From assembly GCA_007131625.1 (NCBI GenBank), contig SLQC01000096.1:1-49857 (forward strand): DNA of 49,857 nt. Reading direction: 5' to 3'. Under the pieces are notes generated by a model. The model searched no databases and was not told the DNA's origin. It saw only the letters and a program-made list of their open reading frames with translations. This DNA is from Balneolales bacterium (GTDB taxonomy: Bacteria; Bacteroidota; Rhodothermia; Balneolales; Natronogracilivirgulaceae). Below are positions 1 to 49,857 of this stretch, piece after piece. The translations under genes and the position numbers were made by a program. Position 1 is the first letter of the stretch. Every line of letters begins with the position of its first letter.

Positions 1-110
1 CCCGAATGATATCCATTCTTTATTTTTATTTGCTATATTCAATCAGTTATATGTATTATTCAATTCATCGCTCTTACTCAAGAGTTATTTAACTGTAAGA
101 CTTGCAACAG

Positions 111-545
111 ATGAATTCATTACAAAAAGTTTTTCTCCTTTTTGTTGCAACATTGTTACTGGTTGCACTGGGAGTGGACCGTCATTCCAATCTTGAGAGC
201 TTTGTTGCGGAACCTGTTCAAAACTCGCCTCATAGTATATCTGTGAGATGGACGGTTGCCGATCCAAATCTGGTTTCTGAATTCGAATTGGAAAGGAGGA
301 TGGGCAATAACTCCACTCAGCGAATAAACGGCGGTTGCATAACCCAATCCGGCAATACATTTGAATGTGTGGATTCCGACCTTTTTAAAGTACAGTCAGA
401 ACAGAGTACCAGTACGGAGAACGTTACTTACATACTGCATGCCATAAACAGTGACGGTAGACACTTTTATGGCGAAACAGTTGTCGAGTACACCACCAAT
501 GCTGTTCGACGCACATGGGGCAGTATCAAATCGATGTTTCAATAG
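111..545 (+). CDS. hypothetical secreted protein (signal peptide, beta-rich, FN3-like)
   Basis: ORF 102..545. The ATG at 111 gives MNSLQKVFLLFVATLLLVALG, a hydrophobic signal. No family motif recognised. Confidence 0.5.
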   Translation: MNSLQKVFLLFVATLLLVALGVDRHSNLESFVAEPVQNSPHSISVRWTVADPNLVSEFELERRMGNNSTQRINGGCITQSGNTFECVDSDLFKVQSEQSTSTENVTYILHAINSDGRHFYGETVVEYTTNAVRRTWGSIKSMFQ

Positions 546-551
546 ACTGTT

Positions 552-1082
552 TTGGCAGCACGCACATCCACCGATCACCTGTTGATGAGTTCATCCCGGA
601 TAAGCCGGACCATCACCAGAATAGCCTATCAGATTTATGAAGATACCCACGGTGTCGGAGAGCCCGTCATTTTCGGAATCGATGATCGCGGATTCAAACT
701 GGCCGGGATGCTATCCGATCGATTGTCGGAAATCTACCAAACTCCCATCCGCGCTCATGTTGTTCGGGTCATGACAGACTCATCGCAAGAGAATCAGTCG
801 AATTATGGGTCCGAACCCTTTCCAACAGTGAAGAATAAAAAGGTAGTCATTGTAGATGATGTCTTGTACAGTGGAAAAACCATGTACCATGCTTTACAGC
901 TTATTGCGAATCAGGATGGCCCCGAAGAGATCAAACTTGCCGCGCTCATCGACCGTGGACACCGACGTTATCCCGTGAATATTCAGTATCTCGGACTCTA
1001 TTGCCCGACCAAGTTAAAGGAGCATGTCCAATGCCGGTTTCTGGAAAATGGTGAACCGGATGGCGTCTGGTTGGAGCATTGA
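552..1082 (+). CDS. pyrR: PyrR-type bifunctional pyrimidine operon regulator / uracil phosphoribosyltransferase
   Basis: PRPP-binding motif VVIVDDVLYSGKT and LIDRGHRRYPV, with N-terminal ISRTITRIAYQI like PyrR. Start is uncertain: TTG at 552 or ATG at 585. Confidence 0.85.
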   Translation: MAARTSTDHLLMSSSRISRTITRIAYQIYEDTHGVGEPVIFGIDDRGFKLAGMLSDRLSEIYQTPIRAHVVRVMTDSSQENQSNYGSEPFPTVKNKKVVIVDDVLYSGKTMYHALQLIANQDGPEEIKLAALIDRGHRRYPVNIQYLGLYCPTKLKEHVQCRFLENGEPDGVWLEH

Positions 1083-1244
1083 ATCACCAGAATAAACAAG
1101 AACGATTCCGGCGTTTATTTGCAACATTTTTGAGACCATCAGCCGAATCAGTATTTACTGCTTTCCTTCCCTTTGCTGATCGACCTCTAATCGCTTATCT
1201 TGATCCTCAGTTAGTGTCTAACAAGATCTCATTATATCATATAA

Positions 1245-1283
1245 ATATTTCATCTGATATAAGAAATCAAACATTATAAACAT
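1245..1283 (+). repeat. partial (3' half) copy of the ATGA-delimited repeat family, directly abutting the ATG at 1284
   Basis: catctgatataagaaatcaaacattataaacat aligns with the 3' half of unit B2 (catctgacattattaatcaaaacattttaaacag). Bases 1273..1295 are identical to 41712..41734. Confidence 0.55.
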
Positions 1284-2173
1284 ATGAAACGATCAATTTT
1301 CCCGCTGCTCATTGCAGCGATACTGATCCATGCCCCTTTTTTACTTGCCCAAAACGCATCGCTGCCGGCCAACCGGAACCGGATGTGGCCCCCGATGATA
1401 CGACTTACTGGGAATACAGCTTAAGAACCTCCTTAACCGGAACCCAGGCAAAGTATCAGAATTGGAGTCAGGGTGGGGTTGATAACGTGGCTATCCTGGC
1501 CGCAAGCGGATTCTCGGCTAAATATGCCAAAGAAATTTTTGCCTACAACCTGAACATCAATCTCGGGTACGGACAAACACGGCTCGGCGATGGTGATTTT
1601 ATCAAAAGCGATGACCAGATTCGAATTCGGAATCAGGTTCGGCGGCTGTTCCGCGACGAGCGATTCAGCACCATTTTCAATCTCAATTTCGAATCCCAAT
1701 TCACCGACGGGTTCGACAGAAACGTGCCGGATTCGGTAATTTCCGGTTTTTTTGCTCCGGCTTATCTGAGTCAGATTCTTGGCCTCAGTTATAATCCCGA
1801 TCGCCATTTGCGCTTCGAATCCGGTCTGGCAATGAAGCAGACATTTGTCAGAGATGTGGAACTTTCAACCCGGTACGGATTGCCCGAGGGTGATACATTT
1901 CGAAATGAAGCCGGTTTTTCCCTGCTGATCGGTTATGAACGTCGTATTATGGAAAGTATTTACTATGCCGGTTATGTGGAAACATTCACGAATGTGAACA
2001 AAAGTCTGACATCCACTGATGTCCTTTTTGTCAATGAAATAATCGGTAGAATCAACCGTTTTATCAGCGCAAATGTCGAGTTTGCCCTTGTCTATAATGA
2101 CGATATAATTGATGAGTTGCAGATTAAACAGATTATCTCGATGGGGTTTAATTACAGCTTTTTCGAAGAGTGA
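1284..2173 (+). CDS. DUF3078-family outer-membrane protein, apparently frameshifted near 1365-1385
   Basis: The ATG at 1284 encodes signal peptide MKRSIFPLLIAAILIHAPFLLAQ in frame 0 and stops at about 1430. The body (ORF 1385..2173, frame 2) has no signal peptide and is paralogous to 2492..3379 (NWSQGG vs DWAQGG; LQIKQI.S.GF.Y.F C-termini). Confidence 0.6.
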
Positions 2174-2491
2174 GCTTTGGAACAATCCGGAACGGATAGG
2201 TTGGTCTCCGGCCAGACCGGTTTTGTTTGCAGGCTGACCGGTATTTCGTTTCCGGATTTTCATAATCACCCTGAAACTATTTCTGACAAATAACTACAGG
2301 AATTGTTATATTTTGGCTTAATTTGGAACAAGGCTGCCTTGTCATATTGATACGCCGGTAAACGGTCTTTAATTCATTGGTTATTAATATTAGTGGTGTG
2401 ATGGTTTCACCTGGTAATTATCATGACCGGCTCAAGGTATCAGGCCATCCGGAGGATTCTCTGATTATCAAAATTACCGAAAAGAAGTATT

Positions 2492-3379
2492 ATGATCATG
2501 TGCCGTTGGCATGCAATTATTATAGCAGTTATTTTCATTTTGATTGGGACGCAGTTGTCGTTTGCTCAGAAGCTGCCTATGCCTGAAGATGATTTGCTGA
2601 CGGTATCGGATGAGGACGGCACCTGGGACTTTTTGTTTCGATCCGGTTTCAATGGGTCTCAGGCTTATTACCGGGACTGGGCGCAGGGTGGTACCGACCG
2701 GATCGCCATAAGTGCTAATACCATCTTCAGGGGGCAATATATCGACGGTCCCTATCAGTATGGTCTTCGTATTGATCTCCGGTACGGCCGGACCCGTCAA
2801 AACCGCGACGCTTTTCGGAAAAGTGAAGATGTTATTCGGATCCGAAATCAGTTTCGCCGACGATTTAGTGACGAACGGTTCAGCCTGACTGGAAACATTA
2901 ATTTTGAAACGCAGTTTGACATAGGTTACGAAAGAGACCAGGAAACGGTTCGTTCCCGTTTTATGGCACCGGGTACGCTTACAGAAACAGCGGGTCTTTC
3001 CTATGATCCCGACAGATATCTTGAGACCACCGTCGGTATATCACTTCGACAGACGTTCATCAGAGATACGTCACTTTCGGAACGGTATGGTCTTAACGAA
3101 GGCGATTGGTTTCGCAATGAAGCAGGTTTTACCATTATTCTGAGATATGAACGGGACATCTGGGAAAATGTGAAATATACCGGCTATCTGGAAACATTCA
3201 GCAATCTCCAAAAGAGTATGCTCAACACCGATTTTGTAATGACCAATGAGCTGGTCGGCCGAATCAACAATTATCTGACCACCAATTTTGAATTTGCCCT
3301 TCAATATAACGACGACATTACCAAAGCACTGCAGATCAAACAGATTCTTTCGGTCGGATTCAGTTATACATTTATGTAA
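2492..3379 (+). CDS. DUF3078-family outer-membrane protein (intact paralog)
   Basis: Signal peptide IIIAVIFILIGTQLSFAQ. Collinear similarity to 1385..2173 along the whole length. Beta-strand-rich with an aromatic C-terminus. Confidence 0.65.
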   Translation: MIMCRWHAIIIAVIFILIGTQLSFAQKLPMPEDDLLTVSDEDGTWDFLFRSGFNGSQAYYRDWAQGGTDRIAISANTIFRGQYIDGPYQYGLRIDLRYGRTRQNRDAFRKSEDVIRIRNQFRRRFSDERFSLTGNINFETQFDIGYERDQETVRSRFMAPGTLTETAGLSYDPDRYLETTVGISLRQTFIRDTSLSERYGLNEGDWFRNEAGFTIILRYERDIWENVKYTGYLETFSNLQKSMLNTDFVMTNELVGRINNYLTTNFEFALQYNDDITKALQIKQILSVGFSYTFM

Positions 3380-3388
3380 TATCGACGG

Positions 3389-4975
3389 GTGATTGTTATG
3401 ATTCCCGAACGCTATGTCTCCAGACTCCGGATGCTGCTACCCGAACTGGAACACCGCATGTCCGTACTAACTGCGCCGGCTCGACATCACGGTAGAGTGT
3501 CCGGTGTGATTCCACAAGCTTCATTCACCGATTTACAGAATGATCCGGGCTCCCCGGATGGGCACCCCGACCCGCAAATTCAGAAGAGTACCACGAATTC
3601 TCATAACGAATCACAGCGGGACTTGGATACTCCGGATTTTTTGAATCCGGAACTTCTGGATACAGCTTTGAAGGAGCTGACCGGTCGTCTGGCACGGCAC
3701 TATCCGTTTCACCATCCCTGCTATGCAGGACAGATGCTCAAACCGCCGCACCCGGCGGCCTGGCTGGCCTATTCTCTTGCAATGACCATCAACCCCAATA
3801 ACCATGCACTGGATGGCGGACCTGAATCATCGTATATGGAAAAGGAGGTCGTGCAGGAGCTTCTTCGATTTTCCGGATTTCCAACGGAGGGAACAGGGCA
3901 TTTAACCAGCAGTGGGACGATTGCCAATCTGGAAGCGCTGTGGGTTGCCCGGGAGTTGCATCCCGACCGGCCCATCGGTATATCTTCCAATGCCCATTAT
4001 ACGCACAGCAGGATGTGCCGGCTGCTTCGTCACCCTTTTGTGGTCATTCCTGACGGTGCGGACGGGTTGCCTGATCCGGAGTTGTTCGATCCCGCAGGTC
4101 CACTCCCCGGTACGGTAGTCGTAACCCTCGGTACGACTGGCCTGGGCACGGTTGAACCGCTGCATCGCATTACAAAATGGGCAAAACGGAATGGGGTGAG
4201 GGTACATGTCGACGCTGCTTATGGCGGATTCTTTCACCTGATTCGCGGGTCGGGGTGGATCGATCCGGCTCCATGGGAGGCATTGCATCATGCCGACAGT
4301 ATCGTGATGGATCCGCATAAACATGGACTCCAGCCGTACGGATGCGGTTCGGTACTTTTTCAGGATGCCGGAGTACAGGGAATTTACAAACACGATTCTC
4401 CTTACACCTATTTTACATCGGACGAACTGCACCTGGGTGAGATTAGCCTGGAGTGTTCCAGGGCTGGTTCGTCAGCTATTGCTTTATGGTTTACATTGAA
4501 GGTACTTCCGCTTGATCCGATTGCGAAACAGGATGGGGATTATGATGTGGATGGTGAGGTGTTGCCGTCGACGGTCAAAACCGGAGCCGTATTTGGTCAA
4601 TCCATTTTACGTTGCAGGAGGGCTGCGTTGCAATTTTATAAAGCTCTTGCCGATTCCGGATCATATCGCCCTCTGCTCAAGCCGGATCTGGATATCGTAA
4701 CGTTTTTGCCACACACCAATGAAAAGTCTTACTCCGCTGTCAGTAGTCGGTCTGAAGCGATATTGAAACAGGGGATGTCGCCCGGTTCAGCGTATCCTCT
4801 CTTTCTCAGCACGCTGGAGGTTCCCGCCGGCCAGGCACAACGTCTGCTCCCGGATTACGAAGTCGATCGGGACCATGTGAATGTTCTGCGATCCGTACTG
4901 ATGAAACCGGAGCACCTGGATTTTCTCCCGGAACTGCAGCTGCGGTTGGATGGCCTATTTCACCAGACAGCATAG
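3389..4975 (+). CDS. PLP-dependent (group II, fold type I) amino-acid decarboxylase-like enzyme
   Basis: Motifs SSGTIANLEALWVARE, HVDAAYGG and DPHKHG (PLP-lysine context). The first ~100 aa are a low-complexity extension, so the true start may lie downstream. Confidence 0.7.
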   Translation: MIVMIPERYVSRLRMLLPELEHRMSVLTAPARHHGRVSGVIPQASFTDLQNDPGSPDGHPDPQIQKSTTNSHNESQRDLDTPDFLNPELLDTALKELTGRLARHYPFHHPCYAGQMLKPPHPAAWLAYSLAMTINPNNHALDGGPESSYMEKEVVQELLRFSGFPTEGTGHLTSSGTIANLEALWVARELHPDRPIGISSNAHYTHSRMCRLLRHPFVVIPDGADGLPDPELFDPAGPLPGTVVVTLGTTGLGTVEPLHRITKWAKRNGVRVHVDAAYGGFFHLIRGSGWIDPAPWEALHHADSIVMDPHKHGLQPYGCGSVLFQDAGVQGIYKHDSPYTYFTSDELHLGEISLECSRAGSSAIALWFTLKVLPLDPIAKQDGDYDVDGEVLPSTVKTGAVFGQSILRCRRAALQFYKALADSGSYRPLLKPDLDIVTFLPHTNEKSYSAVSSRSEAILKQGMSPGSAYPLFLSTLEVPAGQAQRLLPDYEVDRDHVNVLRSVLMKPEHLDFLPELQLRLDGLFHQTA

Positions 4976-5029
4976 ATATGCAGAGCGGGGACCGGAGGTG
5001 ATGTGATGCCCCGCCGGCCTGCTTATAGC

Positions 5030-5145
5030 ATCGCCTGCAATATAGAGTCGCTTGTGAAATTGAATCTCTTTTGCTTTCGTATCGCCTGCTATTTAGAATC
5101 GCTTGCGATATCATATCGCCTGCTATATAGAATTGCTTGCGATAA
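5030..5145. repeat. three copies of a ~31-nt imperfect-palindrome repeat (ATCGCCTGC-N11-GCTTGCGAT)
   Basis: Copies at 5030-5060, 5081-5111 and 5115-5145, between convergent genes. Confidence 0.8.
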
Positions 5146-5175
5146 CCTGATTTTAAACAACGCGAAACTGCTGCA

Positions 5176-7209
5176 TCAGAAATCAAAAACCGCCCGGATC
5201 TCCAGGTTTGGATAAGTCCTTCGTAACGGTCTGCGCTCCTCCTGTCGAAAAGCCTCCGCCAGATCTTCCGGATAGGTTGTATAAAGCCGGCGATAAACTC
5301 GCTGCCGCTGTAGCCAGCCGCTGATAATCAACCGGTTGCCCGACAAAAAATCGAGATTGACATCGATGCTTGGCCCCAGTTGTCGGGTGATCTGTAAGCC
5401 GGGAGAAGGGATGCTCTGAAAGGTCTGTCGACCCTCGTCTATCTCGATTTCAGTGGTTATGATAGCTTGGGGCAGATAGTCGCGCCGCATGAAAAAACGA
5501 CCTCCCAAACCAATTCGGTGTCTGCCGGTCTGGTGAACGATCATCGCCTCCACATTATAGGTGACCAGTGTGTCGGTCGGTGTTTCCTGGAACGTATCCC
5601 AGTACAGCCGGCCGATGCGCAATTCGCTTCGGGACCCGCCGGTCTCCAGCCTCCAGTTCTCCGAAATTGTGACATCAATATCCGATCGCATGCCATATTC
5701 GCGGGAAGCCTGATCGTTTTTGGGACGGCCTTCCAGCTGGTAATCTTCGACCGTATAGTTGGCTCGAACCAAAAACGTATTCCGGATCTCAAGCCGGTCA
5801 AGCGGTTGCCAGCGAATCTGGGGGGAAAGCCGGATTGTGCGTCGCCAGTTATTTTCAATGCTTCGGACTGCGGACAGGTAGACATAGTGTGTCGCTTCTC
5901 CACCTGTTCTGACGGTCATGTCGAAGTACGGTGAAAAAATGTGCCGGGTTGTGAGGTTAATCAGATAGTTCAGTTCGTCCCGGTCATCCTGATTTATTAC
6001 CGGTGTGTCGTACCGCATGATGCCGGATTGAGCGCGAAAGCTTAACTCATGGCCGTCGGAAATCCGTATCCGGTTTTGTGTAAAAACCTCCAACCGGCTT
6101 TGATCGAAATTTGAGTTTCGAAGCACTTCGTTACGCCGGGTAATCTGGTCTTCAGGGTAGTCGCGGATGTTGATCAATCGCGAACCGCGATTGATATATG
6201 CAAAGTTCATTCCGACTGCAATACTGTTGCGCCGAAATTCGTAATCGGCATAAGTTCGTAAATGATTTTCGCTGCGCTGAGTTCTTGTGTCGAAAATGGG
6301 ATCATCCAACTCCTCATCGAGAGGCCTGCTCTCCACCGTTCTGATATTGTTGAGTGTGTACAGATCAATTGTGAATCCGATCGACTGAGTAATAGGTAAA
6401 TGAACCTGCAGGTCAAGAGCGGTGGTGTCGTTTCGTATGGATTCTATTATATTGGTAAGCCCCCGGTTAAAAAAACTGCTGGGCTGATAACTTTCCCGAC
6501 GGCCGCTTGAAAGAGAAAGGTCGGCCCGGATCTGAAATTCATCTTGCCGGTACCGGCTCCCGGTAAGAAATCTAAGGGTGGAATATTCTCGTGGACTGAT
6601 CCGCGCATAATGTGCTTCTGCTGATGGATGGAATACAAAATCACCGGTTTGGATCGGGCGGCTACGCGCAAGAAACAGGCCGGAAAAACCATGATCATGA
6701 TGGTCACTGCGGCGATCCGACATATAACCGCCCATTAGAGAGATCTCTATTTCCTCATGAGGGTTGTAGAGTATGCCTGCATGGCCCGAATTTTGCCGAA
6801 GGTTTGTGGTTGTAAAACTGTAGGATTGCGCTTCGCTCGTCAATGCCCATTCACTGTTAAGCCACTGTCGCAGTGATAGTCGAAGCTGGTTTTCATCCTG
6901 GATATTATGCGGGGAACCGTCTGATAAATAGAGACGCGACCGGAATTGATTGTCCAGTTGTAGTGAAAAATTGCCCTCTGTGAGGGAAATATTACCGTCA
7001 TACTGCCAGCGCATGGCGTCAAGTTGACGGTTGAAATGGGTCCCTCCTCCAATGGAAAAAGGAAATAATTGTGCCATTGAAAGGGCAGGAGTCAGGACAG
7101 GTATCAGCATGACCACGATTACCCATAGCCATCCCGGCCGGTGAATCCGGATGATGGCAGAGCGAATACGGACCCTGTGGACTTCTATCCTGTCAGGTTG
7201 CTGGAACAT
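5176..7209 (-). CDS. hypothetical outer-membrane beta-barrel protein
   Basis: N-terminal signal (WLWVIVVMLIPVLTPALSMAQ), alternating beta-strand pattern, and a C-terminal ...IRAVFDF ending in Phe as in OMP sorting signals. Confidence 0.55.
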   Translation of the reverse strand: MFQQPDRIEVHRVRIRSAIIRIHRPGWLWVIVVMLIPVLTPALSMAQLFPFSIGGGTHFNRQLDAMRWQYDGNISLTEGNFSLQLDNQFRSRLYLSDGSPHNIQDENQLRLSLRQWLNSEWALTSEAQSYSFTTTNLRQNSGHAGILYNPHEEIEISLMGGYMSDRRSDHHDHGFSGLFLARSRPIQTGDFVFHPSAEAHYARISPREYSTLRFLTGSRYRQDEFQIRADLSLSSGRRESYQPSSFFNRGLTNIIESIRNDTTALDLQVHLPITQSIGFTIDLYTLNNIRTVESRPLDEELDDPIFDTRTQRSENHLRTYADYEFRRNSIAVGMNFAYINRGSRLINIRDYPEDQITRRNEVLRNSNFDQSRLEVFTQNRIRISDGHELSFRAQSGIMRYDTPVINQDDRDELNYLINLTTRHIFSPYFDMTVRTGGEATHYVYLSAVRSIENNWRRTIRLSPQIRWQPLDRLEIRNTFLVRANYTVEDYQLEGRPKNDQASREYGMRSDIDVTISENWRLETGGSRSELRIGRLYWDTFQETPTDTLVTYNVEAMIVHQTGRHRIGLGGRFFMRRDYLPQAIITTEIEIDEGRQTFQSIPSPGLQITRQLGPSIDVNLDFLSGNRLIISGWLQRQRVYRRLYTTYPEDLAEAFRQEERRPLRRTYPNLEIRAVFDF

Positions 7210-7299
7210 ACCGGTAATCTATTATGCCGAACGTCGAACTACAAATTTTGTAAAATACTTTTTTTAAACAGTTGAATAAATTTTGCTATACTTGGCGAT

Positions 7300-8115
7300 A
7301 TGATGTCCATTTCTCCTCTGTCCCGAAAACAGATCAAATCTGTAAAACTGCTTGGTAAACGGTCGGAAAGACACCGGCAGGGCCTTTTTATCGTCGAGGG
7401 AAAAAAAGCGGTTCAGCAGGTGACAGCTAACAGGGTGCTGTCGGTGGAGAGTCTGATCCTGGATGGGGAACTGACTGAAAAAAGTGATTTTCTGAAAAAA
7501 GTGAGCATAGTAGGCAGCGGGAGTGATGAAATACAGGTATTTTCCGTTCCGTCTCGGGTTTTTCGGCAGCTGACTGATACGGAGTCGACTCAGGGTGTGA
7601 TGGCTGTTTGCCGGATGCCCGCTCCCGTTAATGTACGAACTCTGCTGTCAGGTAACGGTATAATTCTGACGACTGACCATGTCCAGGATCCCGGGAATTT
7701 GGGTACGATGCTACGCACATCGGTCTGGTTCGGTTTGGCTGGAATTGTGGCATCTCCCGGAACTGTGGACCTGTTCCATCCCAAGGTAGTTCGCAGTACC
7801 GCCGGTGCGACCGGTGCATTGCCCTGGTTGGAGTCGAATCTTCCACAATTTCTCTCTGCGGCAACTGATGCTGGCTGGCGAGTTCATCTGTTGGATGCCG
7901 GTGCCGGTGCGCTATCATACACGAAAGTCCGTCCGACCGGCAGGGACATTATTGTCGTTGGAAATGAAGCTAATGGACTCGTTTCAGTACCGGCCGATGA
8001 AAACCGGCTTCGCCTGCGTATCGATCCTGTCGCTGAAACCGGTGTCGAAAGTCTTAACGTGTCGGTGGCTGCAGCAATTATTACAGCGCATTTCACGGCT
8101 TTTAAGCCGACATAA
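7300..8115 (+). CDS. TrmH/SpoU-family RNA 2'-O-methyltransferase
   Basis: Motifs VVGNEANGL and ESLNVSVAAAI, with an N-terminal substrate-binding domain LFIVEGKK. Confidence 0.8.
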   Translation: MMSISPLSRKQIKSVKLLGKRSERHRQGLFIVEGKKAVQQVTANRVLSVESLILDGELTEKSDFLKKVSIVGSGSDEIQVFSVPSRVFRQLTDTESTQGVMAVCRMPAPVNVRTLLSGNGIILTTDHVQDPGNLGTMLRTSVWFGLAGIVASPGTVDLFHPKVVRSTAGATGALPWLESNLPQFLSAATDAGWRVHLLDAGAGALSYTKVRPTGRDIIVVGNEANGLVSVPADENRLRLRIDPVAETGVESLNVSVAAAIITAHFTAFKPT

Positions 8116-8178
8116 ATTCCGGTTTTATATCAGTTGCCGGTCACCATGAACTACGGGGAGATGCAACTGCCGTTCCGC

Positions 8179-9030
8179 TTACCCATCAAGAGTGACGATT
8201 TTCACTCGATTCAGTTTATGTCCCAGAAAGCGTTCTGCCAGATTTTTAAATCGCTGTGGTTTGTCGCTTACATAACAGTCGAACTTTCCTTTTGAGACAT
8301 CATTTCGTCTGTTTTGGCTGTCCAGATGTTCCCGGGCCATAACCGCGATGGAATCAGCAGAGTCGATAATGGTGAGATCGTCCCCCAGGACTTTACGAAT
8401 ACTCTCCTTGAAAAGCGGATAGTGGGTACACCCGAGAATCAGGGAATCCAGTTTTATATTTGAGAATTCGGCAAGGTAGGTCTTCAGTGTTTCGATTGCG
8501 ACAAGATTATCGATCCACCCCTCCTCGGCGAGAGGAACCAGCAACGGACAGGCGCGGGAATATACGCGGGCTTCGTAGTTCAGTTTTTTCAATGCCTGAT
8601 CATAGGCCCCGGACCCGATGGTTGCCAGTGTACCGATCACGCCTATCTGTCCGGTATGTGATGACTGGGCAACAGCGGCTTGTGCACCAGCTTCAATCAC
8701 ATCCAGAACCGGAATATTGCCACACCGCGTCTTTATCTCTTTTTGTGCAGCAGCAGCCACCGAGTTACAGGCAATCAACAGAATTTTGACATTTTTCCGG
8801 AGCAGAAAATCGGTGATTTGAAGAGCATATTGGCGGATGGTATCGGTTGATTTGATTCCATAAGGCACACGGGCTGTATCTCCGAAATAGATAATATGCT
8901 CGTTTGGAAGTGCATTCATTACCGACTTAACTACGGTAAGCCCGCCGATACCGGAATCAAAAATACCAATGGGTGATTCTTTTGTTGTAAATGATTTGTC
9001 TTTTGAGGATGGTTTTTTTATTGGTGTCAT
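8179..9030 (-). CDS. murI: glutamate racemase
   Basis: Motifs GIFDSGIGGLTV, IACNS and GCTHYP. The ORF extends to 9126, but the Met at 9030 (MTPIKKP...) fits typical MurI length. Confidence 0.9.
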   Translation of the reverse strand: MTPIKKPSSKDKSFTTKESPIGIFDSGIGGLTVVKSVMNALPNEHIIYFGDTARVPYGIKSTDTIRQYALQITDFLLRKNVKILLIACNSVAAAAQKEIKTRCGNIPVLDVIEAGAQAAVAQSSHTGQIGVIGTLATIGSGAYDQALKKLNYEARVYSRACPLLVPLAEEGWIDNLVAIETLKTYLAEFSNIKLDSLILGCTHYPLFKESIRKVLGDDLTIIDSADSIAVMAREHLDSQNRRNDVSKGKFDCYVSDKPQRFKNLAERFLGHKLNRVKIVTLDG

Positions 9031-9177
9031 GGCTGGATTATAATACAAGTCGAATGAGGGCAATCCAGAATAGCAACTTATCTGAACTTTGCAAAGTGTG
9101 ACTTTATCACCGTCTGTACACCTCAATTGACGAATCGTTCGGGTTGGTGAGGTATAGGAAACGACCGGCAGCGAGTC

Positions 9178-11886
9178 TTACAAGGGAGTGGCAAGCACAG
9201 CGATATCCTTATAAATGCGGCCTGTTCCACCCGTCGGATCAATCGCTTCAAAATGGATGATATACAATCCCGTTCGGTTCATAACACCGTTTTGAGTCCG
9301 CCCGTCCCATATCAATTGTCCGGACAGGCCGGCACGTTCACCGTCGGCAAGAGATCGAACCGACCGACCGTGCCGGTCAAATACTCGTACATGCATAAGA
9401 TAATTTGGGTGATCAAGATGGTATTTAATGATTAAGTGATCATTAAACCCGTCACCTGTCGGAGAAAACGGGTTGGGACTCAGCTGTAAGCCGGCTTGTT
9501 CCTGCGTCTGTGCTTCTACGGAAACAGAGTTCTCAAAACCCGGAGTTCCACCTTCAGCAGTGGTGCCGGATGTCCAGTTGTTTCGGTCCATCGTGGCAGC
9601 TTCGGAATGAATCCGTTCCAAACCGATACCTCTGGTGTCAATAATATTGGGGTTGTGCCAATTTGGTTGATACCATAGAGAATCCAGCACGCCACCTTTT
9701 CGATCCGACAGATATACTTCGTCGCCCTGCGTGGAGAAACCAAGGGTCAGCCGGTCAATTCTGTAAAAATTTTCCATAGCATTTTGTGGTAGCGGAAAAG
9801 CCCGGTAAATTCGGGACGATTCAAAAGACTGACTGGTGTCGGCGTAAAATACGGCATAGGCACCGGGTGAAAGTACGGCTAAATCCAGATCAGGTGGTTC
9901 ACTTATGCGGACCTCCCCGTTTTTATCGGGACGGTCGTGAAGATGCACTCCATTCAATTGCAATGGAATAGCTGAACGATTCCGAAACTCAAGATACTCA
10001 CTTTGATCCGGCTGGCTGCTATACCGGTCTGCGGAAGGCTGATACATTATTTCGTTGATGATCAACTCCCCGGGTTCGGGTGGAAATGCCAGTGGAATCG
10101 AATAACTGCGCTGCTCGCGGCCTGCAACATCTGTAACCGATGAAACTGTGACACTCTTGTTTTTACGTATGATATTCCGATTTGAGCGGAACGTGAAATC
10201 CGCACCTTCATCAACCAGGCTGCCGGAACCATTCCCGTTTACGGGTACCATCTCAAGTTGATTACCATCAAGCCATACCGGCCCCATACTCTCCCGCGTA
10301 ACAAAACGGTTAAAGACCAAATTGACGGAATTACTGTTTTCAAACCCGGCAAACAGGACTTCAGGTGGACCCGGGTCGTCATCAAAATGATAATTCCTCA
10401 ATCCGGCGGTATGATGATCGGGATGCATGCGCCAATTGGATGGATCCAGAGACGCTCCATTCGGGTCGGTTCTTTCCATCGACACCCCGTCACGATTTCC
10501 ACCCCAGTCCGGATGATATGATAGACTGTCGATGGTGACTTTATCGCGGGTGCGCAGGTAAACTTTATCACCAAACCGGGATAGCGGTGGAAAGAGTTCA
10601 AGCTCCAGATGAATCGATTGATGGCCCTTTAAAACCAGCCCGGGTTCAGATATGACCGCTTTAGAGTTTGGCATAAAAAGTACCGGTTGTTCATGTTCTA
10701 CATCCAGGATGGATACGGGATTTCCAATACTGCGGCCAACAGACCATCCCCTCAGATCAATCACCTTTTCACTCCGGTTGTACAATTCGATAAAGCGGTT
10801 ATTTCCGTGACTGTCTGGTCGATACAGCACTTCATTGATGATGATATCTCCCGGGGCTGCCTCATCGACTAAAAAAAACGACTTCTGTGCAGATGAGGAT
10901 TGCTGGCCATAAATGGTTTGGTAAGAATCTATGTGAAGAGAATGCAGTCCTGAGTCCAGGGTACGGTTAAAACGTATGGTACAAATTTGTGGATGGTCAC
11001 AGTATAAATAGACAGGTGTTGTGCCATCATCCAGCCGGAATCGATCCGGGATGAGATCGGATGCCGCGGGCGGGACATTGAATGTGACTTGAATTTCTGT
11101 AAATGGTCTGTTCAGAAATTCAGGATCAACAGCAGAAGTAGCACGGAGTTCAAATACGCCAGGTTTGGGCAGATAATCTGACAACGTCACATTTCCAAAA
11201 TAAAACTGATCGCTTCGGGTGGCAGTATAATGAGTTCGGAAGCCAAAATGGCCTTTCAGTGCAATCCCGGAGTCCTTCATGGCGACGGTTTCACTTTGGA
11301 GCAGTGGGAGACGGTCCATCCCGCTGGCCAGATACAAATGGAGTTCTTTGTCGGGTGATTGAACGACTCGAATGCGGTATCCGGTGTCCGCATCGATCTC
11401 CATATCACTTTTCAGCAGCTGTATCTCCCGTTCACCGTCCATGAAGTGGATCAGGCGGAAATATTTTGGTGTTCCATTCTCACCGGTCTGAAGTGCAAAA
11501 CCATTTGCCTCATTGTCAAGATTCGGTCTGTCGGCATCGAGAAAAAAGTATGCCCGATTGTTGTTTGATGGCGCAAAAGCCTGCCGGAAATACCACTCCC
11601 ATTGCACCGGTTTAAAACTTTCCCTGGTGGCGAGGTAGGTGGATTCGGACTCCGGGTCGGCATCAAGGCGCAGTTTACCACCCGATGCAGCTATTTCCAC
11701 CCGAAAAGAAGTCAGATCACCTTGCCAATGTGCATCGTCGGGTGGTTGCGTAAAATCTGCGTGAAATATCGGAGGTCCGTTATCGATGGCAGATTCTGTG
11801 GCTGGGGCAATTCCGCCGACATGGGTAGTCAAAGCTGAATAAACCTGCAAAACAACTGCTGTTGCTGTTGTTATTGCCTTCATCAT
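9178..11886 (-). CDS. large secreted protein with two lamin-tail (LTD) domains and a T9SS-like C-terminal domain
   Basis: LTD signatures IIINEVLYRP..NRFIELYNRS and LIINEIMYQP..EYLEFRNRS. C-terminus has SPNPFSPTGDGFNDHLII...LIWDGR. The likely start is MMKAITTATAVV at 11886; the ORF extends to 12057. Confidence 0.7.
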   Translation of the reverse strand: MMKAITTATAVVLQVYSALTTHVGGIAPATESAIDNGPPIFHADFTQPPDDAHWQGDLTSFRVEIAASGGKLRLDADPESESTYLATRESFKPVQWEWYFRQAFAPSNNNRAYFFLDADRPNLDNEANGFALQTGENGTPKYFRLIHFMDGEREIQLLKSDMEIDADTGYRIRVVQSPDKELHLYLASGMDRLPLLQSETVAMKDSGIALKGHFGFRTHYTATRSDQFYFGNVTLSDYLPKPGVFELRATSAVDPEFLNRPFTEIQVTFNVPPAASDLIPDRFRLDDGTTPVYLYCDHPQICTIRFNRTLDSGLHSLHIDSYQTIYGQQSSSAQKSFFLVDEAAPGDIIINEVLYRPDSHGNNRFIELYNRSEKVIDLRGWSVGRSIGNPVSILDVEHEQPVLFMPNSKAVISEPGLVLKGHQSIHLELELFPPLSRFGDKVYLRTRDKVTIDSLSYHPDWGGNRDGVSMERTDPNGASLDPSNWRMHPDHHTAGLRNYHFDDDPGPPEVLFAGFENSNSVNLVFNRFVTRESMGPVWLDGNQLEMVPVNGNGSGSLVDEGADFTFRSNRNIIRKNKSVTVSSVTDVAGREQRSYSIPLAFPPEPGELIINEIMYQPSADRYSSQPDQSEYLEFRNRSAIPLQLNGVHLHDRPDKNGEVRISEPPDLDLAVLSPGAYAVFYADTSQSFESSRIYRAFPLPQNAMENFYRIDRLTLGFSTQGDEVYLSDRKGGVLDSLWYQPNWHNPNIIDTRGIGLERIHSEAATMDRNNWTSGTTAEGGTPGFENSVSVEAQTQEQAGLQLSPNPFSPTGDGFNDHLIIKYHLDHPNYLMHVRVFDRHGRSVRSLADGERAGLSGQLIWDGRTQNGVMNRTGLYIIHFEAIDPTGGTGRIYKDIAVLATPL

Positions 11887-12439
11887 CACCAGCAGCAGTA
11901 AACCGTTATTAAACAGGAGGATACACTTAAACGGTGTTGTTAGGTATGAACAACAGTTTTGGCTTTTCTTATTCGGGAGGACTCCGCAGAGAGCTAAAAA
12001 TGGGGTTACGAAGTGGTCACTTCGCAACCCCATAGGACTGTAGAAATACGCCTTCACGTCTTTTCCAATAAATAGTATGGTTGGTGTTGGTGTTAATCTG
12101 TTCGGTTATACAGATAATACCAGGAACAAATCCTTACAAAGAAAGCACAGAAATATGATATCAAGATGTTGACAAATTGATTAATAGGGTATGTCTAAAG
12201 TATAAATAGAATTTGACCAAAGCAACATAAAAAGCGCTTTTTTAGCAATATAATGTCATATTTGTTGAGCAGTGTATCGAATGATGTATGTGAAACTCAT
12301 AAAACACCGGGGTTTGTGCTGAAAAGATGTTACAGTTTCACGTACTTTTTTTTGACCTCAGGCAACCAATCAAATCCAGGTATTTTTACGACTTCAGAAG
12401 CCTCTGCGAGCGCAGCAAACCTAAAGATTTCGGGAATCC

Positions 12440-13498
12440 TTACGATTTCAGGTACCCTTTTGCATGCAGCAGTTCTGCATTCAGTATGGAGCATCCGGCG
12501 GCACCGCGAATCGTGTTGTGGCCGAGTGCCGTGAAAGCGACATCCAATACATTTGACATTCGCAGGCGACCCATCCCGACCTGCATTCCGTTCTCTGCAA
12601 GGGACTGGTGTCTTGGTTGCGGGTAGCGGAAATCGTCATACAGTCGAAGCGGCTGCGCCGGGGATGATGGAAGATTCAGATCGGCGATCGGATTTTTCCA
12701 GCTGCGGACTACCTGTTTCAATTCGTCCAGATCTTTCGGTTTCTTTGCAAGTCGCGCGGTTACGGAAAGCAAGTGACCGTCAATGACTGGAACGCGGACT
12801 GCAGTTGCCTGTATGGGAAATGTTGCAAATTCGACTTTTCCGCCATTCAGTTGTCCTAAAAGTTTTAGCGGCTCCACTCCTATTTTATCTTCTTCGCCAC
12901 TGATATAAGGAAGGATATTTCCGAGAATATCAAGACTGGGCACGCCGGGGTATCCGGCTCCGGAAACGGCTTGCATGGAGGTCACAATCACCTCTTCAAC
13001 ACCGTACGCATCATACAGGGGCTTAAGAGCCATTACCAGGGGAATACAGACGCAGTTGGGATTGGTAACAATAAACCCATCTCCTTCAGGATCAAATTGC
13101 TGGCACCCGATCAGTTCGGCATGGTCGGGATTCACCTCGGCGACCATTAACGGTACGGTCTCATGTTGCCGGTAATTGCGGGCATTTGAAATCACCGGGA
13201 TTCCGGCTTCGGCATACGCCCGTTCGATCTCCGTGGCAACCCCGGAATCCATTCCTGAAAAGACAAAATCGACATCCATCTTCGACGGATCACAGGTCGA
13301 TACAGTGATATTAGCGATATCTTCCGGCATTTCGGTCGACTCGACCCAGTTCGTAGCTTTACGGTACGTTTTTCCGGCACTGCGTTCCGAAGCTCCCAGA
13401 GCAGTGACTCTAAACCAGGGATGATTACGTAATAAATGAATGAATTTTTGTCCAACAGCACCTGTTGCACCAAGAACTCCAATGCGATATTCAGCCAT
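12440..13498 (-). CDS. asd: aspartate-semialdehyde dehydrogenase
   Basis: Rossmann motif IGVLGATGAVGQ, active-site context VTNPNCVCIPL, and GHNTIRGAAG near the C-terminus. Confidence 0.85.
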   Translation of the reverse strand: MAEYRIGVLGATGAVGQKFIHLLRNHPWFRVTALGASERSAGKTYRKATNWVESTEMPEDIANITVSTCDPSKMDVDFVFSGMDSGVATEIERAYAEAGIPVISNARNYRQHETVPLMVAEVNPDHAELIGCQQFDPEGDGFIVTNPNCVCIPLVMALKPLYDAYGVEEVIVTSMQAVSGAGYPGVPSLDILGNILPYISGEEDKIGVEPLKLLGQLNGGKVEFATFPIQATAVRVPVIDGHLLSVTARLAKKPKDLDELKQVVRSWKNPIADLNLPSSPAQPLRLYDDFRYPQPRHQSLAENGMQVGMGRLRMSNVLDVAFTALGHNTIRGAAGCSILNAELLHAKGYLKS

Positions 13499-13702
13499 AG
13501 CTATATATAAATTTAAGTTTCTACAGTCTTGTTAATATTGTCAGATCCACGACCTGTGCCGGCCGATATGTGAATTGAACGGAACCCGAACCGTTAAATA
13601 CGGGATTATCGATCATGATCGACCAGTTAAGGGGCAAAAATACGAAGAAATATATTAAAAATAATGTCAAAACCGGAGAGTGTGTGAAGTGGCGGTGATT
13701 TG

Positions 13703-14593
13703 TCAGAGAGTATCGATCACATTCTGTGTGTATTCAAGATTTCTCTTCATATCTGACCGGATATCACCTGAGGGTGCAACAGTTTCCAGATTGACCCATC
13801 CGGAAAAACCGATTTCATCAATTGCTTTCAGTACCTCACGAATATCGATTTCACCTTCACCCAGATAGTGTGGATTGTCTTTCAGATGAAACTGACATAT
13901 GTGTTCACTTCCGAGCCATCGGATCTCATTATAAATATCATATCCGTAATTAAAAGAATTTCCTACATCATAATAGACTTGCACTGCCGGCGAATCAGCC
14001 CGCTCGAGTATTCGCATATTATCTTCTGCTGAAAGCGTATTTTCGATTCCGAGTATGACCCCGTGATTTTCAGCTTCGGTTCCCAATTCACTCAAAAGAT
14101 CGCCTACATAGTTCATCTCATCGCGTGTCTTTAGTTCACCATCCCAAAAAAAGGGGAGCAGGATCACTTCCGTATTCAAATTACGCGTAACTGGGATAGC
14201 CATTTCAACCCAGTGACGACCAAGCGGATCATTCGGATCCTTGAGCACATTTGTATGCAGGACCCACATGTGTGTTCCTGCAGCCCGAATGCCGTATTCT
14301 TGAAATGCTTCCAGATATTGCTGCTGGCGGTCTTCATAGGCCAGGAGCAGCATGCCGTCATCATCCGGCCCCCCGAATGTCACTTCCAGACCCTCGAACC
14401 CGATTTCCGAGGCCTTGGACACCGCTTCTACTTGTGCCGTTTTTCCCAATCCTCCAATATCCGTGTTCAAATCAATGACTCCGATATGTACTCCCTGAAG
14501 CGGAGTGTGGCTTCTACAACCGGGTAACAACGATAGGCCTGCGGTTGCCATGGCACCGGTAATTACAAATTCGCGCCGAGATATTTTTTTCAT
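13703..14593 (-). CDS. sugar phosphate isomerase/epimerase (xylose isomerase-like TIM barrel) with Tat/lipoprotein signal
   Basis: SRREFVITGAMATAGLSLLPGC twin-arginine signal; GFEGLEV and LGIEN TIM-barrel-type motifs. Confidence 0.65.
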   Translation of the reverse strand: MKKISRREFVITGAMATAGLSLLPGCRSHTPLQGVHIGVIDLNTDIGGLGKTAQVEAVSKASEIGFEGLEVTFGGPDDDGMLLLAYEDRQQQYLEAFQEYGIRAAGTHMWVLHTNVLKDPNDPLGRHWVEMAIPVTRNLNTEVILLPFFWDGELKTRDEMNYVGDLLSELGTEAENHGVILGIENTLSAEDNMRILERADSPAVQVYYDVGNSFNYGYDIYNEIRWLGSEHICQFHLKDNPHYLGEGEIDIREVLKAIDEIGFSGWVNLETVAPSGDIRSDMKRNLEYTQNVIDTL

Positions 14594-14714
14594 TTATCTC
14601 CTCATATACTTTGAAAGATGTTATTTTTATTTGATTAACTAATAATTATACAAAAATACCAATCAAACAACATCTTTTCGTATTCAGGTGAACCGTCACA
14701 ACTGGTCAGAATGA

Positions 14715-15614
14715 ATGAGTAACGAGATACAATCAATTACAGTGATAGGGGGAACGGGCATGCTGGGCAAGCCGGTGGTTCGTGAACTGGTGAATGCAGG
14801 GTTTGAAATCACTGCTATGGTACGAGATCCCGCCAAAGCCAAAGGGATATTGCCGGATCAGGTGTGTCTGGTAAAGGGAGATTTGCAAAATCGCAATGAA
14901 ATTTCCACAGCACTCGAACATGCAGATGCTGTTTATCTGAACCTTTCCACACGCCCGGAAGTCAAAAAACATTCAGAATTTATTCCCGAGCGGGATGGAC
15001 TCGAAAAAGCACTCGACGTGGTCGGTGAAATAAACACCTCACAAAACAGCATTCAGAGAGTTGCTGCAATCTCATCCATGGTACAGCGGTATCAGGGAAT
15101 GAACGGCTTCCATTGGTGGGCGTTCGAAATCAAAAAGTGGGCTATCCAGACGCTGAAAAACGCATCCGTTCCAACAACTATCTTTTTTCCCTCCAGTTTT
15201 ATGGAAACTTTGGATCAGGGTGGAGTAATGCAGGGAAATCGCCTCATGCTGGTCGGAACATCCCGTCACCCGATACACTTTATCGCCGGATCGGATTATG
15301 GGCGGATGGTGGCGCAGTCATTCAAAATTACCGGCGATGAAGATCGCGAATACAACATCCAGGGTTCCCAGTCACTTACCTTCGAAGATGCCGCAATGAT
15401 CTATATGAAAAACTTCCGGCGCGGTCCGCTGAAAATTATTCATGTGCCAATGTGGCTGCTGAAAATTTCCGGACTCTTCAATAGCGAATTGCATTATCTC
15501 GCCAGGATCATGGAGGCGCTCAACCACTATCCGGAACCGTCGCCCGATGAAAAGGTGTGGCGGGAACTCGGCCGGCCAGAAGTTAACCTTGCGTCATACG
15601 CCGGCAATTTGTAA
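14715..15614 (+). CDS. NmrA-like / atypical SDR NAD(P)-binding protein
   Basis: N-terminal VIGGTGMLGKPVVREL Rossmann motif, about 300 aa. Confidence 0.65.
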   Translation: MSNEIQSITVIGGTGMLGKPVVRELVNAGFEITAMVRDPAKAKGILPDQVCLVKGDLQNRNEISTALEHADAVYLNLSTRPEVKKHSEFIPERDGLEKALDVVGEINTSQNSIQRVAAISSMVQRYQGMNGFHWWAFEIKKWAIQTLKNASVPTTIFFPSSFMETLDQGGVMQGNRLMLVGTSRHPIHFIAGSDYGRMVAQSFKITGDEDREYNIQGSQSLTFEDAAMIYMKNFRRGPLKIIHVPMWLLKISGLFNSELHYLARIMEALNHYPEPSPDEKVWRELGRPEVNLASYAGNL

Positions 15615-15891
15615 CTGTCGCAGTTGGGTGTTTCGAACCATTTTTATCCCCATGAAAAATGCGGTATATTTCACGCTTGTCAGCTGAGTCGTATCGGATT
15701 CGTATGAATACGTATGAATACGGATCGTTTTCACAGTTTGCAGAAAAAATTGACAGTCATTCCTGGCATTTGGAAATCAATCCTGGTATTAAAAACTTGC
15801 CGTCAATTTCGCAGACAAATTTTCATGCAACATAGTAACCAGAATAATAGTAACCCAAATATTATACCTGACAAAACGCGAAATAAGCATT

Positions 15892-17373
15892 ATGGCAGCA
15901 AAAAACAGACTGGATAAAATTGTCTCACTCTCCAAAGCACGCGGATTCATCTTTCAATCATCAGAAATTTACGGCGGACTCAGTGCTGTCTATGACTACG
16001 GCCCGCTCGGCGTTGAACTCAAACGCAAACTCAATCAGGCCTGGTGGTCGGCAATGACTCAAAAACACGACAATATTGTCGGACTCGATGCCGCCATTCT
16101 CATGCACCCCAAAGTATGGAAAGCCAGCGGCCATGTCGACAGCTTCAGCGATCCCATGATCGACGACAAACAATCTAAAATGCGCTACCGGGCTGATCTG
16201 CTCATAGAAGAGCAGATCGCTAAACTGCGGGAGAATGGGGATGCAGAGCGTGCCGATAATATACAGAAACTGCTGGATTCTTCCGGCACACGCAAGTCAC
16301 TGAACGAGGACCTCTACGACATTATCATGGAGGAAAAGATCAAGGGGCCTGACTCCGGTGCATTTGAATGGACCAAGGTTCGTCAGTTTAATCTGATGTT
16401 TAAAACACAGTTCGGGGCGACTGCCACCGGGGAAGAGACTGAAGTGTATATCCGTCCCGAAACCGCCCAGGGGATCTTTGTCAATTTCACCAACGCACTG
16501 AATACCACGCGGCAGCAGGTGCCCTTCGGGATTGCACAGATCGGGAAGGCATTCCGCAACGAAGTGGTGGCGCGGCAGTTCGTCTTTCGGATGCGAGAAT
16601 TCGAGCAGATGGAAATGCAATATTTCGTAAAGCCCGGAACCGATTCCGAGCAATATGAGAGATGGAAGGATGAGCGGTTGACCTGGCACAAAAGTATTGG
16701 GATCCGACCGTCAAAGCTTCGTTTTCATGATCATCCCGAAGACAAACTGGCGCATTACGCCAAAGAAGCGGTGGATGTGCAGTATGAGTTTCCGATCGGA
16801 TGGCAGGAAGTGGAGGGGATTCACAATCGCACCGATTTCGATCTGGGTCGGCATCAGGAATTTTCCGGCAAAAAAATGGAGTATTTCGATCCGCACAGTC
16901 AGGAACGCTATATTCCTTATGTGGTGGAGACATCGGTTGGACTTGACCGCACTTTGCTGATGGTTCTGTGTGATGCGTATCGCGAAGAGGAGGTGCCGGG
17001 CGACAAGGAGGGAACGGTCGAAACGCGTGTTGTGATGAAAATGCATCCGAAACTGGCGCCGGTTACGGCCGGTATTTTCCCGCTGATCAAGAAGCCCGAG
17101 CTGCAGGATGTGGCGCGCAAAATCTATGACGACCTGGCGGAAGATTTCAAAGTTCAATACGATGAAAAAGGGTCGATCGGCAAACGGTATCGCCGTTTGG
17201 ATGAGGCCGGAACCCCGTTCTGTATTACGGTAGATTTTGACAGTCTGGAAGATCAGACCGTGACTATTCGCGACCGGGATTCTATGGAGCAGGATCGGAT
17301 TTCCATCACAAAACTGGGTGAGGTGATTCACAGCCGGATGAAAAACTGGTCGCCGGAAGAAGAAAAAAAATGA
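15892..17373 (+). CDS. glyQS: glycine--tRNA ligase (homodimeric class II type)
   Basis: Motifs GFIFQSSEIYGG, IGKAFRNE, FRMREFEQMEMQYF and VETSVGLDR, plus a C-terminal anticodon-binding domain. Confidence 0.92.
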   Translation: MAAKNRLDKIVSLSKARGFIFQSSEIYGGLSAVYDYGPLGVELKRKLNQAWWSAMTQKHDNIVGLDAAILMHPKVWKASGHVDSFSDPMIDDKQSKMRYRADLLIEEQIAKLRENGDAERADNIQKLLDSSGTRKSLNEDLYDIIMEEKIKGPDSGAFEWTKVRQFNLMFKTQFGATATGEETEVYIRPETAQGIFVNFTNALNTTRQQVPFGIAQIGKAFRNEVVARQFVFRMREFEQMEMQYFVKPGTDSEQYERWKDERLTWHKSIGIRPSKLRFHDHPEDKLAHYAKEAVDVQYEFPIGWQEVEGIHNRTDFDLGRHQEFSGKKMEYFDPHSQERYIPYVVETSVGLDRTLLMVLCDAYREEEVPGDKEGTVETRVVMKMHPKLAPVTAGIFPLIKKPELQDVARKIYDDLAEDFKVQYDEKGSIGKRYRRLDEAGTPFCITVDFDSLEDQTVTIRDRDSMEQDRISITKLGEVIHSRMKNWSPEEEKK

Positions 17374-17416
17374 ATGGAAGTTTCCGGGGCTGGTTTTGTT
17401 TACGCGCTTCATGCAG

Positions 17417-17459
17417 CATGTGACATTATTCATCCAAATTCATCTAAACATTTAAAAAC
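17417..17459 (+). repeat. partial (3' half) copy of the ATGA-delimited repeat family
   Basis: catgtgacattattcatccaaa...aacatttaaaaac|ATGAAA aligns with catctgacattattaatcaaaacattttaaacag|ATGAA of unit B2, with a 9-nt insertion. Confidence 0.45.
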
Positions 17460-17516
17460 ATGAAAAAAGTGCATAATATCCTGCAATTATATATGTTAAC
17501 AGGGTGAATCACTAAT

Positions 17517-17966
17517 ATGAATAAAACGAGTAATACTTTGGCTAAAATTAAAGAAGGCGACACTGTAAAGGTACACTACACAGGTAAAATCACAGACGGA
17601 ACCGTTTTTGATACCTCCAAGGAACGCGAACCGCTTGAATTCACGATCGGCGAAGGAAAGCTGATCCCGGGATTCGAGAAAGCGGTTGTGGGCATGGATA
17701 TCGGCGACAGCAACACTGTCACGATCCCGTCAGATGAAGCGTATGGTGAAAAACGTGACGATATGATAGTTGATGTCGAAAAAAGCCAGATACCGCCCGA
17801 TATCAAGCCTGAGGTTGGACAACAGCTTCAGGTACAGCAAAAAGACGGTAATGCCATTCCGGTGGTTATAACGGATGTGACCGAAGAATCAATTCAGCTG
17901 GATGCCAACCATCCGCTGGCCGGTCAAGATCTGATTTTCGAGATCGAAGTGGTCGAGGTGGTCTGA
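17517..17966 (+). CDS. FKBP-type peptidyl-prolyl cis-trans isomerase (SlyD-like, with insert-in-flap domain)
   Basis: Motifs VKVHYTGKITDGTVFDTS, IPGFEKAVVGM and LDANHPLAGQDL. Confidence 0.85.
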   Translation: MNKTSNTLAKIKEGDTVKVHYTGKITDGTVFDTSKEREPLEFTIGEGKLIPGFEKAVVGMDIGDSNTVTIPSDEAYGEKRDDMIVDVEKSQIPPDIKPEVGQQLQVQQKDGNAIPVVITDVTEESIQLDANHPLAGQDLIFEIEVVEVV

Positions 17967-17998
17967 CAGGTTCGATCTGCTATTTTAAGAATATTTGT

Positions 17999-19048
17999 TT
18001 AATGTTGTAAACTGGAGAGCTCCCGTCTCACCACGGGAGCTACTTCGGTCCCAAGCAACTCAATCGCACGAAGTACCTTTTTCTGCGGAATACTGCCGAT
18101 CGTCAATTGCAGAAGGAACCGTTGGTGGCCGAAGATCTCGTGCTGGTACAGAATTTTATCTATTACTTCCTGTGGACTTCCAGCTACATTCGCCCCGTGA
18201 ATAGTGCACGATGCATCGAACTGATCACGTGACATCGGCGGCCAGCCACGCTCCCGCCCGATCCGGTCCATCGTCAGCTTGAATGCCGGAAACGCATCGT
18301 CCTTCGCCTGTTGTGAATCGTCCGCCAGAAATCCGTGGGAGTTGATGCTGAGCGCAGGAATCGGATGCCCCGCTTTTTGTGCTGCTTCCCGGTGAAGATG
18401 TGCGAAAGTAGCGAATTGTGCCGGTTGTCCACCGATGATGGCGATGGCCATAGGAAGCCCGAGCGCGCCGGTCCGCACAGCCGATTGCGGTGTGCCGCCA
18501 ACCGCTACCCAGACAGGAAGTGTATCCTGCACCGGCCGCGGGTACACACCACGATCGTCAATGTCAGTACGATGTTTGCCCGACCAGGTGATGCGCACTG
18601 ATTCGTTCAGTTGGAGCAAGAGCTTCAGTTTTTCAGCAAAGATCTCGTCATACTCCTGTAAATCGTATCCGAACAGAGGAAACGATTCGATAAACGATCC
18701 GCGTCCGGCCATTATCTCAGCACGGCCATTTGAAAGCAGATCCAGAGTGGCAAATTGTTGAAAAACCCGCACCGGATCTTCGGATCCGAGCACAGTCACC
18801 GCACTGCTCAACCGGATGTATTTGGTTCGCTCTGCAGCAGCAGCAAGAATCACAGCCGGCGCGGAAGAGACATACTCCGGACGATGATGCTCTCCAACTG
18901 CAAAAACATCCAATCCGACCTGATCAGACAACTCGGCCTCTTCCATCAGATTTCGCATACGTTGCTGCGGGGAAAGGGATTCGCCGTTTCCGGCCAATGG
19001 TGTGTTTTCGACAAAAGTGTAAATTCCTAATTCCATCGTTCTGATCAC
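17999..19048 (-). CDS. LLM-class (luciferase-like) flavin-dependent oxidoreductase
   Basis: About 350 aa with the TIM-barrel LLM pattern (FAVGEHH, AIAIIGG). Recognised by overall resemblance only. Confidence 0.6.
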
Positions 19049-19189
19049 GTTAATCGTTCAAAATTGGAGTAATGTTTCGTTTAAGACACAAACACTTGCT
19101 CAATACTCAATCAACTGTCGCCATGTGCAAGAAGTTTCTCAGCGCACAATTTGTTCCCACCGCACAAAAAGTTAAACCGATGCAATGGG

Positions 19190-19256
19190 AAATGCCCTAA
19201 GCACGATAGCAAATGTTTGACGCACGATAGCAAATGCCCTAAGCACGATAGCAAAT
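19190..19256. repeat. three 21-nt tandem repeats (core GCACGATAGCAAAT)
   Basis: Core at 19201, 19222 and 19243. Followed by AGCAGTTGT x2 at 19269 and 19289. Confidence 0.85.
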
Positions 19257-19417
19257 ATCCGAAATACTAGCAGTTGTGCAGATGAGCAAGCAGTTGTCCC
19301 GGAGTTTGTTATTTTGTGAGTAAACAACGCGAAATGAAAATTCATTGCACATTGGCCCGTTTTTTACAATGACCGGATATGCAACGGCAATTCATGCTTC
19401 GAAAATGATATAATCTC

Positions 19418-19490
19418 CAAAACTTGCACCATCAAAATTGCACCATCTAAACTTGCACCATCAAATATTGTATCACCAAAACTTGCAAGG
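19418..19490. repeat. five 14-15-nt tandem repeats (core TTGCACCATC), ending 4 nt before the ATG at 19494
   Basis: Cores at 19424, 19438 and 19453. Degenerate copies at 19468 and 19483. Confidence 0.85.
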
Positions 19491-19493
19491 ACA

Positions 19494-20183
19494 ATGCTTA
19501 CATTGACTCTCCAGCCACCATCTAAATGTACATCGGCGGTTTCGCTCAAGAGGATCGCGATAATCCCAACAGTCCTGATGTTGGCAGGATGTCTGGGTCC
19601 GGTCGCCGATTTGTACCCCGATGACATCGGCGAGCGTCCTGTTCCGGTATATGTCGTGCAGGTGGGATGGCATGCCGGGCTGGTTGTCGAAACCGAACAT
19701 CTGAGCGACACCTTCCCGGTTCACGAGCAAATGCCCGAAGCGGCATACCTGAAAATCGGCTGGGGAGATGACAAATATTATCCCGATCCTGACCCGACAT
19801 TTTGGGTGCTGCTTCGGGCAGTGTTCTGGCCCAGCCGGAGTGTACTCCATGTGGTAGGTATGGATGTGCCCGTTGCGAATTACTTCCCCGGGTCGGAGGT
19901 AATTACACTGCATCTGTCAGAGAAGGGAATGGAGCAGTTGACCGAATTCGTGGTACACTATTTCCGTCGGGATGATGACGACGGAAAACCGATTTACCAC
20001 AGCTATGGCCGATACGGAAAGAGTGCATTTTTCAAGGCGAGGGGACGCTACTACATCCCCAAAACATCGAATGTCTGGACTGCCCGGGCACTGCGATCTG
20101 CCGGCGTACCTATCACGCCGATCTATGCGCCGACCGCGCGTAATGTGATGCGTCAGGCTGGACGTGCGGCTGAGAGGGATTGA
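19494..20183 (+). CDS. DUF2459/TIGR02117-like lipoprotein
   Basis: Lipobox VLMLAGC; VQVGWHAGLVVE and KIGWGDDKYYP as I recall for this family. Recognition from memory only. Confidence 0.45.
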   Translation: MLTLTLQPPSKCTSAVSLKRIAIIPTVLMLAGCLGPVADLYPDDIGERPVPVYVVQVGWHAGLVVETEHLSDTFPVHEQMPEAAYLKIGWGDDKYYPDPDPTFWVLLRAVFWPSRSVLHVVGMDVPVANYFPGSEVITLHLSEKGMEQLTEFVVHYFRRDDDDGKPIYHSYGRYGKSAFFKARGRYYIPKTSNVWTARALRSAGVPITPIYAPTARNVMRQAGRAAERD

Positions 20184-20231
20184 ATTTATGTAAAAATGGG
20201 TACATGATTTTTAAATGATTCAGGTCACAAT

Positions 20232-20417
20232 TTGTGTTCTTCAATCGTGAAAGTATCACAAACCGAGAGCCGTATCCCCGAGCGAGTGGTCCATGCCAAG
20301 GGATGGGGTGCCTTCGGCATATTTACCGTCAACCATGACATTACTAAATATTCCCTCGATTCGAACTTTCCGAAGGTGGGTAAAAAAGACCGATTTGGTC
20401 GCCCTTTTCTCCACTGA
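20232..20417 (+). pseudogene. catalase gene fragment (N-terminal ~50 conserved residues only)
   Basis: [28 protein letters not shown]...VGKK matches the catalase heme-distal His region ([17 protein letters not shown]). The frame collapses after FSTEAG, and no further catalase sequence follows. Confidence 0.75.
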
Positions 20418-20720
20418 GGCGGGGAGAACTGGGTGCTGCCGTTGCCGATATACACGCCAATAACGGTGCCGGGATGAAACCGATCCATTTTGCTGCGATC
20501 TTCGGAAACTTTAAGGTAATGCATATGCTGGAGCCTGCCGGGAAGAGGCCAACTGAAGCAAGATTTGACGGAAAGGCATCAAAAAGTGAAAAAAAGTGCT
20601 GCCTGCCGATGGCCCATTATGCCTGTGGTTGCCCATGCCATCGGTCGTATCCGTATGTTTTTTTAGCGAAGATTGCGTAATTATATAGAAAAACTTCTGT
20701 TATTTGTTATATTGCAATAA

Positions 20721-20736
20721 AACATAACGTTATGTT
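20721..20736. promoter_or_regulatory. perfect 16-bp palindrome AACATAACGTTATGTT overlapping the start codon at 20732
   Basis: Self-complementary by direct reading. Confidence 0.3.
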
Positions 20737-21562
20737 ATTCCCGGAATCCCATATCGAAATACCTGAAACAAGGCTAACGGTCACTTTCACGGACGAGGGT
20801 CCGGCTGGAGCTGCACCGGTTATTCTGTTCATACACGGATTTCCATTCAGTAAATCCATGTGGGACATGCAGGTCAAGGTGCTTAAAGAGGAATATCGCG
20901 TGATTGCATATGACGTTCGTGGACATGGGAACTCCAAAATTGGGCCTGATGATTTCTCGATTGAACTATTTGCAGACGACCTGATCCGCTTCATGGATGT
21001 CCTGGAAATAGACAGTGCCACAATATGCGGGCTGTCCATGGGTGGATATATTGCATTACGCGCTATGGAGAAAGTTTCGAACCGTTTTGATGCGCTCGTT
21101 TTGTGTGATACACAATGCAAAGCCGATACTCCCGAAGGGGTGGAAAAACGGATGAAAGCCATTGACAGCATTCAAGAGAATGGGCGGGAACACTATGCCG
21201 AAGAGAGTGTGAAGAATCTTTTTGCTCCGGAATCATTCACTACAAGGAAGGAGGAAATTGCTGCAATCAGGGAGACGATCATCCATACCTCCACTGAGTC
21301 GCTTGTCCGGACGCTTCGTGCGTTGGCCGGACGAAAAGAAACCTGCAGCAAACTGGTGGAAATAAAAGTGCCGGTACTGATTATGGTGGGTGAGAAAGAT
21401 AACATTACCCCTCCTGCCGCGGCGTGGTTGATGCATGAGGGCATCAAGGGCTCTACTCTGAAAATTTTGGATCACGCGGGACATATGAGCAACCTGGAGA
21501 ATCCCGATGCATTTAATGAGCACCTGACAAAATTTGTTGCTTCGGTTTACAAGAAAGTCTGA
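20732..21562 (+). CDS. alpha/beta-fold hydrolase
   Basis: LFIHGFPFS, nucleophile elbow GLSMGG, and C-terminal DHAGHM histidine motif. Confidence 0.8.
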   Translation: MLFPESHIEIPETRLTVTFTDEGPAGAAPVILFIHGFPFSKSMWDMQVKVLKEEYRVIAYDVRGHGNSKIGPDDFSIELFADDLIRFMDVLEIDSATICGLSMGGYIALRAMEKVSNRFDALVLCDTQCKADTPEGVEKRMKAIDSIQENGREHYAEESVKNLFAPESFTTRKEEIAAIRETIIHTSTESLVRTLRALAGRKETCSKLVEIKVPVLIMVGEKDNITPPAAAWLMHEGIKGSTLKILDHAGHMSNLENPDAFNEHLTKFVASVYKKV

Positions 21563-21810
21563 AGCGAAAAACACCGGTCGGTATATCTAAGTGTCCGTTC
21601 ATAGTCTCGATTTAACGAGTTTTGCTTTATCCAACAGAGGGATATGTCCAATGTACATTTTTTTTCAGATCCAGCCGCACAAAGTACTTCCAGGCATCAA
21701 GAAATGTAAGGCATTGTATCACAAATGGTTATAGATATTCAGATTCCGTATTATGTGCTGAAATATACCATTATCTTAATCTACCCAACTGCAGAGAAAC
21801 TGCAAAAGAA

Positions 21811-21925
21811 CGTTTTGTATTTAAATTTGCAAAAAATATGTCACATGGAGCCCCCATGGCATAATCATCCGCCTGTGTGTCAAGACTTTGCAATGGGTTT
21901 CTCGCTTACGCGTTTCACTGGGCAT
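21811..21925 (-). repeat. repeat unit C2 (115 nt, longer 5' part) of the ATGA-delimited family
   Basis: The minus strand reads ATGCCCAGTGAAACGCGTAAGCGAG...GACACACAGGCGGATGATTATGCCATGGGGGCTCCATGTGACAT.... It shares the ACACAGG-N3-ATGATTA box and the CATGG/CCATG hairpin. Confidence 0.7.
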
Positions 21926-22019
21926 CTGTTTGAATTTTCTGATTTATAATGTCAGATGGAGCATCCATGTGTTTAATCATGTGCTTTAGTGTCGAAAATT
22001 TTCGCCATGGATGTTTCAT
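21926..22019 (-). repeat. repeat unit C1 (94 nt) of the ATGA-delimited family
   Basis: The minus strand reads ATGAAACATCCATGGCGAAAATTTTCGACACTAAAGCACATGATTAAACACATGGATGCTCCATCTGACATTATAAATCAG.... It is highly similar to B2 along its whole length. Confidence 0.85.
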
Positions 22020-22032
22020 CTTCAACCGCAGG

Positions 22033-22240
22033 ATTGTAATATCCGATATACCGGCGAAAGCGTATGAATATGTTGTTTATGGCAAATCGGCCATTGAGTG
22101 GGTCATGGAGCGTTATCAGGTTACGGTCCACAAGGCCAGCGGTATCAAAAAAACGATGCGAACAATTGGGTGGATCAAGTCGGCAATCCGGGATTTATCC
22201 TGGATTAACTGCTGAGAGTGATCAATTTATTAAATATTGC
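22033..22240 (+). pseudogene. C-terminal remnant of a large helicase/N6-methylase (type ISP-like) restriction-modification enzyme
   Basis: IPAKAYEYVVYGKSAIEWVMERYQVTVHKASGIK, then after a frameshift in an A7 run, NDANNWVDQVGNPGFILD*LLRVINLL. I recall this tail motif from type ISP R-M enzymes. There is an internal frameshift plus a stop, and no upstream body. Confidence 0.5.
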
Positions 22241-22253
22241 TGGAGGCTATTCT

Positions 22254-22668
22254 ATGATTTTGAAAATATATAAGTTAACAGATATAAAAACGCTTGTATA
22301 TGCATTAGGTTTGACGGTGTTTTTTGTAACATTTGGATGTGATTTGTCGATAGATCAAGAGGAATCGAACTCTGTCAATGAAACCACCTGGTGGATTCAT
22401 GGAGACACGCATGTTGGACATGAAACCTATAAAAATCAGCTGTCCAATGCTGTTACGGATGTTAATTCTTTGGGTATTTCCAATTTTGCGGTTACACTGG
22501 GAGATTGTATTGATGGTTCATGCACACTGGCATGAATGGTTTCTTGATGAAGATTTCGGTGGACACGGTTTTCCCCAGTTATTTATTAATAATGTGCTAT
22601 ATGATAATGAATCGGCATTTATGACCATAAAGGATGGGGAGGATGCAACAATTATAACTTTCCGGTAA
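22254..22668 (+). pseudogene. truncated/internally deleted metallophosphoesterase lipoprotein
   Basis: Signal/lipobox LTVFFVTFGC, motif I WWIHGDTHVGH and motif II LGDCID, then a stop after 93 codons from the Met at 22254. A second frame carries a short C-terminal-like piece. The GNHD-type motifs are absent. Confidence 0.4.
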
Positions 22669-23035
22669 CAAGAAATCATGAAAATCAAGAATGGATAAAG
22701 GTTTTTGATCGAGAGACATATGTAATTGAACTTGAAAAGTAATGATGTAAGTCCATTTGGTTGTAATCACTCATATTTAGTGAATTGTCACGGGTCAAAT
22801 GAAGACCTGCAACAGATGCCGGCCAATAATCATCTGTTCGGATGTGGGGAGGGTATCCTGCTTTGTCCCATTCCGCTCCAGTGGTTTCCGGCAGGTTTAA
22901 GACTCCTGATGGAAGCCGGCATCTTGTTCTATCGCTCAATCAGATAAATGATTTCAGTGTTATTACTAAAGTATATTGAAGAGTCTGTTTCGGTAGCATT
23001 AATCTTACATTTATTTGCGAACCTGACATAAAAAA

Positions 23036-23806
23036 ATGATTAAAAAACAGTGGTACGAAACGTTATTCGAAAATTATGCGCAAAAATATGATAATGAGGT
23101 TTTTGTGCAGGGGACTATTGGCGAATGTGATTTTATCGAAAGCGAGCTGCAATTCGACAAAACATTAAAGGTGCTGGATGTTGGTTGCGGGACAGGCCGG
23201 CATTCCATTGAATTGACGAAACGGGGCTATGCCGTTACCGGTATTGATTTATCAGAATCGCAGCTTGAAAGAGCCCGGGAAAAGGCGCGGGACAATGACC
23301 TTGAGATTGATTTTCTCAATCTTGATGCCAGAAACCTGCCGTTCAACAAAGAGTTTGATGTGGCCATAATGCTTTGTGAGGGCGGGTTTCCGTTGATGGA
23401 GACCGACGAAATGAATTTTGAAATTTTAAAGAATGTGGCCGAATCATTAAAAAACCATGCCAAATTTATGTTTACGACGTTGAATGGATTGTTCCCTTTG
23501 TATCATTCGGTGAATGAATTTCATGAATCGGCGGAGGCGAGAGAGTGTACCACCACATACAAAAGCTACTCATTTGATCTGATGACTTTCCGGGATTACA
23601 ACAAAACCAGGATAGAGGATGATGATGGCAACATAAGAGAGCTTGAATGCAATGAAAGATATTATGTCCCCAGTGAAATAACCTGGCTTTTAAAATCGCT
23701 CGGATTCAGGAAAATTGAAATCTTCGGCGCAAAACTAGGCACTTTTTCAAGATCGGATAAATTGACAACGGAAGATTACGAGATGCTGGTTGTGGCTGAG
23801 AAATAA
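23036..23806 (+). CDS. class I SAM-dependent methyltransferase
   Basis: Motif I VLDVGCGTGRHS and the acidic residue in ...GIDLS. Confidence 0.8.
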   Translation: MIKKQWYETLFENYAQKYDNEVFVQGTIGECDFIESELQFDKTLKVLDVGCGTGRHSIELTKRGYAVTGIDLSESQLERAREKARDNDLEIDFLNLDARNLPFNKEFDVAIMLCEGGFPLMETDEMNFEILKNVAESLKNHAKFMFTTLNGLFPLYHSVNEFHESAEARECTTTYKSYSFDLMTFRDYNKTRIEDDDGNIRELECNERYYVPSEITWLLKSLGFRKIEIFGAKLGTFSRSDKLTTEDYEMLVVAEK

Positions 23807-23950
23807 ACTCAAGTATCCGGATAAATCCACACTTTTTGAGAACTATATAAAAAAACAGAAGTGTATGAAGTTCTTGAAAACCGTATGGGCTGTTCGACCA
23901 TGATAGTCAAGAAAGTGATTGAATGATTTAACAAATCGGTAAAAAGTATC

Positions 23951-23979
23951 TTGACAGGGATGTGATTTTGCCGTATGTT
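23951..23979 (+). promoter_or_regulatory. sigma70-like promoter candidate for the tetR-efflux operon
   Basis: TTGACA (23951-23956), 17-nt spacer, TATGTT (23974-23979), about 47 nt upstream of the ATG at 24026. Confidence 0.3.
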
Positions 23980-24025
23980 GAATTAACCATTCAGTCAAAC
24001 TATCTGATATAATCAAACGGTTGCA

Positions 24026-24712
24026 ATGCTAAAAAAAGAAATTCAAACAGAGCAAAAAATTCTGGAGGCGGCTCGTAAGGTGTTTCAACGATCAGGAATC
24101 GGTGGTGCACGCATGCAGGAGATCGCTGATGAAGCCGAAATCAACAAGGCATCGCTGCATTACTACTACCGAAGCAAGGAGAAGTTGTTTCAAACGGTAT
24201 TCCAGGAGGATTTTCATCAATTTATGATCCCTCAATTCAAAATAATGAGGGATCCATCACTGTCGCTCGAAGAGCGGATCAGAACCTTCATAACTTCCTA
24301 TTCCGAAACAATGGTTGAGAATCTCCATCTTCCGCTCTTTATTCTACACGAGATATCCAGAAATCCGGATCGCCTGGTGTATTTGGTAAAAGGAAAAATG
24401 GGGATGATTGCAGATGAGGATAATGTCTCTGAAATACAGATACCGACCGCATTTGCCCGGCAAATCCGGGAAGGTATAAATCGCGGGGACTATCATGAAG
24501 TTGATCCGGAACAGTACATCATAAGCCTGATTAGCATGTGTGTCTTTCCGTTTGCAGGTCGTCCGATGGTCAAATTCTTCTTCAATAAAGATGACGAACA
24601 GTACCGGGAATTTATGCAAAAGCGTCAGGATGAAATTATCGATTACGCTTTCCGGATTCTGCTAAAGGGTTACCAGCCTGGTAAATCTGTTGCATCGAAG
24701 GGGAAAGGGTGA
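24026..24712 (+). CDS. TetR/AcrR-family transcriptional regulator
   Basis: N-terminal HTH GARMQEIADEAEINKASLHYYYRSKEKLF. Confidence 0.85.
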   Translation: MLKKEIQTEQKILEAARKVFQRSGIGGARMQEIADEAEINKASLHYYYRSKEKLFQTVFQEDFHQFMIPQFKIMRDPSLSLEERIRTFITSYSETMVENLHLPLFILHEISRNPDRLVYLVKGKMGMIADEDNVSEIQIPTAFARQIREGINRGDYHEVDPEQYIISLISMCVFPFAGRPMVKFFFNKDDEQYREFMQKRQDEIIDYAFRILLKGYQPGKSVASKGKG

Positions 24713-24749
24713 AGTACCTGACCAATATTGAAATGATCAATAAAACCAA

Positions 24750-26183
24750 ATGATGATGAAAGTATTACCTGTTGTACTTCTCTTGTCTCTCCCGGTTATG
24801 CTTTTGGAACCGGGCACAGCTGCGGGGTCGAAGTCGGATTCACCCACAGGATCGCCGTCGGGGTTACCTGTGGCATCGTCTTCCGGGTCAGCTCAGAATT
24901 CGATTTTGAAAAATCCGCTGAATTCAAACATTTCGATGGACCGGCAAGATTCCAAATTTGTGATTCCGGATACGCTGACTCTCGAACTGGCATATGAACT
25001 GGCACTGGAGCGGTTTCCTTTGGTGAATCAGGTGTCCCTTCAGAAGGAAATTCGGGATTTGCGAATAAAAAATGTGAATACTGCCTTGCTTCCGGATATC
25101 ACTTTGTCCGGGATGGTGCAGTACCAGTCGGATGTCACCGAAATTGATATCAGCCTGCCAGGGGATAATGGATTCGATCCTCCCACGCAGCCGCATGACC
25201 GGTATCAGATCGCACTGGACCTGGAGCAGCCACTCTACGACGGTGGCCGCACCCGCGCTCGCAGAGAATTGGAAAATCGAAGATCAGATCGTTCCTTGCA
25301 GGAAATTCAGGTGGATCAACATGAGCTGAAAGACCGTATTAACGACGCATGGTTCGCCATCCTTGCACTGCGTGCGCAACGCAGAACGCTGAAAATTACC
25401 GGAAAGGACCTGGAGGAGCAGCTGGTCACTTTGCGGTCTCAAATCGAGCACGGAATGGTACCGGAATCGGCTGCAGATATTATACGTGCAGAACAACTCC
25501 GCATCACCCAGCAAAAACGATCACTCATCGCACGTGAACGAGCAGCGTTCGGGGTGTTGTCACAGCTTCTGGATACTGAAATTCCCGAAAACATTACTCT
25601 GCAACTGCCAGAAGTGCCTGACCGGCTACCCGGTCCCGATTTCACTGCCCGTCCTGAAATTTCGCTTTTTGAGGCATATAGAAGGGAGCTTTCGCAGCAG
25701 GAAGAGATGGTCACTGCGTCCTATCGTCCTCGCGTTTCGGCCTTCGGACAGGCGGCATACGGCCGGCCTGGACTCAATATGTTCGAATATGACTTCCAGC
25801 CCTGGTATATGGTCGGCATTCGTGCAAGCTGGTCGCTCTGGAACTGGCGGTCCGACGACCGTGAGCGTCAGGAAATCCAACTCCGACACCGACTGGTTGA
25901 TAGCCGGCAGGAAATCTTCGATCGTACCATGAGAATGGCAGTTCAAACCGATCTCGAGAAAATCGCTGAAATGCGTGAGGCGATTCGAACCGACGAGGAG
26001 ATCATCGATTTGCACTCGCGTATTGTCAACGATGCGGCGAGCCGGTTCGAGAATGGAACCATTACCGCAACTGAATATATCAGTGAGCTCAACAATCGTC
26101 AGCGGGCGATCATTAACCGGGAATTGCACCAAATACAACTCGCGACATCATGGCAAAATTATCTCACAACTTTAGGGAACTGA
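24750..26183 (+). CDS. TolC-family outer-membrane efflux protein
   Basis: Signal peptide, two coiled-coil/OEP repeats, position in the efflux cluster. Confidence 0.75.
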   Translation: MMMKVLPVVLLLSLPVMLLEPGTAAGSKSDSPTGSPSGLPVASSSGSAQNSILKNPLNSNISMDRQDSKFVIPDTLTLELAYELALERFPLVNQVSLQKEIRDLRIKNVNTALLPDITLSGMVQYQSDVTEIDISLPGDNGFDPPTQPHDRYQIALDLEQPLYDGGRTRARRELENRRSDRSLQEIQVDQHELKDRINDAWFAILALRAQRRTLKITGKDLEEQLVTLRSQIEHGMVPESAADIIRAEQLRITQQKRSLIARERAAFGVLSQLLDTEIPENITLQLPEVPDRLPGPDFTARPEISLFEAYRRELSQQEEMVTASYRPRVSAFGQAAYGRPGLNMFEYDFQPWYMVGIRASWSLWNWRSDDRERQEIQLRHRLVDSRQEIFDRTMRMAVQTDLEKIAEMREAIRTDEEIIDLHSRIVNDAASRFENGTITATEYISELNNRQRAIINRELHQIQLATSWQNYLTTLGN

Positions 26184-26212
26184 ACAGTTTTAATAAATCG
26201 GGGTATTACGTT

Positions 26213-27109
26213 ATGTCAAAAATAGCTATCACCATTTTACTCAGCATACTGCTGTCCGGAAGCATCCTGCTGGGCGGGTGCGGAACAGATGACACTCTTT
26301 CCGATGCGTACGGGAATTTTGAGGCCACTGAAGTGATGGTCTCGGCGGAAACCGGCGGACGCCTCGTCAGTTTTTCAGTAGAGGAGGGTGCGAAAATGGC
26401 AAGCGGATATGTAGCGGGATGGGTGGATACCCTTTCCCTGAATATTCAAAAGCGTCAGCTGGAAGCGCAAAAGGCGGCGATACTTTCGCGTTTGCTGGAT
26501 ACGAGGGCGCAGGCGGATGTCTACCGTGAACAGAAGGCGGTAGCGAAGGTGGAACTCGATCGGATCCGACGCATGTTTGACGATGGTTCGGCCACGCGCC
26601 GCCAGTTGGATGAGGTTGAAGGCAATATTCGGGTATTCAATCGGCAGATCGCCGCGGCTGAAACACAAGAAAACAGCATTCGAAGTGAAGCACGTGTGAT
26701 CGACGCGCATATGGAAGAGCTTCAGGACCGGATCAAGCGGTCTGCCATTCGCAATCCCAAATCTGGCACTGTGCTGGCCAAATATGCAGAACCCGGCGAG
26801 ATGGTATCACCCGGAAAGCCGCTCTTCAAACTGGCCGATTTGGAAACGATGCACCTAAGGGCGTATTTAAGCGGTTCGCAATTGCCGCAAGTGCAGCTGG
26901 GGCAGACAGTGGAGGTACTGTTTGACGGGCCTGACGGCACAATTGAGCGCATCAACGGGGAGATTTCCTGGATCGCCTCACGCGGTGAATTCACACCACG
27001 CACAATCCAGACCCGTGAAGAACGTGTCAATACGGTTTATGCAATGAAAGTGCGGGTCCGAAACGATGGACGACTGAAAATAGGCATGCCCGGTGAAGTA
27101 ATATTTTGA
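26213..27109 (+). CDS. HlyD-family membrane-fusion (periplasmic adaptor) protein
   Basis: Lipobox ILLGGCG, a long coiled-coil segment and a C-terminal beta-barrel (GMPGEV). The ORF opens at 26150, but the Met at 26213 is the likely start. Confidence 0.75.
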   Translation: MSKIAITILLSILLSGSILLGGCGTDDTLSDAYGNFEATEVMVSAETGGRLVSFSVEEGAKMASGYVAGWVDTLSLNIQKRQLEAQKAAILSRLLDTRAQADVYREQKAVAKVELDRIRRMFDDGSATRRQLDEVEGNIRVFNRQIAAAETQENSIRSEARVIDAHMEELQDRIKRSAIRNPKSGTVLAKYAEPGEMVSPGKPLFKLADLETMHLRAYLSGSQLPQVQLGQTVEVLFDGPDGTIERINGEISWIASRGEFTPRTIQTREERVNTVYAMKVRVRNDGRLKIGMPGEVIF

Positions 27110-28071
27110 TACATACCATGACCGTAACCGTCAAAAATCTTACAAAAAACTACGGCGAAATCAAGGCGCTGAAAGGTGTCTCGTTTGACGTTGCAAGCGG
27201 TGAATTATTCGGTCTGATTGGTCCGGACGGCGCAGGGAAAACGACGCTTTTTCGCATTTTGACATCTCTGTTATTGCAGGACGATGGCGAGGCGAAGGTG
27301 CACGGGTTCGATGTCGTTGCCGATTACAGAGAGATCCGCAAGATCATCGGCTACATGCCTGGACGTTTTTCGCTGTATCAGGATCTCACAGTAGAGGAAA
27401 ATCTCAATTTTTTTGCCACGATTTTCAACACAACGGTGGAGGAAAACTACCAATTGATCCGCGACATTTACCACCAGATTGCACCGTTCAAAACGCGTCG
27501 TGCCGGTGATCTCAGCGGTGGTATGAAACAAAAACTGGCGCTCAGCTGCGCACTCATCCACAAACCTGAAATTCTGATTCTCGACGAACCGACCACTGGC
27601 GTCGATGCGGTTTCGCGCCGCGAGTTCTGGGATATGCTGGCCCGGCTGCGGGCATCCGGGCTCACTATCCTGGTGTCTACACCCTACATGGATGAGGCGT
27701 CGCGCTGCGACCGGGTGGCGCTTATGGACCGGGGTAAGATCCTGAGCATCAACACCCCAGCCGGCATTTCGGATGAGTTTAGCCGACCGCTTTACGCGGT
27801 CAAAGCCGATCGCCGATACCAGCTGTTAAAAACGCTGAGGTCGTATCCGTACACACGATCGGTCTTCACTTTCGGTGAATTGGCCCACTATACCGACAGC
27901 CGGGATGATTTTGATCCTGAGATGCTGCGATCACACCTGGAGCAGGAAGGATTGCGGGATGTTCGGGTCGAGCTGATTAATCCAGGTGTTGAAGATACTC
28001 TGATTTCGCTTATGACTACGGAAAGTGAATCGATCGTGGATGGGAATAAGTTCGGGAAAAGTGGAGAATAA
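27106..28071 (+). CDS. ABC transporter ATP-binding protein (first of two)
   Basis: Walker A GPDGAGKTT, signature LSGGMKQK, Walker B ILILDEPT. The TTG at 27106 overlaps the upstream stop; an alternative ATG is at 27118. Confidence 0.9.
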   Translation: MIHTMTVTVKNLTKNYGEIKALKGVSFDVASGELFGLIGPDGAGKTTLFRILTSLLLQDDGEAKVHGFDVVADYREIRKIIGYMPGRFSLYQDLTVEENLNFFATIFNTTVEENYQLIRDIYHQIAPFKTRRAGDLSGGMKQKLALSCALIHKPEILILDEPTTGVDAVSRREFWDMLARLRASGLTILVSTPYMDEASRCDRVALMDRGKILSINTPAGISDEFSRPLYAVKADRRYQLLKTLRSYPYTRSVFTFGELAHYTDSRDDFDPEMLRSHLEQEGLRDVRVELINPGVEDTLISLMTTESESIVDGNKFGKSGE

Positions 28072-28073
28072 CC

Positions 28074-28811
28074 ATGCATAACGACAATATCATTGAAGTG
28101 AGCGGGTTGACCCGGAAGTTCGGCAATTTCACCGCGGTCGACCATATCACATTCGAGGTGAAACGTGGCGAAATATTCGGTTTTCTCGGGGCAAACGGTG
28201 CCGGCAAAACCACGGCTATCCGGATGCTCACCGGCCTGCTGATCCCGTCGACCGGACAAGCCACTGTTGCCGGATTTGACGTCTTCACCCAAACCGAATC
28301 GATCAAAAAGAATATCGGGTACATGAGTCAGAAGTTTTCGCTTTACAGTGACCTCACAGTTGTCGAGAACATCCGGTTTTACGGGGGGATTTACGGACTT
28401 CGAAGCCGGGACATTCGCCGCAAAACCGACGAATTACTAGAGCGGCTCGGCCTGGCTGATGTTCGCAACCGGTTGATCGATGATCTCCCGCTGGGGTGGA
28501 AGCAGAAACTGGCTTTTTCAACTGCTGTGATCCACGAACCGGCCATTGTCTTTATGGACGAGCCAACCGGAGGCGTCGACCCCATCACGCGCCGGCAATT
28601 CTGGGATCTTATTTACGAGGCTTCCGATCGCGGCACCACGATATTTGTGACCACACATTATATGGATGAAGCCGAGTATTGCGACCGTGTTACCATCATG
28701 GTTGACGGACGCATTGACGCGCTTGACACTCCGGGCGGACTCAAAAAAAAGTATGGTGCCGAAGATATTGACGAAGTGTTTGTAAAACTGGCCAGGGGAG
28801 GTGTGGCATGA
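28074..28811 (+). CDS. ABC transporter ATP-binding protein (second of two)
   Basis: Walker A GANGAGKTT, degenerate signature LPLGWKQK, Walker B IVFMDEPT. Confidence 0.9.
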   Translation: MHNDNIIEVSGLTRKFGNFTAVDHITFEVKRGEIFGFLGANGAGKTTAIRMLTGLLIPSTGQATVAGFDVFTQTESIKKNIGYMSQKFSLYSDLTVVENIRFYGGIYGLRSRDIRRKTDELLERLGLADVRNRLIDDLPLGWKQKLAFSTAVIHEPAIVFMDEPTGGVDPITRRQFWDLIYEASDRGTTIFVTTHYMDEAEYCDRVTIMVDGRIDALDTPGGLKKKYGAEDIDEVFVKLARGGVA

Positions 28812-29956
28812 AGGCATTCCTGGGATTCATCAAAAAAGAATTTTTGCACATTTTCCGTGACCGCCGCACATTGCTGATTCTTTTCGGGATGCCGCTGGTG
28901 CAATTGCTGTTGTTCGGTTACGCGGTTCGCAATGAACTTAATAAAGCCGACATCGCCATTCTTGATCACTCCCGAGACGAAATCACCCGTGAGATTACAG
29001 ATAAACTGTTATCATCCGGCTACTTTCAACTCACGGCATGGCTCAAAAGTGAATCGGAAATCGAAGTAGTATTTCAGCGTGGAATAGCTCGAAACGTGAT
29101 TGTTTTTGAAAGCGAATTCGGTCGCAAGCTGATCCGTGACGGATCGGCGAATATCAATATCGTCACCGATGCCTCCGATCCCAATATGGCCCAGATGCTT
29201 GAGGGGTACACCGTCAACATCATCCGCGATTATCAGCAGGAGTGGCAGGAACGAAACAGGCAGGTTCAACAGTCCGCCGGGGGCTCAGCCGGAGGTGGAG
29301 CGAGCATTTCGGGTATCGTACCGGAAGTGCGGATGCTCTTCAATCCCGAACTGCGCAGCGCGAACCTTTTTGTGCCTGGGCTCATCGCATTTATCCTGAT
29401 GCTCGTTTCGGCGTTTCTCACTTCCATCACCATCGCCCGCGAAAAAGAGCAGGGGACCATGGAAGTGTTGCTGGCATCCCCCCTGAATCCCATACAGATC
29501 ATCATCGGTAAAGTGTTGCCTTATCTGGCACTGTCTGTCATTAATGTATTCACCATCCTGATTGTAGCACTTGTTGTTTTCGATGTGCCGTTCCGCGGTA
29601 GTGTACTACTTTTTTCGATGCTGTCACTGCTGTTTATTATGGCAGCTCTTGCTTTGGGATTGCGTATTTCGAGCGTGGTTAAAGATCAACAGACTGCCAT
29701 GATGATATCCCTGGCAGGTCTTCTGCTGCCCACCATCCTGCTTTCTGGATTCATTTTCCCGATTTCCAATATGCCGGCGGTGTTGCAGTATATAAGCCAT
29801 ATTGTTCCAGCCAAATGGTTTCTGATCATCATCCGCGGGATCATGCTCAAAGGGGTGGGGTTGGAATTTCTTTGGCAAGAGACACTTATCCTGTTCGGAA
29901 TGGTGGTAATTCTGATGGCGACAAGTATTAAGTCCTTTAAAATTCGCCTGGAGTGA
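28808..29956 (+). CDS. ABC-2 type transporter permease
   Basis: The ATGA overlaps the upstream stop. One N-terminal TM segment, a large loop, and 5 C-terminal TM segments (YbhS/YbhR-like architecture). Confidence 0.85.
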   Translation: MKAFLGFIKKEFLHIFRDRRTLLILFGMPLVQLLLFGYAVRNELNKADIAILDHSRDEITREITDKLLSSGYFQLTAWLKSESEIEVVFQRGIARNVIVFESEFGRKLIRDGSANINIVTDASDPNMAQMLEGYTVNIIRDYQQEWQERNRQVQQSAGGSAGGGASISGIVPEVRMLFNPELRSANLFVPGLIAFILMLVSAFLTSITIAREKEQGTMEVLLASPLNPIQIIIGKVLPYLALSVINVFTILIVALVVFDVPFRGSVLLFSMLSLLFIMAALALGLRISSVVKDQQTAMMISLAGLLLPTILLSGFIFPISNMPAVLQYISHIVPAKWFLIIIRGIMLKGVGLEFLWQETLILFGMVVILMATSIKSFKIRLE

Positions 29957-30025
29957 TCTGCTTGAAGCGATGCGGAATATTCGAAAAACGGCACCAAAAA
30001 AATGTCAATTGATGGGAGATACCCA

Positions 30026-31138
30026 ATGCGAACGATCCGATTTATCATACAAAAAGAGTTTTTGCAGATTTTTCGCAACCGGCTGATGCTGGCCTTTATA
30101 CTGTTGGCTCCGGTTATCCAGCTGGTTATACTGGCCTATGCTGCAACATTTGAAATCCGCAATATCGACCTGTTTGTAGTGGACCAGGACAAAAGTCCGG
30201 AATCGCGGGCACTTATAGACCGGTTTTCCGCTTCTGAAAATTTTCGCATCATTGGGTATTCCGATGTAGAGTCAGCCGGCGATCATGCACTGTTGAGCAA
30301 CGACGCGGTGATGATTTTAAATTTGCCGCCGCATACCGGACGGAACCTGGTCCGGGACGGACGAGCGCCGGTATCGCTTCGGTTAGACGCTGTGGACGGT
30401 TTTTCGGCAAATATTGCAAGTCAGTACTTCTTGCAGATTATACAAAGCCACAATGAGGAACTTGGTTCGATGCAGTGGAAAGCGGATTCACCTGCACATA
30501 TCGGCATCACCGTATCTCGCTGGTATAATCCTGAGCTCAACTATCAGAGCTATATGGTACCGGGGATTCTGGTGCTGCTCATTACGGTCATCGGTGGATT
30601 TCTCTCCGGGATGAATGTGGTTCGTGAGAAAGAGATCGGGACGATCGAGCAACTCAACGTCACGCCGATTTCCAAAACGCAGTTCATCATCGGGAAGCTT
30701 ACACCTTTTATGATCCTCGCACTGGTGATGTTCAGTTTCGGATTGCTGCTGGCAAGATTCTGGTTTGAAGTGCCGTTTGAAGGCAGTCTTGGTTTGATTT
30801 ATCTGATTGCCGCGACCTATCTGCTGGTGGTGCTCGGACTCGGCCTGCTGGTATCAACCATTACCCATACCCAGCAGCAGGCTATTTTTATCACCTGGTT
30901 TGTATTTGTGATTTTTATCCTGCTTAGCGGGTTATTCACACCGATCGACAGTATGCCTGACTGGGCACAATACCTGACCTGGGCCAACCCGATTGCCTGG
31001 TTTATAGATATCATTCGACGAGTAATGCTCACCGGTGCGGACCTGCGGGATATCTGGGTATCGTATTTCGTCTTAATGACTTACGGAATATTACTCATTG
31101 GTGCTGCTATTGCCAGATATCGAAAATCAGCCGCGTAA
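30026..31138 (+). CDS. ABC-2 type transporter permease (paralog)
   Basis: Same architecture as 28808..29956. The ORF opens at 30002, but the Met at 30026 (MRTIRFIIQKEF) parallels the paralog's N-terminus. Confidence 0.85.
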   Translation: MRTIRFIIQKEFLQIFRNRLMLAFILLAPVIQLVILAYAATFEIRNIDLFVVDQDKSPESRALIDRFSASENFRIIGYSDVESAGDHALLSNDAVMILNLPPHTGRNLVRDGRAPVSLRLDAVDGFSANIASQYFLQIIQSHNEELGSMQWKADSPAHIGITVSRWYNPELNYQSYMVPGILVLLITVIGGFLSGMNVVREKEIGTIEQLNVTPISKTQFIIGKLTPFMILALVMFSFGLLLARFWFEVPFEGSLGLIYLIAATYLLVVLGLGLLVSTITHTQQQAIFITWFVFVIFILLSGLFTPIDSMPDWAQYLTWANPIAWFIDIIRRVMLTGADLRDIWVSYFVLMTYGILLIGAAIARYRKSAA

Positions 31139-31198
31139 AGTTAAACGTAGTCGAGTTTATATCAAATGTCCCGATAATCGTAAAAAACACATAACTGT

Positions 31199-31255
31199 AT
31201 GTCTAATGGATGAATGTCCAATGGTGTACGTCCAATGGATTTGTGTCCAATAGAT
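31199..31255. repeat. four 14-15-nt tandem repeats (core GTCCAATGG)
   Basis: Cores at 31201 (GTCTAATGG), 31216, 31230 and 31245 (GTCCAATAG), between convergent genes. Confidence 0.8.
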
Positions 31256-31294
31256 ACCATTAAAGATTCATTACAGGAGCACCAATCACGTCTA

Positions 31295-32716
31295 TCAGAT
31301 AATTCTTGTCGTGCCGCCTCCATTCGTAAGCTCAACATCCATGTTCCGTTTGTTGGACTTCCAGGCACCTTGGGTAAAATCCGGTACTTGAACGGAATTG
31401 GACCTGTTGGCTACAGACCATTCACTTAATGGGGTTACAGAGCTCGATGTGGCTGCATCGTATACATTCGCTTCCACTGGCAATCCATTGCGCAGGCAAT
31501 CAATTAGTCGCCAATCCATGGCGTTTACTCTTGCGTAAGAGCGGTTTTGACGTCTCGAACTTGCCTGACTTATCATTTCATTAAACCTTTTTGTGATCTC
31601 AGGTCTGTATTTTTCCATCAGGGAATCCTTCTCCTCCTCAGAAAGCCAATCGTCATAGTAGCTGAATCCGATTCGGTCAGGACGTGCCTTATAGGTACCT
31701 TTCGTTCCGTTTATCATATGAAAACGGATGCCCGGGCGTGGAGTGGTCACATCATGCTGGACCACAATAGTGCGGCCTTTGTTGGTACGTATGGTAGTTG
31801 TATTCATATTGCCACGGTAATTTCTGCCGACATAGGGTTGCCAAAAGTCATCTTCAGCGGCAAGTTCTTTTGCCTTTTCTCCCATCATGAAATCATTGGT
31901 TGACATGGATACCATGTAATCCATCTTATCACCGCAGTTGATATCCATTATCTGGCACATTGGAACCAAAGCATGTTGCGGATACAAGTTTCCATTCCTG
32001 TCTATGTTCTCATTCAGGCGCCACATGTTATGATACGTATCCTTGGTAAAATTATGGGTATTCATCAGATCATGGATATAGCCACCTTCACCGTGTAATA
32101 TTTCTCCTAAAATGCCATTTCTGACCATGTTCAAAATTACTGCTGCGGTTCCGGAGTGACAGGAACTGGACATCTGCATACAATGCATGCGTGTCTGCTC
32201 TGAGGTTTCCACCAACTGCCAGCATTCTTCTATGGTATTGGCTGCAGGAAGCTCCACATACACATGTTTTTCATTTTCCATTGAAAATACAGACTGTGGA
32301 ACATGTATATGCCAGGGTGTCGCAATCGCTATCAAGTCTATATCATTGCGTTCACACATCTTCTTCCATTCATTTTCGCCCCCGGAATAGCCGTCCGGAC
32401 TTTGATTGAAATCTTTAAGGGACTCTTGTGCTGCACTGACCCGATCCGGTTCCAGATCACACACTCCTTTAATTTCAACACCCTCCAAACTGGCGAGCCG
32501 CACCACCGTTCCTGAGCCACGATTGCCCAGTCCGATTACTCCAACCCGAACCGTATCCAGTTTAGGAGCGGCATATTCATGCATGTTAAAATTTTGGCGA
32601 TGTGGCTGTGGAAAGGTTTTTTTGTTACTATCCGAACGCCATGAAAACAGACCTGTGCCACCAGCCAAACCTGCCAGCCCGGTTAGTTTCAAGAAATCTC
32701 TACGACTATTTTTCAT
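31295..32716 (-). CDS. Gfo/Idh/MocA-family NAD-dependent oxidoreductase with Tat signal (GH109-like)
   Basis: SRRDFLKLTGLAGLAG twin-arginine signal and Rossmann motif VRVGVIGLGNRG. The ~470 aa size is typical of GH109-like proteins. Confidence 0.75.
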   Translation of the reverse strand: MKNSRRDFLKLTGLAGLAGGTGLFSWRSDSNKKTFPQPHRQNFNMHEYAAPKLDTVRVGVIGLGNRGSGTVVRLASLEGVEIKGVCDLEPDRVSAAQESLKDFNQSPDGYSGGENEWKKMCERNDIDLIAIATPWHIHVPQSVFSMENEKHVYVELPAANTIEECWQLVETSEQTRMHCMQMSSSCHSGTAAVILNMVRNGILGEILHGEGGYIHDLMNTHNFTKDTYHNMWRLNENIDRNGNLYPQHALVPMCQIMDINCGDKMDYMVSMSTNDFMMGEKAKELAAEDDFWQPYVGRNYRGNMNTTTIRTNKGRTIVVQHDVTTPRPGIRFHMINGTKGTYKARPDRIGFSYYDDWLSEEEKDSLMEKYRPEITKRFNEMISQASSRRQNRSYARVNAMDWRLIDCLRNGLPVEANVYDAATSSSVTPLSEWSVANRSNSVQVPDFTQGAWKSNKRNMDVELTNGGGTTRII

Positions 32717-32802
32717 TTTTTTGGCAATTTGTGTGAGATGTGAGAATTAAAAGTTATAAGTAATATAACATATCGCAATATAACATATCAAAGTTACCAT
32801 TT

Positions 32803-32870
32803 ATCGCCCCATCAATGCCTCTTTAACGCCCCATTAAGGCCTCTTTATCGCCCCATTAAAAATAGGGCAA
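32803..32870. repeat. three 22-nt tandem repeats (CGCCCCAT[CT]AA[TG]GCCTCTTTA)
   Basis: Copies start at 32805, 32827 and 32849 (the third is degenerate). Preceded by ATATAACATATC x2 at 32763 and 32778. Confidence 0.8.
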
Positions 32871-33040
32871 AGTTTTTCCTTTTCGGGAGATTCTTGGGAA
32901 GTATGTGGTTGAAAAATCATTTCAAAATCTGTTTCACAATTGTTCCCGGCAGTGAAGAGGGCTTGTCGAAAGGGTGTAGGTGCTATTTGGTACCCGTGAG
33001 GTTTTGATCCACCCAATATAATAACATTGAGAATCGATCA

Positions 33041-36000
33041 TTATTCACGGTTCCAGGGCCGCCATCGGCCGAGATACTCATCGAATTCCGGTCGGTCAAA
33101 CTGATCCTGCCAGCTCAGGCGAAATTTCGGGTTGTATTCCCCATTCTTTTCCCGATCGGCTAATACCTTTTCTGCTTCTTCTGTGAGTGTGGGCTCTTCG
33201 TCGAGCACCGATAGCAAATAAGGAATGCTGTTGATTTGTGTAAGAGTACGAACCATCCCGGGAAGGAATGCGGTATCACCGCTCCAGTGTCGGCGGTCCT
33301 TACTTACTATCTGGTAGAGATCACGTCCGTGGTCAAAATTTACCCACTCCTGGAGGGTTTTCCTCAGCGGTTCCGGGTTATGTGAATGGCGCAGAGCGAA
33401 TGCCAGTGCCTTGAGTCTGACTGGGAGGCTTCCAGGATCACCATCGCCGATAGCAGTACCCAAACCAACCAGACTTTCCCGGACTTGTGGATCTTCCGTG
33501 AGGTAATAATATTCCAACAGCGCGTACATGGCACCAAAGCTGTGAAACATAAAGTTGTCAGAATTGACCCCGATCGGTTCTCCCCGGCGTTCGGGGCCGG
33601 GGAAAGTTAGCACCTGCCGGGTGGCAATCCCTTCCGGCAGGCTAAGGGCACGGGCATATCGGCGAACCTTTTCCCCAAGCTCCGGATCTCCGGTGATTTC
33701 CCACAGGAAAAGCATCCCGTAAAGACGGGAAGTGTGGGCATTATTGCCGCTTCCGGTGGATCCCTGCATATAGACATCGTTGACCAGCCTTTCGAGTAAC
33801 TCCCGCGTACGGTGTTCTCCGGTCAGAAAATAGTGGAAACGCACTTCTGTCTGAATGGTCTGTCGATCGTGATGATGACCGTCGCTCCAGTGTTGGACAC
33901 CATGGCGGGTTCCGGAACCGAACCACTGGCCGTCGTGGCGTATGACCACGTCACGGGTATGCCGGGCGAGGGCTTCGGCTGCAAAGAAAATGTCGCGGCG
34001 GCCGGTCCGAAAATATTCGTTCTGCAGGTGCAGATTGGGGAGGCCCTCGGTGTTGGTCCAGCCCCAGCGGCCGTTGTCGAATGCCCAGTCATGTTGTGGA
34101 ATATAGTCGAGAATTAAATCATCCGAATCCAGTTCTCCGCCGCCGGGCCGGTCTTCGGGTTCCATACGCAAGTACTTGAGCAAGTAATCCGGGGGGAGGT
34201 TCCATCCGTAACCCGCTCGAAAGCGGTGCTGAACATCCCCGTAGTCCCACATTCCGTACCATCCCCACTTCTCCTGGTGGTAGAGGAAAAAGTCGGTCAC
34301 ATTGGTCAGATTATCGGCAACCAGGGGAAAATTCTTATAGTCGGGTGTGGGATAGGTGATTTCCGTTTCCCGGTACCAGTCGGCGCCGGCGTAGATCAGC
34401 GGCGGGCTCTGGAAGTCGGCGTTGAGGGCGGCCAGTTGCTCACCGTCTCCCCCCGGTCCGTCAAAGAAATACCAAAGCATTTCGTGGCTGCGTGAAGTAC
34501 CGAGGAAGGGGTCATTCTTGTAGTAGTGTCCGGATACCCAATCGTTGCCACCAGAGACGGTTTCTCCCTGGGAACGGTGGGGGTAGTTGGAGTAGCGGCG
34601 CACGTCCATAACCGGGGTACTTTCAGGCCAGAAGTAGGCTGTCAGGCCGTTGTTTCCGTCGTTGCGAGAGAGTATCTCCTTGGGAAATTCCTGCCACATA
34701 TGGCGCATTGCGACCAGTGTGCCTCCGCTTTGGCTGGAACGCGCCAACCAACCGGGAGAGCGTTCTTCTTCTTGCAGAATTCGCGGGGAACCATCCTCTT
34801 GTTGCCAGATCTGCGTGGAAAACTGGCTGTTGCCCCGCAGGCCGGTAAGCGGAGCGCCTGTGATCGCGTGGACTCCTTCTTCGTCATGTCCGCCCGTCAT
34901 GACCTGTTCGGCCGGCCCACCGGCAAGGGGCAGGTGCAGACCCATCCGGTGCAGATACGTATCACGGGGATCGGATTGCAGAAAAACCGCGGAGTGTAGT
35001 ACGCGAATGAGGGGTCGACCAGTCTGAAACTCCAGCCAGAGTGTGACTAGCGTTGGTTCCTTGCTTTGTGCGTAGCCGTGCAGGCGAACTATAGCCCGCA
35101 TCGGACCGGACTCTTGTACCTCGATCTCTTCGATATCAAGGACACCCGGATCGAGACGCCCGACTGCGTGGCGGTCGTTAACCAGATAGGTCTCCTCCGT
35201 GCGGAGAAAATCGACGAATCCCTGGGGCAGATCCCCTCCGGTAGTCAGAAGTTCGCGTCCGTTCAAACGGATAGAACGCAGGAAGTCTGTTCCTGTGCCG
35301 AGCCTGACCTGAAAGGGACCGTTATCGATCTGAATACCGTTTTGATCTTCCGAAGTCTGAAGGATATGGGCGGGAGCTGCAGGGGTTGTGTTCCCCCCGT
35401 AGTGGAGAACAAAATTTTTGTTGTCGCCCTCGCGCAGGGTTACATCAAAGGGTACTTGTCCGGTGGAGCGGGGAGCACGGGACACCACTTGTGCCTCTAT
35501 CTCAGAAAGAGGGAAGGTCAGATGCAGCCACTTGATGGAGCCGTCAGGCCACCAGGCCAAAGGGGATGCCTGAAGAGGATGCGATCGATCCTGGTTGAGC
35601 ACAGCGACAGCTTCGGGATAACGAAGTTCGCCACGCGGAATGGGGATGCCGCCTGACACCAGAGGAGCGATGTCCCCATTTGTGGCCGGTGCTGACCACA
35701 GATCGGGAATATCGGCTTCCATTCTGCGAGCTTTCGGATCACTCGGGAGGTGATTTTTACCCCAGAGGTCGGCGAGTTTGCGATCGGGCTGAGCGTTGGG
35801 CATTTCACCCAGGTAGAAAATCCAGTCAATCCGGTGGGCGGAGCCAAAAACTGTGTTCGCCTGATCGTCGTCCACCGACAGAGCCGGCCTGGTCGAGGGG
35901 TATATCTGGGCTCGGGCAGTTCCCCCGTTGGAGGCATCCACCCGAAGCGATTTCGGCGCCCGTTCCGCCATTTGTGGAATGGCGATCAGTGCCCCGCCCT

Positions 36001-36925
36001 GCTGGTCGTAGAGACTGGTCCAGCCTGCCGCCTGCCGTCCGCGAAGCAGGATCAGGGAAGCGTTATTGTCGGATTCCGCCCGCCATATCCGGAAGTGCCC
36101 GGGCGTCTTTTGGTCGACAGAAAAATGCGTCCAGTAATTGGGCTCGGGATGGCGCATCCGGTTAGGCTCCATCATGAGTTCCCTTCCCATTCCTACGTGA
36201 AACTGATAGAAATAGCGAGTATCGTAAGTGATCCCGTCGTCCCCGCCCTGGGCGATGCGCTTGCGGTGGTTCAGGGCCAGCGGCAGATCGAGGGAAAGTT
36301 CTCGCAAATAACGGTGTTGAAAGTGACCCTCTCGTTCAAAATCCAGATCTACTCCCAGATGTTGACTGCCTGCCTTCGCGTGTAGAACGACTGAGAAGGG
36401 GAATGAGTCACCACCCTCGAAGGAGAGCGTCCCTTGGAGAAAAAGGGAGAAGGTTTCACCGTTGATTTCGTGGCGAATAGAATGCACCTCATAGCTCGCA
36501 TCAAGCAGCTTTCCGGAGGCGTGATCGGAGAATTCATCGTAATCTTCGCTCTCCAAAAGCCGGGCACTCAGAAGGGGGTTCGCGTTATCGCGTACCAGCC
36601 ATTTTTCCCCCATACGCAGGTCACGAAGAGTGGCGTTTTCACCCCGGTCAAAACGAAATTGCAGTTTTCCGGTGTCCACATTGAGAAATAGTCCGTCTTC
36701 ACTTACCTCCAGATATTTATCGGAGGAGCGTACCACTTCAAGGCCTGAATCTGTGATTTGGTCGGAAAATTCCCCGGTGAATTCACCCCGCAATTCCTTT
36801 TGACCGGAATGTTGGATGTAGGACTCCTGCGGACTACAACCCGTCCAGACAATGAACTGAACCAGGAGAATAACCAAAGGCATGAGGATACCCAAAGGAA
36901 CGGCCGTTTTTGTGTTACCGGGCAT
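33041..36925 (-). CDS. very large secreted lipoprotein, function unknown (possibly PcRGLX/YetA-like polysaccharide lyase fold)
   Basis: 1294-1321 aa ORF. The likely start MPGNTKTAVPLGILMPLVILLVQFIVWTGC carries a lipobox. WWPDGSIKWLHLTF and a helix-rich C-terminal third recall exo-rhamnogalacturonan-lyase-like proteins; that link is weak and from memory. Confidence 0.5.
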   Translation of the reverse strand: MPGNTKTAVPLGILMPLVILLVQFIVWTGCSPQESYIQHSGQKELRGEFTGEFSDQITDSGLEVVRSSDKYLEVSEDGLFLNVDTGKLQFRFDRGENATLRDLRMGEKWLVRDNANPLLSARLLESEDYDEFSDHASGKLLDASYEVHSIRHEINGETFSLFLQGTLSFEGGDSFPFSVVLHAKAGSQHLGVDLDFEREGHFQHRYLRELSLDLPLALNHRKRIAQGGDDGITYDTRYFYQFHVGMGRELMMEPNRMRHPEPNYWTHFSVDQKTPGHFRIWRAESDNNASLILLRGRQAAGWTSLYDQQGGALIAIPQMAERAPKSLRVDASNGGTARAQIYPSTRPALSVDDDQANTVFGSAHRIDWIFYLGEMPNAQPDRKLADLWGKNHLPSDPKARRMEADIPDLWSAPATNGDIAPLVSGGIPIPRGELRYPEAVAVLNQDRSHPLQASPLAWWPDGSIKWLHLTFPLSEIEAQVVSRAPRSTGQVPFDVTLREGDNKNFVLHYGGNTTPAAPAHILQTSEDQNGIQIDNGPFQVRLGTGTDFLRSIRLNGRELLTTGGDLPQGFVDFLRTEETYLVNDRHAVGRLDPGVLDIEEIEVQESGPMRAIVRLHGYAQSKEPTLVTLWLEFQTGRPLIRVLHSAVFLQSDPRDTYLHRMGLHLPLAGGPAEQVMTGGHDEEGVHAITGAPLTGLRGNSQFSTQIWQQEDGSPRILQEEERSPGWLARSSQSGGTLVAMRHMWQEFPKEILSRNDGNNGLTAYFWPESTPVMDVRRYSNYPHRSQGETVSGGNDWVSGHYYKNDPFLGTSRSHEMLWYFFDGPGGDGEQLAALNADFQSPPLIYAGADWYRETEITYPTPDYKNFPLVADNLTNVTDFFLYHQEKWGWYGMWDYGDVQHRFRAGYGWNLPPDYLLKYLRMEPEDRPGGGELDSDDLILDYIPQHDWAFDNGRWGWTNTEGLPNLHLQNEYFRTGRRDIFFAAEALARHTRDVVIRHDGQWFGSGTRHGVQHWSDGHHHDRQTIQTEVRFHYFLTGEHRTRELLERLVNDVYMQGSTGSGNNAHTSRLYGMLFLWEITGDPELGEKVRRYARALSLPEGIATRQVLTFPGPERRGEPIGVNSDNFMFHSFGAMYALLEYYYLTEDPQVRESLVGLGTAIGDGDPGSLPVRLKALAFALRHSHNPEPLRKTLQEWVNFDHGRDLYQIVSKDRRHWSGDTAFLPGMVRTLTQINSIPYLLSVLDEEPTLTEEAEKVLADREKNGEYNPKFRLSWQDQFDRPEFDEYLGRWRPWNRE

Positions 36926-37334
36926 TTTCAAAAAGTCTGGAATTTTTGAAAAGTCTGACGAAGTTTCGCTTTTTTTATGGAGATAGCCGATGAGAATTAT
37001 ATTCATGTGGAACAGTGATTATATTGTATTAATAACAGTATGAAACGAGATGGTTCCGGCGTTTATGATGCTTGTCAAGCTAAGACTCAACCGGATTGTA
37101 AATATTGAGAATTGAGCCTTGTCACTGGCTGGTTTTTTGCTAAAATATAGGCTTTAAATTAAGTTCTTACGCAGTATGTTTCAACAAATGTTATATACAC
37201 GCAAAATTTCGCAATCGGTAGTTCCATGTCGTTGCAAAGTAGTCAAATAGTGTTTATGTTTTCAAGTGCAACAATGAGATAATGGGAGCATAACGAAAGC
37301 TTTTGTAACTTCTTACCTTTTGAAATAGCGTAAA

Positions 37335-38654
37335 ATGAATAAAATGAAGAATAACAGTTTTCAACTTATCCGTATTCTGATTGTTGTTTTCACTTTAACA
37401 GGTGCACTGGGCATGTTGCATACTAAGGATGCCAGTGCACAATGGCAGCGCCACATGGATGCCGAAGTCCTTAACACTTCCGACAAGACGGTAGAGTGGA
37501 CGAAGAACCAGGATGAGGAAACCGGTTATGAGGTCTGGCAGATGACATCCAGTGATGCAGGAACCTGGCACGGCCATTTTAACACACAGAGTTTTTCATC
37601 CGATGATCAGTATCTGGTATTCAGTTCCGAACGTATGGGAAGCTGGCAGTTGTACCGAGTCGATCTCAACAATGGTGAGATCATGCAACTTACAAATGTA
37701 GAATCACTGAGTAATTCCACTTTCACAGTTCATCCGAATGGTGAAGAGGTTTATTTCGGCTTTGACGGAAAACTGGGCCGGGCAAATATCTATACAGGAG
37801 AGGTTTACACTAAAGAATTTGATGATCCGGTGGCATTCAGGAGACTTATTTCCGATGACGGCCGCTACACCGTAGTGACCAGTTCAGGTGACGGAGAATC
37901 CACCATTTTTCTGATTTCCCTGCCTGATGCCGAAGTTGAAGCCAAACTTCACTGGACAGGAGGTACGACGCTGAATCCCGGTGTGGAATGGACCGGAGGC
38001 ATATCCCATACAATGCTCAACCCGGGTTATCCATGGCTGGTAACATTTCTTCCGACATCAACTCACAGGGAAGTAACCCCGTATTATGATCACCAAAGAG
38101 ACATGACACTTCCGATGAAATTGCGGGCACGCGTCTGGATCTGGGATGCACGGACAGGGGAAGTTCGGCCATTTGTGAGCATGCCGTATCACTACAGCAA
38201 TACCCACGAAGCCTGGGGGCGGGACGGCGAGCGCTTCTTTTTCTTCCAGAAAGCCGCTCCTGGATGGGTACCGAACCACATCGCATCCGTGAATAAACAC
38301 GGTAAAGACTGGCAAAACCATCATTCCGATGATACGCTCCGTCTCGGTCATGGCAGTCCATCGTTTGACGGAAAGTGGTTTATTGCGGACGGACAGGATC
38401 CGGGAAGAAATCCCATCAGGCTGATCAATCTGGAAACAGGTAAATGGGAGGATTTGAGCTGGCCGGATGCCAGTATTTCCGGCCCGGATGGTATGTCTGG
38501 CCATGTCATTCAGGGTCATCCTCATCCTTCATTCAGCACCAGCGGTAACTTTGTGACTTACACTTCCAACCCTACGGGTGAAACGGGTGCGTCAGAGGTC
38601 TATGTAGTGCCCATTCCAGACCATTTGAAAGAGAAACTCAGCACCGCTGATTGA
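37335..38654 (+). CDS. secreted beta-propeller protein, oligogalacturonide-lyase (PL22)-like / TolB-like
   Basis: Signal peptide. The pattern ETGYEVWQMTS...FNTQSFSSDDQYLVFSSERMGSWQLYRVDLNNGEIMQLTN resembles PL22/TolB-type propellers. Confidence 0.45.
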   Translation: MNKMKNNSFQLIRILIVVFTLTGALGMLHTKDASAQWQRHMDAEVLNTSDKTVEWTKNQDEETGYEVWQMTSSDAGTWHGHFNTQSFSSDDQYLVFSSERMGSWQLYRVDLNNGEIMQLTNVESLSNSTFTVHPNGEEVYFGFDGKLGRANIYTGEVYTKEFDDPVAFRRLISDDGRYTVVTSSGDGESTIFLISLPDAEVEAKLHWTGGTTLNPGVEWTGGISHTMLNPGYPWLVTFLPTSTHREVTPYYDHQRDMTLPMKLRARVWIWDARTGEVRPFVSMPYHYSNTHEAWGRDGERFFFFQKAAPGWVPNHIASVNKHGKDWQNHHSDDTLRLGHGSPSFDGKWFIADGQDPGRNPIRLINLETGKWEDLSWPDASISGPDGMSGHVIQGHPHPSFSTSGNFVTYTSNPTGETGASEVYVVPIPDHLKEKLSTAD

Positions 38655-38793
38655 AATAAACACAAAAAATCGGCAAGCTGCTAATCATATAACACTGCTA
38701 ATCCAATTGCCAATTGCAATTTATTACCTGGCTGCATAGCTTAAATAGATAACTAATAAAAGCCAATCAATACCCAGCAATTAGTCAGCTTGC

Positions 38794-49857: not shown

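Follow-up and report, generated by a model that had tools for sequence, protein, structure and literature searches.

A dispersed repeat with RNA-like structure that contains the start codon of its downstream gene, and two orphan copies beside a restriction-modification remnant in a Balneolales contig

The two minus-strand repeat copies at 21811-22019 of the window (the whole stretch of 49,857 nucleotides analysed here) belong to a dispersed family whose unit is a ~95 nt RNA-like structure that holds a start codon together with a built-in decoy and has been copied before unrelated genes. Of the readings considered, we place first that of a leader RNA module which proliferates and masks the start codon, and regard it as about an even call. 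The family matches no Rfam 15 model and was not found in the open-access papers searched; the kinds of element to which it is related, dispersed structured repeats and start-site-occluding leaders, are known.

Units of the family in the window

An nhmmer profile trained solely on copies from other genomes found exactly seven units in the 50 kb window. These units, together with two partial copies, are as follows.

21926..22019, minus strand: C1, a complete unit and the 5′ member of a two-unit orphan array (repeat search, nhmmer)
21811..21925, minus strand: C2, a longer and more degenerate unit with a 5′ extension of ~20 nt (nhmmer, box match, sequence)
41434..41721, plus strand: A1-A3, a three-unit array upstream of glpD that ends on the ATG at 41723 (nhmmer)
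41723-41758, plus strand: collapsed fourth unit of the A array
44275..44469, plus strand: B1-B2, a two-unit array ending at the nfeD start at 44476 (nhmmer, NfeD domains)
1247..1293, plus strand: solo 3′ tail of a unit with ATGAAACGATCA, marginal (repeat search, nhmmer)

With this external-only profile, C1 was matched at 22022-21923 (E 7e-11; 47.7 bits, the second-lowest unit score in the window) and C2 at 21897-21817 (E 1e-11, model positions 21-107 only), these two being the lowest-scoring units, and the other arrays gave E values of 1e-13 to 4e-18 (A1-A3) and of 6e-18 and 1e-15 (B1-B2). When all Balneolales rows were removed from the profile, C1 and C2 were still matched with E values of 3e-10 and 5e-11, respectively. 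The pair of minus-strand copies that an earlier note had read from the letters of this DNA is therefore confirmed by an external profile (E ~1e-10 to 1e-11), and at the sequence level C1 and C2 can be counted as true members of the family. The high similarity to B2 that the note had claimed for C1 was also recovered, with 84% complementarity over 87 nt (21933-22019 against 44373-44459), and pairwise identities identified B2 as the closest relative of C1.

The ACACAGG-N3-ATGATTA box, when searched with up to two mismatches, occurs seven times in the window against a chance expectation of 0.38. C2 carries the box as previously described, in an exact match at 21862-21878 (ACACAGGCGGATGATTA), and the box of C1 is degenerate (ACTAAAGCACATGATTA), C1 having been detected instead by the repeat search and the profile. 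One box copy with two mismatches (42619-42635) lies outside the units and is probably a chance match. The solo tail was recognised by the repeat search (80% over 49 nt) and by nhmmer (E 0.047, model positions 72-117), and an exact match of 22 nt links it to the sequence where A3 ends and glpD begins. Gene identities were assigned from Pfam DAO and DAO_C for glpD and from NfeD domains for nfeD. The A2 and A3 units are of a Balneolales type, and the window also encodes a protein with a CHU_C type IX secretion domain.

Unit architecture and predicted helices

Units are ~92-115 nt long, typically ~95 nt. The 5′ half comprises AUGAAA, the 5′ arm of helix P1, CAUGA, a variable hairpin (P2) and ACACAG-N4-AUGAUUA, and the 3′ half comprises the 3′ arm of P1, UUCCAYNUGAC, an A-rich stretch and AUAAACANAUGAAA. 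The last AUG of a unit either starts translation of the downstream gene or, within an array, opens the following unit. The two ends of the unit are not inverted repeats of each other, and the flanks have only ATGAAA in common; no conservation is seen in the sequence that precedes the 5′ AUG of first units, and no GTAG-type head is visible in the unit alignment.

As judged from comparison of the copies, three predicted helices per unit are backed by compensatory changes. In P1, among the units of the listed loci, position 7 is occupied by U-A (45) or C-G (44) and position 8 by C-G (27), G-C (24) or A-U (9); one P1 class contains tandem G-A pairs. The third helix crosses P1 and pairs GAUUA-X with Y-UAAAC, directly 5′ of the start codon, with an X-Y pair (column 29-51) that is U-A in 69 cases, A-U in 16 and never U-U. 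The start-codon helix pairs CAYNUG with CANRUG, which contains the 3′ AUG, and closes an A-rich loop of ~23 nt. Its pair types are CAUCUG/CAGAUG (54), CAUGUG/CACAUG (22) and CAUAUG/CAUAUG (16), in addition to G-U wobbles, and its central pair is C-G (45), G-C (21) or A-U (15), again with wobbles. This helix is fully paired in 98 of 123 units, compared with a mean of 50 and a maximum of 64 for shuffled partners. Covariation reached 0.117 for the start-codon helix against 0.032 in shuffles, and 0.179 for P1 and the third helix against 0.077, with 0 of 500 shuffles as high in either case and slid-partner controls at 0.075 or below; because the compared sequences are related, the shuffle controls overstate the significance of these values.

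The structure test was based on anchor-based extraction and a gap-free derived alignment. RNAalifold applied to MAFFT alignments of the seven window copies or of 123 copies returned almost no structure, which is explained by misalignment of the helix arms, and single-sequence folds of whole units were not significant compared with shuffles.

Two of the pairings compete. UUCCAU can pair either with the 5′ AUGAAA, forming the outer part of P1, or with the 3′ AUGAAA, and a conserved A-C mismatch is present in both competing helices (78 of 94 units). In all six units folded, the predicted minimum-energy structure consisted of the inner P1 and the start-codon helix, and it was 2.6-3.8 kcal/mol better than the fully closed P1. 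On the sense strand, A-C oppositions outnumber G-U pairs in P1 (26 versus 8, conserved A-C excluded) and in P2 (20 versus 13), and in the two 3′ helices G-U is slightly ahead of A-C.

Units could also be read as small protein genes or leader peptides (e.g. MKHPW...) with ATGA stop/start overlaps. In B2 and some Cyclobacteriaceae units, the frame of the 5′ AUG does stay open as far as a UGA overlapping the AUG that follows; against this, read-through to that stop was found in 12 of 105 units, while 40 stop within six codons and 51 elsewhere, unit lengths modulo 3 are spread 49/35/21, and conservation tracks base pairing and not the reading frame. Given that the frame of the 5′ AUG is unconserved, units are not peptide genes, and we consider this coding explanation, which is effectively refuted family-wide, extremely improbable. 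A promoter within the unit and an integron attC site were also dropped on the basis of the sequence, since no consensus is conserved. The fragments CUGA, GAAA and AAACAG gave a likeness to hammerhead and hairpin ribozymes, which was rejected because the cores do not fit and Rfam gives no support.

Distribution and relation to genes

A census was performed with a degenerate pattern derived from the window copies, using one genome per species, and yielded at least 119 loci. Of the 119 matches listed, 116 proved genuine; they come from Bacteroidota, Balneolales and Ignavibacteria, the Bacteroidota carriers among them being Cyclobacteriaceae, Marinilabiliales, Flavobacteriales, Sphingobacteriales, Saprospiraceae and Bacteroidales. 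The three outlier loci (alphaproteobacterial, gammaproteobacterial and an archaeal MAG) have neither the flanking features nor a profile match. The earlier view that the element is dispersed, rather than a local duplication at glp, is borne out both by the three arrays in the window and by genomes of three phylum-level lineages, and the copies found elsewhere show that it is not restricted to this window.

An ORF of at least 80 codons starts at the 3′ end of the array in 82 of the 126 evaluable arrays listed (65%), such an ORF lies within 150 nt in a further 16 (13%), and none was present in 28 (22%). In the arrays listed, the element is always oriented toward its downstream ORF. This co-orientation indicates that the orientation of the element is tied to the gene and is not free, with C1-C2 representing an orphan array on the other strand. 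The suggestion that the element occurs in either orientation is not supported if read as orientation-free insertion, as the element points at the downstream ORF among the 126 evaluable arrays listed. At the listed loci, at least 90% of the downstream proteins begin with MK (Met-Lys). Their functions are unrelated: the 67 listed ORFs contain 105 Pfam families, none of which occurs in more than two ORFs, without enrichment, and a dUTPase is the one recurring orthologue pair among the 67 downstream genes listed.

The listed arrays contain one to five units and mix sequence classes that are common to several genera. Units from separate contigs of Lunatibacter salilacus share 95-97% identity, which extends to the variable hairpin, and Algoriphagus aquaeductus has three identical tandem units. 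In keeping with the mobility suggested in the earlier note, the element acts as a proliferating repeat, with such near-identical copies on separate contigs, arrays of up to five units and positions that are unconserved between genomes. The window copies, with identities of 53-81%, are older. Arrays without an ORF within 150 nt scored 64.4 bits versus 61.8 bits for the others (p = 0.35), although this comparison is biased because loci were seeded with an intact core pattern; intact orphan arrays fit selfish spread as well as function.

BLAST searches of PLSDB plasmids with two arrays gave no match, and a pattern scan of viral contigs gave five matches, only one of which was a marginal, partial profile match. 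Rfam 15 returned no match for the window at the gathering score, only noise for 41380-41800 at E values up to 10, and no match for eight array-rich loci at E values up to 0.1. No description of the element was found in the open-access literature, including searches with literal sequence strings.

A proposed start-codon-occluding leader module and its alternatives

A leader RNA module is ranked first because a covarying helix at the start codon, a decoy AUGAAA and a helix reaching positions -10 to -3 would be expected of a device governing access to the initiation site. A unit contains the start codon, so that every mRNA of the gene must include the 3′ portion of the unit at least; solely from this position, we infer that units would be transcribed in the sense direction. 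According to the proposed mechanism, the unit would be transcribed as part of the mRNA leader. Pairing of UUCCAYNUG with the 3′ AUGAAA would hide the start codon, pairing with the identical 5′ AUGAAA would instead complete P1, and competition between the two pairings would set or switch the rate of initiation. In tandem units, the competition would be chained from one unit to the next.

The setting in which this would operate is that of organisms without Shine-Dalgarno recognition, in which initiation would be affected by structure around the start codon. Translation in Bacteroidota and related lineages begins without Shine-Dalgarno pairing, and to our knowledge little is known about the regulation of initiation in these organisms. 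One published study describes initiation as dependent on an unstructured start region and not on Shine-Dalgarno pairing (PMC6847099). The element would be a general means of controlling translation, or else a mobile element able to insert at gene starts without killing the gene.

The invariant unpaired ACACAG and GAC imply a partner. A bolder proposal, which we put forward only as a tentative possibility, is that the units form a self-propagating, previously undescribed class of leaders, a standard, switchable start cassette placed on arbitrary genes across Bacteroidota, Balneolales and Ignavibacteria, which would constitute a genome-wide translational regulon addressed by one partner of ACACAG/AUGAUUA/GAC. 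The parts of such a cassette would be the 5′ decoy AUGAAA, an anti-start box, a pseudoknot and the real AUGAAA.

The main rival is a DNA-level, non-autonomous mobile element of the REP/REPIN-RAYT or IS200/IS605 hairpin kind, which we judge rather unlikely overall. Hairpins might be recognised in single-stranded DNA by a postulated trans-acting HUH transposase; internal boxes that pair with the 3′ end may act as guides for cleavage or target-site choice; strand-specific insertion at ATGAAA could regenerate the start codon, with copies at gene starts surviving selection; and insertion into the restriction-modification (R-M) gene discussed below may have occurred at a TTTCAT within it. Unrelated loci with nearly identical copies, head-to-tail arrays, the lack of positional conservation between genomes, orphan copies as intact as gene-linked ones, and an R-M junction that falls on TTTCAT are all consistent with such an element. 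So is the surplus of A-C oppositions relative to G-U pairs in sense-strand P1 and P2, a pattern that a sense RNA would not favour. In IS608, a guide sequence pairs with the cleavage site, and by analogy the box at the hairpin foot, which pairs with the element end, might play a comparable part. Several observations are difficult to reconcile with this rival. The HUH transposase partner is only postulated, terminal inverted repeats are lacking, and there is no duplication beyond ATGAAA. The loop nucleotides are conserved over three phylum-level lineages, far more broadly than in known REP families; a co-oriented ORF at or near the 3′ end in 78% of the listed arrays would need strong selection or exquisite targeting; and there were no copies in PLSDB plasmids and only one marginal match in viral contigs.

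The AAACAG/ATGA context, named in the earlier note as a possible preferred insertion context, does not mark a duplicated insertion target but is the unit's own 3′ tail and start codon, which pair with an internal box, and no target-site duplications were seen beyond the common ATGAAA, nor any terminal inverted repeats. Assignment as a MITE was likewise rejected, as the defining combination of terminal inverted repeats and a target-site duplication is absent.

A third possibility is a riboswitch- or thermometer-like sensor, in which a binding pocket of ACACAG, GG and AUGAUUA would be built from P1, P2 and a third helix that resembles a pseudoknot, and the response to a global signal (an ion, pH acting via the A-C pair, temperature or an alarmone) or to a global RNA-binding protein would determine whether the start codon becomes free. 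The complex conserved architecture with invariant unpaired nucleotides, the helix that crosses P1 and reaches -10 to -3 of the start site, the mutually exclusive pairings around the start codon and the widely conserved A-C mismatch would all suit a sensor. However, the downstream genes have none of the coherence expected of a metabolite riboswitch (105 Pfam families in 67 listed ORFs), the near-identical copies within genomes, including the variable hairpin, reflect recent copying and not gene-by-gene maintenance, and no Rfam family matches. We regard this sensor reading as improbable, more so than the mobile DNA element.

Comparison with known systems

REP/BIME and REPIN-RAYT systems of Enterobacteria and Pseudomonas resemble the element in being short, structured intergenic repeats with many copies per genome, in their head-to-tail or mosaic arrays of mixed classes, and in their near-identical copies within a genome. 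REPs, however, are simple palindromes with a GTAG-type head that lie mostly after genes or between convergent genes, and their families are confined to a genus or family, whereas the present element keeps its loop sequences over three phylum-level lineages, has three helices with invariant loops and has the start codon of its downstream gene built into it. The BOX elements of Streptococcus pneumoniae and the Correia elements of Neisseria are likewise modular, structure-forming dispersed repeats, often located in 5′ regions, which are transcribed and alter the expression of adjacent genes. They have no sequence relation to the element, contain no start codon and have no fixed phase with one; Correia elements are also bounded by terminal inverted repeats and duplicate a TA, and neither feature was observed in the present element.

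A possible likeness to IS200/IS605 hairpin elements (PATEs) would consist of a hairpin with an internal sequence that pairs with the element end, strand-specific insertion and the absence of inverted terminal repeats. That family combines subterminal hairpins, insertion 3′ of a fixed short target and a TnpA acting in trans; the trait observed in the present units is the pairing of an internal box with the element end. In IS200/IS605 elements the paired box lies 5′ of the hairpin, whereas here it lies 3′ of it, and the tie to a start codon is a feature of the present element and not of that family.

With translational riboswitches (e.g. the pseudoknotted preQ1-II and SAM-II) and thermometers (ROSE, fourU), the leader module would share an initiation region hidden by a helix that is weakened by mismatches and has to compete with another pairing, as well as a helix that extends into the bases immediately 5′ of the start codon. 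Those systems control coherent sets of genes and are maintained gene by gene, in contrast to the unrelated genes, copying, arrays and lack of an Rfam match described here. The nearest published concept is that of the TAACTGA repeats, heptamers that precede start codons and are known from Beggiatoaceae and Cyanobacteria as well as a few Bacteroidetes (MacGregor 2015, PMC4679880). Like the present element, these repeats are abundant and intergenic, lie in the 'forward' direction and end a few nucleotides from start codons; they also show no pattern of downstream function and a patchy spread, and a post-transcriptional role was proposed for them (PMC4679880). They are, however, unstructured tandem repeats of 7 nt, whereas the element described here is ~95 nt long, has covarying helices and includes the start codon.

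The orphan C array and the R-M remnant

The C array adjoins the remains of an R-M gene, and three further features define this locus.

22018..22229, plus strand: remnant of a Type ISP R-M gene, the last ~70 codons (Pfam, tblastx, homologue alignment)
22014..22019: junction hexamer TTTCAT, the reverse complement of the unit 5′ AUGAAA and also R-M codons
21563..21810: gene-free stretch from the stop codon of an alpha/beta hydrolase gene to C2

The R-M tail reported beside C1 is real, as indicated by both Pfam and tblastx, but it starts at 22018 and not at about 22033. The Pfam Type_ISP_C match covers only profile positions 278-332 of 342 (E 5e-13 to 3e-16), and the remnant contains a frameshift at an A7 run (22147-22153) and an in-frame TAA at 22206-22208. 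In the full-length Type ISP relatives at two loci (L144 and L145), Mrr_cat, ResIII, ISP_coupler and Type_ISP_C extend over ~5 kb. A tblastx comparison of these two ~5 kb regions with the window gave matches only at 22018-22149 and 22149-22229, and no other part of the gene was found in the 50 kb. Pfam searches of the plus frames of 21563-22260 detected nothing apart from Type_ISP_C; the full domain set of a Type ISP enzyme (Mrr-like nuclease, ResIII helicase, methyltransferase, ISP coupler and Type_ISP_C, ~1500 aa) is thus not present. As the best 120 homologues of the tail are all short 'proteins', a stand-alone small-protein family was also considered, and was rejected because those at L144 and L145 are the last fragments of frameshift-ridden full-length genes.

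C1 and C2 differ from working members of the family in several respects. C1 begins with the expected 5′ AUGAAA (TTTCAT on the plus strand, 22014-22019), is paired at 11 of 14 P1 positions and carries CAUCUG/CAGAUG; its 3′ AUG is followed by CCC, not AAA, and runs into C2. C2 contains a stem, CCCAU/AUGGG, read from the sequence, and carries CAUGUG, but the pairing partner has decayed: its 3′ end reads AAAUACAAAACG in place of the expected AAACACAUGAAA, the start codon is lost, and no ORF follows. These features identify both copies as relics. The array points leftwards on the minus strand at the 3′ end of the convergent hydrolase gene, so the gene that it served would be expected in 21563..21810; no substantial ORF was found in that stretch, the minus frames having been inspected by eye. 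C1-C2 is a decaying orphan array with no downstream gene.

From the tblastx start at 22018, R-M homology begins 1-2 nt from the outer end of C1 at 22019, and TTTCAT also encodes the first aligned R-M residues (F, I), so up to 5 nt of the junction could belong to both sides. This may reflect a microhomology site. We estimate that a random, independent breakpoint in the ~670 nt gene-free stretch would land this close ~1.5% of the time, and the fact that the two boundaries coincide exactly favours, without proving, a causal connection.

In the simplest history, a minus-strand gene headed by the C array and the plus-strand Type ISP gene would once have diverged from a common spacer. A single deletion, its left end set by the unit edge, would then have taken out the spacer together with ~95% of the R-M gene, and the junction at the 5′ edge of C1 would probably reflect a short TTCAT microhomology or hairpin-promoted slippage. 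The C array's own gene would have been lost separately, and the start codon of C2 would have decayed.

A stronger version, in which recombination or slippage at the unit made the repeat itself the cause of the R-M gene loss, an involvement that the earlier note had raised, is possible but not favoured. The adjoining boundaries (22018 and 22019), the absence of the rest of the ~5 kb gene from the window and a hexamer that could be common to both sides are consistent with it. On the other hand, there is a single junction without a comparator genome; the region 21563-23035 is of low GC content and rich in short broken ORFs, so that several unrelated deletions may have occurred; and the unit edge is also where an older spacer would begin, such that deletion of the spacer and the 5′ part of the R-M gene would look alike. 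A loss caused by the repeat would be compatible with any reading of the element itself.

A close relative with an intact R-M locus was not found by flanking-gene look-ups or a metagenome scan. Exact-protein look-ups with both flanking genes returned only short Logan contigs of the same sample, and the metagenome scan with the hydrolase returned relatives of at most 58% identity, without synteny and without units.

Such units also have practical consequences, as they break short-read assemblies, create false ORF starts and mark decaying regions. As the earlier note had stated, the start of the predicted ORF 21949-22215 falls within the reverse complement of C1, with ~24 codons and not 28 derived from the repeat. 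This ORF and the extended N-terminus of glpD are both false ORF starts created by units, and the Logan contigs of this sample stop inside C1-C2.

Junctions of the repeat unit with glpD and nfeD

In the annotated glpD ORF, which follows array A1-A3, the first 12 codons (MKRSEMLHKVQN, 41723-41758) resemble a collapsed fourth repeat unit, in which the 5′ ATGAAAC is fused to GATGCTCCA...TTCAAAACATG. Translation of glpD itself probably starts at 41759, with the ATG immediately 5′ of the GGGATG FAD motif. At the 3′ end of B1-B2, at 44460-44478, the nfeD junction CAGATGAA is present twice (AAACAGATGAACAGATGAAG). This duplication creates a mini-ORF of three codons that ends in a UGA overlapping the start of nfeD. 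The same 8 nt duplication was seen again at three loci (L086, L097 and L125), from Maribacter, Balneolales and Formosa genomes.

Units in other genomes

In many units, purines predominate among the four variable bases of the core 5′ of AUGAUUA, and the sequence is often GGAGG (e.g., at loci L027, L050, L077 and L037 of other assemblies: ACACAGGAGGAUGAUUA). Together with UGAU, and compared with the 16S 3′ end, GGAGG would look like an extended Shine-Dalgarno sequence in which a single base is bulged. The Balneolales units, including the copies in the window, have no Shine-Dalgarno-like GGAGG core.

Among the 67 genes found downstream of unit arrays, the only orthologous pair was a dUTPase gene, which has a unit upstream in both Lunatibacter (Cytophagales; L053) and Labilibaculum (Marinilabiliales; L090). 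The two units belong to different sequence classes, and a single orthologous pair is about the number expected by chance. The unit profile also gave a partial match (E = 8e-7, model positions 34-88) on one viral contig, IMG/VR IMGVR_UViG_3300003272_000029 (L004, 2552-2607).

Contig ends and probable gene remnants around C2-C1

For both genes flanking the C array, the sole other assemblies are Logan contigs (L001 and L143) from one sequencing run (SRR7083934). Against window positions 21790-21953, these contigs end at about 21790 and resume at about 21953; because the ends fall inside C2-C1, they suggest that short-read assembly was broken by the repeat.

The R-M tail has as its 120 best homologues in the database (P0001-P0120) only "proteins" of 74-139 aa, many of them exactly 99 aa long and beginning at an internal Met (MRFP...). 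In both long contigs examined, L144 (409-5318) and L145 (501-5300), the Type ISP gene is split over its full length into 8-10 small ORFs, a pattern explained either by pseudogenes or by erroneous indels introduced in long-read assembly. Beside the R-M stump, the lowest-GC part of the window (22218-23035; 0.395) holds a series of short overlapping ORFs without Pfam matches, which are probably further decayed genes. One of these ORFs carries a GDTHVGH motif that recalls metallophosphoesterases.

Other features of the window

Three further features were recorded:

1283, signal-peptide-like ORF, starting at ATGAAACGATCA and ending after 46 codons
1385-2173, DUF3078 domain ORF, in a different frame from the ORF at 1283
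19185-19256, tandem repeat with a 21 nt period (ATAGCAAATGCCCTAAGCACG), about 3.4 copies

The split ORF pair at 1283-2173, which comes directly after a solo repeat tail, is either one gene broken by a frameshift or the product of an error in the assembly. The tandem repeat occupies the spacer upstream of a luciferase-like monooxygenase gene (17999-19048, minus strand) and may be an operator array.
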